In this document: positions 1-64,000 of the stretch, piece after piece
Layout: each line of letters starts with the position of its first letter
Numbering within the stretch: position 1 is the stretch's first letter
Assembly: GCA_963728605.1 (NCBI GenBank)
Contig: CAVSKS010000002.1
Span: 210,607-274,606 of the forward strand
Reading direction: 5' to 3'
Origin: an uncultured Chloroflexia bacterium
GTDB lineage: Bacteria; Chloroflexota; Limnocylindria; Limnocylindrales; CSP1-4
Length of the DNA: 64,000 bases
The notes under the pieces: generated by a model
Told to the model about the DNA's origin: nothing
Seen by the model: the letters and a program-made list of their open reading frames with translations, nothing else
The model's database searches: none
Position numbers and translations under genes: made by a program

Positions 1-1
1 G

Positions 2-772
2 CACAACCGTCAGGTCGATCCCCGGCTGGCCGTTCCGCTCGCCATCCTTGCCATGACCACGCTGTTCGGCGCGATCGCCACGGGCACGCGCATGTCGCTG
101 ATCGCCCTCATCGTCGGTGGGGTCGGCGCGCTGGTCCTCAACCGGAGCTGGCGCTCGCCTGCCGGCGCCGCCCGCGTAGCAGGCTGGGTGGGGCTGGCCG
201 CAGCCGTGACGTTCGCGGCGACCCTGACGACGGCCGGAGGGGGTCGGACGATCTCGACGGTGACCGATGTCGGCAACACGATCGACATCGTCACCGACAT
301 CGACAACACCGACGATTCAGAGGTCAGGACCCGCAGCGAGTTCTGGGATCAGGCGATCAGGATGGCAATGAGCCAACCGTTGACCGGCGTTGGGCCCTTC
401 CAGTGGAACATCGAGCGCTACGCCCTCGACGATACGGCGCCAGTCCTCGTCGCGAATCCCCACAACACGTACCTGCAGGTCGCCGCCGAATACGGGTTCG
501 TGGTCCTGGCCGCCTTTGTCGCGCTCCTTGTCCTGGTTCTCCTGGCGATCGCCATCACCCAGCTGAGACGCTCATCCACGAGCGCCCGGGCCTGGAGCGC
601 CGCGCTGATCGCCGGCGTCGCGGCCGCCATCCCGGTGACCGAGCTCACGAATTCCCACCTGTTCAACGTGCGGCTAGGCGCCTTCGCGTGGCTGCTGCTC
701 GCCGCCGCCCTCGCCATCGCGCTGGCCGACGCGGCCGAACGGCGGAACACCCGGGCCTCGCCTGCGCCGTGA
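2..772 (+). CDS. O-antigen ligase/Wzy-like membrane protein (5' end outside window)
   Basis: Multi-TM protein with R..FW..A...PLTGVG and PHNTYLQ..AEYG motifs of the Wzy_C family; frame is open to the window edge. Confidence 0.85.
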   Translation, partial: HNRQVDPRLAVPLAILAMTTLFGAIATGTRMSLIALIVGGVGALVLNRSWRSPAGAARVAGWVGLAAAVTFAATLTTAGGGRTISTVTDVGNTIDIVTDIDNTDDSEVRTRSEFWDQAIRMAMSQPLTGVGPFQWNIERYALDDTAPVLVANPHNTYLQVAAEYGFVVLAAFVALLVLVLLAIAITQLRRSSTSARAWSAALIAGVAAAIPVTELTNSHLFNVRLGAFAWLLLAAALAIALADAAERRNTRASPAP

Positions 773-2268
773 AATCCGGCTGGATCGAGGCACGCGACTG
801 GGCCGAAACGCAGGCCCAGTCCTGGTTCCTGCCGGATGACCCACCGCTCGAGGTCGGCGGGGTCGAGATCGGCTGGCCGCTGCAGGTCGACGCCTTCGAA
901 GCGTTCCTGCGGATCGCCGTCGGCGTCGGGAACATCACCTCCGATCACCATGGCTTCTCGTTCACCAGAACGGCAAAGCAACGCGGCCTCGACCGGGCGC
1001 TGCGAGCGCACGCGATGCGCCTCATGGGGCGAGCCGGGCTCCCACGGCGGCAACCAAACGGCACCCTCTTCGTGAGCGAGCTCCCAACGCCGTCGATGCT
1101 CGAGCCGTCGGTCCGCGTCGCCCAGGCGATGCCCCGCGAACGCACGGCCGTCGCCGCGGCAGACCCCCGCGTCCTGCGTCACTGGCGTGACCGCAGCATT
1201 CCCGCAAGCCCGATCCTGCTCCCCTGGCTCGAGGAGCGCCGGCTCCTGGCCCGCGCCCGCCGGGCGGCGAAGGCGGCGGTCTCCGCATTCACGGCGCGCC
1301 AGCCGTTGTTCGAGTTCAACGGCAGCGATGTCACGGAACCGGCCGTCAGCGCGCTCCGCAGCCTGATCCTCAACTCCGCACCATGGCTTGCCATCGAGCT
1401 GCGCGCCCTGCGCCGCATCGTCGCCGCCTGCCACCCGGCGACGATCGTGGTGGCGACGGATCAGCACCGGATCGGCCGGCTCGCCGTGACCGCCGCGAAG
1501 GGCAGCGGAACAAAGGTCGTGGTGTTGCAGCACGGCCTCCCGCAGACGCCGATCGGGTTTCTGCCCCTCGTCGCGGACGAGATCTGCGTCTGGTCCGATG
1601 GCGTCCGGGACTGGTTCACGGCACGCGGCGTGGACGCGGCCCGGGTCCGGGTCCTTGGGAATCCTCGCCTGGACGACCTGGTCGAGCTCGACCGGCGAAC
1701 GACCCGCGATCGAATCGACGCGGAGCGCCGGATCACCGCCTCCCGGCGGCTCCTGGTCGTGCTCTCGCCGCTCGGCATCGACGCCAACCTCGCGGTCCTC
1801 CGGATCGCCATCGATGCCTGCCGGCAGGATCGTGGTCTGGGCTGCATCGTCAAGCTCCACCCGGGCGCGGGCGACCCCCGGCCGATGCTCCGGCTCATCA
1901 CCGGCGCCGGGCTCGGCCAGCGGATGGTCGTCGCGCGGCGCGAGTCCCTCGTGCCGCTCCTGCTGTGGGCCGACGTCACGTTCCTGTTCCGCTCGACGGT
2001 CGCCCTCGAGTCGCTCGCTGCGGGAACGCCCGTCGTGGTCGCCGATTACGGACCGGCCTCCATCGCTGACGACGAGCTCGCCGAGCTGGGCCTCCCGCGG
2101 GCTCGCTCAGGAGGCGATCTTGCCGGCCACGTCGGCGCACTCACCGATGGGCCCGCGCGAGAGGCCTTCTTCGGGGAGCGGCGGGAGTCGATGGAGCGGA
2201 TGACTGGACCGGTTGACGGCCAGGCCGCCGCTCGGATCGCCGCCTGCCTGGCGTCCGCAGGCGACTGA
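769..2268 (+). CDS. Polysaccharide biosynthesis protein, GT-B fold (capsule biosynthesis / glycerophosphotransferase-like)
   Basis: GTG overlaps upstream stop (GTGA); LQHG, GNPRLD, KLHP and STVALE...GTPV motifs. Confidence 0.65.
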   Translation: MKSGWIEARDWAETQAQSWFLPDDPPLEVGGVEIGWPLQVDAFEAFLRIAVGVGNITSDHHGFSFTRTAKQRGLDRALRAHAMRLMGRAGLPRRQPNGTLFVSELPTPSMLEPSVRVAQAMPRERTAVAAADPRVLRHWRDRSIPASPILLPWLEERRLLARARRAAKAAVSAFTARQPLFEFNGSDVTEPAVSALRSLILNSAPWLAIELRALRRIVAACHPATIVVATDQHRIGRLAVTAAKGSGTKVVVLQHGLPQTPIGFLPLVADEICVWSDGVRDWFTARGVDAARVRVLGNPRLDDLVELDRRTTRDRIDAERRITASRRLLVVLSPLGIDANLAVLRIAIDACRQDRGLGCIVKLHPGAGDPRPMLRLITGAGLGQRMVVARRESLVPLLLWADVTFLFRSTVALESLAAGTPVVVADYGPASIADDELAELGLPRARSGGDLAGHVGALTDGPAREAFFGERRESMERMTGPVDGQAAARIAACLASAGD

Positions 2269-2282
2269 CGGCCATTCCCGGC

Positions 2283-3272
2283 GTGCCGACCACCGAAGTG
2301 CCAGCCCGGGATCGCGGCCTCGTCATCGCCTGGATGCCGGTCAGCCGACGGAGCGAGACCCTCGCCGAGCGGCTCGGGTTCGACCTGCTGCTCCTGGGCC
2401 GATCGGGCTTCCGCCGGCCCTGGACGGCTCCGTTCGCGTATCCGGCGATGGCCGTCCGAACGGTCGCCGCGCTGGTGCGCCGTCGTCCGCGGGCGGCGGT
2501 CGTGGTGGCGCCTCCGTTCGTGGCGCCGCTCGTGGCCGTTCCGATCATGGTCGTGCTCCGCGGACGCCTTGCCGTCGACATCCACAGCGGGGCACTGCTT
2601 GATCGCCGCTGGCGGTGGGCCGTGCCAATCCTGGCCTGGCTGTGCCGGAGGTCCGAGTTGGCGTTGGTCACGCTCGACGACCTGGGGTCCCGGCTGCGGC
2701 GCATGGGGGTCGAGACGGCGACCGTGCCGGACCCGCTCCCCCGCTTCGACACGATGTTGCCACCGCGCCAACCCGGGAACCGGGTGGTTGCCATCTGCGG
2801 CTGGGGCGATGACGAGCCGATCGAGTCGCTCGTCGATGCCGCCCGCGGGAAGCCCTGGCAGTTGCGCATCACCGGCCGGCCGCGGCGGGCGCTCGACCTG
2901 CCGCCCAACGTCGAGCTCACCGGGTTCCTCGCCGATGACGCGTTCGTGCGCGCCGTCGCCGACGCCGACGTCGTCGTCGTCCTCACGACCCGCGATGCCA
3001 CGCTGCTCTCGGGGGCGTGGGAGGCGCTCGCCCTCGGCCGGCCCCTTGTCCTCTCCGCCACTAAGGCCCTCCGGGCGACGTTCGGCCCTGGCCCGACCTA
3101 CGTCGAGTCGACCCCGGCCGGCATCGCCGAGGGCATCCAACGGGTTCTCGCCGAGCCGTCGGCGGCCACGGCGGCGACGGTCGAGCTTCGCGATCGGTTT
3201 CAACGCGACAACGACGCGGCCCTGGCGGCCGTCGCGACCCGGCTCCTCAGACCCCGTCGTTCTCGCCCGTGA
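2283..3272 (+). CDS. Glycosyltransferase, GT4-like
   Basis: DIHSG N-terminal motif; C-terminal GAWEALALGRPLV. Confidence 0.75.
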   Translation: MPTTEVPARDRGLVIAWMPVSRRSETLAERLGFDLLLLGRSGFRRPWTAPFAYPAMAVRTVAALVRRRPRAAVVVAPPFVAPLVAVPIMVVLRGRLAVDIHSGALLDRRWRWAVPILAWLCRRSELALVTLDDLGSRLRRMGVETATVPDPLPRFDTMLPPRQPGNRVVAICGWGDDEPIESLVDAARGKPWQLRITGRPRRALDLPPNVELTGFLADDAFVRAVADADVVVVLTTRDATLLSGAWEALALGRPLVLSATKALRATFGPGPTYVESTPAGIAEGIQRVLAEPSAATAATVELRDRFQRDNDAALAAVATRLLRPRRSRP

Positions 3273-4374
3273 GCGCCAGGCGGAGGACCCGTTCCGCCCG
3301 ACCCCGGAGCACCGCGAGCCGTTCCGGATCGACCTGCGGCTGCTCGTCGGCGCCACCGACGATGTCCGCCACCGCCGCCCCGAGGCGGGCGTCGAGGCCA
3401 TCCAGCTGCGCCGGCATGGCGACGTCGAACGCGGTCAGACCGAGGTCCGCCGCGAGGGCCGATACCTTGGGTTCGTAGGCCAGGGCGATCGTCCGGCGAC
3501 CGTGCATGGCCGCGCACAGGACGGCGTGGTACCGCATCGCGATGACGAGGTCGGCCGCCGCCACGCGCGCGGTCAGGCCGTCCCAGTCGAGCGGGGCATC
3601 GACGATCTCCGCACCGGTCAGCTCCGCCTCGTGCAGCAGTTGGCGGGCCTCGTCCCGGTCTCTCGGCCAGTACAGGGGGACGAGCGCAACCTGCCAGCCG
3701 GCGGCACGAGCGATCCGGATCGCGTCCGCCACTGCCGCCCGCAGCCGCCGTCGGGCGGCCTGCCGCTCGGGGCCCTCGCCCAGGTACCAGGGGCGGATCG
3801 AGACGACGAGGCGGCGGGGCTCGCCGGCTGCTCGGGTGGGCGGTTGGCGCTCGGCCAGGGTGACGACCGGATCCGCGCCGACCGCAACGCGGGCCACCCC
3901 GAGGCGCGCCAGCTCGACCGCCGACGCCTCGTCCCGGACGGTGCGGATGGTCGCCAGCCGGCTCGTCGCCGCTACGAGCCAGCGCCCGATCCGTCGATGG
4001 ATCGGCCCGACGCCCACCGCCAGGAGCGCCACGGGTCGTCGCAGGAGCCGTGCCCACAGCGCCGTCAGCAGCAGCTCCACCGGCAGCCGGAGGCCCTCGT
4101 CCTTGAGGATGCCGCCGCCACCGAGGACTACTCGGTCTGCCTCGACGACCGCTCGCAGGTACCGCCAGACGCCGGCGCCGCGAACCGGCACAGCCCGCGG
4201 GTCGGACGACGGGCCCCGCGTCGCGAACCGGACGATGTCGACGCCGAGCCGGTCGGCGGCACGCTCGACGGCCAGACGGATCGCCTCGTCGCCCACGTTG
4301 TTGGTGCCGTAGTAGCCGACCAGGAAGACGCGGGGGCGTCGCGCCGGGGACCGCGCGTCGGATTGGTCATTCAC
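3247..4374 (-). CDS. csaB: Polysaccharide pyruvyltransferase, CsaB-like
   Basis: GYYG.NNVGDEAI, GGGG.L.D, VRDE.S, ADP, MRYHA and YEPKV motifs; GTG start overlaps upstream stop. Confidence 0.85.
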   Translation of the reverse strand: MNDQSDARSPARRPRVFLVGYYGTNNVGDEAIRLAVERAADRLGVDIVRFATRGPSSDPRAVPVRGAGVWRYLRAVVEADRVVLGGGGILKDEGLRLPVELLLTALWARLLRRPVALLAVGVGPIHRRIGRWLVAATSRLATIRTVRDEASAVELARLGVARVAVGADPVVTLAERQPPTRAAGEPRRLVVSIRPWYLGEGPERQAARRRLRAAVADAIRIARAAGWQVALVPLYWPRDRDEARQLLHEAELTGAEIVDAPLDWDGLTARVAAADLVIAMRYHAVLCAAMHGRRTIALAYEPKVSALAADLGLTAFDVAMPAQLDGLDARLGAAVADIVGGADEQPQVDPERLAVLRGRAERVLRLALTGENDGV

Positions 4375-5882
4375 CCTGGCTGGGCGGGGCGTTCCGCGCG
4401 GGCCGCCAGGGTCGAGGATCGATGTCCAAGCGACATGAACGCGATGAGCACGGCGAGGGCGAACGGTCCATACCCGCCGGACGCATAGGACTGGGTGACG
4501 GTGAGGACGAGAACGGCCAGCCAGGCGATTCCGAACCATCGGCGGTGCCGGTCCCGCGGTCGCCGCATCACCTCCACCAGTGGCCACCCCACCAGCAGGA
4601 CGAAGGCGGCGGCACCGACGATGCCGGCCTTCATCGCCACCGTCATGTACGCGTTGTCGACGGCGGGTTGCATGCCGAGGGTCGACGGCCTCGCGCCGCC
4701 GGGGGTGAAGGTGTACTGGACGAGCGTCCCCAGACCGTGTCCGCGGAATGGCTGCTCGGCGATCAGCTCATGGGCTGCCGCGTACGTGGCACCCCGGCCG
4801 CGGGCGATCGCGTCGAGCCCCGAGTTCGGGGCCTGGAAGAAGAGCCGTGCCAGCGGATCGTCGCCCCCGCCCCCGATCGAGACCGCGCTGACCACGAGGC
4901 CGCCCATGACCCCGGCCACGGCGACCGCCAGGAAACCGCCGACGACGACGACCCGGCCGAGGGACCGGTCCGTTCGCCGGGCGGCCAGGTGCTCGCCGAT
5001 GAAGATCAGGACGGACAGACCCACGACACCGGCCAGGGCGAAGATCGACATCCGGGTCAGGGACAGGGCGATGCCGCCGCCGAGCAGGGCGAACCACGCG
5101 GCGCGAGGCCATGACGGTGCACCCAGCAGTCGGTGGAGGACCCACGCGGCCGCGACGATCACGAACGTGTTGTTGCTGAATTGCAGCCGCAGGAGGCCCC
5201 GATCGTAGGTGATGGCCCGATCCTTTAGGCCGCCGTCGAAGGCCGGCAGGACCGCCGTCACCAGGAGCAGCACGGCGTAGATCGTCGCCCCGACGAGCAG
5301 CCCTCGCACGATCGTGGACCGGGTCGTGCCCGTCCACAGCACGAACGGCACCAAGCCGTAGAGCATCCACCAGCGCGCGTCACGGAGGATGTCCCGCTGG
5401 GCCTGGCCATCCGTGAAGCCGACGATCAGGGCGACGAGACCGACCACCAGCCAGAGCCCGGTGATCGGCACCAGCGCCGGCCGGATCGTGGCCCGCCGGA
5501 GCGAGGGCAGGACCAGCAGGCCGGTCGCCAGGATCACGCCGTCATGGAACCGGAGTGGCACACCGGCGAGCTCCGCGAGGTCATTGTCGGCGGCTCTGCC
5601 GAACGGGACGGCGACGAACACGAGCAGGCCCGCCGCGATGGGGCCGAGCTTCCTCGACCGGCTGAGGCCGATCACGGCGATGAATCCCAGGACGGGCCGC
5701 AGGAGCGTTGGCGGCATTGTCACCGTCAGCACCAGGGCCACCGCCAGGCTCCCGAGCCCGACGAGCACGAGCGGATCGGCGCTCCGTGCGCTCTGGCGCA
5801 GGGCCGCCACCTCGCTCTGGAGGCGACCAACCATCGCGGAACGGCGCCCGGCGTTCGAGCGCGGGGCAAGCGGCGAGGTCAT
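4371..5882 (-). CDS. O-antigen ligase/Wzy polymerase-like membrane protein
   Basis: About 12 hydrophobic segments; SLTR, PFRGHGLG and DNAY....KAGIVG motifs. Confidence 0.8.
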   Translation of the reverse strand: MTSPLAPRSNAGRRSAMVGRLQSEVAALRQSARSADPLVLVGLGSLAVALVLTVTMPPTLLRPVLGFIAVIGLSRSRKLGPIAAGLLVFVAVPFGRAADNDLAELAGVPLRFHDGVILATGLLVLPSLRRATIRPALVPITGLWLVVGLVALIVGFTDGQAQRDILRDARWWMLYGLVPFVLWTGTTRSTIVRGLLVGATIYAVLLLVTAVLPAFDGGLKDRAITYDRGLLRLQFSNNTFVIVAAAWVLHRLLGAPSWPRAAWFALLGGGIALSLTRMSIFALAGVVGLSVLIFIGEHLAARRTDRSLGRVVVVGGFLAVAVAGVMGGLVVSAVSIGGGGDDPLARLFFQAPNSGLDAIARGRGATYAAAHELIAEQPFRGHGLGTLVQYTFTPGGARPSTLGMQPAVDNAYMTVAMKAGIVGAAAFVLLVGWPLVEVMRRPRDRHRRWFGIAWLAVLVLTVTQSYASGGYGPFALAVLIAFMSLGHRSSTLAARAERPAQPG

Positions 5883-5929
5883 CGGCTCCCAGTGTCGTAC
5901 ATCGGGCCCACGGAGGACGGTCGCGAGGC

Positions 5930-7276
5930 TCAGGCGACGCCCGCGCCGCCGGGGTCGCTCGCGGCGACCTCCGGTGCGATCCCGGATCCGAAGTCCGGAT
6001 GCCGCACGGTGAAGGCGCCAAGCAGCAGCATGGCGACCGCGGCGCCGATCCCGGTGGCGCCGATGGCGCCGACCGCCCCGAGCTGGCGCGTCAGGACGGT
6101 GTGGGCGAGCGCGGCCGTCACGGCGCCCGTGACCAGGCAGAAGGCCGGGACCGTCGGTCGACCCGTTCCCATCCACCACTGGCTGAGGACCGAGTAGATC
6201 CCCAGCAGCCCAACGACGAGCGCAAGGGCCGGCAGGAGTTCCACGGCCCCGGCGTAGGCCGCCGGAAACACCGTGTCGACGACCATCCTGCCCAGGACGG
6301 CATACGCCGCGACGCCGACGATGGCAAGCGCGACCGTCCCACCGACCGCTCGCAGCAGCAAAGCTCGCCGGGCCGGCTCTCCGAGGCCGGCGGCGTGCGG
6401 CAGGACGATGGTGCCGATGGCGAACGAGACGAGCGTCATCGGCATCGCCAGGGCGCGCGCGGCGCCGTAATCCGCGAGCTGCGCCGGCGCGAACGCGCGC
6501 ACGAAGAACACGTCGAGACCCAGGATGGCGGCATAGGCCGTTCCGGAAACCAGTGCCGGCACGGCGAACCGGGTCAGCTCGGCCACTGCGGCACGGCTGA
6601 TCCGGGCCTCCCCCGGGCCGCGACGGACGAGCTCCCTGGCCGGGCCGATGATCAGCTCGATGATCACGATCGGCACCAGGTAGACCGCCGCGTAAATGCC
6701 GACCAGGACCGGGACGCTGGCCATCTCCATGGAGACGGCCAGGCCGAGGAGCACGAGCTGCGCCAGGTTGGCGCTGATGCGATAGGCGACCAGCAGGCCG
6801 AACCGGCGAAGTCCGCGGAGGATCCCGAAGTAGTAGGCGTCCACGGACAGGCCAACGATGACCATCGTGATCAGGAACGACATGAGGTCGGCACCCGCGG
6901 CAAGCGCCTCACCCAGGACGACGGCGGCCGCCAGGAGCGGCAAGCCGGCGACGACCGCCGACGCGACCAGGTCGGTGCGCCGACCGGGCCGGGCGAGGGA
7001 GCGCGTCATCGCGGTCGGGTAGCCGGCAAGGACGAGCTCGCCGGCCGTGAAACCGGTCGTGATGAAGAAGTACACCGCGGCAAAGTCGGCCCGACCCGTG
7101 GCCCGGGCCACGAGGACCGGGAACAGGAAGCCCAGGCCGCGCGCGACCAAGTTGCCGAAGAAGACGACGGTCGCGCTCAGGACGACGGATCCGGTCTCCA
7201 TTCGCTTCGGCGGCCCGCCCGGTCCGATGGGTTCGTCCCGCTCGTCATCGAGTTGGATCCCCGCCGATCGCGTCAC
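5930..7276 (-). CDS. Oligosaccharide flippase (Wzx/MOP family)
   Basis: Multi-TM protein with pattern FAVP...LDVFFV...ADYGAA; lies in polysaccharide operon; GTGA overlap. Confidence 0.8.
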   Translation of the reverse strand: MTRSAGIQLDDERDEPIGPGGPPKRMETGSVVLSATVVFFGNLVARGLGFLFPVLVARATGRADFAAVYFFITTGFTAGELVLAGYPTAMTRSLARPGRRTDLVASAVVAGLPLLAAAVVLGEALAAGADLMSFLITMVIVGLSVDAYYFGILRGLRRFGLLVAYRISANLAQLVLLGLAVSMEMASVPVLVGIYAAVYLVPIVIIELIIGPARELVRRGPGEARISRAAVAELTRFAVPALVSGTAYAAILGLDVFFVRAFAPAQLADYGAARALAMPMTLVSFAIGTIVLPHAAGLGEPARRALLLRAVGGTVALAIVGVAAYAVLGRMVVDTVFPAAYAGAVELLPALALVVGLLGIYSVLSQWWMGTGRPTVPAFCLVTGAVTAALAHTVLTRQLGAVGAIGATGIGAAVAMLLLGAFTVRHPDFGSGIAPEVAASDPGGAGVA

Positions 7277-9180
7277 GGGCGGCGCCGGACCACCGTTCGG
7301 ATCACCAGCCACAGGAACCGCGTCCCGTCGTACGTGTACCGTCGCCACATCCGACCCGGCTCCTGGATCATCCGGAACATCCATTCGAGCCCCGCCCGCT
7401 GCATCCAGCGGGGCGCGCGGCGGACGAGTCCGCCGTAGACGTCGAAGGAACCGCCCACGCCCATCACGAACGACGCGCCGATCCGTTCCTTCCAGCGGCC
7501 GAGAAAGTGCTCCTTGGCCGGGGAGGGAATCCCCACGAGGAGGATGGTGGGACGAGTCGCGGCGATCGCGTCGACCATCGCTTCCTCCTCCTCCTCGGTC
7601 CAGTAGCCCTCGCGCCAGCCCACGATGCGGAGGCGTGGATGATCGTGGGCGAGGCGCTCGACGACGGCGGAGACGACCGACTTTCGCGCGCCCAGGAGAT
7701 AGACCCCGTAGCCCGCCTTCTCGGCCCGCTCGAACAGCCGGATCATGAGATCCACCCCGGTCACCCGCTCCGGCAAGGGCCGCCCCAGGAGCCGCGCGGC
7801 CCAGACGATCGGCTGGCCATCGGCGTTGACGAGGTCGCAGCTGTTCACGATGGCCCGGAATTCGGGGTCCTCGCTGGCCTGGACCACCTTCGCAACGTTC
7901 ACGACGACGTGCTGGTGGGTGCCACCCTCGGCGATCATCGCGTCGATCGCGTCGAGCGTCTCCTCCATCGTCAACGCGTCGATGTCGAGTCCGAAGAGGG
8001 TCACCCTTCGCCCGGCGTCACGGGTGACCGTGCCAGGCGCAGCGACCGTCGCAGGGCGGGCTCGAAGGCGATCGAACAGCCCCTCGTACTCATCGGTGAC
8101 GTGGCGCCATGAGAACTGCTCCTCGGCGCGCGCCGCAGCCGCACGCGCAAGCTCCTCCCGTGTCCCCGGTTGTGCCACCAGCGTGGTGATCTGTTCGGCA
8201 AGGGACGTCGCGTCGTTGCGCTCGTAATACCAGCCCGCGTCGCCCAGCACCTCGCTGTGTTCCGGCACGCGATTGGCGACGATCGTCGCTCCGCGACCCA
8301 TCGCCTCGACCAGGGCCGGGTGGGTTCCGCCTACCTCTGTTGCCTGCACGTACAGCAGCGCGTTCGACTGGAGCTCGACGTAGCCGTCGCCAAAAACGTA
8401 GCCGGGCATGATCACGCCCGGGGTATCGGCGGCGAGATGCTCGATGCGCTCCCGGTACGCGGTGGCGTACGGCGCGTCGCCGACCAGGACGAGGGGCACA
8501 CCCAGCCCCTCGAGTCCGCCGGCCCGACGGTAGCCCTCGACCACCGTGTGGGCGTGGTTCTCGGGCTCGAATCGGCTGACGTACAGGATGAAGCGCCCCG
8601 GCTCCAGGCCGAGGCGCTCGATCGTGGCGCCGGGTGGCAGCCGCCGGCTGTCGCTGCCGTAGGGGATGAACGCCGTCGACTTCCCGAACCGGTCGTGGTA
8701 GTAGCGGGCGATGACCTGGGCGTCGGTGACGAGGGTGATCGGCAGCTTCGGCGACAGCCAGGCACAGGCCTGGTAGTACCAGCGCCCGACTCGGCTCCAC
8801 TTCTCGCGGTGCCACTCGAGCCCATCGACGTTCAGCGCCACTTTGGCCCCCGTGATGCGGGGCACGATGGCGAACGGGGCGTTGGCGTTGTTGCAGATGA
8901 GAACGATGTCGAATCGGCGAAACAGGCCGTCGAAGACGGAGACCGCGGTATGCACGACGGTGTCGAGGTATTTGTGCCGGATCGTCGGGAGGACCCGGAG
9001 CCGCATCCCCCGGTGCCGGCGGAGGCCGCTCGGAACCACGTGTGAGCGGCCGTAGACGGTGACGTCGTAGCCGCGATCCGCCAGCCGCGCCCCGAGCTCC
9101 TCGGCGAACGTCTCGAATCCGCCATAGGCCGCGGGCACGCCACGCGTTCCCATGATGGCGATTCGGGAGGGATTGCTCAC
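7273..9180 (-). CDS. Fused GT4 (DUF1972-type) + WecB/TagA/CpsF (GT26) glycosyltransferase
   Basis: N-half: GTRGVPAAYGGFETF, NVDGLEW, VGGTHPALVEAM. C-half: NADGQPIVWA..LPERVTGVDL, GVGGSFD, RAPRWMQRAGLEW. Confidence 0.9.
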   Translation of the reverse strand: MSNPSRIAIMGTRGVPAAYGGFETFAEELGARLADRGYDVTVYGRSHVVPSGLRRHRGMRLRVLPTIRHKYLDTVVHTAVSVFDGLFRRFDIVLICNNANAPFAIVPRITGAKVALNVDGLEWHREKWSRVGRWYYQACAWLSPKLPITLVTDAQVIARYYHDRFGKSTAFIPYGSDSRRLPPGATIERLGLEPGRFILYVSRFEPENHAHTVVEGYRRAGGLEGLGVPLVLVGDAPYATAYRERIEHLAADTPGVIMPGYVFGDGYVELQSNALLYVQATEVGGTHPALVEAMGRGATIVANRVPEHSEVLGDAGWYYERNDATSLAEQITTLVAQPGTREELARAAAARAEEQFSWRHVTDEYEGLFDRLRARPATVAAPGTVTRDAGRRVTLFGLDIDALTMEETLDAIDAMIAEGGTHQHVVVNVAKVVQASEDPEFRAIVNSCDLVNADGQPIVWAARLLGRPLPERVTGVDLMIRLFERAEKAGYGVYLLGARKSVVSAVVERLAHDHPRLRIVGWREGYWTEEEEEAMVDAIAATRPTILLVGIPSPAKEHFLGRWKERIGASFVMGVGGSFDVYGGLVRRAPRWMQRAGLEWMFRMIQEPGRMWRRYTYDGTRFLWLVIRTVVRRRP

Positions 9181-9261
9181 CGGGCGACGTTAGCAGCACG
9201 CCGTGGCAGCCGCCCGCCTGGCTCGATTCGGCATGACAACCGGAACAATCCGGCGCGACCG

Positions 9262-10623
9262 TCAGCCCTGCGCGTAGGTGCTCTGCTCGCCAAAGATCCT
9301 GATCGACAGCTCGGCAACCTTGGCCATGTCGAGGCGGAGGATGTAGATCCCGCCGGTGGTGCTCAACGGCGGATTGGTCGCGTACGGTGGTCCGAGGACG
9401 ACCTGGAGGACGCTGTCCGCATCCACCTGGGTCGCGAGGTCGATCATCTCTTCCAGCCGGTCGGTGGGGAAGTTCGTCCGGATCGAGTCGGCCGCCACGT
9501 CGAACAGGGCGGGGATCCGGACGAGCATCTGCGGGGTCGTCAGCTTCTGGCGGAGCGCCAGGAGGACCTGCTGCTGGCGGCGGGCCCGGTTGAAGTCGTT
9601 GTCGCCGGGGGTGAAGCGCGACCGGACGTAGGCCAGCGCGTTGCGGCCGTCGAGGGTATGGGTACCCGCCGCAAGGAAGAACCCCCGGCTGCCGTCCATC
9701 CAGTCGTACCGCGCGTCGGCGATCCGATTCTCGTTGACCACCGTGACCCCCCCGACCTCGTCGATCAGCCGCCGGAAGCCGGCCAGGTCCACCGCGGCGT
9801 AGTAGTCGATCGTCGTCCCGAGCAGGAAGCCCAGCTCCCGAACGAGGGTCCCCTGGGGGCCATCGGGGAAATCATCGGGATGGTGGCGAGCCCAGCTCAC
9901 CAGGGAGTTGATCTTGCCGCGATAGATCCGGCCGTCCCACAGCGGGAAGTCGGAGATGTCGCGGGGGAAGCTGACCAGGGCGATGTGCTTGGTCGTCGGG
10001 TCGATGCTGGCGACGAGGAGGGTGTCGGTGAGCTCGGTGGTCCGGTTCGTCGCCGAGTCGACGCCCATCAACAGGATGTTGATCCGGGGCGGGACCACCG
10101 GCGTGGGCGAGGGGGCCGGCGTGGGGTTGGCGCCATTCGACGGCCCCGGCGTCTGCGGCGGCGGGCTGGCGCTCGGCATCGGATCGGCCACGAAGATCGC
10201 CTGGGCCGCCTGGTAGCCGGCCCAGCCCACCCACGCGACCCAGGCGTGGGAAGCGACGATGACCAGGCTGAGGACGACGAGGAGCGCCGGCCGGCGACCA
10301 AGACGCCAGGCCCCAGGCGGCTCGGTGGCGCGTACGGCTTCGGCCATGGCGGCGAGCCGCCAGATTCCGAGGGCGATCGCGATCAGGGCGATGGTGATGG
10401 CGCTGTCCGGCTTGATGAACAGGACGGCGAACTGGCCGAGCCCTCGAACGGCGACCGCGAGGAAGGCGAGGGCGACGACCACGACCGGGATGGCGAAAGC
10501 GAGGGCGACCCGGGGACGGGCGATGTACCAGTGGCCCAGGCCCGGCCAGATGAATGACAGGAGGGCGACGATCGCCGGCGAACGCTCACGAGCAGCGCTG
10601 GTGACGGGGGCATCGGGGCTCAA
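9262..10623 (-). CDS. LCP (LytR-CpsA-Psr) family glycopolymer ligase
   Basis: N-terminal TMs; NILLMGVD, TDTL, SFPRD, KINS, ALAYVRSR and DFNRARRQQ motifs. Confidence 0.92.
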   Translation of the reverse strand: MSPDAPVTSAARERSPAIVALLSFIWPGLGHWYIARPRVALAFAIPVVVVALAFLAVAVRGLGQFAVLFIKPDSAITIALIAIALGIWRLAAMAEAVRATEPPGAWRLGRRPALLVVLSLVIVASHAWVAWVGWAGYQAAQAIFVADPMPSASPPPQTPGPSNGANPTPAPSPTPVVPPRINILLMGVDSATNRTTELTDTLLVASIDPTTKHIALVSFPRDISDFPLWDGRIYRGKINSLVSWARHHPDDFPDGPQGTLVRELGFLLGTTIDYYAAVDLAGFRRLIDEVGGVTVVNENRIADARYDWMDGSRGFFLAAGTHTLDGRNALAYVRSRFTPGDNDFNRARRQQQVLLALRQKLTTPQMLVRIPALFDVAADSIRTNFPTDRLEEMIDLATQVDADSVLQVVLGPPYATNPPLSTTGGIYILRLDMAKVAELSIRIFGEQSTYAQG

Positions 10624-10679
10624 GGCGCCGCGAAGAATACCACCTTGCCCGTTCAGGGCCGGTGCTCAAGAGCCCGGCC

Positions 10680-10701
10680 GAAAACCCCGACGGGCGAGGG
10701 G
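10680..10701 (-). terminator. Possible intrinsic terminator after the DUF3048 gene
   Basis: Minus strand CCCC-tcgcccgtc-GGGG-TTTT right after the stop; stem is short. Confidence 0.35.
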
Positions 10702-11892
10702 TCAGTCGGCGTGCGAAACCTTGGTTCCGAGCGGCACGATCTGGTAGAAGGTCCGGCCGCGGACCAGGGGCAGTTCCTTGCCATCCGCGTCGTACAGAAT
10801 CGTCGGCGAGGTCGCCGAGTCCTTTCGCCACGTGCCGAGGACGACGCGGCCCTCACGGTAGACCCAGGCCTTGCCCGTCCCGATCGATTCGACCACTGGT
10901 CGGGCGTGACCGGGCTCGATCTTCGTGTCGATCCGGAACTTCATGAACAGGACGACGACGTTGCGGGTCGTCACGCGCTTGCCGTCCGCCGGGTCCTTCT
11001 GCGCCTTGCCGTCGACGGACCGCAGGTAGAGGTTGGTCGCGCGATCGTAGGCATAGGTCACGAGGCCGGTCCTGTACGGGACCCGGATCGATCGCCCGGT
11101 CCCCCGGGCGTCGACCGGCGACTCGTCGATGAACTGGCGGCGGTAGGCGTCGACGGCGATCACATCCTCGGCCCCGCGGGCGACGACGGTCTTGCGGAGG
11201 GCCGCCGTGGACGTATAGGCGTTGTGCGGCGCGCGGCGGGTCGAGATCCGGTGATACGTCGGCTTGCCGAGGACGATGCCGTCCAGGCTCCAGATCACCC
11301 GGCCGTGGTTGGCGGACAACCAGCGGCGGGTCTTGCGGTCGCCGCCGTAGTGGCCGAAGGCCGCCCGCATCTCGGACGCCCACTCGGCAAGATAGATCCG
11401 GCCGCTCCGGACCGGTCCGATGTCGGAGCTGTCGGTCGGACCGTAGACGAACAGGTAGCGCGTCTCGCCACCGTCAGCCGGCGCCTGGTAGACGATGGCC
11501 GCGCCGTTGAAGCCGGACTGGGGCCGGGCTATCCGATTGTCGTCGATCGAGACGGCGATCGGCAGGCGGTTGGCAAGCGCGATCGGCACGAGCTGGCCGG
11601 TGAGGGGTGACTCGGCCTGCGTCGGGGGCGCGACGCTGGGCGACGGCACCGGCATGGGCGAGGGCGTGGGCCGGGGGGTCGGGGTCGGCGTCGAAGTTGG
11701 TACGGCGGTCGGCGACGGGCTGGGGACGAGTGCCGCGGCCCCCGGCGCAGCGGGCATGAGCGCCGAGACGGCCACGACGCCGAACACCAGCACGATCGCC
11801 AATCCCACGGCCGCGAGTGCCGCCGTCCTGCGTCGAATCAAGTTCCAGTACCTCCTGCCCGCGCCCTTGGACGCCCTCGTCCGGGGAGGCAT
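10702..11892 (-). CDS. DUF3048 (YerB-like) membrane-anchored protein
   Basis: SPLTG, IDDNRIARPQSG, GPVRSGR and RAPHNAY motifs; Pro/Thr linker; start uncertain. Confidence 0.85.
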   Translation of the reverse strand: MPPRTRASKGAGRRYWNLIRRRTAALAAVGLAIVLVFGVVAVSALMPAAPGAAALVPSPSPTAVPTSTPTPTPRPTPSPMPVPSPSVAPPTQAESPLTGQLVPIALANRLPIAVSIDDNRIARPQSGFNGAAIVYQAPADGGETRYLFVYGPTDSSDIGPVRSGRIYLAEWASEMRAAFGHYGGDRKTRRWLSANHGRVIWSLDGIVLGKPTYHRISTRRAPHNAYTSTAALRKTVVARGAEDVIAVDAYRRQFIDESPVDARGTGRSIRVPYRTGLVTYAYDRATNLYLRSVDGKAQKDPADGKRVTTRNVVVLFMKFRIDTKIEPGHARPVVESIGTGKAWVYREGRVVLGTWRKDSATSPTILYDADGKELPLVRGRTFYQIVPLGTKVSHAD

Positions 11893-11990
11893 GTTGGCTG
11901 ACGAACCAGGCGGCAGCATATCCCCCAATGGTCCCGGAGTACCCCTCACTCCACCACCTGCCGCCGGCCGCCAATGCTAGGCTCTGCGGC

Positions 11991-13355
11991 GTGGAAGTCC
12001 AGCCCTCCCGCCGCGTGGTCGTCGTCGGCGCAGGCTACGTGGGCCTGGTCACCGCCGTCGGCCTGACCGAGCTGAATGACTCGGTCCACGTCGTCGAAAC
12101 GAGGCCCGATCGCCTCGACGAGATCCGCGCCGGGCGGTCGCCCATCTTCGAGGAAGGCCTCGAGCCGGCGCTGGCCGCGGCGGTCGCCGACGGTCGGCTG
12201 ACCGCATCGGATGCCGTCCCCCATGACGGCAAGGCCTTCCTGATCTGCGTCGGTACGCCGATCCTGCCCAACGGCCGGAGCGACCTGAGCCAGCTGCAGC
12301 GAGCGCTCGAGGACCTGCCCGCGAGCCTCTCGCCGACGACCCCGATCGTCATCCGGAGCACGATGCCACCGGGGTCGACCCGGGCCGCCGTCGGGTGGAC
12401 GAGCCTGTCGACGAGCCGGGTGTTCACGAACCCGGAATTCCTGCGCCAGGGATCGGCGCTGGCGGACTTCCGACGCCCGGCCCGAATCGTGATCGGCCGC
12501 TTCCCGGACGCCGACCCGGCTGCCCAGGCCGTCGTCGAATCGCTGTACGCGGCAATCGAGGCCCCGCGACTCTTCGTCGATGTCGCCGCCGCGGAGCTGA
12601 TCAAGAACGGCGCCAATGCCTTCCTCGCCCTGAAGCTGTCCTTCACCAACGAGCTGGCCTCGCTGGCCGAGGAGTACGGGACCGACGTCGACGACGTCCT
12701 GGCCGGCATCGCCCTCGACCCAAGGATTGGATCGCAATACATGCGGCCGAGCTTCGGATTCGGCGGAAGCTGCCTGCCCAAGGAGCTCCAGGCGCTGGCC
12801 GTCGCCGGCTCGACGCGAGGGTTGCCGATGGACGTGACGATCGCCGCGTCCGCCGCCAACGCGGCCCAGCAGTCGCGGTTCGCCGACCGCATCGACGCGA
12901 TCGTCGGCGGGGTCGCGGGCCGGACGATCGCGCTGCTGGGGCTGGCGTTCAAGGGCGGCACCGACGACATTCGCGATTCCCCGGCAATCGCCCTTGCGGA
13001 GCGCCTGCTCGACGCCGGCGCCACGATCCGGGCCCACGATCCGCAGGCGGCGCGGAACGCCTATCGAGCACTGCCGGCCCTGGTCATCGTGTCGTCACCC
13101 GACGAGGCCGCGGCCGGCGCGGACGCCCTGGTCGTCGCCACGGAGTGGCCGGAATATCGTGATCTCGACTGGGCCGCGATCCGGGCCCGGCTCCGCGTGC
13201 CGATCGTCATCGACGGCCGGCGTCTCCTCGATGGCGATGTCGTCGAGGCAGCCGGCCTGCGGTACGAGGCGGTCGGCCTGGGTCGGCCGGACCAGGTTCC
13301 GGTGCCGCGGCTCGAAGCGATGCCGGAAGGCAGCACTCGAGTCCGCCAGAGGTGA
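11991..13355 (+). CDS. ugd: UDP-glucose/GDP-mannose 6-dehydrogenase
   Basis: GAGYVG, CVGTP, NPEFLR, GFGGSCLPKE and GLAFK..TDD.R motifs. Confidence 0.93.
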   Translation: MEVQPSRRVVVVGAGYVGLVTAVGLTELNDSVHVVETRPDRLDEIRAGRSPIFEEGLEPALAAAVADGRLTASDAVPHDGKAFLICVGTPILPNGRSDLSQLQRALEDLPASLSPTTPIVIRSTMPPGSTRAAVGWTSLSTSRVFTNPEFLRQGSALADFRRPARIVIGRFPDADPAAQAVVESLYAAIEAPRLFVDVAAAELIKNGANAFLALKLSFTNELASLAEEYGTDVDDVLAGIALDPRIGSQYMRPSFGFGGSCLPKELQALAVAGSTRGLPMDVTIAASAANAAQQSRFADRIDAIVGGVAGRTIALLGLAFKGGTDDIRDSPAIALAERLLDAGATIRAHDPQAARNAYRALPALVIVSSPDEAAAGADALVVATEWPEYRDLDWAAIRARLRVPIVIDGRRLLDGDVVEAAGLRYEAVGLGRPDQVPVPRLEAMPEGSTRVRQR

Positions 13356-13416
13356 CGGGTAAACGCTCAATTCCGTTAGGCTCGCTCGGGCCGAAGTCAT
13401 TCATGGGAGGTGCGGG

Positions 13417-14736
13417 ATGATCCAGTCCGGACGAACGCGGCGCGGGCTTGTCCTGCTCCTGGTGGCAGTCGTGCTGACCGTCGTGGGAACGGCGAGCGTG
13501 GCCGCCTGGGATGGGTCGAGGGCACCGTCCGCCCGAGCCGAGGGGCCACAGGTCGCCGGCGAGCTGGCCGGCCAGCCGGGTCCGTTCGGAACGGTTCCGT
13601 CCGGGACGGTCGGCGTCGCATCGGCGCTGGGCTACTTCAGCGAGGCGCCCTGCCCGTGTTTCGCCTGGGTCGTCGGCGAGGTCATCAACCTGATGTCGAC
13701 GCGGCGCGTCGGCGTGTCGGTCACGGTCACCTTCTATGACGGCAACGACGTCGTCCAGGGCACGGCAGAGGTACCGGTCTACCTCGAGCGGCTGGCCCCG
13801 GGTTCGGTGTCGCCGTTCCTGGTCGAAGTGCAGGGCACACCCGACGACACCTGGACGTACCTCCTCACGGTCGATCCCGGCACAGCGGCAACCCAGGTGG
13901 GCGGCGGCCTCCGGGTGACCCAGGGCGCGACCACCTCCGGCAGCGGCCTGGTGCAGTACCACGGCACGGTGACCAATCCGAACCCGTTCCCGGTGGAGTT
14001 CGTCGACGCCAACGTCACCCTGTACGACTCGGCCGGCGACGTGATCGACGTCTGGTGGGCGTACACCGAACCGGATGTCATCCCCGCATTCGGCAGCGGG
14101 GACTACACGGTCGAGTTCTTCATCCCGGCGGGCGGCCTGGGCGCGATCGCGCGCGTCGGCGTGACGTCGCAGGGCTGGCGCGAGGCAACGGAGACCTACG
14201 TCACCTCGTGGGACAACTACTTCGACGACACCGGCACGAGCATCTACCGGAAGGACATCATCTGGCTGGCCGAGAACGGCATCACCAGCGGTTGCGCCGC
14301 CGGCAAGTACTGCCCCACGAACAACGTCCGGCGTGACGAGATGGCGTCATTCCTGTCGCGGGCGCTGGGCCTCACCGGCACCCCGCCCGACGCGTTCGTC
14401 GATGACAACGGCACCACCCACGAGCTCAACATCAACAGGATCAGGGCCGCCGGGATCACGACCGGCTGCAACATCCCGCAGCAGCTCTATTGCCCCGCCA
14501 ACAACGTCCGTCGCGACGAGATGGCGTCATTCCTGTCGCGGTCGCTCGAGCTCACCGGCACCCAGCCCAACGCGTTCGTCGACGACAACGGCAACACCCA
14601 CGAGATCAACATCAACCGGATCGCGGCGGCCGGCATCACCAACGGCTGCAACGTTCCGGCGCAGCTGTACTGCCCAACCGATTTCGTGACCCGGGGCCAG
14701 ATGGCGGCGTTCCTCCGGCGAGCATTCGAGGACTGA
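13417..14736 (+). CDS. Secreted S-layer homology (SLH) domain protein with two N-terminal beta-rich (FxLYD-like) domains
   Basis: Signal peptide; TFYD and TLYD domains; three C-terminal repeats F.DD...I...GIT.GC....YCP...V.R..MA.FL.R. Confidence 0.85.
   Translation: MIQSGRTRRGLVLLLVAVVLTVVGTASVAAWDGSRAPSARAEGPQVAGELAGQPGPFGTVPSGTVGVASALGYFSEAPCPCFAWVVGEVINLMSTRRVGVSVTVTFYDGNDVVQGTAEVPVYLERLAPGSVSPFLVEVQGTPDDTWTYLLTVDPGTAATQVGGGLRVTQGATTSGSGLVQYHGTVTNPNPFPVEFVDANVTLYDSAGDVIDVWWAYTEPDVIPAFGSGDYTVEFFIPAGGLGAIARVGVTSQGWREATETYVTSWDNYFDDTGTSIYRKDIIWLAENGITSGCAAGKYCPTNNVRRDEMASFLSRALGLTGTPPDAFVDDNGTTHELNINRIRAAGITTGCNIPQQLYCPANNVRRDEMASFLSRSLELTGTQPNAFVDDNGNTHEININRIAAAGITNGCNVPAQLYCPTDFVTRGQMAAFLRRAFED
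14305..14670 (+). repeat. Intragenic ~180-bp tandem repeat encoding SLH units
   Basis: GACGAGATGGCGTCATTCCTGTCGCGG recurs at 14335 and 14515; CGCGTTCGTCGA.GACAACGGCA.CACCCACGAG also recurs 180 bp apart. Confidence 0.85.
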
Positions 14737-14844
14737 TCGGACCGGCGTCCGGGGAGGGACCAGCGGCGACGGCCCAGGGAGCCCCGTGACCGGCGTGGTA
14801 CCTTGCGCTCGCGAGCGCGCATCGGAGCTCGCCTGGAGGAGCGT

Positions 14845-16248
14845 GTGATCCGCCGCCACATCACGACGTTGCGGCTCGGCCTGATGACGGCCGACGCATT
14901 CGCCGCAGGGGGCCTGTTCGTCGCCCTCTCGATCATCCGATTCGGCAGCGACTGGGTCCGGACGTGGGAGATCGCCGGGGTCGATGCGACGCAGGCGGCC
15001 CTCGTCTATGCCGTCGCCTGGCCGTTCCTGTTGTGGGTGTCGGGGCTGTACCGGCTCCGGAGCCGGTGGTCGGTCCGGTCGGAACTGGTGGACCTGCTCC
15101 GGGCGGGGGCCCTCCTCGCCTTCGTCTCGTTCGCCCTCCTGTTCCTGCTCAAGCTGCCGGACGTCAGCCGCCTGTTCCTGGTGCTGCTGTTCCCGGCCCA
15201 GGTCATCCTCACCCTGCTGTCGCGGTTCGTGCTGCGCCGGATCTTCGCCAAGATCCGGCAGCGCGGCCACAACACCCGCTACCTGCTCGTCGTTGGCACC
15301 GCGGCCCCGGCGATCGCGTTTGCCGAGCGCGTCGAGCGGCACCGTGATCTGGGCCTGCGGGTGGTCGGCATGCTGTCGCTCAAGCCCGGACCGGCGGTGA
15401 TTTCCGGCCGGCCCGTGCTCGGAACGGTGGACGACATCGAGGACATCCTCCACAAGACGATCGTCGACGAAGTCGCCATCTGCCTCCCGCCCACCTCGCT
15501 CCACCTGGTCGAACCCATCACCCGCCTGTGCGAGGAAGAGGGTCGGGTCGTCCGCATCCCGCTCGACACGCTGGGCCCGCTGACCGGCGGGCGGGTGGAG
15601 GAGTTCGACGGGATCCCGGTGATGTCCTTCGTCTATGGGCCGGACCGGGTCCTCGGGCTCGTCGCGAAGCGGCTGCTCGACATCGGCATCGCGGCCACGG
15701 CGCTCGTCGTCCTGAGCCCGGTCTTCGTTGCGATCGCGCTCTGGATACGGGCGCTCGACGGGTCGCCGGTCCTGTTCCGCCAGACCCGCATCGGTCTCCA
15801 CGGGCGACCATTCCGGGCCTTCAAGTTCCGGACGATGGTCCCTGACGCGGAGGCCCAGCTGCGCGAGCTCGAGGAGCTCAACGAGGTCCGCGGCCACGCC
15901 TTCAAGGTGACGAACGATCCCCGCCTGTCGCGGACCGGTCGCTGGCTGCGACGGACCAGCCTCGACGAGCTGCCACAGCTGTGGAACGTGCTGGTCGGGT
16001 CGATGAGCATCGTCGGGCCGCGGCCGCCGCTGCCGCGGGAGGTCGCCGGCTACGACGTCTGGCATCGCCGGCGGCTGTCGATGACCCCCGGGATCACCGG
16101 CCTGTGGCAGGTCTCGGCCCGCGACGAGCAGGACTTCGACCGCTGGGTCGAGATCGACCTCGACTACATCGACCGCTGGTCGCTGTGGCTCGACCTCAAG
16201 ATCATCGCTCGAACCATCCCGGCCATGGTCCTCCACCAAGGCAGGTGA
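14845..16248 (+). CDS. Priming polyprenyl-phosphate glycosylphosphotransferase (WcaJ/WbaP-like)
   Basis: KRLLDI, FKFRTM, DPR.S..GR.LRRTSLDELPQL.NV, MSIVGPRP and PGITGLWQV; GGAGGA SD. Confidence 0.93.
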   Translation: MIRRHITTLRLGLMTADAFAAGGLFVALSIIRFGSDWVRTWEIAGVDATQAALVYAVAWPFLLWVSGLYRLRSRWSVRSELVDLLRAGALLAFVSFALLFLLKLPDVSRLFLVLLFPAQVILTLLSRFVLRRIFAKIRQRGHNTRYLLVVGTAAPAIAFAERVERHRDLGLRVVGMLSLKPGPAVISGRPVLGTVDDIEDILHKTIVDEVAICLPPTSLHLVEPITRLCEEEGRVVRIPLDTLGPLTGGRVEEFDGIPVMSFVYGPDRVLGLVAKRLLDIGIAATALVVLSPVFVAIALWIRALDGSPVLFRQTRIGLHGRPFRAFKFRTMVPDAEAQLRELEELNEVRGHAFKVTNDPRLSRTGRWLRRTSLDELPQLWNVLVGSMSIVGPRPPLPREVAGYDVWHRRRLSMTPGITGLWQVSARDEQDFDRWVEIDLDYIDRWSLWLDLKIIARTIPAMVLHQGR

Positions 16249-16310
16249 CGGCGGCCATTCGGACCCGCTGACCGCCGCCTCGTACCTGTTCTGGTCGGGC
16301 CCGTCCGCGG

Positions 16311-17060
16311 TTACATCATCACCAGGCCGCCGTCGACGGCGAGCACCTGGCCGGTGATGAAGGCGGCCTCGTCGCTGACCAGGAAGGCAACCGCGTCGGC
16401 AATCTCGTCGACGGTCCCAAATCGACCAAGCGGAGTCCGGTCGGTGATCTGGGCCTGCAGGTCCGCCGGCAGGTCCTGGGTCAGCTCGGTCAGGACGAAG
16501 CCCGGCGCCACGGCGTTGCAGGTGATGCCACGGGACGCGAGCTCGCGGGCCGTCGCCTTCGTCAGGCCGATCAGCCCGGCCTTGGCCGCCGAGTAGTTCG
16601 CCTGGCCGGTCTGGCCGGCCTGGCCGGACACCGACGACATGTTGACGATCCGCCCGGACCGCGCCTTGAGCATCGGCCGGGTGACGGCCTTGATCGCGTA
16701 GAACGCGCCGAACAGGTTCGTCTCGAGCACGTCACGCCAGTTCTCGGGGCTCATCCGCATGATCAGGTCGTCGCGGGTGATACCGGCGTTGTTGACCAGG
16801 ATGTCGACCTTGCCGAACGCGTCCAGCGCGGCCTTGACGAGCGCTTCGGCCGCTTCCTGCTGGGTCGCGTCACCCTGGTGGGCGATCGCCGTCCGGCCGA
16901 GTGCCTCGACGTCGGCGGCGGTGGCCTTGGCTGCCGCCTCGTTGCCGCGGTAGCTGAAGCAGACGTCGGCACCCTGCCTGGCCAGCCGGAGCACGACGGC
17001 CCGGCCGATGCCCCGCGAGCCGCCGGTCACGACGGCACTCTTGCCCGAGAGATCGATCAC
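16311..17060 (-). CDS. fabG: 3-oxoacyl-ACP reductase
   Basis: TGGSRGIG, NNAGITRD, YSAAK; fab context. Confidence 0.95.
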   Translation of the reverse strand: MIDLSGKSAVVTGGSRGIGRAVVLRLARQGADVCFSYRGNEAAAKATAADVEALGRTAIAHQGDATQQEAAEALVKAALDAFGKVDILVNNAGITRDDLIMRMSPENWRDVLETNLFGAFYAIKAVTRPMLKARSGRIVNMSSVSGQAGQTGQANYSAAKAGLIGLTKATARELASRGITCNAVAPGFVLTELTQDLPADLQAQITDRTPLGRFGTVDEIADAVAFLVSDEAAFITGQVLAVDGGLVMM

Positions 17061-17076
17061 TGGAGCCTCCTCCTGG

Positions 17077-17484
17077 TCAGGCGCGCCGGATCACGACCGG
17101 AACGGTTCCTCGAAGCGAGTTCGGAATCTCCGCGACGCGGTCCACCTCGGCGATCAGGTCGTCGATCGCCTCCTCCGGAGCGTCCGCTTCGACGTCCACC
17201 ACGACGCTGATCGGCGTGGACGGGGCCCCACGGGCTGGAAAGTCGCCGTCGACCTCGACTGCCACGCGGCGCAGGGCGATGCCCAGCGACCCGGCCTCCC
17301 GATACAGGTCATTGGAGACGCAGGCAGCGATGGACAGGTACAGGAGCTGGCCGCCGCTGAAGCCATGCCCCCCGCCGCCCGCCGCGATCGGACGGTCGGC
17401 GACTAGCGTCAGCGGCCCGGCCGAGCCGAGGGCCGTCGGGCCGCCGTCGACGGTCACCATCTGGACCCGGTAGGCATCGGACAT
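17077..17484 (-). CDS. OsmC/Ohr-like protein
   Basis: DRP...GG.G.G.SGGQLL...IAAC; the second Cys appears absent (AEIPNSL). Confidence 0.75.
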   Translation of the reverse strand: MSDAYRVQMVTVDGGPTALGSAGPLTLVADRPIAAGGGGHGFSGGQLLYLSIAACVSNDLYREAGSLGIALRRVAVEVDGDFPARGAPSTPISVVVDVEADAPEEAIDDLIAEVDRVAEIPNSLRGTVPVVIRRA

Positions 17485-17500
17485 GCGAGCGGACGGCGCC

Positions 17501-18693
<1,193 letters not shown>

Positions 18694-18697
<4 letters not shown>

Positions 18698-19206
18698 AGC
18701 GGCTCGACCTCGATCAGTGGCTGCTTGGCCTTTACCAGCTGGCCGCTCTCGGCAACGACCCGGACCACCCGGCCGGCGAGGTCGCTCTTGATCTCGTTGA
18801 ACAGCTTCATCGCCTCGATCAGCCCGATGATCTGGCCTGTCGCCACCTCGCCACCGACCGTGACGTAGGGCGGTGATCCGGGCGCAGGCGAGGCGTAGTA
18901 GATCCCGGTCAGCGGGGCGAGGACGGCGGGCTTGGACGGCGGGGCGCCCGCCGGGGCCGCATCGGTCGCCGGCTCCGCGGGCGGTGCCGCCGCCGCCGGA
19001 GGTGCCTCGGCTGGCGCGATCGCCGCTGGCTTGCGCAGGACGAGGCCCGTACTACCGGCCTCGACCTCGAGCTCGGTGAGGTCGCTCCGATCGAGCAGGC
19101 TGGCAAGCCGGTCGATGAGGCCCAGTAGCGACGCGTCGCCGGCTTCGACGGGACCGGACCCCAAATCACCCGCGGCGGGACCGGGGCGTGTCCCCTCCTC
19201 GGTCAT
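18694..19206 (-). CDS. accB: Biotin carboxyl carrier protein
   Basis: IEAMKLFNEI biotinylation motif; Ala/Pro linker; ATGA overlap with fabF. Confidence 0.92.
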
Positions 19207-20465
19207 TCGTCCCACCGCCGGAAGACGAGGGCGGTGTTCTGCCCGCCGAACCCGAACGAGTTGGACATCGCCAGGCTGATGTCGCGGCGCCCGGCCTCGT
19301 TCGGGACCAGGTCGAGCCCCACGGCCGCGTCGTCGGGCCGCTCGAGGTTGATCGTGGGCGGAACGCACGAGGTCCGGATCGCCTGGATCGTGGCGATCGC
19401 CTCGATCGCCCCGGCCGCCCCCAGCGTGTGGCCGAGCATCGACTTGTTGGCGGTGACGGCGACCTTCGGTGCGTGGTCGCCGAAGATCGTCCGGATGGCC
19501 TGGATCTCGGCCTTGTCGCCCTCCGGCGTGGAGGTGGCGTGGGCATTGACGTGGTCGACCTCGTCGGCCCGGGCGCCGGCCTTCTCGAGGGCCCGGCGGG
19601 CCGCCCGGACGGCGCCGATGCCACCCGGGGCGGGCAGGGTGATGTGCGATGCGTCGGCCGTGGCCCCGTAGCCGACCAGCTCCGCCAGCGGCTCGGCGCC
19701 CCTTCGCTGGGCGCTGTCGAGCGTCTCCAGGACGAGGACACCCGAGCCCTCGCCGATCACGAAGCCGTCGCGGCCCTGGTCGAATGGCCGCGATGCGGCC
19801 TCCGGGTCGTCGTTGCGGGTCGACAGGGCACGCATCGCGCAGAAGCCGGCCACCAGCGCCTCGAAGATCCCCGCCTCGCTGCCCCCGGCGATCATGATCT
19901 CGGCGTCGCCCCGGCGGATCGTTTCCCACGCCTCGCCGATGGCATGACCGCCGGTCGCGCAGGCCGACACCGTCGTGAAGTTCGGACCGGTCATCCCGAA
20001 GCTGATCGCGATCTGGCCGGCGCCGATGTTGGGGATGCCCATCGGGATGAGGAACGGGCTCACGCGATCGGGACCCCGGCTGGCGTTGATCGTGATCCCC
20101 TCGACGAGCGTCCCCACGCCGCCCAGGCCGGTGCCCAGGATCACCCCGGTCCGCTCCGCGTCGGCGCCCTCGAGGCGCGCCGGCAGGCCAGCCTGGTCCA
20201 TCGCCTGGCGGGCGGCGATCAGGCCGAACAGGATGTAGCGATCGGTTCGCCGGAGGTCCTTCCGATCGAGGATGTGCGATGCGTCGACCTCGCGGACCTC
20301 ACCCGCCATCTGGGAGGTGAGTCGCGACGGGTCGAAGGCCTCGATTCGCCGGACCCCTGAGCGGCCGGCGACCAGGCTGTCCCAGGTGCTCGCCACGTCC
20401 GGCCCGAGGGCGGTGATCGCGCCCATGCCGGTAACCACGACGCGCGGCGTGCCGTTCCCGCTCAT
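19203..20465 (-). CDS. fabF: Beta-ketoacyl-ACP synthase II
   Basis: SACATG, NAHATST, KSMLGH, SNSFGFGGQN. Confidence 0.95.
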   Translation of the reverse strand: MSGNGTPRVVVTGMGAITALGPDVASTWDSLVAGRSGVRRIEAFDPSRLTSQMAGEVREVDASHILDRKDLRRTDRYILFGLIAARQAMDQAGLPARLEGADAERTGVILGTGLGGVGTLVEGITINASRGPDRVSPFLIPMGIPNIGAGQIAISFGMTGPNFTTVSACATGGHAIGEAWETIRRGDAEIMIAGGSEAGIFEALVAGFCAMRALSTRNDDPEAASRPFDQGRDGFVIGEGSGVLVLETLDSAQRRGAEPLAELVGYGATADASHITLPAPGGIGAVRAARRALEKAGARADEVDHVNAHATSTPEGDKAEIQAIRTIFGDHAPKVAVTANKSMLGHTLGAAGAIEAIATIQAIRTSCVPPTINLERPDDAAVGLDLVPNEAGRRDISLAMSNSFGFGGQNTALVFRRWDE

Positions 20466-21271
20466 CGGACGAGTTTGCCCGTGCGGACCGTGGCGGCGCG
20501 ATAGACGTCGCCGGGGAGGCCGCGGGCCGAGATGGCGTTGGCGACGCTGAGCACGTCGAACTCGGTCCGCCGGATCTCGGCCTTGGTGACCGGATCCCGG
20601 CGGGCGGGCGGTTCGTCGTCGTCGGCGTCCCGGTCGGGAGCCGGGGCAGGACCGCCCCCCTCGTCGATCTCGATCAGTGCCCAGGACGCCGTGGGGTCGC
20701 CGTCGAAGACGTAGCCGGCCGAACCGGCGTTGACGATCCGCTTGAAGCCCAGGTCACGGATCTCCGGAATGTGGGTGTGGCCGCAGCCGATGACCCGGGC
20801 GTCGGTTCGGGCCGCGCGCTCGAAGACCACCGACGCGTCGAGCGCCTGATCGAAGCCCTGGGTCTGCGAGCCCGGCGAGGCATGGGTGATGAGGACCAGC
20901 GTCTCGCCGATCCGGAGGCGTCGTTCGGCCGGCAACTTGCGCAGCCAGTCGACGCCGTCGGAGCCGATCTGGTCGTGGGCCCATTCCGCGGCCGCCCGGA
21001 AGGAGTCGGGCACGCCCTCGGTGAGCCAGGGGAAGGCGGCGGTGTAGTCGAAGTCGGCGACGGCGATGTCGGTGTTGCCCTGGACGACGAGCGCGCCGTC
21101 GGCCTCGAGCTCGCGGATCCCGTCGAGCGTCGCCGCGGGCTCGGGACCGATGAGCACGAGGTCGCCGCAGATCATCACCGCGTCCGGCTTGGCGCTCTTG
21201 ACCTGTTTTCGGACGGCCGCCAGCGCGGTCGCGTTGCCATGGGTGTCGGACAGGATCGCGAGGCGAGCCAC
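20462..21271 (-). CDS. Calcineurin-like metallophosphoesterase (YfcE-like)
   Basis: SDTHGN, GDLV, GNTD, THA and GHTH motifs. Confidence 0.88.
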   Translation of the reverse strand: MARLAILSDTHGNATALAAVRKQVKSAKPDAVMICGDLVLIGPEPAATLDGIRELEADGALVVQGNTDIAVADFDYTAAFPWLTEGVPDSFRAAAEWAHDQIGSDGVDWLRKLPAERRLRIGETLVLITHASPGSQTQGFDQALDASVVFERAARTDARVIGCGHTHIPEIRDLGFKRIVNAGSAGYVFDGDPTASWALIEIDEGGGPAPAPDRDADDDEPPARRDPVTKAEIRRTEFDVLSVANAISARGLPGDVYRAATVRTGKLVR

Positions 21272-21774
21272 TACCGCAGTACCCCCGCCGGTGGGATGAC
21301 GAAACTCAGTAGCCCTTCACAGGCAACCTCGCCGTCGACCGTCGCCACGCCCCTCCCGCGCCCGAAGCGCGAGCCGAGCTTCTCCATGGTGACCTCGAGC
21401 CGGAGGGTGTCGCCGGGGGCCACGATCCGCTTGAAGCGGACCTCGTCGATCCCCGCAAACAGCCCGATCCGGTCGCCGAAGCCGGGCTGCTTGGCAACGT
21501 AGATCGCCATGGTCTGGGCCAGCGCCTCGACCTGGAACACGCCGGGCATCACCGGCAGACCCGGAAAGTGGCCCTGGAAGTACCACTCGTTCGCCGTCAC
21601 CCCCTTGATCCCGACGATCCGCTTGGCCTCCGGGTCGTACTCGACGATCCGGTCGACGAGCAGGATCGGCCAGCGATGCGGGATCAGACCCTCGATCTCC
21701 GCGGTCGTATGGACGATCCCCGCCGTGGTCGTGGCGGCGGGCGAGGGCGCTGGGGCGGTGGTGGTCTCGGTCAC
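21271..21774 (-). CDS. fabZ: 3-hydroxyacyl-ACP dehydratase
   Basis: IPHRWPILLVDRI, FQGHFPGLPVMPGV..EALAQ. Confidence 0.95.
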   Translation of the reverse strand: MTETTTAPAPSPAATTTAGIVHTTAEIEGLIPHRWPILLVDRIVEYDPEAKRIVGIKGVTANEWYFQGHFPGLPVMPGVFQVEALAQTMAIYVAKQPGFGDRIGLFAGIDEVRFKRIVAPGDTLRLEVTMEKLGSRFGRGRGVATVDGEVACEGLLSFVIPPAGVLR

Positions 21775-21896
21775 GGGCAGCTCCGGTTCGGTTGCTTGCA
21801 GTGTCGGCTATTCACTCGAGTCGCGCGGCCATTTGCGTGCAGGTCTGCACGACATTTCGGTGCACCTTGCGCGGCGCGGCCCCCCTCCGGGTGCCG

Positions 21897-23267
21897 TCAC
21901 GCCCTGGTCGCAGCCGCCAGGAACGCGGCGCTTCCGACCCGGTCCAGCAGGCTCGTCGTCACCTTGCCTTCGAGGAACGCCTCCGACGCAAGCAGGGCCT
22001 GGTGGATCGCGACGTTGGTCACGAGGCCCTCGATGAGCAGCTCGTCGAGGGCCCGCTTGGAGCGCTCGATCGCCGACGCCCGGTCCGGGCCCCAGACGAT
22101 GAGCTTGCCGAGCAGCGAGTCGTACCACGGTGGCACCTCGTAGCCGGCATACAGGTGCGAGTCCATCCGGACGCCGGGACCACCCGGTACGACGTATCGC
22201 TCGATGATGCCGGTGTCGGGCCGGAAGTCGTGCTCCGGGTCCTCGGCGTTGATCCGGAACTCGATCGCGTGCCCGCGGACCTCGACGTCCGCCTGGCTGA
22301 ACCCCAGCGGCTCGCCGGCCGCGATCTTGATCTGGGTGGCGACGAGGTCGATCCCGGTCAGCATCTCCGTGACCGGGTGCTCCACCTGGATCCGGCAGTT
22401 GATCTCGATGAAGTACGGGTTGCCATCGCGATCGACGAGGAACTCGAGGGTGCCCACGTTCTCGTAGCCGGCCGAGACGACCGCCCGGATGGCCCGGTCG
22501 CAGAGCTCGGTACGGGCGGCCGGCGAGAGGGCCGGCGTGGGTGCCTCCTCGAGGATCTTCTGGTGGCGTCGCTGGACCGAGCAGTCGCGCTCGCCAAGAT
22601 GGACGCCACGGCCGTACCGGTCGACGGCGACCTGGACCTCGACGTGGCGGTTGTCCTCGAGCCACTTCTCGAGGTACAGCGAGTCGTCCCCGAAGGCGGC
22701 CTTGGCCTCCGACCGGCAGACCTTGACCGCCGACTCGAGCTCGCGCGGCGAGCGGACCATCCGCATCCCTTTGCCCCCGCCGCCGGCCGACGGCTTGATG
22801 AGGACCGGATAGCCGATCCGCTCCGCTTCCTCGAGGGCGTGGATGTCGTCGCGCAGCAGCCCGAGCGAGCCGGGGATCGTCGGCAGGCCCTGGGCGCCGA
22901 GCAGCCGGCGGCTGCCCTCCTTGCTGGCAAACCGCTCGAGGACCTGGGGCGGCGGCCCGATGAACGTCAGCTCATGGGCCCGGACTACCTCGGCGAAGCC
23001 CTCGTCCTCGGACAGGAAGCCGTAGCCCGGGTGGATGGCGTCGCAGCCGGTCACGATCGCCGCCGAGATCACCGCCGGCGCGGACAGGTAGGAGCGCTTG
23101 GCGTCCGCCGGTCCGATGCAGATCGCCTCGTCGGCGAGCTGGACCGGCAGGCTCTCGCGGTCGGCCTCGCTGTAGGCGACCACCGCCTCGACGCCCAGCT
23201 CGCGGCAGGCGCGCAGGATCCGCAGGGCGATCTCGCCCCGGTTGGCGATCAGGATCTTGCGGAACAT
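21897..23267 (-). CDS. accC: Acetyl-CoA carboxylase biotin carboxylase
   Basis: KILIANRGEIA, HPGYGFLSE, GGGGKGMR, ERDCSVQRRHQK, RIQVEHPVTE. Confidence 0.96.
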   Translation of the reverse strand: MFRKILIANRGEIALRILRACRELGVEAVVAYSEADRESLPVQLADEAICIGPADAKRSYLSAPAVISAAIVTGCDAIHPGYGFLSEDEGFAEVVRAHELTFIGPPPQVLERFASKEGSRRLLGAQGLPTIPGSLGLLRDDIHALEEAERIGYPVLIKPSAGGGGKGMRMVRSPRELESAVKVCRSEAKAAFGDDSLYLEKWLEDNRHVEVQVAVDRYGRGVHLGERDCSVQRRHQKILEEAPTPALSPAARTELCDRAIRAVVSAGYENVGTLEFLVDRDGNPYFIEINCRIQVEHPVTEMLTGIDLVATQIKIAAGEPLGFSQADVEVRGHAIEFRINAEDPEHDFRPDTGIIERYVVPGGPGVRMDSHLYAGYEVPPWYDSLLGKLIVWGPDRASAIERSKRALDELLIEGLVTNVAIHQALLASEAFLEGKVTTSLLDRVGSAAFLAAATRA

Positions 23268-23968
23268 CAGCCCTCGCCTTCGGGGCTCGCGACAGGTGCG
23301 TCGTCAAGCGAAGGGTCGCCGATCCTCGCGGTGGACCCGATCAGCTCGATCACCACCAGGTCCTGGCCGTACTCCACCGCGTCGCCGGACTCGGCGAGGC
23401 TGGCACCCACGATGCCGTCCGCCGGGGCGATGACCTCCTGGGGCACGCCCAGCATGTCCACGTTGCCGATCCGGTCGCCGGCCCGAACGCGCGTGCCCGC
23501 CCGGATCTGCGTCGACGGGCGATAGACGCCCACCGCAGGTGACGTGGCGACGGTGCGGTGCTGGTCGGCGTCTCCGCGCCGCCGATCCCCGGGCTGGCCG
23601 GTATCGGTCCGTGCCGGTCCCACGGGGACGGGCTCCGCCGGACCGCTGCCGTTCGACGAGTGGCCGGTGGCCATCCCGGCCTGCCGGGCGGCGCGGTGTC
23701 CCTCGATCGCCGCCGGTGCGTGGCCATGGCCGGAGTGGCCCGGCTGCGACCGCGACGGGCGGTCGGTCGCCCGGCGGCCCTGGTTCGGACCGTCGCCGGG
23801 GCGCCGCAGGCGGACCTTCCAGTCACCCTCGCGGACCTCGATCTCGCCCAGGCCGGTCGCGGCGAGCTTCGCGATCAGCGCCGGGAGCAGCTCCGTGCTG
23901 AGCCGCTCGATCTCGGCATGGTCCGCCGCCCGCGCGCGAGGCTTCGCGTTGGGGCGAGGGTCGGGCAC
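23267..23968 (-). CDS. BCCP-like biotin/lipoyl-attachment-fold protein lacking the biotinylated Lys (BADC-like)
   Basis: BCCP architecture (L.EIEV..G N-domain, linker, SPAVG....V.AGD.IG, G..VEYGQ.L..I), but EAMK is replaced by DMLG. Confidence 0.85.
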   Translation of the reverse strand: MPDPRPNAKPRARAADHAEIERLSTELLPALIAKLAATGLGEIEVREGDWKVRLRRPGDGPNQGRRATDRPSRSQPGHSGHGHAPAAIEGHRAARQAGMATGHSSNGSGPAEPVPVGPARTDTGQPGDRRRGDADQHRTVATSPAVGVYRPSTQIRAGTRVRAGDRIGNVDMLGVPQEVIAPADGIVGASLAESGDAVEYGQDLVVIELIGSTARIGDPSLDDAPVASPEGEG

Positions 23969-23971
23969 TCG

Positions 23972-24982
23972 TCAGACCTCCTCTCGGGCCGGCGGCTCGT
24001 CCCGGCCGCGTCCCGGTCCGGGCAATCCGCTGGACCACCGTCCCGGATCGAACGCCTTTCGCAGCCGGTCGCCCAGGCCAATGCGATCCGGAGCCGCCGT
24101 CGGTGGCGCCGTTTCCACCTCAGTGTAGGCGCCCAGGGTGCGGTACCGGCGGTACCTGGCGTCGACCAGCGCATCGACCGGGACGCGCTCCAGGGCGACG
24201 AGCTGTTCGAGGATCACGGCACGCAGCCGCCGGGCGGTCTCGGCATGGTCGGTGTGGGCGCCCTCGCCCGGTTCGGGGACGACGATGTCGATGACGCCCA
24301 GCTCGGCCTGTTCGGACGCGGTCATCCGCATCGCCACCGCCGCGGCCGGCGCCTCCTCCGGCGTTCGCCACAGGATCGACGCGCAACCCTCGGGGCTGAT
24401 CACCGAATAGACGGCGTTCTCGAGGGCGATCACGATGTCCCCGACGGCGATCGCCAGCGCCCCACCGGAGCCACCTTCGCCGGTGATCACCGCGACGATC
24501 GGGACACGGAGGCGGGTCATCAGCGCGATCGAGCGGGCGATCGCCTCGGCGATCCCGCGCTCCTCCGATTCGGGGCCCGGGTGGGCGCCCGGGACGTCGA
24601 CGAACGTCACGACCGGCAGGTTGAAACGCTCGGCCAGCTCCATCGCCCGGATCGCCTTGCGATAGCCCTCGGGGTGGGGCATGCCGAAGTTGCGGCGGAT
24701 GTTCTCGTCGGTGTCGGCGCCCTTCTGCTGGCCGATCACCACCGCCCGCCGGCCGGAGATCCGGGCCAGCCCCACGACCAACGCCGGGTCGTCGCCGAAT
24801 GACCGGTCCCCGTGGAGCTCGATGAACTCGTCGGCCAGGGTGTCGAGCAGCTCCAGGGTCCTCGGACGCCGCAGGTTGCGAGCCAGCTGGACGCGGTTCC
24901 AGACCGCATCCTTCGGATCGACCTGGGCCGCCGCGGCAGCCTGCTCGCGGCCGCGGCCGAGCAGGCGGTCAACCATCGTCAT
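23972..24982 (-). CDS. accA: Acetyl-CoA carboxylase carboxyltransferase alpha
   Basis: ELHGDR..GDD, RNFGMPHPEGYRKA, GEGGSGGAL, YSVISPEGCASIL. Confidence 0.95.
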   Translation of the reverse strand: MTMVDRLLGRGREQAAAAAQVDPKDAVWNRVQLARNLRRPRTLELLDTLADEFIELHGDRSFGDDPALVVGLARISGRRAVVIGQQKGADTDENIRRNFGMPHPEGYRKAIRAMELAERFNLPVVTFVDVPGAHPGPESEERGIAEAIARSIALMTRLRVPIVAVITGEGGSGGALAIAVGDIVIALENAVYSVISPEGCASILWRTPEEAPAAAVAMRMTASEQAELGVIDIVVPEPGEGAHTDHAETARRLRAVILEQLVALERVPVDALVDARYRRYRTLGAYTEVETAPPTAAPDRIGLGDRLRKAFDPGRWSSGLPGPGRGRDEPPAREEV

Positions 24983-26021
24983 CTCCGTTGGCCTTGCCGC
25001 GTGGCGGGTTCGAGCGGGGCGGGAGGGCGAGGGTCGGCTCACGAGTCGGTGGTGGCTCGGCGGGCTGGGACGGCCGGCCGTTTCCCTCGCCGTCGGCGTC
25101 AGGGATCACCCGGTCGGCCAGGGCCGAGAGGAAGGACAGCGGCCGGAACGAGGGCAACGAGAAGTCGTCGCTGCCGTTGGTTGCCTCGGCCGGCGCCGGC
25201 TCGAGGAAGCCCAGCAGGGCGGCGATCTCCGGCCGGAGCTGGGAGCGGTGGACGACCCGGTCGACGAAGCCGTGCTCGAACAGGAACTCCGAGCGCTGGA
25301 AGCCGGGTGGCAGCTCCTGGGCGATCGTGCCGGCGGAGACCCGGGCGCCGGCAAAGCCGATGAGGGCGTTGGGCTCCGCGAGGTTGATGTCGCCGATGAC
25401 GGCGAACGAGGCGAACACGCCGCCGGTGGTGGGGTCGCTCATGACGCTGATGAACGGCACGCCGGCGGCGCGCAGCCGCTCGACCGCGGCGATGGTCTTG
25501 GCCAGCTGCATCAGGGCCAGGCTGCCCTCCTGCATTCGCGCCCCGCCCGACGCGGCGACGACGATCAGCGGCAGCCGGGCTGCAAGGGCCGTCTCGGCAG
25601 CGCGAGCCACCTTCTCGCCGACGACCGCACCCATCGAGCCACCCATGAACCCGAAGTCCATGACGCAGATCGCGACCCGCCGGCCATCGATCGCGCCGAT
25701 CCCCCACACCGCGGCGTCCCGGAGCCCGGTCGCCAGCTGGGCCGCCGCGACCCGGTCGGGGTACGTCTTCTGGTCCACGAAGCCGAGCGGGTCGACCGAC
25801 TGGAGCCCCGCATCGCGCTCCTCGAACGTGCCCGCGTCGAGCAGCTGCTCGAGGCGCATCTCGGCCGACAGGCGGAAATGGTGGCCGCACGACGGGCAGA
25901 CCCGCATCACCTTGTCGAGCTGCTTGTTGAACAGCATCTCCTCGCACGACGGGCACTTGGTCCACAGGTCCGGCGGGTGCGCGTCCCGGCGGGGGCGGAA
26001 GGACGGCAGCTTGATCGGCAT
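24969..26021 (-). CDS. accD: Acetyl-CoA carboxylase carboxyltransferase beta
   Basis: WTKCPSC...CPSC zinc finger, FMGGSMG..VGEK, SGGARMQEG, PTTGGV.AS. Confidence 0.95.
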   Translation of the reverse strand: MPIKLPSFRPRRDAHPPDLWTKCPSCEEMLFNKQLDKVMRVCPSCGHHFRLSAEMRLEQLLDAGTFEERDAGLQSVDPLGFVDQKTYPDRVAAAQLATGLRDAAVWGIGAIDGRRVAICVMDFGFMGGSMGAVVGEKVARAAETALAARLPLIVVAASGGARMQEGSLALMQLAKTIAAVERLRAAGVPFISVMSDPTTGGVFASFAVIGDINLAEPNALIGFAGARVSAGTIAQELPPGFQRSEFLFEHGFVDRVVHRSQLRPEIAALLGFLEPAPAEATNGSDDFSLPSFRPLSFLSALADRVIPDADGEGNGRPSQPAEPPPTREPTLALPPRSNPPRGKANGDDDG

Positions 26022-26560
26022 CAGCGCTGGCTCGAGCGCATCGCGCCGGACTTGCGGGCCTGGTGGGCGGCCCGCACGGCGCGGGCCATCGGCGACCCGC
26101 GGCGGGCCGGGGCCTGCGACCGGCGCCAGGCCACCCAGGCGGCCCCGGCGAGGGACAGGGCGGCGGACGTCAGCGCGCCACCGATCAGGAGGGGCCGGAT
26201 CGTCTGCGGCTCGTCCGGCTCGTCGCGGAGCGGATCGGCGAGCGGGTCGAAGTCGGGATCGATGCCGGCCAGCGGCAGGAGCGGCACGGGCAGGGTCTCG
26301 CCGCCGGCCGCCGACGCGAGCTGCATCTCCTGGGCGGCCCGTCCGAGCCGCGCCGCCAGCCGCTCCTCGAACCGGAACGAGGGATGGAACCGGACCAGCT
26401 CGCGGGCGAGGGTCCGGGCCGCGTCACGGACGGCCGGGTCGAGCTCCGCGTCCGTTGGCACGTCGCCGGTGTGGCGCTCCGCGGCGGTCAGCAAAGCCTC
26501 GAGGTAGCGATCGGTCCGGAGCGCCTCGACCTCGTGGTCGTCCCGCGACTCGGCCATCAC
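26021..26560 (-). CDS. Hypothetical single-TM protein, putative anti-sigma factor
   Basis: Coupled downstream of the ECF sigma; cytoplasmic N-terminus with PSFRFEERL..RL; one C-terminal TM. Confidence 0.55.
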   Translation of the reverse strand: MMAESRDDHEVEALRTDRYLEALLTAAERHTGDVPTDAELDPAVRDAARTLARELVRFHPSFRFEERLAARLGRAAQEMQLASAAGGETLPVPLLPLAGIDPDFDPLADPLRDEPDEPQTIRPLLIGGALTSAALSLAGAAWVAWRRSQAPARRGSPMARAVRAAHQARKSGAMRSSQR

Positions 26561-27168
26561 CGCGGACCGTCACGGAGATCGCGGCCGACCGATCGGAGCG
26601 CCCGATGGAGCAGCACCCGGACCGCGCCCTCGGTTCGGCCAAGGACGCCGGCGATCTCGGCGGTCGTCATCTCGTTGACGAAGCGCATGACGATCGCCCG
26701 GCGGCGATCGGCCGGCAGGCGATTCACGGCCCGCCAGGCATCGGCGGCCTCGTCGCGGAGGGTCACCTGGCGCTCCACGTCGGCCTCGTCCGGCACGTTG
26801 GCGGCCGCCTCGAGCGATGCCTCGGGGTGGCGATTGCGGGTCCGCCGTTCGTTGGCGACCACGTTGCGGGCGATCCGGAACAGCCAGACGCGGAACGTCG
26901 ACGCTCCCTCCCCGTCTTCGGGGCGTGCCCGTTCGTCGAACCTGTGGAGGTTCGAGAGGGCGGCAAGGAACGTTTTCTCGGTCGCGTCCTCGGCCTGGTG
27001 ATGGTCGCCGAGCTCGTAGTACGCGTAGCTGTACACCTGGGCGAGATACCTGCGGTAAAGGGCCTCGAACCGTTGGGGATCGCGGCGTGCCGCCTCCACC
27101 AGCGGACGGTCGCGATCGAGATGGGTGAGCTTTGGACGGTTCGCTCTTCCAAACACCGGTCGGGCCAT
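26557..27168 (-). CDS. ECF sigma-70 factor
   Basis: FEALYRRY, AEDATEKTF, FRVWLFRIARN; region 4 EIA.VLG.TEGAVRVLLHRA. Confidence 0.92.
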   Translation of the reverse strand: MARPVFGRANRPKLTHLDRDRPLVEAARRDPQRFEALYRRYLAQVYSYAYYELGDHHQAEDATEKTFLAALSNLHRFDERARPEDGEGASTFRVWLFRIARNVVANERRTRNRHPEASLEAAANVPDEADVERQVTLRDEAADAWRAVNRLPADRRRAIVMRFVNEMTTAEIAGVLGRTEGAVRVLLHRALRSVGRDLRDGPR

Positions 27169-27172
27169 CGCG

Positions 27173-27973
27173 TTACACCCCGCCCGCGAGCCGGACGTGG
27201 ACGATCTCCGCCGAGGAGATGGAACGCGGGCCATTGGCGCCGCCGATCACGAGGGCCCCGGTAGCGGCGTCGACGTCCAGCGCGGTCGCCTGCTCGCGCC
27301 GGCCGCCGGCGGTCTCGATCGTGATCTGCCGGCCGGTGGTCGCCTGGCGTCCGGCCCAGGCCGGCTGGTCGAACTCGTCGCGGCGCAGCGCCGCGTAGCG
27401 GGTCTCAAATCCCGCCAGGAACCCGACGAGCAGGCGCTCGCGATCGATCGACCGACCGCGTGCAAGCTCGTGGAGCGAGGTCATCGTCTCGGCGAGCTCG
27501 GCCGGGAAGTCCTCTCGGGCCCAGCCGGCATTGACGCCGATACCAACCACGACGCGCGGGTCATCGGTCCCCAGCCCGACCGACTCGCCGAGGACGCCGG
27601 CCAGCTTGCGAACGCCGGTCGCTGTTTCGACGACCAGATCGTTCGGCCACTTGAGGCGGATCGTGCCGGGGGCGACGCCGGCGGCGCCTTCGGCCGCCTC
27701 CGCCATTGCCAGGCTGATCGTCGCGGCGAGGCGCCAGGTGCGGTCGGCGGCCAGCCAGGACGGCCGAAAGCCCAGCGAGAGCAGGAGCGCGGCGCCGGCC
27801 GGAGCGATCCAGCGGCGGGCCTCCCGGCCGCGACCCTGAGTCTGCTCGTCGGCGACCGCGACGGCGACCTCCTGGGTGCCCGCCGCGAGCCAGTCGCGGA
27901 CGACGTCGTTGGTCGAGCCGACGCGCTCGAAGCGCTCGATCCTGGAAAGCAGGGGCGGAGCGGCCGTCACCAC
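27173..27973 (-). CDS. birA: Biotin--protein ligase (no N-terminal HTH)
   Basis: GSTND, QTQGRGR, LKWPNDL, KLAGVL, GIGVN. Confidence 0.93.
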   Translation of the reverse strand: MVTAAPPLLSRIERFERVGSTNDVVRDWLAAGTQEVAVAVADEQTQGRGREARRWIAPAGAALLLSLGFRPSWLAADRTWRLAATISLAMAEAAEGAAGVAPGTIRLKWPNDLVVETATGVRKLAGVLGESVGLGTDDPRVVVGIGVNAGWAREDFPAELAETMTSLHELARGRSIDRERLLVGFLAGFETRYAALRRDEFDQPAWAGRQATTGRQITIETAGGRREQATALDVDAATGALVIGGANGPRSISSAEIVHVRLAGGV

Positions 27974-27975
27974 GC

Positions 27976-29238
27976 TCAGCCGGCGGCGGCGGTTTCGAGG
28001 GGCTCGGGCCGCTCGAGCTCGAACGCCCGGTGGAGGGCATTGAGCGCGGTCTCGAGGGCATCCTCGGCGATGATCGTCGTGATCCGGATCTCCGATGTCG
28101 AGATCATCTCGATGTTGACCCCGGCGTCGGCCAGCGTCTGGAACATCCGGGCCGCGTAGCCCGGCGTGTTGTGGATCCCGGCGCCGACGATCGAGACCTT
28201 GGCCACGGCGCTGTCGGTCGTCAGCTCGCGGAAGCCGAGATCGCGGGCCACGGGCTCGAGGATCCGCTTGGCCTTCGCCAGCTCGACCCGCGGGATCGTG
28301 AAGCTCAGGTCGGTCGCGCCGTGGTGACCCACGTTCTGGACGATCATGTCGACGTTGATCCCGGCATCGGCCAGCGGCTGGAAGACGTGGGCGGCGACGC
28401 CCGGCTTGTCGGGCACTTCGACCAGCGTGACCTTGGCGACGTTTCGGTCGTGGGCCAGCCCGCGGACCTTGTTCCGCTGTTCCACGTGCGGGTCCTCCGT
28501 GATGAGCGTTCCGGGGGCGTCCTCGAACGAGCTGAGGACCTCGATGGCGACCTGGTTGACCCAGCCGAGCTCGACGGCCCGGGTCTGCATGACCTGGGCG
28601 CCCTGGTTGGCGAGCTCGAGCATCTCCTCGTAGCCGATGACCGGGAGCTGGCGGGCGCCCTGGACGATCCGGGGATCGGCCGTGTAGATGCCGCGGACAT
28701 CCGTGAAGACCTGGCATTTGTGGGCTTCGAGCCGCGCAGCAAGGGCGACGGCCGTCGTGTCCGAGCCGCCTCGGCCAAGCGTGGTCATCTCGGCATCAGC
28801 GCTCGCCTGCTCGCTGAGGCCCTGGAAACCGGCGACGATCACGACCTTGCCGGCTTCGAGCTCCTGGCGGATTCGCCGCGGCTCGACGCCGGCGATCCGG
28901 GCCTTGCCGTAGCGGCCATCGGTGGTGATGCCGGCCTGGGCGCCGGTCAGGCTGATCGCCGGGACGCCCATCGCGTGGAGGGCCATCGAGACCAGGGTGG
29001 CTGACTGGTGCTCGCCGGTCGCGAGGAGCACGTCCAGCTCGCGCTCGTCCGGCTCGTCGGTGACGGCGCCGGCAAGAGCGATCAGGTGATCCGTGGTGTC
29101 GCCCATCGCCGAGACGACGACCACGAGGTCGCTGCCCGCGCTCCGCTCCCGGGCGACCCTGCGTGCCACGCGCCAAATCCGGTCCGCATCGGCCAGCGAG
29201 GAACCGCCGAATTTCTGAACGACGACGGGGGCAGCCAT
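27976..29238 (-). CDS. lysC: Aspartate kinase with two ACT domains
   Basis: VQKFGGSS, VVSAMGDTTD, TLGRGGSDTTA, ISTSEI. Confidence 0.95.
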   Translation of the reverse strand: MAAPVVVQKFGGSSLADADRIWRVARRVARERSAGSDLVVVVSAMGDTTDHLIALAGAVTDEPDERELDVLLATGEHQSATLVSMALHAMGVPAISLTGAQAGITTDGRYGKARIAGVEPRRIRQELEAGKVVIVAGFQGLSEQASADAEMTTLGRGGSDTTAVALAARLEAHKCQVFTDVRGIYTADPRIVQGARQLPVIGYEEMLELANQGAQVMQTRAVELGWVNQVAIEVLSSFEDAPGTLITEDPHVEQRNKVRGLAHDRNVAKVTLVEVPDKPGVAAHVFQPLADAGINVDMIVQNVGHHGATDLSFTIPRVELAKAKRILEPVARDLGFRELTTDSAVAKVSIVGAGIHNTPGYAARMFQTLADAGVNIEMISTSEIRITTIIAEDALETALNALHRAFELERPEPLETAAAG

Positions 29239-29311
29239 GATCCGAGGGATTCTAGCAGCGGCAATTCGGGGCTCCGGCCGTGCCGGCGCTCCGCGCGCCG
29301 CCCCCGCATTC

Positions 29312-29439
29312 CTGGCCAGATTTGCACACCATGAAAGCAAGACCACGTTCATGGTTCCAGGTGCGCCCGTCCACGCACGAACCCGCGCCGGACACAGGCA
29401 AAGCGCGGCTTTGCTGTCCCGGGGTGGAAATCTGGCCGC
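29312..29439. repeat. Degenerate inverted pair of REP-like palindromic units
   Basis: 29312 CTGGCCAGATTTGCACACCATGAAAGCAAG resembles minus-strand GCGGCCAGATTTCCACCCCGGGACAGCAAAG from 29439; each arm contains its own hairpin. Confidence 0.5.
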
Positions 29440-29691
29440 GTCTATCGGCGTCAGATCACGCAGCGGCAATCCGGCCCTCCCGACTGCGCCGTTCGGCCCA
29501 CGAGTGACTGAGGCAGTGGGCAAGCTGGGTGCGATCCGTCCTCTCGTGGCGCCCTGGGACCAACTCCCGGATCGTCGGTTCAGTCGCCAGGCGAGCGAGA
29601 TTGCCGGCCCGCCCGGGCTCGTTCGCTCTTTTAGTCGCCCCACGACAAACGGGCTCCGTGCCGCCCTGGAATCGCGCCTGACGCCGGCCAG
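29432..29691. ncRNA. Candidate structured non-coding RNA or element, family unassigned
   Basis: Nested complementary segments: 29446-54/29678-86, 29464-71/29599-606, 29481-86/29581-86, 29498-504/29543-49. Confidence 0.3.
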
Positions 29692-29729
29692 TCTCGCTCA
29701 GCGTCCGCCAATGTCATGAGGTCGAGTCA

Positions 29730-30005
29730 TCAGAAGTGCGCGAGCACCCGGTAGAGGTCGGCGCTCTCCAGCTCGAGGAACCCTGGGCGTGGGGCATTGC
29801 GGGTGAGCTGGAGAGCGGCTCGCGCTGCTTCCTCACTTTCGAAGACGAGTACGTTCAGGGTCCCGCCCTCCCCATCCGACATGAAGGAGGCCGAGACTAC
29901 CCCCGGCGCCGCACGGACTCGGGGCAACAGGTTGGTCGAGAGAAGCTCCGCGCTGCCCTCGATTGCCTCACTTTGCCCGGTTTCTCGAACCACGACGGCG
30001 TACAT
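29730..30005 (-). CDS. Small hypothetical protein (ABM/dimeric alpha-beta barrel-like)
   Basis: MYAVVV...LPRVRAAPG...VFESEEAA pattern; SD-like AAGGG upstream. Confidence 0.6.
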   Translation of the reverse strand: MYAVVVRETGQSEAIEGSAELLSTNLLPRVRAAPGVVSASFMSDGEGGTLNVLVFESEEAARAALQLTRNAPRPGFLELESADLYRVLAHF

Positions 30006-30172
30006 AGCGGCTCCCTTCACCCCATCGAGTCGTATCCAGCTCCTCGGCACGTCGCGCTGCGCATCGTTGTATGCGTCGCTTCGCTCAGCGTGCGCGAATG
30101 TCACGTGCCGCGCGGCGCGGGCCCGGGCACAAGCTACACGAGTACAATTCGGGGCCCGGAGGTGCCCACGGC

Positions 30173-30943
30173 ATGTGCCACGACCACGACAGCCGACCGC
30201 CGATCGTGCCGATCAGTGGCGGCGCGCTGGATTCGGAGGAGCTGACCCTCACCGCGGAGGACGGCAACCAGTTCACCGCGTTCCGCGCCCGCGCCGCCGA
30301 GCCGTCCGGGACGAGCGTCGTGATCCTGCCCGATGTTCGCGGCCTCCACCCGTTCTACGAGGACCTGGCGCTGCGGTTTGCCGAGAACGGCGTCGACGCG
30401 CTGGCAATCGACTACTTCGGCCGGACGGCCGGCCTGGGACGCCGAGGCGCCGGGTTCGAGCATGGCCCGCACGTCGAGGCGGCGACGTTCGGCGGTCTCA
30501 CCGCTGACGTCAGGGCAGGCGCCGAGCACCAGCGAACCGCCGATCCGACGGGGTCGCCGCGGCTCTACACCGTCGGGTTCTGCTTCGGTGGCCGCCTGTC
30601 CTTCGTGGCAGCGACCATGGACCTCGCCCTCGCCGGGGTGATCGGCTTCTACGGTAACCCCGTGGGTACCGGGCGAGCCGGCGTCCCCGCGCCGGCGGAC
30701 CTGGTGGACCGGGTTACGAGCCCGGTGCTCGGCCTGTTCGGGGGCGCGGATTCGGGGATCCCGGCCAGTGCCGTCGCCACGTTCGAGGCAGGGCTGCGAA
30801 CGGCCGGCGTCGACCACCGCCTCCTGACCTTCGACGGCGCCCCCCACGCGTTCTTCGATCGCAAGGCCGACGAGTACACCAGGACCGCCGACGCTGCCTG
30901 GGCCGAGGTCCTGTCGTTCGTTCGCGGCGGATCGCTCGCGTGA
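30173..30943 (+). CDS. Dienelactone hydrolase family protein
   Basis: GFCFGG nucleophile elbow, FGGAD, GAPHAF; GGAGG SD. Confidence 0.92.
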   Translation: MCHDHDSRPPIVPISGGALDSEELTLTAEDGNQFTAFRARAAEPSGTSVVILPDVRGLHPFYEDLALRFAENGVDALAIDYFGRTAGLGRRGAGFEHGPHVEAATFGGLTADVRAGAEHQRTADPTGSPRLYTVGFCFGGRLSFVAATMDLALAGVIGFYGNPVGTGRAGVPAPADLVDRVTSPVLGLFGGADSGIPASAVATFEAGLRTAGVDHRLLTFDGAPHAFFDRKADEYTRTADAAWAEVLSFVRGGSLA

Positions 30944-31194
30944 ACTTCCTGCGGCGACTCCTGGGTGGCGGCGAACCGGCCACGGAACCGGTCCAAACCG
31001 ACGTGGACGACGCCGAGCCCGCCATCTCCGTCGACGAGCTCGAGCTCCGGCACGAGCGTGAGCTGCTCCGTGGCGAGTCGGCCCGGCTCGACGAGCTCCA
31101 GCAGCGCCAGCTGCGGTACGCGAACCGGTCCTGGACCCCACCCGCCCAGGGCGGCGACCAGCGAGCCGACGATGAGGCTCAGCCCGACGGCTGA
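30940..31194 (+). CDS. Hypothetical protein
   Basis: GTGA coupling; MNFLRRLLG amphipathic start; plausible codon usage. Confidence 0.6.
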   Translation: MNFLRRLLGGGEPATEPVQTDVDDAEPAISVDELELRHERELLRGESARLDELQQRQLRYANRSWTPPAQGGDQRADDEAQPDG

Positions 31195-31198
31195 GGCT

Positions 31199-31384
31199 TC
31201 AGCGCTTGGCGAAAGCCCAAGCGGTGCCGGCGAGCCCGACGAACACGATGATCGCCAGCCACGGGAACGGCAGCGCGTTGTTCGCCGAATCGAGCATGTA
31301 GCGGAGCGTTCCGCCGATCACGTCGAAGGCATTGCTGACGAGGCCGGTGATCCCGTTCCCCACGGCCCGCAGGAGTCCGTCCAT
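31199..31384 (-). CDS. Small membrane protein
   Basis: 61 aa with a C-terminal TM; CACACT 6 nt before the ATG. Confidence 0.65.
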   Translation of the reverse strand: MDGLLRAVGNGITGLVSNAFDVIGGTLRYMLDSANNALPFPWLAIIVFVGLAGTAWAFAKR

Positions 31385-31449
31385 GCCTGCAGTGTGCCCC
31401 GAGCGTCAAGACGGACGCACCGCTCCCGACCACCCCGCTCCCCCATCGC

Positions 31450-32412
31450 TCAGGAGCGGCTGACCACCTGGGCGCCGGTGTTCCGCGGGGAGACGACGAT
31501 CACCCGTCCGGGCAGGTCCGTGTCGGCGGCGGTGGCGAGGAAGGCCGCCTCGATCCGGGTCAGGGCGGCCACCAAATCGGAGAATGCGACGACCGACGAG
31601 CCGGCACCCGACAGGCAGGCGCCGATCGCGCCCGCCGCCCGAGCCGCCTCGATGAGCCGCGGCAGCTGCGGGTACGCGGCCGCCCGGTACGGCTCGTGGA
31701 GCCGGTCGACGGTCAGCGTCCGGAGCAGCTCGTAGCGGCCGGTCGCGAAGCCGGCGACGCCTAGGGCGACCCTCCCCAGGTTGGCGACCGCATCGGCGAG
31801 CGGCACCTTGGTCGGCAGGACCTTGCGCATCTGCTTCGTGTCCAGCCGCATCTCGGGGACGAGGAGCATGGCCCGCAGGTCGCGGGGGGCATCGAAGCGG
31901 ATCGCCTCGATGCCATCCGGCGTCAACGCCGAGACGACGAAGCCGCCAAAGAGCGCCGCCGCGGCATTGTCGGGGTGGCCCTCGATCTCCGTGGCGAGGG
32001 CGAGCAGGTCGCGGCTGGTCAGCGGCTCGCCGAGGAGGGCGTTGCCGGCGACGAGGCCGGCCACCGTGGCCGCGGCACTCGACCCCAGCCCTCGGCCCAG
32101 CGGGACCCGGTTCTGCATCTCGATCCGCCAGCCAACGCCTTCGGGCAGCTCGCCACGCTGCGATCGGAGGACCGCCTCCAGCCCCATGACGAACCGGTTG
32201 TCGCGGCTTTCGGGCAGCTCGCCGATGCCCTCGCCTTCGACGGAGAGCTCGACCTCGCCGCGGCTCCAGCCGCGCACCTCGACTTCGATCCGGTTCGTCA
32301 GGGCGAGCGCCATCCCCAGGCAGTCGTAGCCCGCGCCGAGGTTGGCGGTCGAGGCCGGGACCTCGACCCCGATCCGCCGGCCGTCCAGCTCGGCCAGCCA
32401 GTGGGTCACCAT
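31450..32412 (-). CDS. thrB: Homoserine kinase
   Basis: [36 protein letters not shown]. Confidence 0.95.
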
Positions 32413-33485
32413 CCCAGCACCCGTCGGACGCCATCGATCGACGCGTCGGATTCGAGCACCGGTTCGACGGCCTTCTCGGCTGTCGTCGGGTCCTTGAGGC
32501 CGGTGCCGGTCAGGACGGCCACCACGACCGGGTCCTCGCCCAGATCCGCCAGCTCGCCACGTTCCGCCAGCATCCGGAGGCCGGCGACGCCGGCCGCCGA
32601 CGACGGCTCGCAGAAGATGCCCTCGAGCCGGGCGAGGTCCCGCCAGGCGGCGAGGATCTGATCGTCGGTCACCGCCTCGATCCGGCCGCCCGACTCGTCC
32701 CGCGCCGCGGTGGCCTTCCGCCACGATGCCGGGTTGCCGATCCGGATCGCGGTCGCCACGGTCTCCGGCCGCTCGATCGGGTGACCTTCGACGATCGGCG
32801 CCGCCCCGGCCGCCTGGAAGCCGAGCATCCGTGGCCGCGACCCGACCCGGCCGGCCGCCGCGTACTCGGCGAACCCCGCCCAGTAGGCGCTGATGTTGCC
32901 CGCGTTCCCGACCGGGATCGCGAGCGCGTCGGGCGCCCGTCCAAGGTCGTCGCAGATCTCGAAGGCCGCCGTCTTCTGGCCCTCGAGCCGGTACGGGTTG
33001 ACCGAGTTGACGAGGGTCACGTCGTGATCCGGGTCGTCGCCCAGGTTGCGCACGATCCGCAGGGCGTCGTCGAAGTTGCCATCGATGGCGACCACCCGCG
33101 CCCCGGCCACGAGGGCCTGCAGCAGCTTGCCGATCGCGGTCTGGCCCTTCGGCAGGATGACCAGGCACTCGACGCCGGCCGCCGAGGCGTAGGCGGCGGC
33201 AGAGGCGGAGGTGTTGCCGGTCGACGCGCAGATCACTGCGGTGGCGCCCTCTTCCACGGCCTTGGAGACCGCCAGCACCATGCCCCGGTCCTTGAACGAG
33301 CCAGTGGGGTTCTGGCCCTCCACCTTGGCGTACAGGTTCGGGACCCCCATCTGCACGCCCAGCCGTCGCAGCCGCACGAGCGGGGTGAACCCCTCGCCCA
33401 GGCTCAGGTCCGGGGTGGCATCGCTGACCGGCAGGAAGGCGCGGTACCGCTCGACGAGCCGCGGCCGGCCGGCGACGTCAGTCAT
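32406..33485 (-). CDS. thrC: Threonine synthase
   Basis: [33 protein letters not shown]. Confidence 0.95.
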
Positions 33486-34725
33486 CGATCGGATACAGCG
33501 GGGCATCAGCCGAGGCCGGCAGGGCGTCCGTGAGCCGCGCCCGAACCGACGCCGAGGGCTGCCAGCCGGTGCGGACGGCGAGCCCGGTGTCGGTCTCGGC
33601 GGTCGCTTCGGCCAGGTCGCCCGGGAAGGCCCCGGCGCGGACGCCCGGCAGGAGCAGGAACCATCGCGCGGACCAGTCGCCGTCGGCCGAGTCGAGGGTC
33701 GTCGCCGCGGCGGCGGGCCGGCTCGCCCAGCTGCTCCCGGCGCCGCGGGCGATGGCGACCAGGTCGGCGATCACGGCGCTCGACGTCGCCTCGCCGCCGG
33801 CGCCCGGCCCGTCGAAGCCAACGGTCCCCAGCCCTGCGGCGGTGACCTCGATACGGTTGGCGACGCCGCCCGTCCGTCCGAGGCCGCTCTCGACGGGGAC
33901 TGCCGTGGGAACGACCGTCGCCGCCGATCGACCGGCCGACGCGACCAGCTTGAGCGTCAACCCGAGCCGATGCGCTGCCTCCAGCTCCGCCGCCGTCACC
34001 CCGGTGATCCCCGGACCCGCCGATCGGCGAAGTCCCGGCGGCCGCCCGATCACCGTCGATGGATCAATCCAGCCGCCGAAGGCCAGCCGGTACAGGATCA
34101 CCAGCTTGTTGATGGCGTCGCGGCCCTCGACATCGCCGCTCGGATCCGCCTCGGCATAGCCGCGCTGCTGGGCATCCCGGAGGACCGATTCGTACGTGCC
34201 CTCCCCGGCGGCCATCGCGGTGAGGATGAAATTCGTGGTCCCGTTGACGATGCCGCGGACGCGCTCGATCCGGTTGCCGGCGACGTCCGCGGCGAGTGGC
34301 CAGAGGACCGGGATGCCGCCACCCACCGCCGCCTCGAACCGGAACGGAGCTTCCGCACGTCGGGCGATTCCTTCGAGCTCCGCGCCGTGGTGGGCGATGA
34401 CGTGCTTGTTGGCCGTGACCACCGCCTTTCCGGCGGTGAGCGCCGCTGCAATCAGCGTTCGGGCCGGCTCGTCGCCGCCCATCAGCTCGACGACGATGTC
34501 CGTATCGGGCGCGGCCACGAGGTGGGCCGGCGCATCGGTCAGCAGGTCGGCCGGCAGGCCGCGGGCCCGCGCGGCATCGAGGTCGCGGACACCGATCCCC
34601 GCCAGCTCCAGCGGCGTCCCGTGGATCGGCGAGGCGGGATCCGCCGCGCCCCGGAGCCGCTCGATCACCTGGCGGCCAACCGTCCCGGCACCCAGCACGG
34701 CGACCCGCAATGGGGTGCCGCTCAC
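33478..34725 (-). CDS. hom: Homoserine dehydrogenase
   Basis: [37 protein letters not shown]. Confidence 0.93.
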
Positions 34726-34803
34726 GCGGCGTCGAAGTGACGGCTCGACATCGGCCGAATGGTAGCCGACGACCGATCGCCGTCGGCTACCCCGGCTCAC
34801 AGG

Positions 34804-36285
34804 CTAGGGACCGGCGCCTGTGGACGGTCCGACGGGCGCCGCGGTTGGACGGGCCGCTTCGGCGCCGGCCGTGCCCACTTCGCCGCCGACCTCGTCCCAG
34901 ATCCGGACGTGCCGGCTTTCGCGGATCAGCAGGCCGCCGATGATGAGCGTCATGATCGCGATGGCGATCGGGTAAATGAGGCTCGCCAGGAGGTTGCCCG
35001 TCGCGGCGATCACCGCCCCGGCGATCAGGGGCAGGAAGCCGCCGAACCAGCCGTTCCCGATGTGGTACGGGATGGACAGGCTCGTGTAGCGGATGCGTGC
35101 CGGAAAGTACTCCACGAGGAAGGCGGCGATCGGCCCGTAGACCATGGTGACGTACATCACCTGGACCCACACCAGGCCGATCAGGGGGAGGACCTCGGGC
35201 TGCGCGACGGTGGCTACCCCGGCTGCATCGACAAACTTGCCGACCTGTGCCCCGGATGTTGCCAGCGTGCCCTGGGGATGGGCGAACTGGATCATCAGGT
35301 TGTAGATCGGCACATACGTGATGGCGGCGACGGCGCAACCCGCCAGGATGATCGGCTTTCGGCCGATCCGGTCAGACAGCGCGCCAAAGACCAGGAAGAA
35401 CGGCGTGGCCAGGACGATCGCCGTCCCGACGATCAGATAGGCGTCCTGGAAGCGGACGCCGAGGTTGGTGCTGAGGAAGAAGAGCGCCTGGAACTGGCCC
35501 TGGTACCAGACCACGGCCTGGCCGGCCGTGGCGCCCAGCAGGGCAAGGATGATCAGGCGCCGGTTCTTCGGGTCACCGAAGCTCTCCCGCCACGGCGACG
35601 ACGATGATTTGCCCTGCTCCTTGAGGGCGCTGAACAGGGGTGTCTCCTGGAGCCGGAGTCGAATATAGAGCGCCAGGCCGACAAGGATCGCCGACAGGAC
35701 GAACGGGATCCGCCAGCCGAAGGCCTCGAAGTCTGCCGCCGACATCGATGTGCGGGTCACGAAGATCACGACGAGGGCCAGCAGCAGACCTACGGTGGCC
35801 GTTGTCTGGATCCAGCTGGTGTTGAACCCGCGCCGCTTGTCGGAGCTGTGCTCGGCAACGTAGATCGCCGCGCCGCCATATTCGCCCCCGAGCGCCAGGC
35901 CCTGGGCGAGGCGCAGGCCAACCAGAATCACCGGCGCCAGGATGCCGATCTGCGCATACGTCGGTAGGAGACCCACCAGGGCCGTAGACACGCCCATCAC
36001 CGTGATCGTGACCAGGAACGTGAACTTGCGGCCGATGATGTCGCCGATCCGGCCGAACACGGCGGCGCCGAACGGTCGGACGGCGAAGCCGGCACCGAAC
36101 GTCGCGAGCGAAGCGAGGAGCGCGGCGACATCATTGCCGGGCGGGAAGAACTGCTTGCCGAAGAACGCCGCGAGGACGCCGTAGAGGTAGAAGTCGTACC
36201 ACTCGATGACGGTGCCAGCCGCCGACGCACCGATCACGAATGGGAGACGGTAGGGCCTGCTCGGAGCTGCTGCCGCTGTGGCCAA
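34804..36285 (-). CDS. MFS transporter, metabolite:H+ symporter family
   Basis: GTVIEWYDF, RPFGA..FG.IGD.IGRK, QGLALGGEYGGA; TTG start with AAGGAG SD. Confidence 0.9.
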   Translation of the reverse strand: MATAAAAPSRPYRLPFVIGASAAGTVIEWYDFYLYGVLAAFFGKQFFPPGNDVAALLASLATFGAGFAVRPFGAAVFGRIGDIIGRKFTFLVTITVMGVSTALVGLLPTYAQIGILAPVILVGLRLAQGLALGGEYGGAAIYVAEHSSDKRRGFNTSWIQTTATVGLLLALVVIFVTRTSMSAADFEAFGWRIPFVLSAILVGLALYIRLRLQETPLFSALKEQGKSSSSPWRESFGDPKNRRLIILALLGATAGQAVVWYQGQFQALFFLSTNLGVRFQDAYLIVGTAIVLATPFFLVFGALSDRIGRKPIILAGCAVAAITYVPIYNLMIQFAHPQGTLATSGAQVGKFVDAAGVATVAQPEVLPLIGLVWVQVMYVTMVYGPIAAFLVEYFPARIRYTSLSIPYHIGNGWFGGFLPLIAGAVIAATGNLLASLIYPIAIAIMTLIIGGLLIRESRHVRIWDEVGGEVGTAGAEAARPTAAPVGPSTGAGP

Positions 36286-36518
36286 GGGTGCACTCCTTCT
36301 GGGCTGAAGAGGCTGGGGGTCCCTTGCGCGCGGGGATCGGGCCGAGGTCTGCCGGCGCACCTCCTTCCGCCGAGCCGCACACTCCCCCGCGGGGCAGTCG
36401 GGCGATTCGGCCGCAGGCTATGGTCGTCGCACGGGTGGAGTCCTCACAGCCGCATGTCAGTTCTCGCAACGACGTTACGGGTCGGTTGCAGGACCGGGCT
36501 CGGCTACACTCCGCGGCC

Positions 36519-37508
36519 ATGGCCACCGAATTGATCACCCGGGCGCGGACATTCAGCGGGATCCAGCCATCGGGCGTCGTCCACCTGGGCAACGACCTGG
36601 GGGCGATCCGGAACTACGTCCGCCTGCAGGACGAGTACGAGTCGATCTACTGCATCGTCGACTATCACGCCCTGACGTCGGTCCACGACCCCGAGGCCAT
36701 GCGGCGCGGCGTCCGCGAGATGGCAGCGTCGCTGCTGGCCCTGGGCCTCGACCCCGAGCGCTGCACCCTGTTCGTCCAGTCGCACCGCCCCGAGCACACC
36801 GAGCTGGCGTGGCTGCTGATGACGGTCACGCCGGTGTCGTGGGTGGAGCGGACGCCAACGTACAAGGAGAAGAAGGCCCAGCAGCCCGATGACGTCAACC
36901 ACGGCCTGCTGACCTACCCGATCCTCCAGGCCGCCGACATCGTGATCTACAAGGCGACCCACGTTCCGGTCGGCAAGGACCAGGCCGCCCACCTCGAGCT
37001 GTCGCGCGAGATCGTCCGCGCCTTCAACCATCGCTACGGGGAAACGTTCCCTGAGCCCGCGGCGGTGTTCACCGAGGCGCCGGTCGTGCTCGGCACCGAC
37101 GGCGTCCGAAAGATGTCCAAGTCGCTCGGCAACGCGATCGAGATCCTGGCCGACGCCGACACGATCAAGCGCCAGGTCATGTCGATGGTGACCGACACCC
37201 AGCGAATCCTGCGAACCGACCCGGGCCGGCCGGAGGTATGCAACGTCTGCCAGCTGCAGCGCTTCTTCGGCGACGACTACGAGGATCTGTGGGACGGCGA
37301 GCGCACCGCGCGAACCGGCTGCGTCGACATGAAGCGCCTGCTGGGCGACCGGATCGCCCGCCACTACGCGCCGGCCCGGGACCGGTACCTGGAGCTGCTG
37401 TCCAAGCCGGCCGATCTCGATGGCATTCTCGAGGCCGGCGCCGACCGGATCGGGCCGATCGCCCAGGCCACGATCGACGAGGTCCGCGAACGGATGGGCC
37501 TCCGCTGA
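36519..37508 (+). CDS. trpS: Tryptophanyl-tRNA synthetase
   Basis: SGIQPSG..HLGN, YPILQAADI, VPVGKDQ, KMSKS. Confidence 0.95.
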   Translation: MATELITRARTFSGIQPSGVVHLGNDLGAIRNYVRLQDEYESIYCIVDYHALTSVHDPEAMRRGVREMAASLLALGLDPERCTLFVQSHRPEHTELAWLLMTVTPVSWVERTPTYKEKKAQQPDDVNHGLLTYPILQAADIVIYKATHVPVGKDQAAHLELSREIVRAFNHRYGETFPEPAAVFTEAPVVLGTDGVRKMSKSLGNAIEILADADTIKRQVMSMVTDTQRILRTDPGRPEVCNVCQLQRFFGDDYEDLWDGERTARTGCVDMKRLLGDRIARHYAPARDRYLELLSKPADLDGILEAGADRIGPIAQATIDEVRERMGLR

Positions 37509-37615
37509 ACTAGCGGTGCGTCTCGTCAACGGACGTGCACATCCGTTGGACACCGGCCGTTCGCGAGGACGAAACTGTCGGTCCACGAGACGGACGTACA
37601 GGGAGGAGTCAGATC

Positions 37616-39301
37616 GTGAGATCCAGCTATCGGCGCGCGCTCGCCGGCATGTTCACCGCGGCATTGCTGCTCAGTCTCCCGGCGGGAGCGATCGGATCGG
37701 GGGCCCAGGCGGACTATGTGGTCGTCGCCGAGCGCGGCGCCTCCGCCTCGGCGGTTCGGGCGGCGGTCGCGGCCGCAGGCGGCCGGGTCACCGGCCACAA
37801 CGCGGCCATCGGCACGTACACGGCGATCGGCCCGGCCAGTGGGTTCATTCTCGCCGTCAGTGCCTCACCAGCCGTTTTTGGGGCAACTGGTCAGCGGCCG
37901 CTCGGCCGGATCCCAGACGACGCACCGGCCAAGGAGCTCGTGCCGGATGCCGCGGCGATCGCAGCGGCCGGGGCGGGCAGCGCCAAAAAGCCCGGCGGCG
38001 GCTCGACTGCCGGCATGGACCCGCTCGACAGCTCCCTGTGGGGCCTGGCGATGGTCCGCTCCGACGACGCCCGGGAGGTCAATGCCGGCGATCGGCGGGT
38101 CCTCGTCGGGATCATCGACTCCGGAATCGACGCATCGCACCCCGACCTCGACGGTCAGGTAGACGTCGGACTGTCCCGCAACTTCGTCACGGACATCCCG
38201 CTCATCGACGGGCCCTGCGAGGTCGCGAGCTGCGTCGATCCCGTGACGGCCGACGACAACGGCCACGGCACGCACGTTGCCGGGACCGTGGCCGCGGAAG
38301 CCAACGGTCTGGGCCTGTCGGGCGTTGCCCCGGGTGTGCGCCTGGTCAACATTCGAGGCGGGCAGGACGGTGGGTGGCTGTTCCTCGGTCCGGTGACCGA
38401 CGCCTTGACCTACGGCGCGGACGTCGGCGTCGACGTGATCAACATGTCGTTCTACGTCGATCCGTGGCTCTACAACTGCACCGCCAACCCCGCGGACTCG
38501 CCGGAGGCGCAGGCGGAGCAGCGGACGATCATCGAGGGGATGAACCGGGCACTGAACTACGCCAATAGCAAGGGCGTCACGCTCGTCGGCTCGCTGGGCA
38601 ACAACCACGAGGACCTCGGCCACCCACGGACCGACTTCAGCAGCCCGGACTTCCCGCCCGGCGCGGCCTATCCGCGGCCGATCGACAACGCGACCTGCGT
38701 CGACCTGCCGGTCGAAGGCCCGCACGTCATCGGCGTGTCAGCGCTTGGCCCGTCAGGCGCCAAAGCCGACTACTCGAACTACGGCGTCGAGCAGATCTCG
38801 GTAGCGGCACCGGGCGGCTGGTTCCGCGATCTCTTCGGGACCCCGCAGCACCGGACCAACCCGAACCTGATCCTGTCCACCTACCCACAGGCGCTTGCCG
38901 AGCTACGAGGCCAGCTCAACCCGGACGGCAGCCCCAACACCGCGACGGTCGTGCGTGACTGCCAGAACGGCGTGTGCGCGTACTACCAGTACCTGCAGGG
39001 GACGTCGATGGCCTCGCCCCACGCGACCGGTGTCGCCGCGCTCATCGTGAGCCAGTACGGGATCAAGGACAACAAGCTGGGCGGCCTTCGGCTCGCCCCG
39101 CACAAGACCGAGTTCGTCCTGGTCAACACGGCGGCCGAGCATGCCTGCCCGGTCCCACCGCTGCAGACGTATGTGAACGAAGGCCGGCCGGCCGAGTTCA
39201 ATGCCCTCTGCGAGGGCGATCTCGAGTTCAACGGGTTCTACGGCTACGGCATCGTCGATGCCTACGCTGCGGTGACGGAGAAGCTGGAGCTGCCCGACTG
39301 A
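37616..39301 (+). CDS. Secreted subtilisin-like S8 serine peptidase
   Basis: Signal peptide; IIDSG, HGTHVAG and GTSMASPH triad motifs; GGAGG SD. Confidence 0.93.
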   Translation: MRSSYRRALAGMFTAALLLSLPAGAIGSGAQADYVVVAERGASASAVRAAVAAAGGRVTGHNAAIGTYTAIGPASGFILAVSASPAVFGATGQRPLGRIPDDAPAKELVPDAAAIAAAGAGSAKKPGGGSTAGMDPLDSSLWGLAMVRSDDAREVNAGDRRVLVGIIDSGIDASHPDLDGQVDVGLSRNFVTDIPLIDGPCEVASCVDPVTADDNGHGTHVAGTVAAEANGLGLSGVAPGVRLVNIRGGQDGGWLFLGPVTDALTYGADVGVDVINMSFYVDPWLYNCTANPADSPEAQAEQRTIIEGMNRALNYANSKGVTLVGSLGNNHEDLGHPRTDFSSPDFPPGAAYPRPIDNATCVDLPVEGPHVIGVSALGPSGAKADYSNYGVEQISVAAPGGWFRDLFGTPQHRTNPNLILSTYPQALAELRGQLNPDGSPNTATVVRDCQNGVCAYYQYLQGTSMASPHATGVAALIVSQYGIKDNKLGGLRLAPHKTEFVLVNTAAEHACPVPPLQTYVNEGRPAEFNALCEGDLEFNGFYGYGIVDAYAAVTEKLELPD

Positions 39302-39313
39302 CGTCGGGTCCTG

Positions 39314-39352
39314 GACGCCGGCGGTCCTTCGGGATCGCCGGCGTTCTGTGTC
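39314..39352 (+). terminator. Intrinsic terminator-like hairpin
   Basis: ACGCCGGCGGTCC-TTCG-GGATCGCCGGCGT followed by TCTGTGT just after the S8 stop. Confidence 0.65.
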
Positions 39353-39365
39353 TCCGTTCGTCATC

Positions 39366-39508
39366 TACGCGCGACGTGCGTCGTAGGCGCCGAGCGTTGT
39401 CTGACGGGGTCAATTCCACGGTCGCCTACGCGCCCGGCGCGTATCTGACAAGCAACTGGGCGTGACCCGGTCGGGAGCCGTGGCCAGTACGCACCCGATG
39501 CGTATCTG
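39366..39508. repeat. Three palindromic TACGC..GCGTA units at 61-bp period
   Basis: Units start at 39366, 39427 and 39488. Confidence 0.65.
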
Positions 39509-39632
39509 GCGAGTGCCTGGAGGGCGAAGCGGCAGCTACGCGGCGGGTGAGTGGCACCGGCTACCATGAACCGCGAGGGGAGGGGCCGCCACTCCCCATC
39601 GAACTCCGTTTCTTGAGGCTGACGCCGGACCG

Positions 39633-40868
39633 ATGGCCTTCGAGGTGACGCCCCAGCAACGCCGCTGGCTCGGGGCGCTGCTGATCCTCTCGACGCTCGC
39701 CGTCGGGTTCATCGTGGTCGGCCACGTCGTCCAGATCTTCTTCTGGTTCGGCGACATCATCCTGATCTTCTTCCTCGCCTGGCTGCTGGCGTTCATCCTC
39801 GGACCGGTGGTCACGGTCGTCGACCGGTTGCTGCCGTTCCTGCCGCGGGTGGTCGCGGTGATCGTCGTCTACGCCGTGCTGGTCGGGGCGATGATCTTCC
39901 TGACGATCCTGATCGCCGGCGCGCTGGCAGGCTCGATCGCCGACTTCGTGACGAGCGTCCCGAGGCTCCAGACACAGCTCCCGGAGCTGCTGGAGCCGTG
40001 GCAGCGGCGATTCGATGCCCTCGGCCTGGGCCAGGTGGACCTGGTCGACCAGTCGACGATCTTCCTGGCCAACCTCAACGACTACGCCGAGGAACTCGCC
40101 GGCCCGCTGCAGGCCCTCGCGGTCGCCAGCGTCGGGGCGATCGGCAACCTGCTGTTCGTCCTGGTGCTGTCGCTGTACATCGTCATCGACCGCGACCGGT
40201 TCCTGACCTTCTTCTTCTGGATCGTGCCGCAGGCGCTCAAGGAGGAGGCGCGACTCCTGGAGACCAGCGTCGGCAAGTCGTTCGGCGGATTCCTGCGAGG
40301 GCAGGCAATCATGGGCGTGGTCTACGGCGCTGTCGCGGTGCTGACCAGCGCCGCTCTCAACCTTCCCTACTTGGCGGTCACCAGCGCCCTTGCCGGGCTG
40401 CTGATGGCGATCCCGTTCTTCGGGCCGTTCGTGGCCTGGGCGCCGCCGGTTCTCGTCGCGATCTTCACTGCCCCGGACTCCACCCTGCCGGCGTTCATCG
40501 TCATGGGCGTGGGCTGGTTCATCGTCATGAACGTCGTCCAGCCGCGGGTCATGCAGGAGGCGGTGGGGATCCACCCGATCGTCGTCCTCGGCTCGGTGCT
40601 GATCGGCGCCAAGGTCGCCGGGGTGGTCGGGGCGATCTTCGGGATCCCGATCGCCGCCGTCCTGTCGGCGTTCTTCTTCCACTTCCTCAAGCTCACCCGT
40701 GACACCCGGCCCGTGGCCTCGCGGGCCGCCCACCGGCTGGAGACACGCGAGGGACGACCGGTCCGAGTGCCGAAGGAGCCGGACGCCGCCGTGGACGACG
40801 ATGTCGAGGACCCCCGACCCCAGTCGCCGTCCCCGTCGGTCGCGCCCACCGGCAGCCCCAACGAATGA
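39633..40868 (+). CDS. AI-2E (PerM/YhhT) family transporter
   Basis: Multi-TM; GGFLRGQ, IPFFGP, QPRVM..AVGIHP, GAIFGIP. Confidence 0.9.
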   Translation: MAFEVTPQQRRWLGALLILSTLAVGFIVVGHVVQIFFWFGDIILIFFLAWLLAFILGPVVTVVDRLLPFLPRVVAVIVVYAVLVGAMIFLTILIAGALAGSIADFVTSVPRLQTQLPELLEPWQRRFDALGLGQVDLVDQSTIFLANLNDYAEELAGPLQALAVASVGAIGNLLFVLVLSLYIVIDRDRFLTFFFWIVPQALKEEARLLETSVGKSFGGFLRGQAIMGVVYGAVAVLTSAALNLPYLAVTSALAGLLMAIPFFGPFVAWAPPVLVAIFTAPDSTLPAFIVMGVGWFIVMNVVQPRVMQEAVGIHPIVVLGSVLIGAKVAGVVGAIFGIPIAAVLSAFFFHFLKLTRDTRPVASRAAHRLETREGRPVRVPKEPDAAVDDDVEDPRPQSPSPSVAPTGSPNE

Positions 40869-41926
40869 CCGACGGCCGGCGCCGGCGCGAGCAGCCGGAC
40901 ATGACCCGGGAGCGGGCCCGGACCGAGCGTCGCGATCTCGACAAGGAACGGGGTGAACCGCTGGCCGGCGGTGCCGCCCGGGGTGGTCCCCGGGCGCTGC
41001 GACGGATGGCCCGACCGCTGGGCGACTGGACGACCAAACCGAAGATCCTCATCACCAACGACGACGGCGTCGAGTCGCGCGGCCTGCTGGCGCTCAAGCA
41101 GGCGCTCGAGGAGCTCGGCGAGACGTTCGTCGTCGCGCCCGACACCAACCAGTCGGCGGTCGGCCACCAGAAGACGCTGATGCGGCCACTGCGGGTCCGG
41201 GAGCGGACGCTCGCCGACGGCTCGCTGGCGTACTCGGTCGACGGCTCCCCGACCGACGCGGTGAGCCTCGCCTTCCTGGGCTACTTTGGCCACGGTTTCG
41301 ACCTGGTCGCCTCGGGCATCAACTACGGGGCCAACCTCGGCGACGACATCACCTACTCCGGGACGGTGAGCGCGGCGATGGAGGCGGTCATCAACGGCTG
41401 CCCCGGGTTCGCGATCTCGCAGGAGTACTACGAGCACCCCGATTTCACGCTGGCTGCCCTGGCCGCCCGGTTGGTCGCCCGCAACATCCTCGAGCACGGC
41501 CTCTCGCCGGGCGAGCTGATCAACGTCAACGTGCCGGCCGTCGAACCCGAGGACTGCGCGGGCATCGAGGTGACCCGGCTGGGCAAGCGGGTCTACCAGG
41601 ACCAGCTGATCCAGCGCGTCGACCCGCGGGGGATTCCCTACTTCTGGATCGGCGGCCCGCCACCGTCCGGCCTGGCGGTGCCGGGCACCGACTTCCACGC
41701 CGTGGTCAACCGCCGGATCGCGGTCACCCCGATCCACCTCGACCTGACCGGCCGCCGCCTGCTGCGCCGCCTCAAGACCTGGACCTGGGGCCTGGAGTCC
41801 GCGGCGCCGAAGTCGACCGCCCGAAAGCGACGCCGCCCGGCCGCCGCGCCACCCGGCCCGGCCGAGCCGGTCCAGCAGGATCGTGACCACGAGCTGGCCG
41901 AAGAACACGAGCGAGAGCGGCGCTAG
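40865..41926 (+). CDS. surE: 5'/3'-nucleotidase SurE
   Basis: ILITNDDG, APDTNQS, GSPTD, SGINYGANLG, YSGTVSAA.E; start uncertain. Confidence 0.93.
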   Translation: MTDGRRRREQPDMTRERARTERRDLDKERGEPLAGGAARGGPRALRRMARPLGDWTTKPKILITNDDGVESRGLLALKQALEELGETFVVAPDTNQSAVGHQKTLMRPLRVRERTLADGSLAYSVDGSPTDAVSLAFLGYFGHGFDLVASGINYGANLGDDITYSGTVSAAMEAVINGCPGFAISQEYYEHPDFTLAALAARLVARNILEHGLSPGELINVNVPAVEPEDCAGIEVTRLGKRVYQDQLIQRVDPRGIPYFWIGGPPPSGLAVPGTDFHAVVNRRIAVTPIHLDLTGRRLLRRLKTWTWGLESAAPKSTARKRRRPAAAPPGPAEPVQQDRDHELAEEHERERR

Positions 41927-41933
41927 GCGAAAC

Positions 41934-43547
41934 TCAGGGGCGGAGGAGCACGCCCTCGTCCGGTGCCAGATCGAGCGTTCCGGCAGGCTCACCAACCGCT
42001 CGGGAGGGATCGGTAGACAGGGTCACGATGGCCGCGGCGAACTCGTCGGGAAGCCGGAGCACGACCGCGCTATCGCCCATGTTCAGAGCAACCAGCCGCC
42101 GCTCGTCGCCCGCCTCGCGGAGATAGGCGAAGACGTCGGGCGGCGATGGCAGCGTCCGGTACGCCCCGTGCCGCAGCGCCTCCGAGGCGCGTCGCTCCCG
42201 GATCAGTGCCCGGTAGAACGAGAACGTCGATGCCGGATCGTCCCGCTGGGCGGCCACGTTCACCGTGGCCGCCATCGGGCTGACCGGCAACCACGGTTCG
42301 GCCGAGCTGAACCCGGCCCACCGGGACCCGTCCCACTGCATCGGCGTCCGGCACGGGTCGCGATCGGCCACGTCGACGATCCGCGACGCGGGGATCGGCC
42401 CGTCGGACATGCCGATCTCCTCGCCGTAGTAGACGAACGGCGTCCCTCGGAGGGTCAGCAGCAGCAATGCCGCGACGCGGGCCCGGCGGTCGCCACGTTC
42501 GGGCGCGCCCGCCGGTTCGTACCGGGTCCGGGCCCGGGGGTTGTCGTGGTTCGACAGCGTGTAGTCCGGCCAGGCCTCCCTGTTGAGCAGTCGCTCGAAC
42601 GTCTCGACCCGCTCCCGGAATGTTTCGGCCGACCAGGGTGCCCGGAGGAACATGAAGTTGAAGGCGAGGTGGAGCTCGTCGGCCGACTCGCCATAGAAGC
42701 CGACGAACTTCTCGGGGTCCATGACGACCGCCTCGCCGACCATCATCCGGTCGCCGTCGTACTCGTCGAGCAGCTTGCGCCACGATCGGAGCAGCGAGTG
42801 GAGCTCCGGTTCGTCTGCCGGCGGCGTCGTGTCCGGGGTCCCCCGCGGATTCTCGGCCTGTGGCAGGCCAACCAGCTGCTTCGGCTTGACCGTCTTGTGG
42901 ACGACGTCGATCCGGAAGCCGTCGACGCCGCGATCCAGCCAGAACCGCATGATCCGCTCGAACTCGGCGCGGACCTCCGGGTTCCACCAATCGAGGTCGG
43001 GCTGCTCCTTGAGGAACGAGTGGAGGTAGTACTGGCCGGTGGTCGGGTCGAACGTCCAGGCCGGGCCCTTGCCCCGGCTGAAGACGTTGCGCCAATCGTT
43101 GGGCGGGCCGCCATCGGCCGCGGGATCGGCCCACACGTACCAGGAGCGCTTCGGGTTCGTCCGGTCCTTCCGTGATTCCAGGAACCATGGGTGTTCACTG
43201 GATGTGTGGTTCGGGACCAGGTCGACGATGATCCGGATGGCGCGGCGATGCGCCTCCGAAAGGAGCTCGTCGAAGTCGGCCAGCGTCCCGAACGACGGAT
43301 CCACGCCGCAGTAGTCGGCCACGTCGTAGCCGAAGTCGGCCATCGGCGACGGGTAGAAGGGAGAGATCCAGATGGCGTCGATCCCCAGCGACTCGGGCGT
43401 ACCGTTGAGGTGGTCGAGCCGGCTGATGATGCCCTTCAGGTCGCCGATGCCGTTACCGTCGGCGTCCTGGAAGCTGCGCGGGTAGATCTGGTAGAAGACG
43501 CCCTCGCGCCACCACTCGGGGCCGAGGCCGGGGTCGCGGGGGCTCAT
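41934..43547 (-). CDS. GH13 alpha-glucosidase/oligo-1,6-glucosidase
   Basis: YQIYPRSF, DFGYD, DLVPNH, GVDGFRIDV, SNHD, YYGEEIG. Confidence 0.93.
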   Translation of the reverse strand: MSPRDPGLGPEWWREGVFYQIYPRSFQDADGNGIGDLKGIISRLDHLNGTPESLGIDAIWISPFYPSPMADFGYDVADYCGVDPSFGTLADFDELLSEAHRRAIRIIVDLVPNHTSSEHPWFLESRKDRTNPKRSWYVWADPAADGGPPNDWRNVFSRGKGPAWTFDPTTGQYYLHSFLKEQPDLDWWNPEVRAEFERIMRFWLDRGVDGFRIDVVHKTVKPKQLVGLPQAENPRGTPDTTPPADEPELHSLLRSWRKLLDEYDGDRMMVGEAVVMDPEKFVGFYGESADELHLAFNFMFLRAPWSAETFRERVETFERLLNREAWPDYTLSNHDNPRARTRYEPAGAPERGDRRARVAALLLLTLRGTPFVYYGEEIGMSDGPIPASRIVDVADRDPCRTPMQWDGSRWAGFSSAEPWLPVSPMAATVNVAAQRDDPASTFSFYRALIRERRASEALRHGAYRTLPSPPDVFAYLREAGDERRLVALNMGDSAVVLRLPDEFAAAIVTLSTDPSRAVGEPAGTLDLAPDEGVLLRP

Positions 43548-43661
43548 CGGGCCGAAGCGTAGCGCAGGACCTCCGACGCGGGCGGCTTGGACGGATGTCC
43601 ATGCGCCGATCCTGACGTCCGCCCAACGAATGGGGCTCCGCCCTTGCCGACACTGACGGCC

Positions 43662-44216
43662 ATGACCTCGGCCGACCGCCTCGCCCCCGCCGCCCGAATC
43701 GACGGCCTGCTGTCGCGCGAGGCGATCGTCTGGCTGAGCACGGTCCGGCCCGACGGTTCGCCGCATCTCGTGCCGATCTGGTTCAGCTGGGACGGCGAGC
43801 AGCTGTTCGTCGCTTCCAAGCCCGACGCTCGGAAGGTCCGCAACCTGCGCGCGAATCCGCGGCTGATGCTGGCCCTGGGCGAGCCGGACGAGGACTTCGA
43901 CGTCGGCCTGGTCGAGGCCCATGCGGAGCTGCCGCCCGTGCCCACGGCGGAGCTGTTGCCCGCCGGCCACCTCGCCAAGTACCGGGACCGGATGGCCGCC
44001 ATCGGTCTCGACGACGAGTCCTACGTCCGCGACTACTCGCAGCCGATCCTCATCCGTCCGACCCGGTACCTGCCGTGGCACGGCCGGACGACGCCGCCGA
44101 GCCTGCTTCCCACCCGGCGGCCCATCTCGGGCGGACCAACGTCCGTCCGGCTCGCGGTCGAGCGGCTGATCGCACCGCTCGGTCTCCGCCGGGCGCTGCC
44201 GCTCGTCGCCGGTTGA
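43662..44216 (+). CDS. Pyridoxamine 5'-phosphate oxidase-like (possibly F420-dependent) protein
   Basis: WLSTVRPDGSPH.VP.WF, K.RNL..NP motifs. Confidence 0.85.
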   Translation: MTSADRLAPAARIDGLLSREAIVWLSTVRPDGSPHLVPIWFSWDGEQLFVASKPDARKVRNLRANPRLMLALGEPDEDFDVGLVEAHAELPPVPTAELLPAGHLAKYRDRMAAIGLDDESYVRDYSQPILIRPTRYLPWHGRTTPPSLLPTRRPISGGPTSVRLAVERLIAPLGLRRALPLVAG

Positions 44217-44243
44217 GGACGCCGCCAAGCCGAGATAGCGGGC

Positions 44244-45863
44244 CTAGCGGCGGCGCTTCTTCCAGTCGGCGAGGATTTCCCGGGCCGCGTTCTGGCCGGG
44301 GCCGCCGGTGAGCCCGCCCCCGGGATGCGCACCGGAGCCGCACAGGTAGAGGCCGTCGATCGGCATCCGGTAGCGGGCGTGGCCAAGGAGTGGCCGCCAG
44401 AGGAAGAACTGGTCGAGACCGGGCTCGGCGTGGAGCGGGTGGCCGCCGGTCAGCCCGTAGTCGCGCTCGAGGTCGAGCGGCGTCAGCACCTGGCGGGCGA
44501 CGACCAGCTTGCCGATCCCCTTGGCGACCGTCTCGAGGACCCGGATGGCAGCGTCGCCGACGGCCTCCCGGCAGTCGTCCCAGTTGGCGTCCCGCAGCTG
44601 GTACGGCGCGTACTGGAGGACCACGCTCATGACGTGCGTGCCCGCCTTGGCTCCCTCGACCAGCGACGGATCGACCAGCGACGGGATGGTGGCCTCGAGG
44701 ATGGGCTGATCACTGATCCGGCCGTACTTGGCGGCATCGAAAGCGCGCTCCATGACATCGATCCCCGGCGCGACGAGGATCCGGCCCCGCAGGCGCTGGT
44801 CGTCGTCGCCGGCCGACGGGAACGACGGCAGCTTGCGCAGCACGAGGTTGACTTTGGCGACGACACCCGGCTGGCGGATGTTGCCGGCTCGCCAGCCCAG
44901 CGACGGCCCGAGCGCGACCGGATCGAGCAGCCCGACCAGCGTCCGCTTGGGGTCGAGCCCGGACACGATGACCGGCGCCTCGAGCTCCTCTCCCGATTCG
45001 AGGGCGACGCCGGTGACCCGCCCGTCGTGCGACCGGATGGCGGTCACCGGGGCGCCGCTGCGAACCTCGACGCCGGCCGCCCGAGCGGCACCCACGAGCG
45101 CCGTCGCCAGCGCGCCCGGGCCCCCGCGGGCGAACACGGTCTGACCCGCGGCGCCACCGTCGTTGCCGGCCGAATTGGCCAGCAGGACGGCCGTCGAACC
45201 GGCCGACCACGGTCCCAGCGAGCAGTACTGGATGCCCCGCCAGGCAATCGCCGCCTGGACCGCGCCGGTCTCGAAGGCCTCGGCGGCGAAGTCGGCGACG
45301 GCCATCGGCAGGACCCGGGTGATGGTTCGGGCGTCGTGCTTGCCAAGGCCCCGGAACGTCCGGCCCAGCTTGAGCCCGGCGAGCGCGTCGGCCAGGCCGG
45401 GCGAGTGGATGTCCGGCGGCGTCGTGGCGGCGATCTCGCCGATGAACCTGGCCAGTGACCGGACCAGTCGGTCGAAGTCGGCATAGCGGCCGGCGTCGCG
45501 ATCGGACCAGGCTTGGAGATCGGCGGCGGTCAGGTCGTTGTCGGCCCACAGGGAGACGGCCCGCCCGTCGGGTTGGGGGGCGAAGACCCGTACCCGTGGC
45601 GCGACGAGCGACAGGCCGTGCGACCGCAGGTCGAGGTCGCGGACCACCGACGCCCGCATCCGGCCGACGGTGTGGGCAAGGGTCGGGACGCGGGCATGGG
45701 GCGCCAGCTCGGATGTCTCCGCGGCGCCGCCGGCCGTCTCACGACGTTCGAGGACCAGCGTCCGCAGCCCGGCCTGGCCCAGGTAGGCCGCCGTGACCAG
45801 GGCGTTGTGCCCGCCGCCGACGACGATCGCGTCCCAGCGACCCGTCCCGGTCGTCGCCGTCAT
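44244..45863 (-). CDS. FAD-dependent oxidoreductase (phytoene dehydrogenase-like superfamily), copy B
   Basis: GGGHN Rossmann motif; TPLDLE; LYLCGSGAHPGGG; ATGA coupling. Confidence 0.88.
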   Translation of the reverse strand: MTATTGTGRWDAIVVGGGHNALVTAAYLGQAGLRTLVLERRETAGGAAETSELAPHARVPTLAHTVGRMRASVVRDLDLRSHGLSLVAPRVRVFAPQPDGRAVSLWADNDLTAADLQAWSDRDAGRYADFDRLVRSLARFIGEIAATTPPDIHSPGLADALAGLKLGRTFRGLGKHDARTITRVLPMAVADFAAEAFETGAVQAAIAWRGIQYCSLGPWSAGSTAVLLANSAGNDGGAAGQTVFARGGPGALATALVGAARAAGVEVRSGAPVTAIRSHDGRVTGVALESGEELEAPVIVSGLDPKRTLVGLLDPVALGPSLGWRAGNIRQPGVVAKVNLVLRKLPSFPSAGDDDQRLRGRILVAPGIDVMERAFDAAKYGRISDQPILEATIPSLVDPSLVEGAKAGTHVMSVVLQYAPYQLRDANWDDCREAVGDAAIRVLETVAKGIGKLVVARQVLTPLDLERDYGLTGGHPLHAEPGLDQFFLWRPLLGHARYRMPIDGLYLCGSGAHPGGGLTGGPGQNAAREILADWKKRRR

Positions 45864-47476
45864 GCCGCCCGCCGGCCCTTGGCCTTGAGCACCTCGAGGG
45901 CGGCAATCCGGCCGTTGGCGCCCATGATCCCGCCGCCCGGATGGGTCGACGAGCCGCACAGCCAGAGGTCCCGGATCGGGGTCTTGAAGCGGGCGTAGCC
46001 CGGGACCGGTCGGTTGAAGAAGAGCTGCTCGAGCGACAGCTCGCCCTGGAAGATGTTGCCCTCGGTGAGGCCGGTGGTCCGCTCGATGTCGAGTGGCGTC
46101 TGGACGTTCCGGAACAGGATGCTGTCACGGAAGCCCGGGGCGAACTCGGCGATCCGGTCGACGACGGCGTCGCCGAAGGCCTCGCGATGGTCGTCCCAGC
46201 TCCCCAGCTCCGGGGCCAGCTTGTACGGCGCGTACTGGACGAAGCACGAGATCACGTGCTTGCCGGGCGGTGCCATCGACGGGTCGACGAGCGTCGGGAT
46301 GATCATGTCGATGTACGGCCGGGAGCTCCAGCGGCCGTACTTGGCGTCGTCGTAGGCCTGCTCCATCTCCTCGATCGATGGACTGAAGGAGATGGCCCCC
46401 CGCAGGTGCTCGCCCTCGCCCGGCAGCGAGGTGAAGTCGGGCAGCCGGTCGACGGCCATGTTCACCTTGCCCGAGCTGCCGCGGAACTTGAAGCGGCGCA
46501 CCTCGTCCTCGAACTCGGCGGTCAGCGCGCCCGGCTCGAGGAGGTCGATGAACGTCCGCCGCGAGTCGACCGACGAGAGCACCGCTCCGGCCTCGATCTC
46601 CTCGCCGTCCTCGAGCGCGACCCCGGTCGCCCGGCCACGCTTGACGACGATCCGCGCGACCGGCGCCTCGGTCCGGATCTCCGCGCCGAGCGCCCTGGCG
46701 GCGCTGCCGATGGCGTTGGAGATGCCGCCCGTCCCGCCCTTCGGGATCCCCCAGGCACGGAACGCGCCGTCGATCTCGCCCATGTAGTGGTGCAGCAGAA
46801 CGTAGGCGGTGCCCGGCGACCGGACCCCGAGATACGTGCCGATGATCCCGCTGGCGGCCATCGTCGCCTTGAGTGGATCGGTCTCGAACCACTGGTCGAG
46901 GAAGTCGGCGGAGCTCATCGTCATCAGCTGGACGAAGACCGCCTGCTGGCGCTCCGGGAGTTGCTGGAAGGCGCGGGCGAGGCCGCCCAGCGGCAGCAGC
47001 GGTCGGGGGTCGAGCGAGGTGAGATCCGGCGGGACGATCGACAGGATCGGCTTGATGAACCGGGCCATGTCGACCATCAGCTGGCCGTACTCCTCGTACG
47101 CCTCGGCATCGTTCTTCGACCAGCGCCGCAGCTCGCGGACCGTCCGGCCGTGGTCGTTGACCCGCCACAGGTAGTCGCCCCCAGGTGGCCCCTCCCCCGC
47201 CCGGAGCGGGGTGAAGGTGCCGTCCAGTGGCAGGATGTCCAGCCCGTGGCGCGGCAGCTGGAGGTCGCGGATGATCTCAGGCCGAAGCAGCGACACGACG
47301 TACGAGAAGACGGAAAACCGGTAGCCGGGGAACAGCTCCTCGGTGACGGCGGCTCCGCCAAGGACGTGGCGACGCTCGAGGACCAGCGTCTTGAGCCCCG
47401 CTCGGGCCAGGTAGGCAGCCGAGACCAGGCCGTTGTGGCCACCGCCGATGATGACCGCGTCATAGCGCTGGGCCAC
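45860..47476 (-). CDS. FAD-dependent oxidoreductase (phytoene dehydrogenase-like superfamily), copy A
   Basis: GGGHNGL, GGAAVTEE, GNIFQGE, CGSSTHPGGGIMG. Confidence 0.9.
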   Translation of the reverse strand: MAQRYDAVIIGGGHNGLVSAAYLARAGLKTLVLERRHVLGGAAVTEELFPGYRFSVFSYVVSLLRPEIIRDLQLPRHGLDILPLDGTFTPLRAGEGPPGGDYLWRVNDHGRTVRELRRWSKNDAEAYEEYGQLMVDMARFIKPILSIVPPDLTSLDPRPLLPLGGLARAFQQLPERQQAVFVQLMTMSSADFLDQWFETDPLKATMAASGIIGTYLGVRSPGTAYVLLHHYMGEIDGAFRAWGIPKGGTGGISNAIGSAARALGAEIRTEAPVARIVVKRGRATGVALEDGEEIEAGAVLSSVDSRRTFIDLLEPGALTAEFEDEVRRFKFRGSSGKVNMAVDRLPDFTSLPGEGEHLRGAISFSPSIEEMEQAYDDAKYGRWSSRPYIDMIIPTLVDPSMAPPGKHVISCFVQYAPYKLAPELGSWDDHREAFGDAVVDRIAEFAPGFRDSILFRNVQTPLDIERTTGLTEGNIFQGELSLEQLFFNRPVPGYARFKTPIRDLWLCGSSTHPGGGIMGANGRIAALEVLKAKGRRAA

Positions 47477-47615
47477 GCTTCGAGCCCCTCCTCCGGACTA
47501 TCCAGTCTGCATACGGTTCATGCACTGTAGCCGAGCGTCGCTCAACGAAGCGCCCAGTCTCGCACGATGGATGCCCGCCGACAGCCGGCCCGGCGGACCG
47601 GGCATACTCGGGGCG

Positions 47616-48809
47616 ATGAGCGTCGGGACTGCGTTCCATCCGGCGACCGCGCCGCTGAACCGCAAGCAGCAATGGCGGGAGTGGTCGGGCTACTTCGCGT
47701 CGAGCGTCTACGCCGATGCCCACGACATCGAGTACAACGCGATCCGCGAGGCTGCGGCACTGATCGACGTCTCGCCGCTGTACAAGTACCGGGTCCACGG
47801 ACCGGATGCCGGGCGGCTCGTCGATCGCGTCATTACCCGCGATGCCACGAAGCTGACGTCCGGCCGCGTGTACTACACGCCGTGGTGCGACGAGCATGGC
47901 AAGGTCATTGACGACGGTACGGTTCATGCCCTCGACGACGGCGCGTTCCGCTGGACCGCCGCCGACCCACAGCTCCGCTGGCTGCGGATGAACGCCCGCG
48001 GCCTCGACGTCGAGATCGACGAGGAAAGCGAGTCCACGGCGGCGCTGGCGATCCAGGGTCCGCTGTCGCGAGCGGTCCTCGAGGCCGCCACCGGCGAGTC
48101 GTTCGAGGACCTTCGCTACTTCCGGCGGCGGGCATCGTCCCTGGCCGGCGCCGCCATCGACGTCTCACGGACGGGCTACACCGGCGATCTCGGGTACGAG
48201 CTCTGGATCCCGGCGGAGAACGCGGTGGCCGCCTGGGATGCCCTGGTGGCCGCCGGCCGGGGGTTCGGCATCCGGCCGGCGGGGATGTTGGCCCTCGACG
48301 TCGTCCGGCTCGAGGCCGGGCTGATCCTGCTGGAGGTCGACTACACGTCCGCCCGCCACGCGATCAACCCCGAACAGAACTACTCGCCCTTCGAGATCGG
48401 CCTCGGGCGGCTGGTGAGCTTCGACAAGTCCGACTTCGTCGGCCGGCTGGCGCTGGAGCGGGAGCAGCAGCGGGGCGGACCAGAGCGACGACTCGTCGGC
48501 CTCGAGCTCGACTGGTACGGGATCGAGGCGCTCTATACGGAGCAGGGCCTTCCGCCGGGAATCTCCCCGGCGGTCGACCGCTCACCGGTACCCGTCTTCG
48601 CTGAGCGGGCCGGCCAGATCGGGCGGGTCACGAGCCTCGGCTGGAGCCCGATCCTCAAGCAGGCCATCGCTCTCGCCTCGGTCCCCCAGACGCACGAGCG
48701 GCCCGGTGCCCGCGTCGACGTGGAGTGGACGGTCGAAGGGCGGCGCGGCCGCGTCCGGGCGAACGTCGTCGACCTGCCATTCCTCGATCTGGAGCGCAAG
48801 CGCGCCTGA
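47616..48809 (+). CDS. Aminomethyltransferase (GcvT/T-protein-like folate-binding) family protein
   Basis: IDVSPL.K, G.VIDDG, QGP.S, SRTGYTGDLGYE, RLEAG. Confidence 0.9.
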   Translation: MSVGTAFHPATAPLNRKQQWREWSGYFASSVYADAHDIEYNAIREAAALIDVSPLYKYRVHGPDAGRLVDRVITRDATKLTSGRVYYTPWCDEHGKVIDDGTVHALDDGAFRWTAADPQLRWLRMNARGLDVEIDEESESTAALAIQGPLSRAVLEAATGESFEDLRYFRRRASSLAGAAIDVSRTGYTGDLGYELWIPAENAVAAWDALVAAGRGFGIRPAGMLALDVVRLEAGLILLEVDYTSARHAINPEQNYSPFEIGLGRLVSFDKSDFVGRLALEREQQRGGPERRLVGLELDWYGIEALYTEQGLPPGISPAVDRSPVPVFAERAGQIGRVTSLGWSPILKQAIALASVPQTHERPGARVDVEWTVEGRRGRVRANVVDLPFLDLERKRA

Positions 48810-48884
48810 TCGCGCAAGACGGCTTCAACGCCGCGCATGATTTCGCTGGCGCGTCCGATGCCACCGGGCAACCATCCTGAGCGG

Positions 48885-49115
48885 ATGGACGCCATCGAAC
48901 TCGACGTCGATCCCGACGACCCCGAGCTGCTCGGCGCGGTCGCGGACGTCGTTGAAGGGCTGACCACCGAGCACCTGGACCTGGCAGATCCGATGACCGC
49001 GTTCGAGGCCGACCGCCGGATCGCGACCGACATGCCCGACGCCACGATCGAGTACCAGGCGACCGGATTGCTCGATCCGCCGGTCTGGCGCATCCGCCGC
49101 GACGGGAATGATTAG
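48885..49115 (+). CDS. Small acidic hypothetical protein
   Basis: GC3-rich codons; CATCCT 6 nt before the ATG. Confidence 0.55.
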   Translation: MDAIELDVDPDDPELLGAVADVVEGLTTEHLDLADPMTAFEADRRIATDMPDATIEYQATGLLDPPVWRIRRDGND

Positions 49116-49128
49116 CTCGCCAGCTCCT

Positions 49129-49590
49129 TCACTGGAAGCCGCCCACAACCCAGGGTTCACGGCCCTCGTGGACCCAGGACACATCGTGGGTGAAGCATTC
49201 CCGAGGCTCGATGACGACCTTGCCGTCGCTGATGGGTCCATGGCAAAGCAGCACCACGACCCGGCGGCTGCCATCGGCCAGATCGAAGACGACGGCTGAG
49301 GGTTGGTTCAGCCCACCGAACGCACCCAGCATCGTCTGGCCGTTCACCTCGTAGCTCGTTGGCAGCCCGGCGGTCGACGCGGCGATGACGTCCAGCGGAT
49401 CAACGGCCCCCAGCGCGGCCTCGACGTCGACCTCGCACCCGCGCCCCGCCGCAAGGCATGGCGTTTCGCTCGTCAGCCAGATCCCGTCGACCAGGTGGGC
49501 GGACGGGTCGGCCCACTGATGGGCCGGCGGTGTCGGTGCCGTCGAACACGCGACGACGATCGCCGCGACGACCGCCAGCGCCGCCCTCAC
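49129..49590 (-). CDS. Hypothetical lipoprotein
   Basis: GTGA coupling; signal peptide ending VVAC. Confidence 0.55.
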   Translation of the reverse strand: MRAALAVVAAIVVACSTAPTPPAHQWADPSAHLVDGIWLTSETPCLAAGRGCEVDVEAALGAVDPLDVIAASTAGLPTSYEVNGQTMLGAFGGLNQPSAVVFDLADGSRRVVVLLCHGPISDGKVVIEPRECFTHDVSWVHEGREPWVVGGFQ

Positions 49591-50708
49591 CGCAGTCGCC
49601 GCTCCGCGAAGGCTTCGAGCCGGGCCAGCCCCTCCGGCAGGTTCTCCCGACCGAACCCGAGCCGGAAGTGGTTTCCCTCGTGGCCGAACTGCGACCCGGG
49701 GAGCAGCAGCACGCCCTCCGCCTCGACGAGCTCCGCCGCGAAATCGTCGATCGGTAGGTCGCACAGCAGCCGCGGGTAGCCGATGGAGCCGCCGCGGGGC
49801 CGAACCCACGAAAACCAGCTGGAACGTCGCCGGAAGAAGTCGTCGAGCACGTCGAGGTTGTCGTGGACGACCCGGAGCGATCGGCCCAGGACCTGCTCGC
49901 GAGCGCGCAGCGCGATCAGGGCCAGCACCTCAGACGGGGCCGATGAGCAGATCGTCGTGTAGTCCTTCATCCGCGCACAGCGGTCGAGCAGGTCGTGGTC
50001 GCGCGACGCCAGCCAGCCGATCCGGAGGCCGGCCATGGCGAACGACTTCGACATGACGCCGAGCGAGATGCCCTGCCGGTAGGCGTCGGCGCCGGGCAGC
50101 AGTCGGTCGGCCTCGTCCATCTCGAGGTACCGGTAGACCTCGTCGGCCAGGAGGTGAATGCCCCGATCGGCGAGCTCGTCGGTCAGGCGGGCCCACTCGT
50201 GGTGGGTCGGCAGCATGCCGGTGGGATTGTGCGGCGCGTTGACGGCGACGAGCTTCGTCTCCGGACGCAGGGATCGGATGAGCCGCTCGACGTCGAGCCC
50301 CCAGCGTTCGGATTCGTGGAGCTCGTGGAGCGTCACCTCGGCGCCCGCGCCGCGGGCCACCTCGTAGAGCGACTGGTAGCCGGGCCAGGTGACGACGGCG
50401 TGGTCCCCCGGTCCGAGGGCCACGTTCATCAGGCAGTAGATCGCCTCCTCCGCCCCCGCGAAGACGAGGACCCCGTCGGGGTCGACGTGTTCGTACAGCT
50501 CCGCGATCTCCGCCCGCAGCAGCGGGTGACCGGGCGCCTCCGTGTAGCCGAGGTGGAGCCTGTCCCACATCGCGCGTGTCTCGTCGTCGGCCAGGGCCAG
50601 CACGTCCGCCATCCGCCAGCCCTCGACGTCGGAGGCGCACAGCAGGTAGCGGACGTTGAACTCCCAGCGGGCGAAGTAGCGCTCGAGGGCGAAGTCGGCG
50701 AGGCGCAT
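49587..50708 (-). CDS. PLP-dependent aminotransferase class I/II
   Basis: NAPHNPTG, DEVY, SKSF...GLRIGW. Confidence 0.92.
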   Translation of the reverse strand: MRLADFALERYFARWEFNVRYLLCASDVEGWRMADVLALADDETRAMWDRLHLGYTEAPGHPLLRAEIAELYEHVDPDGVLVFAGAEEAIYCLMNVALGPGDHAVVTWPGYQSLYEVARGAGAEVTLHELHESERWGLDVERLIRSLRPETKLVAVNAPHNPTGMLPTHHEWARLTDELADRGIHLLADEVYRYLEMDEADRLLPGADAYRQGISLGVMSKSFAMAGLRIGWLASRDHDLLDRCARMKDYTTICSSAPSEVLALIALRAREQVLGRSLRVVHDNLDVLDDFFRRRSSWFSWVRPRGGSIGYPRLLCDLPIDDFAAELVEAEGVLLLPGSQFGHEGNHFRLGFGRENLPEGLARLEAFAERRLR

Positions 50709-50746
50709 CACCGGAGATGATGCGGCTCCCCGGCTATCCTCGTCAG

Positions 50747-51664
50747 ATGAGCGGACCGATCGTGGTCGTTGGCGTGCCCACGGCGTTGGGTGGCGCGAAG
50801 CCCGGCCAGGAGCAGACGCCGACGCGGCTCCGCGAGCTCGGGCTGCTGGACCTGCTGGTCGCTCGGCCCGGGCTCAGCGGCGCCGAGGTGCTCGATTCGG
50901 GCGACCTGGCGATCGAGCCAGGGTTCCAGGCTGACCCGCACCCGACGGCGAAGAACGCAGCGGCCATCGCCGAGTTCCTGCCTCGCGAACGGGACCTGGT
51001 CGCACGCGCCCTCGGCCAGGCGCCCGAGCGAGCCCGCCTCCTGGTCCTGGGCGGCGACTGCACCGCCCATGCGGGGGCAATGGCCGGCTTCCGACAGGCC
51101 CGCCCGGAGCGACGGCTCGCGATCGCCTGGTTCGATGCTCACGGCGACTCCAACACCCCGGACACGACCCCGTCCGGCGACGTCTGGGGGATGCCGTTCG
51201 CGATGCTGCTGGGTCGCGGGTCGGCGGAGTTGGTCGACGCCTGCGACGGACCGACGGTGGCCGCGGAGGATGCGGCCTTGTTCGGCGGCCAGGTCCTCGA
51301 CGAGACCGAGTCCCGGATGCTGGCGGCCTCCCCGGTCGCCCACTTCGGGGCCGGGATGCTGGCAACCAACGCCGGGATGGCGGCGGTCGCCGGCTGGGCG
51401 TCGGCCGTCGCCGCACGGGTCGACGGGATCTACGTGGCGGTCGACCACGACGTCCTCGACGGCGCCGGCGGCTGGGCGGTCCAGTTCCCCGAACCGAACG
51501 GCCTTTCGCTGGAGACGGCGGCCAGGGCCATCAGGACTCTGGCCGGACGGATGCCGGTCGTCGGCTTCGGGGCGACGGGCCTGAACCTCGTCGCGGGTGG
51601 CGATCGTCCGAAGACGGTCGATGCGGTCGCAACGCTGGTGGAGGCGGCGCTCGGCCCCGTTTAG
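50747..51664 (+). CDS. Arginase/ureohydrolase family protein
   Basis: LGGDC, WFDAHGD.NTP..TPSG, VDHDVLD, P.GL. Confidence 0.88.
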   Translation: MSGPIVVVGVPTALGGAKPGQEQTPTRLRELGLLDLLVARPGLSGAEVLDSGDLAIEPGFQADPHPTAKNAAAIAEFLPRERDLVARALGQAPERARLLVLGGDCTAHAGAMAGFRQARPERRLAIAWFDAHGDSNTPDTTPSGDVWGMPFAMLLGRGSAELVDACDGPTVAAEDAALFGGQVLDETESRMLAASPVAHFGAGMLATNAGMAAVAGWASAVAARVDGIYVAVDHDVLDGAGGWAVQFPEPNGLSLETAARAIRTLAGRMPVVGFGATGLNLVAGGDRPKTVDAVATLVEAALGPV

Positions 51665-52356
51665 TCGGCCACCCGGAGCAGACCGGCGGCGAGCTCCACG
51701 AACGCCGCCTCGCCGAGGCCGTGGCCCACTGCCAGCCAGCTGACCGCGGCACCCCGATCGGCCACGATCGCCAGCGTGCCCTCCGTGCCGACCACGAGGG
51801 TCGCGTCACGATCGCCGAATGCCGCGGGGCCGGCGTCCTGGCCTGCCGGGACGCAGCCAGTGCCGTCCTCGCAGAAGGCGCCTTCCTTGAGTTCGAAGCT
51901 CGTGCCGCCCGGACCGCGATAGGTGGCGGCCATCCGGCCGCCGCTGGCGAGCTGGTAGTTGCCGGCCTCGAAGAACCAGCCGTTCGGCAGGACGGCGCAG
52001 TAGACGTCCCAGTCCACGGCCGCGGCAACGTCGGCGTAGAAGTCCTGGTGGCGTTCCTCCCCGGTGCAGCCGGCGGCGGTCCCCGGGGTCACGCTGGGTC
52101 GGGGCGTCTCCGGCACGGGCGGGAGCGATTCGGGCGGATCCGTGGGGGTCGGTAGCGGCGTCTCGACCGGTGGCGGGGGCGTCGTGGGCACTGCGGCGCC
52201 AGAGACGCGGGGCGTGTCGGAGATGCTGGGCTCGGTCGCGGACGCGCCGGGGTCGCATCCCGCGAGAACGGCCAGCGCGACGAGTGACAGGGCCGCGATC
52301 CGGTGGGCGCTCGTTCGGAGTCCCGTCCGAGACCGCGTCGTCCGCGCTCGGTTCAC
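51661..52356 (-). CDS. Hypothetical lipoprotein
   Basis: LAGC lipobox; Pro/Thr linker; Cys-containing domain. Confidence 0.7.
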   Translation of the reverse strand: MNRARTTRSRTGLRTSAHRIAALSLVALAVLAGCDPGASATEPSISDTPRVSGAAVPTTPPPPVETPLPTPTDPPESLPPVPETPRPSVTPGTAAGCTGEERHQDFYADVAAAVDWDVYCAVLPNGWFFEAGNYQLASGGRMAATYRGPGGTSFELKEGAFCEDGTGCVPAGQDAGPAAFGDRDATLVVGTEGTLAIVADRGAAVSWLAVGHGLGEAAFVELAAGLLRVAD

Positions 52357-52379
52357 GCCGGCGAGGGTAGCACGGCGGC

Positions 52380-53120
52380 CTAGCCGGCCAGCCGCACCAC
52401 CTGTGGGTCGACCCCGAAGACGTCCCGGATCCGCTCGCCCGTCAGGACCTCTCCCGGGGGTCCGTCGGCGACGATCTCGCCGCGGTCGATCAGCACTAGC
52501 CGCGGGAAGAAATGCACCGCCAGCCCGAGATCGTGGAGGACGGCCAGGATCGTCGTCCCGTCGCGTTCGTTGAGATCGGCCAGCAGCTCCATCGCCCCCA
52601 CCTGGTGCCGGAGGTCGAGGTGGACGGTCGGTTCGTCGAGCAGCAGGACCGGGGCCGCCTGCGCCACCGCCATCGCCAGCAGGACGAGCTGCCGCTCGCC
52701 GAGCGACAGTTCCCGTGCGTCGCGGCCAAGGAGATGTCCCACCCCGACCCGCTCGATGGCACCGGCGACCGCTGCCCGGTCGGCCGGCCGGGCGCCCCGG
52801 AAGGGGTCCTCGTGCGGCAGGCGGCCCAGGCCCACGACCTCCTCGACGGTGGTCGCAAAGGGGATCGTCGCCCCCTGCGGGACCACGGCCAGCCGGCGGG
52901 CGATCGCCAGCCGGTCGAGGCTGCCGAGCGGCCTGCCACCGAGGGTCACCTGCCCCCTTGCCGGGCTGAGCACGCCGGCAATCACCCGCAGCAGCGTCGA
53001 CTTGCCGGCACCGTTCGGCCCGATCAGGGCGACCCGCTCACCCTTGGCGATCTCGAGGGTCACGTCGTGGAGTGCCGTGCGCTGGCGGTACTCGGCCGTG
53101 ACGCCGTCCAGCCGGATCAC
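52380..53120 (-). CDS. Cobalamin/iron-chelate ABC transporter ATPase (BtuD-like)
   Basis: GPNGAGKS, LSLGERQ, LLDEPT.HLD, LHDL. Confidence 0.92.
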   Translation of the reverse strand: MIRLDGVTAEYRQRTALHDVTLEIAKGERVALIGPNGAGKSTLLRVIAGVLSPARGQVTLGGRPLGSLDRLAIARRLAVVPQGATIPFATTVEEVVGLGRLPHEDPFRGARPADRAAVAGAIERVGVGHLLGRDARELSLGERQLVLLAMAVAQAAPVLLLDEPTVHLDLRHQVGAMELLADLNERDGTTILAVLHDLGLAVHFFPRLVLIDRGEIVADGPPGEVLTGERIRDVFGVDPQVVRLAG

Positions 53121-54196
53121 AGCTCGTACCCGGTTCGGGCACGGCGGAGGAGGACCAGGAAGAAGGGTGCCCCGATCGCCGCCGTCACCACGCCGACCGG
53201 GATGTCGCCGAGCAGGCGCGCCGCGAGATCGGCGAACGTCATCAGGCTGGCCCCGAACAGGGCCGACAGCGGAAGGACGAGCCGGGCGTTCGGGCCGACG
53301 AGGAGCCGGACGACGTGCGGCACGACCAGACCAACGAAGCCGATCAGGCCACTGATCGCCACCGCGGCGGCGGTGATCAGTGAACCGAGGGCCAGCAGGA
53401 TGGCGCGCTCCCGCCGGACGTCGACGCCGAGATGGGCGGCCGCCTCCTCGCCCAACAGCAGTCCGTTCAATGCCCTGGACCTGGCCGCGACGAGGATCGC
53501 CGGGATCAGCACCAGCGGGGCGGCGGTTGCGAGGCGGAGCCAGGTCGCGCCCTCGAACCCGCCTAGGAGGTACGAGAAGATCTGGCGCAGGCTGGCGCCC
53601 GAGAGGTACATCGCCATCGCCAGCCCGGCAGCCAGCAATGAACCCACCGCATAGCCGGTCAGGAGCAGGCTGGTGAGGGGCGCCAGGCCGCTGACACGCG
53701 AGAGGCGGTAGACGGTCAGCACGGCCCCCAGGGCGCCGAGGAAGGCCAGCCCGTGGAGGAGCCCGAACTCGAGGAACAGCACCCGGACGGGGATGAGGAC
53801 CGCGATCGCGGCCCCCAGGGCCGCGCCAGATGCGGTGCCGAGGACATACGGGTCCGCCAGCGGATTGCGCAGCAGCCCCTGGAAGGTGGCGCCCGCGACC
53901 GCCAGGCCGAGGCCGACCAACATCGACGTCATGACCCGTGGCAGGCGGAGATCGAACACGATCGTCTCCGACGCGGGCGTCCAGGTCACCGGCGTGTCGA
54001 GGCCCAGCAGCCGGTTGCCGAGGATCCCGAGGGTGTCCCCCGGCGCGACCGCCACCGAACCGAGGGCCACCCCGGCGACCAGGGCGATGGCCAGGCCCAC
54101 GAAGCCGGCCGCGGCCAGGAGGAGCGGCCGGCGACGGACCAGGATCGGCCGGGCCAACGCCCGGCCAACCGTGATCGCCTCGCCGCCGGCCGCCAT
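53117..54196 (-). CDS. FecCD/BtuC family ABC permease
   Basis: LRLPR, QGLLRNPLADP, GEEAA.HLGV, IGFVGLVVPH. Confidence 0.93.
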   Translation of the reverse strand: MAAGGEAITVGRALARPILVRRRPLLLAAAGFVGLAIALVAGVALGSVAVAPGDTLGILGNRLLGLDTPVTWTPASETIVFDLRLPRVMTSMLVGLGLAVAGATFQGLLRNPLADPYVLGTASGAALGAAIAVLIPVRVLFLEFGLLHGLAFLGALGAVLTVYRLSRVSGLAPLTSLLLTGYAVGSLLAAGLAMAMYLSGASLRQIFSYLLGGFEGATWLRLATAAPLVLIPAILVAARSRALNGLLLGEEAAAHLGVDVRRERAILLALGSLITAAAVAISGLIGFVGLVVPHVVRLLVGPNARLVLPLSALFGASLMTFADLAARLLGDIPVGVVTAAIGAPFFLVLLRRARTGYEL

Positions 54197-54198
54197 CG

Positions 54199-55236
54199 TC
54201 AGCGGGCCAGGGCTGCAGCGAGCGGCGACGCCTCGGGCAGCTCGAGGTCCGGATGGATGGCCAGGGCGAGCTCCTGCAGCCCGTCGACGAGACGCGGCCC
54301 GGGTCGGGTGATGATCGTGTCGTTGACCGGGTAGATCGCGCCGTCCTTGACCGCAGTCATCCCGCCCCAGCCCGGGCGCTCGCGCACCTGGTCCGGCGTC
54401 GCCGCCGGGTTCCCGAGCAGGATGATCTCAGGATCGGCGGTCAGCAGCTCTTCGAGCGAGATGACGTAGCTGTCGTCGGTCAGGATCGGCGCCGAGCCGG
54501 CCAGCTCCAGCATCTCGCCGTACACCGACGTGGCCGACGGGGTGTAGATCGTGTCAGTGGCGTCGATCTCGTAGAAGACCCGCGGCTTGGGCAGGTCCGC
54601 GGTCGCGGCGCCAATCGCGTCGAAGGCATCCTGCATCGCGGCGGTGAGCTGCCGGGCTTCCTCGCCGGTCCCGGTCGCATCGCCGATCTTCTCGATGCCG
54701 CCGAACGCGGACGCCGTGTCGGCGGGGTACAGGACGAGGACGGGCACGTCGAGCAGGCGCAGCTGGTCGATGGCGTCGCCCTGGTTGAAGTTGACGCCAC
54801 CGGCGATCACCAGGTCGGCCTCGAGGTCGACGATCGCCTCGACGTCGACGCCCTGGAACGTCGCCACGATCGGCAGGTCGTCCGCTTCGGGCGGGTACGG
54901 GGTGATGTCCTCGACCTTCGCGACGACGCGATCACCGACGCCGATGGCGAACAGGATCTCCGTTGCGGCCGGGGTGAGCGACACGATCGCCTCGGGCTGT
55001 TCCGGGATCGTGACGTCGATGCCGTCGTCGTCGGTCAGCGTGACCGGGAAGGGCGGCGGGCTGGCGGTGAGGGACGGCGCCGGGGTGGCCGACGTGGCCG
55101 GCGCGATCGACTGGGTGGCGTCGGGCGGGACGGTGACCCGGGCAGCCGGGCCGGTGCAGGCGGCGCCCAGGGCGAGGCTGACGACGAGCGCAACGAGGAA
55201 CGGGAAACGGCGGATCGGGGAGATGGGAGTAGCCAC
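54199..55236 (-). CDS. Cobalamin-binding lipoprotein (BtuF-like)
   Basis: GAAC lipobox; FPVT.TD, IVSL.P..TEILFA.G, AVK.G.I, RPGPR. Confidence 0.9.
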   Translation of the reverse strand: MATPISPIRRFPFLVALVVSLALGAACTGPAARVTVPPDATQSIAPATSATPAPSLTASPPPFPVTLTDDDGIDVTIPEQPEAIVSLTPAATEILFAIGVGDRVVAKVEDITPYPPEADDLPIVATFQGVDVEAIVDLEADLVIAGGVNFNQGDAIDQLRLLDVPVLVLYPADTASAFGGIEKIGDATGTGEEARQLTAAMQDAFDAIGAATADLPKPRVFYEIDATDTIYTPSATSVYGEMLELAGSAPILTDDSYVISLEELLTADPEIILLGNPAATPDQVRERPGWGGMTAVKDGAIYPVNDTIITRPGPRLVDGLQELALAIHPDLELPEASPLAAALAR

Positions 55237-55278
55237 GGCGGTCTCCGAGCGGCAGGCGGGATGAAGCGCGAGAGAATC

Positions 55279-55312
55279 GAAAACCCCTCGCTTCAGGTCG
55301 AAGGAGGGGTTC
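55279..55312 (-). terminator. Riboswitch expression-platform terminator
   Basis: Minus strand AACCCCTCCTTCG-ACC-TGAAGCGAGGGGTT-TTCG between the aptamer and the btuF-like start. Confidence 0.65.
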
Positions 55313-55364
55313 AGCCGGTCGGACGCATGGTGCCTGCCCTTTCTCTCGAAGGTGAGCAAACCTC

Positions 55365-55472
55365 CGCGGGGTCGGCGACCGGACTTCCGTGGCTCTGGTG
55401 AGCGTTGGTTACCGTAGCGGGACTGTGCCGGATTCACACCGGCTTCGCGACCGACGCGGCTTGTTGGAATGT
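55365..55472 (-). promoter_or_regulatory. Cobalamin riboswitch
   Basis: Minus strand GAAGCCGGTGTGAATCCGGCACAGTCCCGCTACGGT...AAGTCCGG..GCCGACC (B12-box-like), upstream of the btu-like operon. Confidence 0.88.
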
Positions 55473-55539
55473 CTGTTGAGCGTAGCACAGCCGCCCGGAC
55501 TGCCAGATCCGGCCGGTGATGGCACACTGCCGCACGCTC

Positions 55540-56457
55540 ATGGCGATGATCCTCCGCGGCGCGACCGTCCTGCTCCTGTCGATGGCCGTGGTCGGCTGCG
55601 GCGCGGACCCCGACCGGCCCAGCCGTACGGCGCAGCGACCGCCGCTCGATGGTCTCGTCCTGCTGTCGGGCACGACCGACGCCCAGTCACTGGTCACCTG
55701 GGAGACGGGCGGGTCGGAGCGCGACCTCCCGCTCGCGGACCCCGGCACCGCCTGGCTGTCCGCCAACCGGCACGGACGGCTGCTGGTCACGCTGGCCGAT
55801 GGCACGCTCCGGCGGAGCACGCTGCTCACGTCCGGCGACCCCTTCGAGTGGCAACCGACGCCCGATGAGGACGCCCACCTGCCGAACGAGCCGCTCTACT
55901 TCGCTACCTGGTCGCCGGACGGTCTGGCGGCAGCGGCGATCGCAACCGACCTGCGTGAGCGGTGGACCCTGGTCATCATCGACCCGCTCGAGGACGCGAC
56001 CCTCGAGATCGCCATCGCTCCGGCGGTGGTCCCGGCGCCTCCGGCCTGGCTCGACGACGACCGGGTGGTCATCGCCGCGGGTCAAGGGATCACGGTCCTC
56101 AACACCCAGACCCGGGAGGTCATCCCGGGGCCGGCGGGGGTCGGCCTGCTTTCGGTGGCCGCCGACGGCGAGCGGAGCGCCGTAGCCCGCCCGGACGGCA
56201 GCACGATCGACGTACGCCTGACGGCGGCGTGGCTGGCCGGCGGGTCCGCGGTCGAGGCGTCGCTCGAGGGCGACGGACGCGTTGGCGGGCTCGCGTTGGA
56301 CCGGCGCGGCCAGCGACTCGCGGCCATCTGGGAGCGGTCCGACGGGCAACCGTCGGTGATGACGATCTATGAGCGCGAGGGCACGTCCTGGGGCGAGGTC
56401 GACTCGCGGGAACTGCCTGGTGGCGCGGTCCGGGGCGTGGTCAGCTGGCTGCCCTGA
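55540..56457 (+). CDS. Hypothetical lipoprotein (beta-propeller-like)
   Basis: VVGC lipobox; WSPDG and PAW.D repeats. Confidence 0.7.
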   Translation: MAMILRGATVLLLSMAVVGCGADPDRPSRTAQRPPLDGLVLLSGTTDAQSLVTWETGGSERDLPLADPGTAWLSANRHGRLLVTLADGTLRRSTLLTSGDPFEWQPTPDEDAHLPNEPLYFATWSPDGLAAAAIATDLRERWTLVIIDPLEDATLEIAIAPAVVPAPPAWLDDDRVVIAAGQGITVLNTQTREVIPGPAGVGLLSVAADGERSAVARPDGSTIDVRLTAAWLAGGSAVEASLEGDGRVGGLALDRRGQRLAAIWERSDGQPSVMTIYEREGTSWGEVDSRELPGGAVRGVVSWLP

Positions 56458-56469
56458 GGGCAGCCGCGA

Positions 56470-56748
56470 TCAGGCGCTGGGGACGGGCTGCTGGGCGGAG
56501 AAGATCGAGACCTGCGCCTCTTCGGGCAGCATGACGCCCATGATCTTCTGCAAGGTCAGCAGGTGGACGCACGAACTCCAGCTCTCGAAGTAATGGCAGG
56601 TGCAATGCCACGAACCGGCGTCGAGACTGACATGGTGGGTGTCGTTGTCGCCACGGAAGGTGAGCGAGAGCCGGTCGATCGTGATCCGATCGAGCTCCCG
56701 CGCGTAGCGGTTTGCCTTCTCGACCTTGCCGATCAGTGAGCTGTGCAT
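56470..56748 (-). CDS. Small SWIM zinc-finger protein
   Basis: CTC-x8-CVH; GGAGG SD; MHSSLIGKVEKA.RYA N-terminus. Confidence 0.8.
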   Translation of the reverse strand: MHSSLIGKVEKANRYARELDRITIDRLSLTFRGDNDTHHVSLDAGSWHCTCHYFESWSSCVHLLTLQKIMGVMLPEEAQVSIFSAQQPVPSA

Positions 56749-56970
56749 CGCGGTCGAACCTCCGGCCCCCGAGAGGGCACCTTGGCAGCCCGCCGTCCGG
56801 TCATGCACCATCGACCGGTGATGGCGGTCGCGTGACCTAAGCCTACACCGGAGGGCTGGGTCGGTCACCCCCCAAATGGCTGCGCTGGGTCGCGAATTGG
56901 TGCCACGCCGCGGGCTTCCGTGCTCCGGCCGCTCGGCCGAGGCACCGACTCAGGCTCCGGCCGCGAGTTC

Positions 56971-57146
56971 CTCGCATACGCTCCCCCGGAGAGCGCTATC
57001 GCATGTCTCGGGCGTCGCCAGAGGGCAAGGTGCTCGCATACGCTCCCCCCGGGAGCATTTGACGCCAGTTCGACCGAATTCGGGGCCGTTCCGCGCGTCC
57101 GCGCCCGGGTTGGTTCTCCTAATGCTCCTCCGGGGAGCGTATGCAG
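56971..57146. repeat. REP/BIME-like cluster: two direct copies and one inverted copy
   Basis: CTCGCATACGCTCCCCC.G.GAGC at 56971 and 57033; reverse-complement copy at 57121-57146. Confidence 0.75.
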
Positions 57147-57218
57147 AAACCTGTGGAGCGTGCGCACGGGCGCGCCGGGATGGGACTGGGAGTCGACGAC
57201 GGAGAAGGGAGCGCGCTG

Positions 57219-57599
57219 ATGGGTCAGCGGACCAACGAGGCGGACATCGCGGCGGTGACGGACATAGTCCGGACCTACTACGACGGCATGATGGTGGGCG
57301 ACGAAGCGAAGCTTGGCCGCGCGTTCCATCCTCGTGCCTCCATCGTCGGCAACGAGCAGGGCGAGTTGTACTGGGCGACCCTCGACGAATTTGTCGCCGA
57401 CTGTAAGAAGGCCGTCGCGGAAGCGGGACCGCACGAATGGCGCATCGATGGCCTCTCGTTTGAAGGCGACACCGCCCTGGTCAGGCTTGGCGGCCAGTAC
57501 GCCGGCGTGTGGTACAGCGACGATCTGTCCATGCTCCGGATCGACGACGCTTGGCGCATCGTCCATAAGACGTTCCACCCACATCCGGGTGTGCGCTGA
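57219..57599 (+). CDS. NTF2-like / putative lumazine-binding family protein
   Basis: Y.DGM..GD...L..AFHP.A; D.LSML..D..WRIV.K. Confidence 0.85.
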   Translation: MGQRTNEADIAAVTDIVRTYYDGMMVGDEAKLGRAFHPRASIVGNEQGELYWATLDEFVADCKKAVAEAGPHEWRIDGLSFEGDTALVRLGGQYAGVWYSDDLSMLRIDDAWRIVHKTFHPHPGVR

Positions 57600-57601
57600 C
57601 G

Positions 57602-58063
57602 CTAGCTTTCGAACGGCGCCTGCGCGATCTCCTCGAGGATGCCCTGGGCGACCATCTCCGCAGCCGCGCAGGTCGGCTTGCGCGAGGCCTGGTCGACGAA
57701 GAGCGCGGCGAACTCGCGCTTGAAGTCGAGCCGCGGATAGGCGGCAAGCAATCCGGGGACGATCTCGGGTCGAACGTCGGTGAAGCGGTCGCCCGTGACG
57801 TCGGTGCCGGTCGAGTCCCAGAGGAGCACGACCTCCGACGCGGGATCGGGCGGCAAAGTCTCGTTGTTGTGCAGTGCTATCACGTCGTAGATCGCTCGGG
57901 CGCGCGCCTCCGGTTCGCCCGCCTCGCGCACAAGACGTTCCGCGGCGATCGCGCTGTCGACCTCGAAGCAGCCGCCGAGGTCGTACGCCGGAACCAGGCC
58001 AATGTCATGGAGCATCGCGGACACGTACAGGATCTCGGGATCGAACTGGAGCTCGTCGTGCCG
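57602..58063 (-). pseudogene. 5'-truncated HD-domain protein remnant
   Basis: DPEILYVSAMLHDIGL...CFEVDSA..A...IALH is present but the N-terminal His helix is absent; the frame begins right after the cupin TAA. Confidence 0.7.
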
Positions 58064-58447
58064 TTACGGGGCGCTGGTGCCCTCACGGCCGTAGTCGTCC
58101 TCGATGCGGACGACGTCCTCGAGCTCCGGGGTCGAGACCTCGAGGACCTCGCTGCGGTCGATGGCCTCGTAGCGATGCCGGCGGCCGACCCGGACGTGGG
58201 CGCCCTCGCCCGGACCCAGCTCCCGGATCTGCAGGTCCCCGGCATCGTCGTCGAGGTAGAGCCGCAGCCGGCCCGAGAGCACGTGGACCCACTCGTCCTT
58301 GCGCTCGTGGTACTGGAGCGACAGCCGCTTGCCGGCCTCGATGACCAGGATCTTGCCGCAGTAGCGGTCGGTCAGAGCCCAGATCTGCTCGTGGCCCCAC
58401 GGCTTGTCGACGAGCCGTGGCTCGAATTCGGTCGTCGCGTCGGTCAC
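58064..58447 (-). CDS. Cupin protein (mannose-6-phosphate isomerase type II C-terminal-like)
   Basis: KPWG.E, LSLQYH..K.E, H, D.VR.ED.YGR. Confidence 0.88.
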   Translation of the reverse strand: MTDATTEFEPRLVDKPWGHEQIWALTDRYCGKILVIEAGKRLSLQYHERKDEWVHVLSGRLRLYLDDDAGDLQIRELGPGEGAHVRVGRRHRYEAIDRSEVLEVSTPELEDVVRIEDDYGREGTSAP

Positions 58448-59925
58448 GAACCGCGGACCAGGCGCTCGCCGGCCTCCAGCATCTTTTCGCGGGTGGCTTC
58501 GGAGGTCGCTTCGGTGTAGATCCGGACGAGGGGCTCCGTGCCGGACGTCCGGACCAGCAGCCACGACCCGTCGGCGACGAAGAACTTGAAGCCGTCGTTC
58601 GTCGTCAGTGGCACGGTCTCGGTGACCGCCTGGCCGGCCAGCTCCGCCGGGGCGCTCTCGCGCAGATCCACGAGCAGCCGGCGCTTGACCTCCGCGTACT
58701 CGTTGCGGTCGACGTGGACGTCGATCCGGCGATACCACGACGGACCGGCGACCTCGTGGAAGTGCTCGATCGCCTTCGACACCGGCCATCGGCCGGCGGC
58801 CTTCTCGCGGAGGAACAGGTCGAGCAGCAGCAGGTCGGCGTAGATCCCGTCGCGCTCCGGGAGATGCATCCCGAACCCGAAGCCGCCCGACTCCTCGCCG
58901 CCCATCATCGCCCCGGTCTCGATCATCTTGGGGCCGATGTACTTGAACCCGACCGACGTCTCGTGGACGTCGATCCCGTACTTCTCGCCGAGGCGGCGGG
59001 CCATCGACGTGTTGTTGACGCTGATGACGACCGGGTCGCGCCAGCCGCGGTGCTCGGCCAGGTAGTACATCAGCAGCCCGGTCACCTGGAGCTGGTGGAT
59101 GAACGTGCCCTTCTCGTCGGCTGCACCGGCGCGGTCGGCGTCGCCGTCGAGCAGGAGGCCCAGGTCGTAGCCGCCGCCGGCCAGCATCCCGAGCGCCTCG
59201 TCGACGTTCGGCCGGATCGGCTCCGGGTTGACGCCGCCGAAGTAGGGGTTGCGCTCGCGATGGAGCTCGGTCACCTGGATGGTGCCACCGGCGAGGAGGC
59301 GGGTGAGCCAGCCCGCGCCGGAGCCCCACATCGGCTCGACGAGGACGCGCACGTCGGCCCCCTTGAGGGCGTCGAGGTCGACGGTCCGGCGGAGGAAGCG
59401 CTCGTAGCCGTCGAACGGATCGAACCACTCGACGAGACCGGCCGCCTCGGCGTCGGCGAACGGCCGCCGCTCGATCGCGGTCCCGCCGTTCCGCTCGATC
59501 TGGGCCTCGAGGACCGCCAGGATGTCCGGACCCGCCGCCGAACCCGTCGGCGACTTGACCTTGAAGCCGTTGTCCGTCCACGGGTTGTGGCTGGCGGTGA
59601 TCACGATCCCCGCCGCGGCGCCGCGCTCGACGACCTCGTAGGAGCTCATCTGGGTCGGGACCGCGGTCTTGGAGAAGGCGACCGGGATGTCGTGGGCCAG
59701 GACCACCTCCGCGGCCGCGGCGGCAAAGTGCTCGGACGCGAACCGGCGGTCGTAGGCGATCACCACGCCCTTCGCCTGCTCGCCGCGGTCGACGACGTAG
59801 CGGGCGACGCCGTCGGCGCAGCGGCGGACGTTCTCGAAGGTGTAGTCGTCGGCGACCTTGGCACGCCAGCCATCGGTGCCGAAGACGATCGTGGTAGCGG
59901 CGGGCCGCTCGGCGACGTTGGTCAC
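58444..59925 (-). CDS. manB: Phosphomannomutase/phosphoglucomutase
   Basis: FGTDGWR, TASHNP, DGDADR, GGEESGG, RTSGTEP. Confidence 0.92.
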   Translation of the reverse strand: MTNVAERPAATTIVFGTDGWRAKVADDYTFENVRRCADGVARYVVDRGEQAKGVVIAYDRRFASEHFAAAAAEVVLAHDIPVAFSKTAVPTQMSSYEVVERGAAAGIVITASHNPWTDNGFKVKSPTGSAAGPDILAVLEAQIERNGGTAIERRPFADAEAAGLVEWFDPFDGYERFLRRTVDLDALKGADVRVLVEPMWGSGAGWLTRLLAGGTIQVTELHRERNPYFGGVNPEPIRPNVDEALGMLAGGGYDLGLLLDGDADRAGAADEKGTFIHQLQVTGLLMYYLAEHRGWRDPVVISVNNTSMARRLGEKYGIDVHETSVGFKYIGPKMIETGAMMGGEESGGFGFGMHLPERDGIYADLLLLDLFLREKAAGRWPVSKAIEHFHEVAGPSWYRRIDVHVDRNEYAEVKRRLLVDLRESAPAELAGQAVTETVPLTTNDGFKFFVADGSWLLVRTSGTEPLVRIYTEATSEATREKMLEAGERLVRGS

Positions 59926-61004
59926 GCTCGGGTCTCCTGGCGCTGGACGCGGTCGAGAAGGGCCTGGACCTGCGTTCCGAGATGGCGGGCGCCGGACAGG
60001 TGCGCCCACACGGCGTCTGGCTGGATCGTACCCACCGGCAGCTCGGCAAGTTCGAGCCGGCCGTCGACGGGGCGGATCACGAGGTCATCGGGACCGGCAT
60101 CGAACATCTCGCCTGACTGGACCACGCGGCCGGTCGCGCCGGCCACGGCGCCGTTCCCGCCGGCCAGCGCCGCAAGCAGGGCCGTCCAGCTGCCGAGGTC
60201 GCTCCAGCCAACGTCCATCGCCCCCATCACGACCCGATGGTCGCGGGCGGCGCCCTCCATGACCGCGAAGTCGATCGAGATCGGCTGGATCCGGTCGTAG
60301 GCGCCGGTCAGCGCGATGTCGGAGCCGGTGGCCGTGCCGATCAGCATCATCAGCGGCGTGTACTTCTCGAGTGCGGCCCGGATGACGCCCCGCTGCCAGA
60401 GGAACATCCCCGCGTTCCAGGCAACGCCCGGCTCGTTGAGCAACTGGACGGCCCGCGCCGGCTCCGGCTTCTCCTCGAACGCCCGCAGGTAGTAGGCGGT
60501 CAGGTCCGAACCGACCCGCCGGTCGAGGTCGGGCAGCAGGTAGCCGTACTCCGTTGCCGCTCGATCGGGTCGGATGCCGAGCGTCACGAGCGGCGGTTCC
60601 CCGTCGGTTGCTGTCGGTCCGGCGGCCAGCGCGTGCGCCTGCTCGAGAACCCCTCGAAAGGCCTCCTCGCGCTCGATCCAGTGGTCGGCCGGGAGGACCG
60701 CCATGACCTCGTCGTCGGGGCGGTCGATGAAGGCGGTGGCCAGCGCGATTGCGGCGGCGGTGTTCTTGCCGCTCGGCTCGACGATCAGCCGGACGCCGGG
60801 TTCCTGCTCCTGGACGAAGTGGCCGTAGCGCCGATCGGCGACGACGAAGATGTCCGATGGCTCGACCAGCGGCCCCAGGCGGCGCACCGTCCGCTGGAAG
60901 AGGCTCTCGTCGCCGAGCAGGGGGAGGAAGGGCTTGGGCCGATCGGGCCGGCTCAGCGGCCAGAGCCTCGTCCCGCCACCGCCGGCCAGGATCACGGCAT
61001 ACAT
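59922..61004 (-). CDS. manC: Mannose-1-phosphate guanylyltransferase
   Basis: LAGGGGTRLWPLSR...PK, EP..KNTA, PADH, F.EKP, WNAG, SIDFAVME, GWSDLGSW. Confidence 0.93.
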   Translation of the reverse strand: MYAVILAGGGGTRLWPLSRPDRPKPFLPLLGDESLFQRTVRRLGPLVEPSDIFVVADRRYGHFVQEQEPGVRLIVEPSGKNTAAAIALATAFIDRPDDEVMAVLPADHWIEREEAFRGVLEQAHALAAGPTATDGEPPLVTLGIRPDRAATEYGYLLPDLDRRVGSDLTAYYLRAFEEKPEPARAVQLLNEPGVAWNAGMFLWQRGVIRAALEKYTPLMMLIGTATGSDIALTGAYDRIQPISIDFAVMEGAARDHRVVMGAMDVGWSDLGSWTALLAALAGGNGAVAGATGRVVQSGEMFDAGPDDLVIRPVDGRLELAELPVGTIQPDAVWAHLSGARHLGTQVQALLDRVQRQETRA

Positions 61005-61061
61005 GTGTCGGACATTCTAGGCCCGGCGCCCGAAGCGGCACGGGGGCGTGCCCGATCGTGG

Positions 61062-61223
61062 TGGAACCGCCCGTGTGCCAAACGACCGACGAGTCGGGCG
61101 GTACGCCTCGGTAGACCCCGCCAGCGGTCGCCTGGAACCGCGGCAGTTCCAATCGGCGATCGGGGCACCCGCTGGCGGCGCGGCCCGGGTGCCCAGCGGT
61201 CGCTTGAACATGTCGGGTTCCAA
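61062..61223. repeat. Three TGGAAC-N7-GTTCCA-type palindromes at 71-bp period
   Basis: Units at 61062, 61133 and 61204; units 2 and 3 are each preceded by CCAGCGGTCGC. Confidence 0.65.
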
Positions 61224-61267
61224 CCTGGATCGCTGGATGATCCAAGGGGGAAAGGACGCTCCGTCAG

Positions 61268-61987
61268 CTACTCACTGACGATGACGTACTGACCCTCCCA
61301 GATGACCGACCGCGACGACTCGTGGTAGCGGGTGAAGCGGGTCGCGAACTGGGCCAGGGGCAAGAACTTGAACGGCCACGGATCCCGGCCGTACAGCGGG
61401 CCCGTGACGTACAGGCCCAGGATCGTCTGCGTCTCGGCATCACCGTCCCGCCGTTCGGCGCGGAAGCCGAGCACCGTCCAGGCGTGACTTCCCCGATCGA
61501 CGACGATCCCGACCGGATGGCCGGTCCGCTCGATCGACTCGACGATCGCATCGATCGCTACGCTCTGGCTGGCGAACCGGCGATCGTCGTAGTGCCACTC
61601 GCCGCCCACGAACATGTCCAGCGTCGCCGCCCAGCCCTGGGGATCGTTGCCGCGGCTCGGGTACGTGTAGCGGTTGTGGCGCTTGACGTGCCAGGCGTAT
61701 CGGGCCTGGTAGTTGCGGGATTGGTTGGTGGTATCGCGAACCACGTTCAGCATCGTCTGGACGCTGGCTGGCACGCACCAGTAGCTCGTGTATTGCCGGA
61801 CGACCGCGTACGAGTGGTAGAGATTGATGTCGATCGTCTCGATGCGGGTCAGCGTTCCCGCAGGCGCACGCCCGGCGCCCAGGACCAGGCCGGGCGCGAC
61901 GAGACCGCTCGACAGCACGAGGGTCAGGCAAAGCAGGACGGCGCGGCCAAGCCGGCCGCCCACGGTTCGTGTCGGCATCGCTGCCAT
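61268..61987 (-). CDS. Secreted papain-like (C39-like) hypothetical protein
   Basis: Signal peptide; Q-x5-C (RQYTSYWCVPAS) and HAWTVLG. Confidence 0.6.
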   Translation of the reverse strand: MAAMPTRTVGGRLGRAVLLCLTLVLSSGLVAPGLVLGAGRAPAGTLTRIETIDINLYHSYAVVRQYTSYWCVPASVQTMLNVVRDTTNQSRNYQARYAWHVKRHNRYTYPSRGNDPQGWAATLDMFVGGEWHYDDRRFASQSVAIDAIVESIERTGHPVGIVVDRGSHAWTVLGFRAERRDGDAETQTILGLYVTGPLYGRDPWPFKFLPLAQFATRFTRYHESSRSVIWEGQYVIVSE

Positions 61988-62076
61988 CGTCCCCCGCGCC
62001 GGGGCGAGCCGCGAGCGGCCAAATGGTCAGGGGCGTCCTACCGGACCCTGGTCCCGTACCTGCGGCGGTCGACGGC

Positions 62077-62631
62077 TCAGAAGCTCGGCGGCGTCATGCA
62101 GAACAGGACGACCGCCGGGACGTCGCCGTGGTTCATGTTCCAGTGCGGCGTTCTGGAGGGGTGCGTGATCGCGTCACCTTCCCGGAGGACGTAGTGCTCC
62201 TCGCCGACCCACAGGTCGAGGACCCCCTCGAGGACAATCACTACCTCCTCATCGGAGTCGTGGGTATACGGTTCCTCGCCGGTGCCACCACCCGGCTCGA
62301 TCGTCGACAGGATCACCTGCAGTCGGCCGGCCATGTTGCCGGTCAGGAATTCGTCGACCGCCTTCAGTCCCGGGTAGGCCAGCCGTCGCCGCGCCTCCCG
62401 GCGGACGACGCGACCCTCCGACGGCTCCTCCGCGAAAAGTTGAGCGATGGACAGGTCGAGCGCCCGGGCGATCCGCTGGACCGAGGCGATGGACGGGCTG
62501 GTCCGCTCCCGTTCGACCTGGGAGAGGAAGCTCTCCGTCACGCCGGCCCGGTCGGCCAGCGAGCGGAGGGTCAGCCGGCGCGCCTGGCGGAGGCTCCGGA
62601 TGCGGGATCCCAGCTGGAGCTCCGTGGCCAA
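62077..62631 (-). CDS. XRE-HTH + cupin transcriptional regulator (PuuR-like)
   Basis: LG.RIR..R....TL..LA..AG....FLSQVER....PS HTH plus a cupin domain; TTG start with GAGAGG SD. Confidence 0.9.
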   Translation of the reverse strand: MATELQLGSRIRSLRQARRLTLRSLADRAGVTESFLSQVERERTSPSIASVQRIARALDLSIAQLFAEEPSEGRVVRREARRRLAYPGLKAVDEFLTGNMAGRLQVILSTIEPGGGTGEEPYTHDSDEEVVIVLEGVLDLWVGEEHYVLREGDAITHPSRTPHWNMNHGDVPAVVLFCMTPPSF

Positions 62632-62744
62632 TCCGCCTCTCCCCGACCCATCAGCCGCTACAGATCTCTGAAGCATACCTTCAGTCACGTTCGTTTCAAG
62701 CAGGATCCGGGGACCATCGGTGCGGAATTCGCAGCGAGACGGCG

Positions 62745-62800
62745 TTGACGTTGCCGATCCAGCACTCGTACCATTCGGCGCACCTGTAGCGCTGCTACAG
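62745..62800 (+). promoter_or_regulatory. Putative sigma-70 promoter and operator for the potA operon
   Basis: TTGACG-N18-TACCAT, then perfect inverted repeat CTGTAGC-GCT-GCTACAG (62784-62800). Confidence 0.55.
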
Positions 62801-62838
62801 CCGGGCGAACGAACCTTCCTGTTCGCGGAGAGGGCCGC

Positions 62839-64000
62839 TTGACCGTCTCGCCACCTCCGGATCAGCCGGCCGAGGTACCGACGGAGCTACCCGGGGTCAG
62901 CCCCGCCGCGGCTGCCGCGGAGACGGCCGCGCCGGGCATCCCGGACGTCTCATTGGTCGGGGTCACGAAGCGATTCGGTTCGGTTACCGCGGTCGACCGG
63001 ATGAACCTGTCGATCGGTCGGGGTGCGTTCTACAGCCTCCTCGGGCCGTCGGGCTGCGGCAAGACGACCACCCTCCGGATGATCGCCGGCTTCGAGCAGC
63101 CCACCGAGGGCGAGATCCTGCTGGCCGGTCAGCCCGTGGCCGGCGTCGCCCCCTACAAGCGCAACGTCAACACCGTTTTCCAGCACTACGCCCTCTTTCC
63201 GCACATGGACGTCGCCCAGAACGTGGGCTACGGGCTGCGTCAACGGCACGTCAGGAAGGACGAGGAGCGCCGCCGGGTCGACGAGGCGCTCGGCCTCGTC
63301 CGGCTGAGCAACTACGGCAAGCGCCGAACCTGGGAGCTCTCGGGCGGCCAGCAGCAGCGGGTCGCGCTGGCCCGGGCGCTGGTCAACCGGCCAACCGTCC
63401 TGCTCCTCGACGAGCCGCTTGGAGCGCTCGACCTCAAGCTCCGCAAGGAGATGCAGCTGGAGCTGAAGGCGCTCCAGCGCGAGGTCGGGATCACGTTCGT
63501 GTACGTGACCCATGACCAGGAGGAGGCCCTGACCATGAGCGACGTCATCGTCGTCATGCTCGACGGCCTCATCCAGCAGCAGGGCTCGCCAACCGACCTG
63601 TACGAGCGTCCGGTCAACAAGTTCGTGGCCAACTTCATCGGCGTCTCCAACCCGATGGCCGCCAAGGTGACGGCGTTCGACGGCCAGACCCGACTGGCTC
63701 GCGTCGAGACCGAGACCGGGCTGCAGCTTCGGGGTATGGTGACCAATCCCGACAGCAGCCCTGCGGAAGGCACGCCGGTGACCGTTGCCATCCGACCGGA
63801 GCGGATGCAGGTCGAGGCGGCCGGAACGAATGGGTCCGAGGCAGCCGATGGCTGGACCTCGGTCTCCGGGCGAGTCGATCAAGGAACCTACCTGGGAGAA
63901 CAGACCGAATACCGCATCAAGACGGCAGCGGGTGAACTGGTCGTCCGACGGCAGAACACGGCGGGCGTCGCAACCGGGCACGGGGTGGGCCCCGGTGATC
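62839..64000 (+). CDS. potA: Polyamine ABC transporter ATP-binding protein (3' end outside window; absent from ORF track)
   Basis: LLGPSGCGKTT, NTVFQHYALFPHM, LSGGQQQRVALARA, LLDEPLGALD.KLR, YVTHDQEEA. Confidence 0.9.
   Translation, partial: MTVSPPPDQPAEVPTELPGVSPAAAAAETAAPGIPDVSLVGVTKRFGSVTAVDRMNLSIGRGAFYSLLGPSGCGKTTTLRMIAGFEQPTEGEILLAGQPVAGVAPYKRNVNTVFQHYALFPHMDVAQNVGYGLRQRHVRKDEERRRVDEALGLVRLSNYGKRRTWELSGGQQQRVALARALVNRPTVLLLDEPLGALDLKLRKEMQLELKALQREVGITFVYVTHDQEEALTMSDVIVVMLDGLIQQQGSPTDLYERPVNKFVANFIGVSNPMAAKVTAFDGQTRLARVETETGLQLRGMVTNPDSSPAEGTPVTVAIRPERMQVEAAGTNGSEAADGWTSVSGRVDQGTYLGEQTEYRIKTAAGELVVRRQNTAGVATGHGVGPGD

Follow-up and report, generated by a model that had tools for sequence, protein, structure and literature searches.

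A Lys-less, thumb-less BCCP paralogue in the acc operon of Limnocylindria as a candidate BADC-like subunit of acetyl-CoA carboxylase

Introduction

Non-biotinylated look-alikes of biotin carboxyl carrier proteins (BCCPs) have been regarded as a peculiarity of the acetyl-CoA carboxylase (ACCase) found in plastids. In the DNA of an uncultured Chloroflexia bacterium, of which a stretch of 64,000 nucleotides (the window) was analyzed, a gene here called X occupies the classical accB place beside accC and encodes a BCCP paralogue without the biotinyl lysine. The question was what such a protein does in a bacterial acc operon. A preliminary description, made from the sequence alone, had proposed a BADC-type regulator or scaffold of the enzyme. 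Based on all analyses, it was concluded that X is probably, on balance, a BADC-like non-catalytic fifth subunit of ACC with a structural or assembly role. Every refutation test that the preliminary description had named and that was feasible in silico spoke for its proposal, the binding of X to its partners being suggested by a structural model.

Results and Discussion

Organization of the locus

The intact reading frame of X (233 aa) opens with a GTG codon 3 nt past the accA stop and is preceded by GAGGAGG 6-12 nt upstream of the start. Its TGA stop overlaps the ATG of accC (TGATG). The intact frame and the coupling to accC were both seen in the sequence as first described, and the coordinates of the canonical accB agreed with its reported position between fabF and fabH. 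The following features were distinguished.

24969..26021, minus strand: accD, carboxyltransferase beta with a zinc ribbon (Pfam Carboxyl_trans and Zn_ribbon_ACC)
23972..25042, minus strand: accA, encoding carboxyltransferase alpha and located directly upstream of X (Pfam ACCA, 379 bits)
23267..23968, minus strand: X, a Lys-less, thumb-less BCCP paralogue of 233 aa (open reading frame, weak Biotin_lipoyl/BCCP matches, conserved family)
21897..23267, minus strand: accC, biotin carboxylase, its start overlapping the X stop (Pfam)
17501..21774, minus strand: remainder of the co-directional cluster (Pfam), including the features below
21271-21774, minus strand: fabZ (Pfam)
20462-21271, minus strand: metallophosphoesterase (Pfam)
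19203-20465, minus strand: fabF (Pfam)
18694..19206, minus strand: the canonical accB, flanked by fabF and fabH and carrying IEAMKLFNE (Pfam, 49 bits; TIGR00531, 107.8 bits)
17501-18697, minus strand: fabH (Pfam)

Loss of the biotinyl lysine

Within X, four parts were delimited.

23798..23944, minus strand: residues 9-57, a helix and a beta-hairpin (alpha/beta/beta) that make up an N-terminal oligomerisation motif of the AccB type (AF2, HMM)
23693..23776, minus strand: residues 65-92, the His-rich linker motif RRxxDRxSRxQPGHxGHGHxPxxxEGHR (invariant columns in A1, the alignment of X orthologues)
23345..23557, minus strand: residues 138-208, a biotinyl-domain-like beta barrel with no Lys and no thumb (AF2, Foldseek, hhalign)
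23435..23461, minus strand: the hairpin VDMLGVPQE, with Gly174 replacing the biotinyl Lys (alignments; species loci)

The biotinyl-Lys hairpin (A/V)MK(M/L) was absent from X, where VDMLG was found instead. The preliminary description ascribed a similar xLG at this site to plant and algal BADC proteins. The hairpin VDMLGVPQE reported earlier was present, but the range 23444-23461 given for it covers VDMLGV only. The replacement of the AccB lysine by Gly, claimed at the outset, was reproduced in three alignments (MAFFT, a profile against 4HR7_B, and hhalign of the X and AccB profiles), in all of which Gly174 aligned with the Lys of AccB IEAMKLFNE or of E. coli VEAMKMMNQI.

Gly was recorded at the Lys column in all 20 rows of A1, at 80/80 GTDB species loci and in 140 of the 150 representatives of 50%-identity clusters, the other ten being gaps in truncated rows (eight) or misaligned rows (two). 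MK was not retained in the orthologues, and no frameshifts or stops were found in X at the 80 aligned species loci. Sequencing error or local decay was ruled out because the codon of Gly174 (GGC, 23447-23449) is at least two base changes from any Lys codon and Gly is fixed in the relatives. As judged from the sequences, the Lys loss is an established, fixed trait of the X family and not decay.

Domain architecture and homology to BCCP

The homology of X to AccB was established mainly through its C-terminal domain. In the AF2 model the barrel was formed with a pLDDT of 84-91, the top Foldseek fold match was 1bdo (TMt 0.79), and the best PDB sequence match was E. coli BCCP, 4hr7_B (profile E 2e-10). 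The hhalign comparison of the X and AccB alignments, which reported the C-domain alone, gave a probability of 96.6%, an E of 5.7e-10 and 27% identity with a 6-residue deletion. A BLASTP comparison of X with the AccB of the window produced no significant match, the best E of 0.14 covering the N-terminal motif only, and the relationship became visible through profile methods.

At the N-terminus the AF2 model placed a helix at residues 9-38 and strands at 42-47 and 50-55; the N-termini of E. coli BCCP have been modelled as an alpha/beta/beta motif that builds a central barrel (PMC11160672). An HMM of the AccB N-terminus gave 6.0-18.3 bits on 20 X proteins, 19 of which outscored the best of 1000 shuffles (maximum 7.2 bits). 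The N-terminal similarity to AccB is weak, homology in this part resting on that small HMM.

The preliminary description had ascribed to X a full BCCP architecture. The N-terminal motif, the linker and the C-terminal barrel were indeed found, but the 'thumb' of ACC-type BCCPs was missing, leaving a gap of 6-7 residues relative to canonical AccB and E. coli BCCP. The absence of the thumb could alter docking. X also scored below the cut-offs of TIGR00531 (36.6 vs 115.2 bits) and, as a protein, of Pfam Biotin_lipoyl PF00364 (19.9 vs 22.1 bits); in a six-frame scan of the genome PF00364 reached 22.5 bits on X. In the Protein Atlas, X matched unnamed Chloroflexota clusters in which PF00364 is found on 40-99% of members.

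The barrel fold, intact and confidently modelled, would suit a protein that has kept a carrier function, with modification at a different residue or by a different prosthetic group. Such a role is very improbable, as X has lost the thumb typical of ACC carriers, Gly occupies the hairpin tip throughout the species loci, and the search for another acceptor Lys in the family returned none that was conserved: the C-domain is devoid of Lys in 49/80 orthologues, and the Lys residues of X itself are confined to positions 9, 34 and 51.

Distribution and operon linkage

The X gene was found in 39/41 relatives and in 147 of the 151 genomes of the class (Limnocylindria/Limnocylindrales in public records). 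All carriers of X were uncultured MAGs. The gene order in the class was accD-accA-X-(fabD)-accC. Among 40 loci, a CT gene lay directly upstream of X in 39, the remaining one (L016) ending at a contig edge, and accC lay downstream in all 40, adjacent to X in 28 and behind a spacer in 12; the spacer held a FabD-type gene in 5/5 cases tested. Of 80 species loci, 54 had accA upstream and accC downstream of X, and most of the others were cut by contig ends. The accA-X-accC synteny, proposed as a check on the initial reading, is accordingly kept across the class.

The co-occurrence of X with a true carrier held equally across the class, a canonical fabF-linked AccB being present in 148/151 genomes, with IEAMKLFNE in all 31 AccB orthologues fetched. 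X was also considered as a carrier for another carboxylase. This was ruled out because the two other BCs of the genome are fused BC-BCCP proteins, each with its own 12S-type CT genes.

Selection and the His-rich linker

Purifying selection on X was evident from dN/dS, taken as the median of pairwise values by region. The N-terminal motif was the most constrained part (0.19), followed by the His region (0.21) and the C-domain (0.31); the linker (0.66) and the tail (0.99) were near-neutral, and accC, used for comparison, gave 0.14. The near-neutral linker and tail, together with the low scores against curated models, are what a decaying, functionless accB relic would display. That X is such a relic is scarcely credible, given the intact frame, a Gly fixed across the class and beyond, the constraint of 0.19-0.31 on the folded parts and the conserved place in the operon.

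The His-rich linker motif lies in a region predicted to be disordered by AF2. It was formed by invariant columns in A1, is carried by the genus of X and was found in 66/80 species loci; PGH.GH.H was present at 11 loci (L006-L016) and missing from those of 28 other relatives (L017-L045).

Lys-less relatives in other Chloroflexota

Lys-less relatives of X were found in 11 other Chloroflexota families in the slot pepP-efp-[accB]-xseA. In these the residue at the Lys position varies with the family (G, N, A, R, Q, M or D), and most retain an insertion of thumb length; in three families (f15, f32 and f52) the gene in this slot still reads EAMK. A fabF-linked canonical AccB was present in 5/5 checked genomes with a Lys-less gene in the efp slot. 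The efp-slot proteins and X have a common architecture, including the N-terminal motif, and share a VEYGQ signature. They grouped in the tree with an SH-aLRT of 95 when the hairpin columns were included, and with these columns removed a single clade was not rejected (p-AU 0.447).

The efp-slot genes differ from X in their neighbours, which are efp and xseA and not acc genes; linkage to the ACC operon is therefore specific to the class of X. The lineage of Lys-less BCCPs is wider and older than the preliminary description assumed, because Lys-less relatives adjoin efp in other Chloroflexota classes.

These unlinked relatives would fit a role of X outside the catalytic complex, either as an acc/fab autoregulator or as a non-consumable partner titrating BirA or PII. 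In the same direction point the strongest constraint of X on its N-terminal motif, a BirA-type ligase gene 3 kb upstream, the report that residues 1-68 of E. coli AccB alone down-regulate accBC (PMC11160672), and the report that plant PII binds both BADC and BCCP (PMC12706156). Against it, neither profile scans nor the AF2 model revealed a DNA- or RNA-binding domain in X, and the C-domain is constrained too, its invariant residues being those modelled on AccC. We consider such a role quite unlikely.

Modelled complex of AccC, AccB and X

The modelling of X with AccC and AccB, suggested as a check at the outset, gave a complex that scored above its controls. The three-chain model reached ipSAE values of 0.69, 0.69 and 0.68, with 0.10 for the best control; the mark reached is passed by 58/80 solved complexes and 2/110 mismatched pairs, although our own alignments and the use of three chains place the model outside the calibration of the tool. 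At least 44% of contacts agreed between runs, and the partner pLDDT was at least 58. The high score may be due to resemblance to 4HR7, the solved complex of E. coli BC with BCCP.

In the model, residues 145-148, 172-175 and 197-202 of X touch residues 49-53 and 64-73 of AccC, whose full set of residues in contact with X comprises 34, 49-53, 59, 64-73 and 98. E. coli BCCP in 4HR7 is described as binding BC at the helix 64-73 (10.64898/2025.12.30.697075). The N-terminal hairpin of X (49-57) touches AccB 42-53. The model gives X 24 contact residues; 14 of these are invariant in A1, vs 71/233 for the whole protein. When AccC was replaced, the score fell to 0.10, and the N-terminal pairing of X with AccB is therefore without support of its own.

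A position on the BCCP-docking helix of AccC is evidence common to two readings. X could be a decoy or rheostat that competes with holo-AccB at BC or poisons the AccB N-terminal oligomer, lowering the flux, and the His-rich linker might in addition make it sensitive to pH or metal. The invariant linker motif, which is under purifying selection, speaks for this, as does the proposal that the occupancy of BC by plant BADC and BCCP tracks stromal pH (10.64898/2025.12.30.697075, citing Ye et al. 2020). However, X is hard-wired between accA and accC and coupled, so that an inhibitor would be made alongside its target, and no separate regulation was evident; moreover, the His motif occurs in only part of the family, whereas the Lys-less protein is class-wide. 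We regard a decoy as unlikely. A scaffold is more likely than a decoy or a pure inhibitor, because the gene forms part of the operon, an arrangement made for co-expression in stoichiometric amounts.

Proposed mechanism and implications

We proposed that X acts as a structural subunit of ACC. It would be made from the co-directional array together with AccD, AccA and AccC, translationally coupled to accC. Its N-terminal helix-hairpin would join the N-terminal hairpins of true AccB, and its Lys-less, thumb-less barrel would sit on the BCCP-docking helix of AccC (residues ~64-73). The physical association that we infer from the model would accordingly involve two attachment points, the AccB N-termini and AccC, and biotinylated AccB alone would shuttle CO2 between BC and CT. 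The direction in which X would affect ACC activity is likewise inferred.

A broader reading, doubtful when taken as a whole, is that Chloroflexota divided two BCCP jobs between two paralogues. The Lys-less one would descend from an ancestral efp-linked accB, the thumb having been lost in Limnocylindria; as a fixed, structural and carrier-like subunit it would park on the BC helix 64-73 and help to build the N-terminal barrel at the centre. The mobile catalytic arm would be the fabF-linked AccB, and ACC in these bacteria would be an obligate five-subunit enzyme. If true, this would account for the roughly twofold excess of AccB over the other subunits that E. coli requires, and the His-rich linker in the genus of X would add metal or pH control.

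If X is a subunit as proposed, heteromeric ACC would have recruited 'dummy carriers' more than once, and an operon-encoded system, expressible in E. coli, would become available for the dispute on whether BADC is a scaffold or an inhibitor. It would also bear on how carrier proteins are kept in place within bacterial ACC and why AccB is needed in excess. The practical reach would extend to ACC assembly as an antibiotic or herbicide target and to lipid engineering. What is new here is the absence of the thumb from X, the Lys-less relatives in the efp slot, the His-rich linker motif and the predicted AccC-AccB-X complex; no bacterial Lys-less BCCP was found in the limited collection of literature searched.

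Comparison with known systems

With AccB (E. coli; 1BDO, 4HR7) X shares the N-terminal helix-hairpin, the flexible linker and the C-terminal barrel. It differs from AccB in the Gly in place of Lys, the 6-7-residue thumb deletion and the TIGR00531 score below the cut-off, and its genome keeps a separate canonical AccB. Actinobacterial acyl-CoA carboxylases have non-catalytic epsilon subunits, small accessory proteins that are comparable to X in its proposed role; they are not known to be related to it in sequence or to derive from BCCP. These subunits are said to 'glue' the holoenzyme (PMC11926652).

The closest likeness is to the BADC (biotin attachment domain-containing) proteins of plants and green algae, among them Arabidopsis BADC1-3, with which X was compared by description. 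Both are BCCP homologues that lack the Lys as a fixed trait and occur alongside a true BCCP, and X has a modelled contact with BC and AccB. BADC is thought to bind BC and BCCP, as a competitor or as an assembly 'glue' (PMC11926652; PMC12873504). The decoy was the first model proposed for it and the scaffold a later proposal, in which BADC is the 'glue' for BC-BCCP (PMC11926652). Although BADC has been termed 'unique to the plant htACCase' (PMC11926652), X is bacterial and lies inside the acc operon; it is furthermore thumb-less and, in its genus, carries a His-rich linker. An independent origin of X and plant BADC is likely, because X groups with Chloroflexota AccB-type (efp-slot) sequences in the tree.

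The gene and its surroundings

The lysine-less BCCP paralogue (X) lies in a tightly packed, co-directional array with the following features:

about 27173-28000, (-): BirA-type ligase (biotin protein ligase; BPL_LplA_LipB, 56 bits), lying upstream of X at a distance of ~3 kb; an approximate extent within a long ORF of 27173-28717
26557-27234, (-): ECF-type sigma-70 factor gene, directly upstream of accD together with 26021-26560
26021-26560, (-): ORF without a Pfam match, overlapping accD
23267-23968, (-): X, intact ORF with a GTG start, 233 aa
23693-23776, (-): His-rich linker motif of X, RRxxDRxSRxQPGHxGHGHxPxxxEGHR
23435-23461, (-): X hairpin, VDMLGVPQE
23447-23449, (-): Gly174 of X, codon GGC, at the biotinyl-Lys position
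20462-21271, (-): metallophosphoesterase gene between fabZ and fabF, within the fatty-acid synthesis array
18694-19206, (-): canonical AccB, between fabF and fabH, hairpin IEAMKLFNE
17077-17550, (-): OsmC-like gene between fabH and fabG, within the same array

The order was BirA-type ligase, sigma factor, Pfam-less ORF, accD, accA, X, accC, fabZ, metallophosphoesterase, fabF, accB, fabH, OsmC-like gene and fabG. The start of X was preceded by GAGGAGG and separated by 3 nt from the accA stop, and its TGA overlapped the accC ATG as TGATG. The intact ORF and its coupling to accC, as claimed in the preliminary description, were thus borne out by the ORF call and the sequence at 23267.

The sigma-factor gene and the Pfam-less ORF (26021-27234) adjoined the 5' side of accD and overlapped it; the latter is possibly an anti-sigma factor. 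According to BLAST labels, among the 10 class loci in which accD was visible too, 9 had a sigma-factor gene upstream of it (L026-L028, L034, L035, L040-L042 and L045; none was seen in L036).

Five biotinyl/lipoyl-type domains were found in the window's genome (84.9% complete): those of X and AccB, two within fused BC-BCCP proteins and a fifth in an open frame of 524 aa. Since the two other biotin carboxylases (BC) carry their own fused BCCP and are encoded near 12S-type carboxyltransferase (CT) genes, X is not needed as a carrier of another carboxylase, and that role was ruled out.

Relation of X to BCCP

X scored 19.9 bits against Pfam Biotin_lipoyl, below the cut-off of 22.1 (AccB, 49 bits), and its top NCBIfam match was BCCP TIGR00531 with 36.6 bits against a cut-off of 115.2 (AccB, 107.8 bits). 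BLASTP of X against the window AccB gave no significant match (E 0.14). The family profiles were aligned by hhalign (96.6%, E 5.7e-10, 27% identity), with Gly174 opposite AccB Lys134 and a 6-residue deletion at the site of the AccB thumb, the insertion of ACC-type BCCPs. The closest solved structure by sequence, E. coli BCCP 4hr7_B (E 2e-10), again showed the Lys to Gly change and the thumb gap. These alignments and the coordinates agreed with the claim that the acceptor Lys is Gly in X while the canonical accB lies between fabF and fabH. The full BCCP architecture proposed there held for the N-terminal motif, the linker and the barrel, and failed for the thumb.

In the AlphaFold2 model, built on a 20-row alignment of X (A1), a helix (9-38) and a beta-hairpin (42-47 and 50-55) were followed by a disordered stretch (59-134) and a barrel (138-208, pLDDT 84-91). 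Foldseek ranked 1bdo first, the biotinyl domain of E. coli BCCP (TMt 0.79, 36% identity). Scored with an HMM built on the AccB N-terminus, the 20 X proteins gave 6.0-18.3 bits, and 19 of them exceeded the top of 1000 shuffles (7.2 bits). The helix-hairpin resembles the alpha/beta/beta motif modelled in a preprint for residues 1-30 of E. coli BCCP; there, that motif was proposed to form a central beta-barrel keeping the carriers inside ACC tubes (PMC11160672).

Purifying selection on X, raised as a check in the preliminary description, was seen as low dN/dS on the N-terminal motif, the His-rich region and the C-domain.

Median pairwise Nei-Gojobori dN/dS of 11 X genes (10 from the window's genus, 1 from a neighbouring genus); the values are rough because dS is high (0.6-1.2)
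N-terminal motif, residues 13-57: 0.19
His-rich region, residues 58-107: 0.21
Variable linker, residues 108-137: 0.66
C-domain, residues 138-210: 0.31
C-terminal tail: 0.99
accC, same loci: 0.14

The informative part is the contrast between regions within one gene. The His-rich motif, invariant in A1, was found in 11 loci (L006-L016), was missing in the loci of 28 other relatives (L017-L045) and occurred in 66 of the 80 species loci. It was confined to the window's genus and near relatives, and was under purifying selection in an otherwise disordered linker. Metal or pH sensing would be our guess at its function.

Distribution and fixation of the Lys loss

The A1 profile matched 39 of 41 close relatives, the others being G005 (76% complete) and G011 (92% complete), and 147 of 151 sampled genomes of the class, the four misses all belonging to family f3 (76-91% complete). 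The window AccB found a match in 148 of the 151, and IEAMKLFNE was present in all 31 AccB copies fetched. Unpublished genomes were included among the relatives (G009), in the 151-genome counts (G099, G118, G122, G127, G136, G142, G153) and in the phylum-level scan (G341); no claim depends on them alone.

The conserved accA-X-accC synteny looked for was found in four families of the class. A CT gene, either accA or, in family f2, a fused accD-accA, stood directly upstream of X in 39 of 40 loci, the exception (L016) stopping at a contig edge. Downstream, accC was present in all 40 and adjacent in 28; a spacer separated it from X in the 12 f3/f4 loci (L034-L045) and encoded an Acyl_transf_1 (FabD-type) protein in the five tested with Pfam.

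Family f3 had another small conserved ORF (~105-115 aa, no Pfam match) between X and fabD (L038 4352-4690; L044 3764-4081). In L030-L033 (f2, genomes of ~1.1 Mb), a single ~670-aa ORF matching accD, apparently the fused accD-accA, preceded an X of only ~157 aa with a short linker.

A word-indexed search with X returned 3175 proteins at E<=0.001. Most of the best 120 (61-92% identity) had no name or bore that of 'biotin carboxyl carrier protein'; the sources of the named ones were Chloroflexota or Limnocylindrales MAGs. In the 60 most frequent of the aligned hairpin strings, as listed, Lys occupied the acceptor column in AccB alone and all others had Gly; Gly174 was invariant in A1. When 1.84 billion 50%-identity representatives were searched exhaustively with an HMM, 147 matched at E<=1e-30, and among the 150 representatives listed 140 had Gly at the Lys column, 8 were gapped (truncated rows) and 2 misaligned. 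Of 264 pattern matches among the GTDB species representatives, 250 encoded a relative; all 80 species loci kept had Gly at this column, and 49 had no Lys anywhere in the C-domain. The holders were MAGs labelled Candidatus Limnocylindrales/Limnocylindria, Chloroflexota or 'uncultured Chloroflexia', with no isolates among those in GTDB. Orthologues retaining MK, as local decay would predict, were thus not what was seen: Gly throughout the relatives agreed with the preliminary description, and its occurrence across the class ruled out local decay.

Close X homologues also occurred on short contigs (L144, L150, L151, L178, L183, L192, L197) in bins labelled as other groups (Verrucomicrobiia, Methylomirabilota, Patescibacteria, Deferrimicrobiaceae, Dormiibacterota, Polarisedimenticolia); they probably come from Limnocylindria and were placed in the wrong bins.

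Lys-less relatives beside efp

The neighbourhood efp-accB is classical in Firmicutes and cyanobacteria. In a phylum-level scan, the best A1 matches in 11 other Chloroflexota families (L046-L061, L065) were Lys-less, with the hairpins VDVLGVAHDV (f22), VE[TV]LGI (f27), VEALNV (f25), VEALAI (f29), IEVLNV (f38), IETLRV (f10), IEALQV (f8), IEVMMV (f33), VDTLDH (f14), IEALGM (f34) and VEVLRM (f41). The loci scanned with Pfam showed the context pepP(M24)-efp-[gene]-xseA. The gene in this slot retained EAMK in three families (f15, f32, f52; L052, L055, L056). The Lys-less proteins of the slot also had the N-terminal motif, and most retained a thumb-length insertion. A canonical fabF-linked AccB was present in all five such genomes checked (G315, G301, G217, G259, G184). 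In the window's genome (L207, G000:C9:434500-442500) the order was YceG, pepP, efp, DinB-family gene, xseA, so that the slot held a DinB-family rather than a BCCP-type gene.

VEYGQ near the C-terminus was kept in X and all efp-slot genes and was missing from the fabF-linked AccBs (window 18694-19206 (-), L062, L064, L110, L118, L123), the AccB of this class having LVKAKQ instead. In a C-domain tree (86 columns), the 53 Lys-less rows, of which 39 were X and 14 efp-linked, all fell on one side of a branch (SH-aLRT 95), and fabF-linked AccBs formed a separate group (support 93). With the hairpin columns removed, the Lys trait needed two changes and a single clade was not rejected (p-AU 0.447). 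Given the shortness of the alignment and the length of some branches, this is compatible with a single ancient loss without proving it. We infer that, where a lineage also had a fabF-linked accB, the ancestral efp-linked copy lost its Lys, and that in Limnocylindria it would then have entered the acc operon and shed the thumb.

Modelled AccC-AccB-X complex

A three-chain model was built from the alignments of AccC (A2), AccB (A3) and X (A1), with X as the scored partner. It gave ipSAE scores of 0.69, 0.69 and 0.68; the controls gave 0.00 and 0.00 when X was replaced, and 0.10 when AccC was. Of 80 solved complexes 58 met the same score mark, as did 2 of 110 mismatched pairs; our own alignments and three-chain design lie outside this calibration. 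The runs shared at least 44% of contacts, with a partner pLDDT of at least 58. Confident contacts were predicted between X 145-148, 172-173, 175, 197-202 and AccC 34, 49-53, 59, 64-73, 98, including the VEYGQ residues of X, and between X 16, 19, 49-57 and AccB 42-53. Of the 24 X contact residues 14 were invariant in A1, compared with 71 of 233 overall.

The predicted X-AccC contact repeats the docking mode known from 4HR7, in which, according to a preprint, the BC helix formed by residues 64-73 is the binding site of E. coli BCCP (10.64898/2025.12.30.697075). Because the model repeats this docking, its pass may stem from likeness to the solved E. coli complex, and it shows that likeness, not binding. 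The complex whose modelling the preliminary description suggested scored above its controls as a whole; the score of 0.10 with AccC replaced left the X-AccB pairing without support of its own.

Role of X

The most economical reading is that X is a BCCP-derived, non-catalytic fifth ACC subunit, which would be anchored in ACC through its AccB-type N-terminus and BC-docking barrel. The operon-encoded, translationally coupled expression of X argues for a stoichiometric structural role; a decoy function is a less likely alternative. It is possible that X acts outside the complex, by autoregulation through its N-terminus or by titration of BirA or PII, in favour of which relatives of X in other classes are unlinked to acc genes.

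Full-text searches of a limited literature collection found no bacterial Lys-less BCCP paralogue. This analysis adds the phylum-wide relatives in the efp slot, the deletion of the thumb, the His-rich motif, the contrast in selection between regions of X and the controlled three-chain model. The non-biotinylated BCCP paralogues of plants and algae (BADC) were called 'unique to the plant htACCase' in PMC11926652, and their role is disputed: one model makes them inhibitors, the other an assembly 'glue' (PMC11926652, PMC12873504). As a non-catalytic ACC subunit, X would match the role proposed for the BADC proteins of plants.
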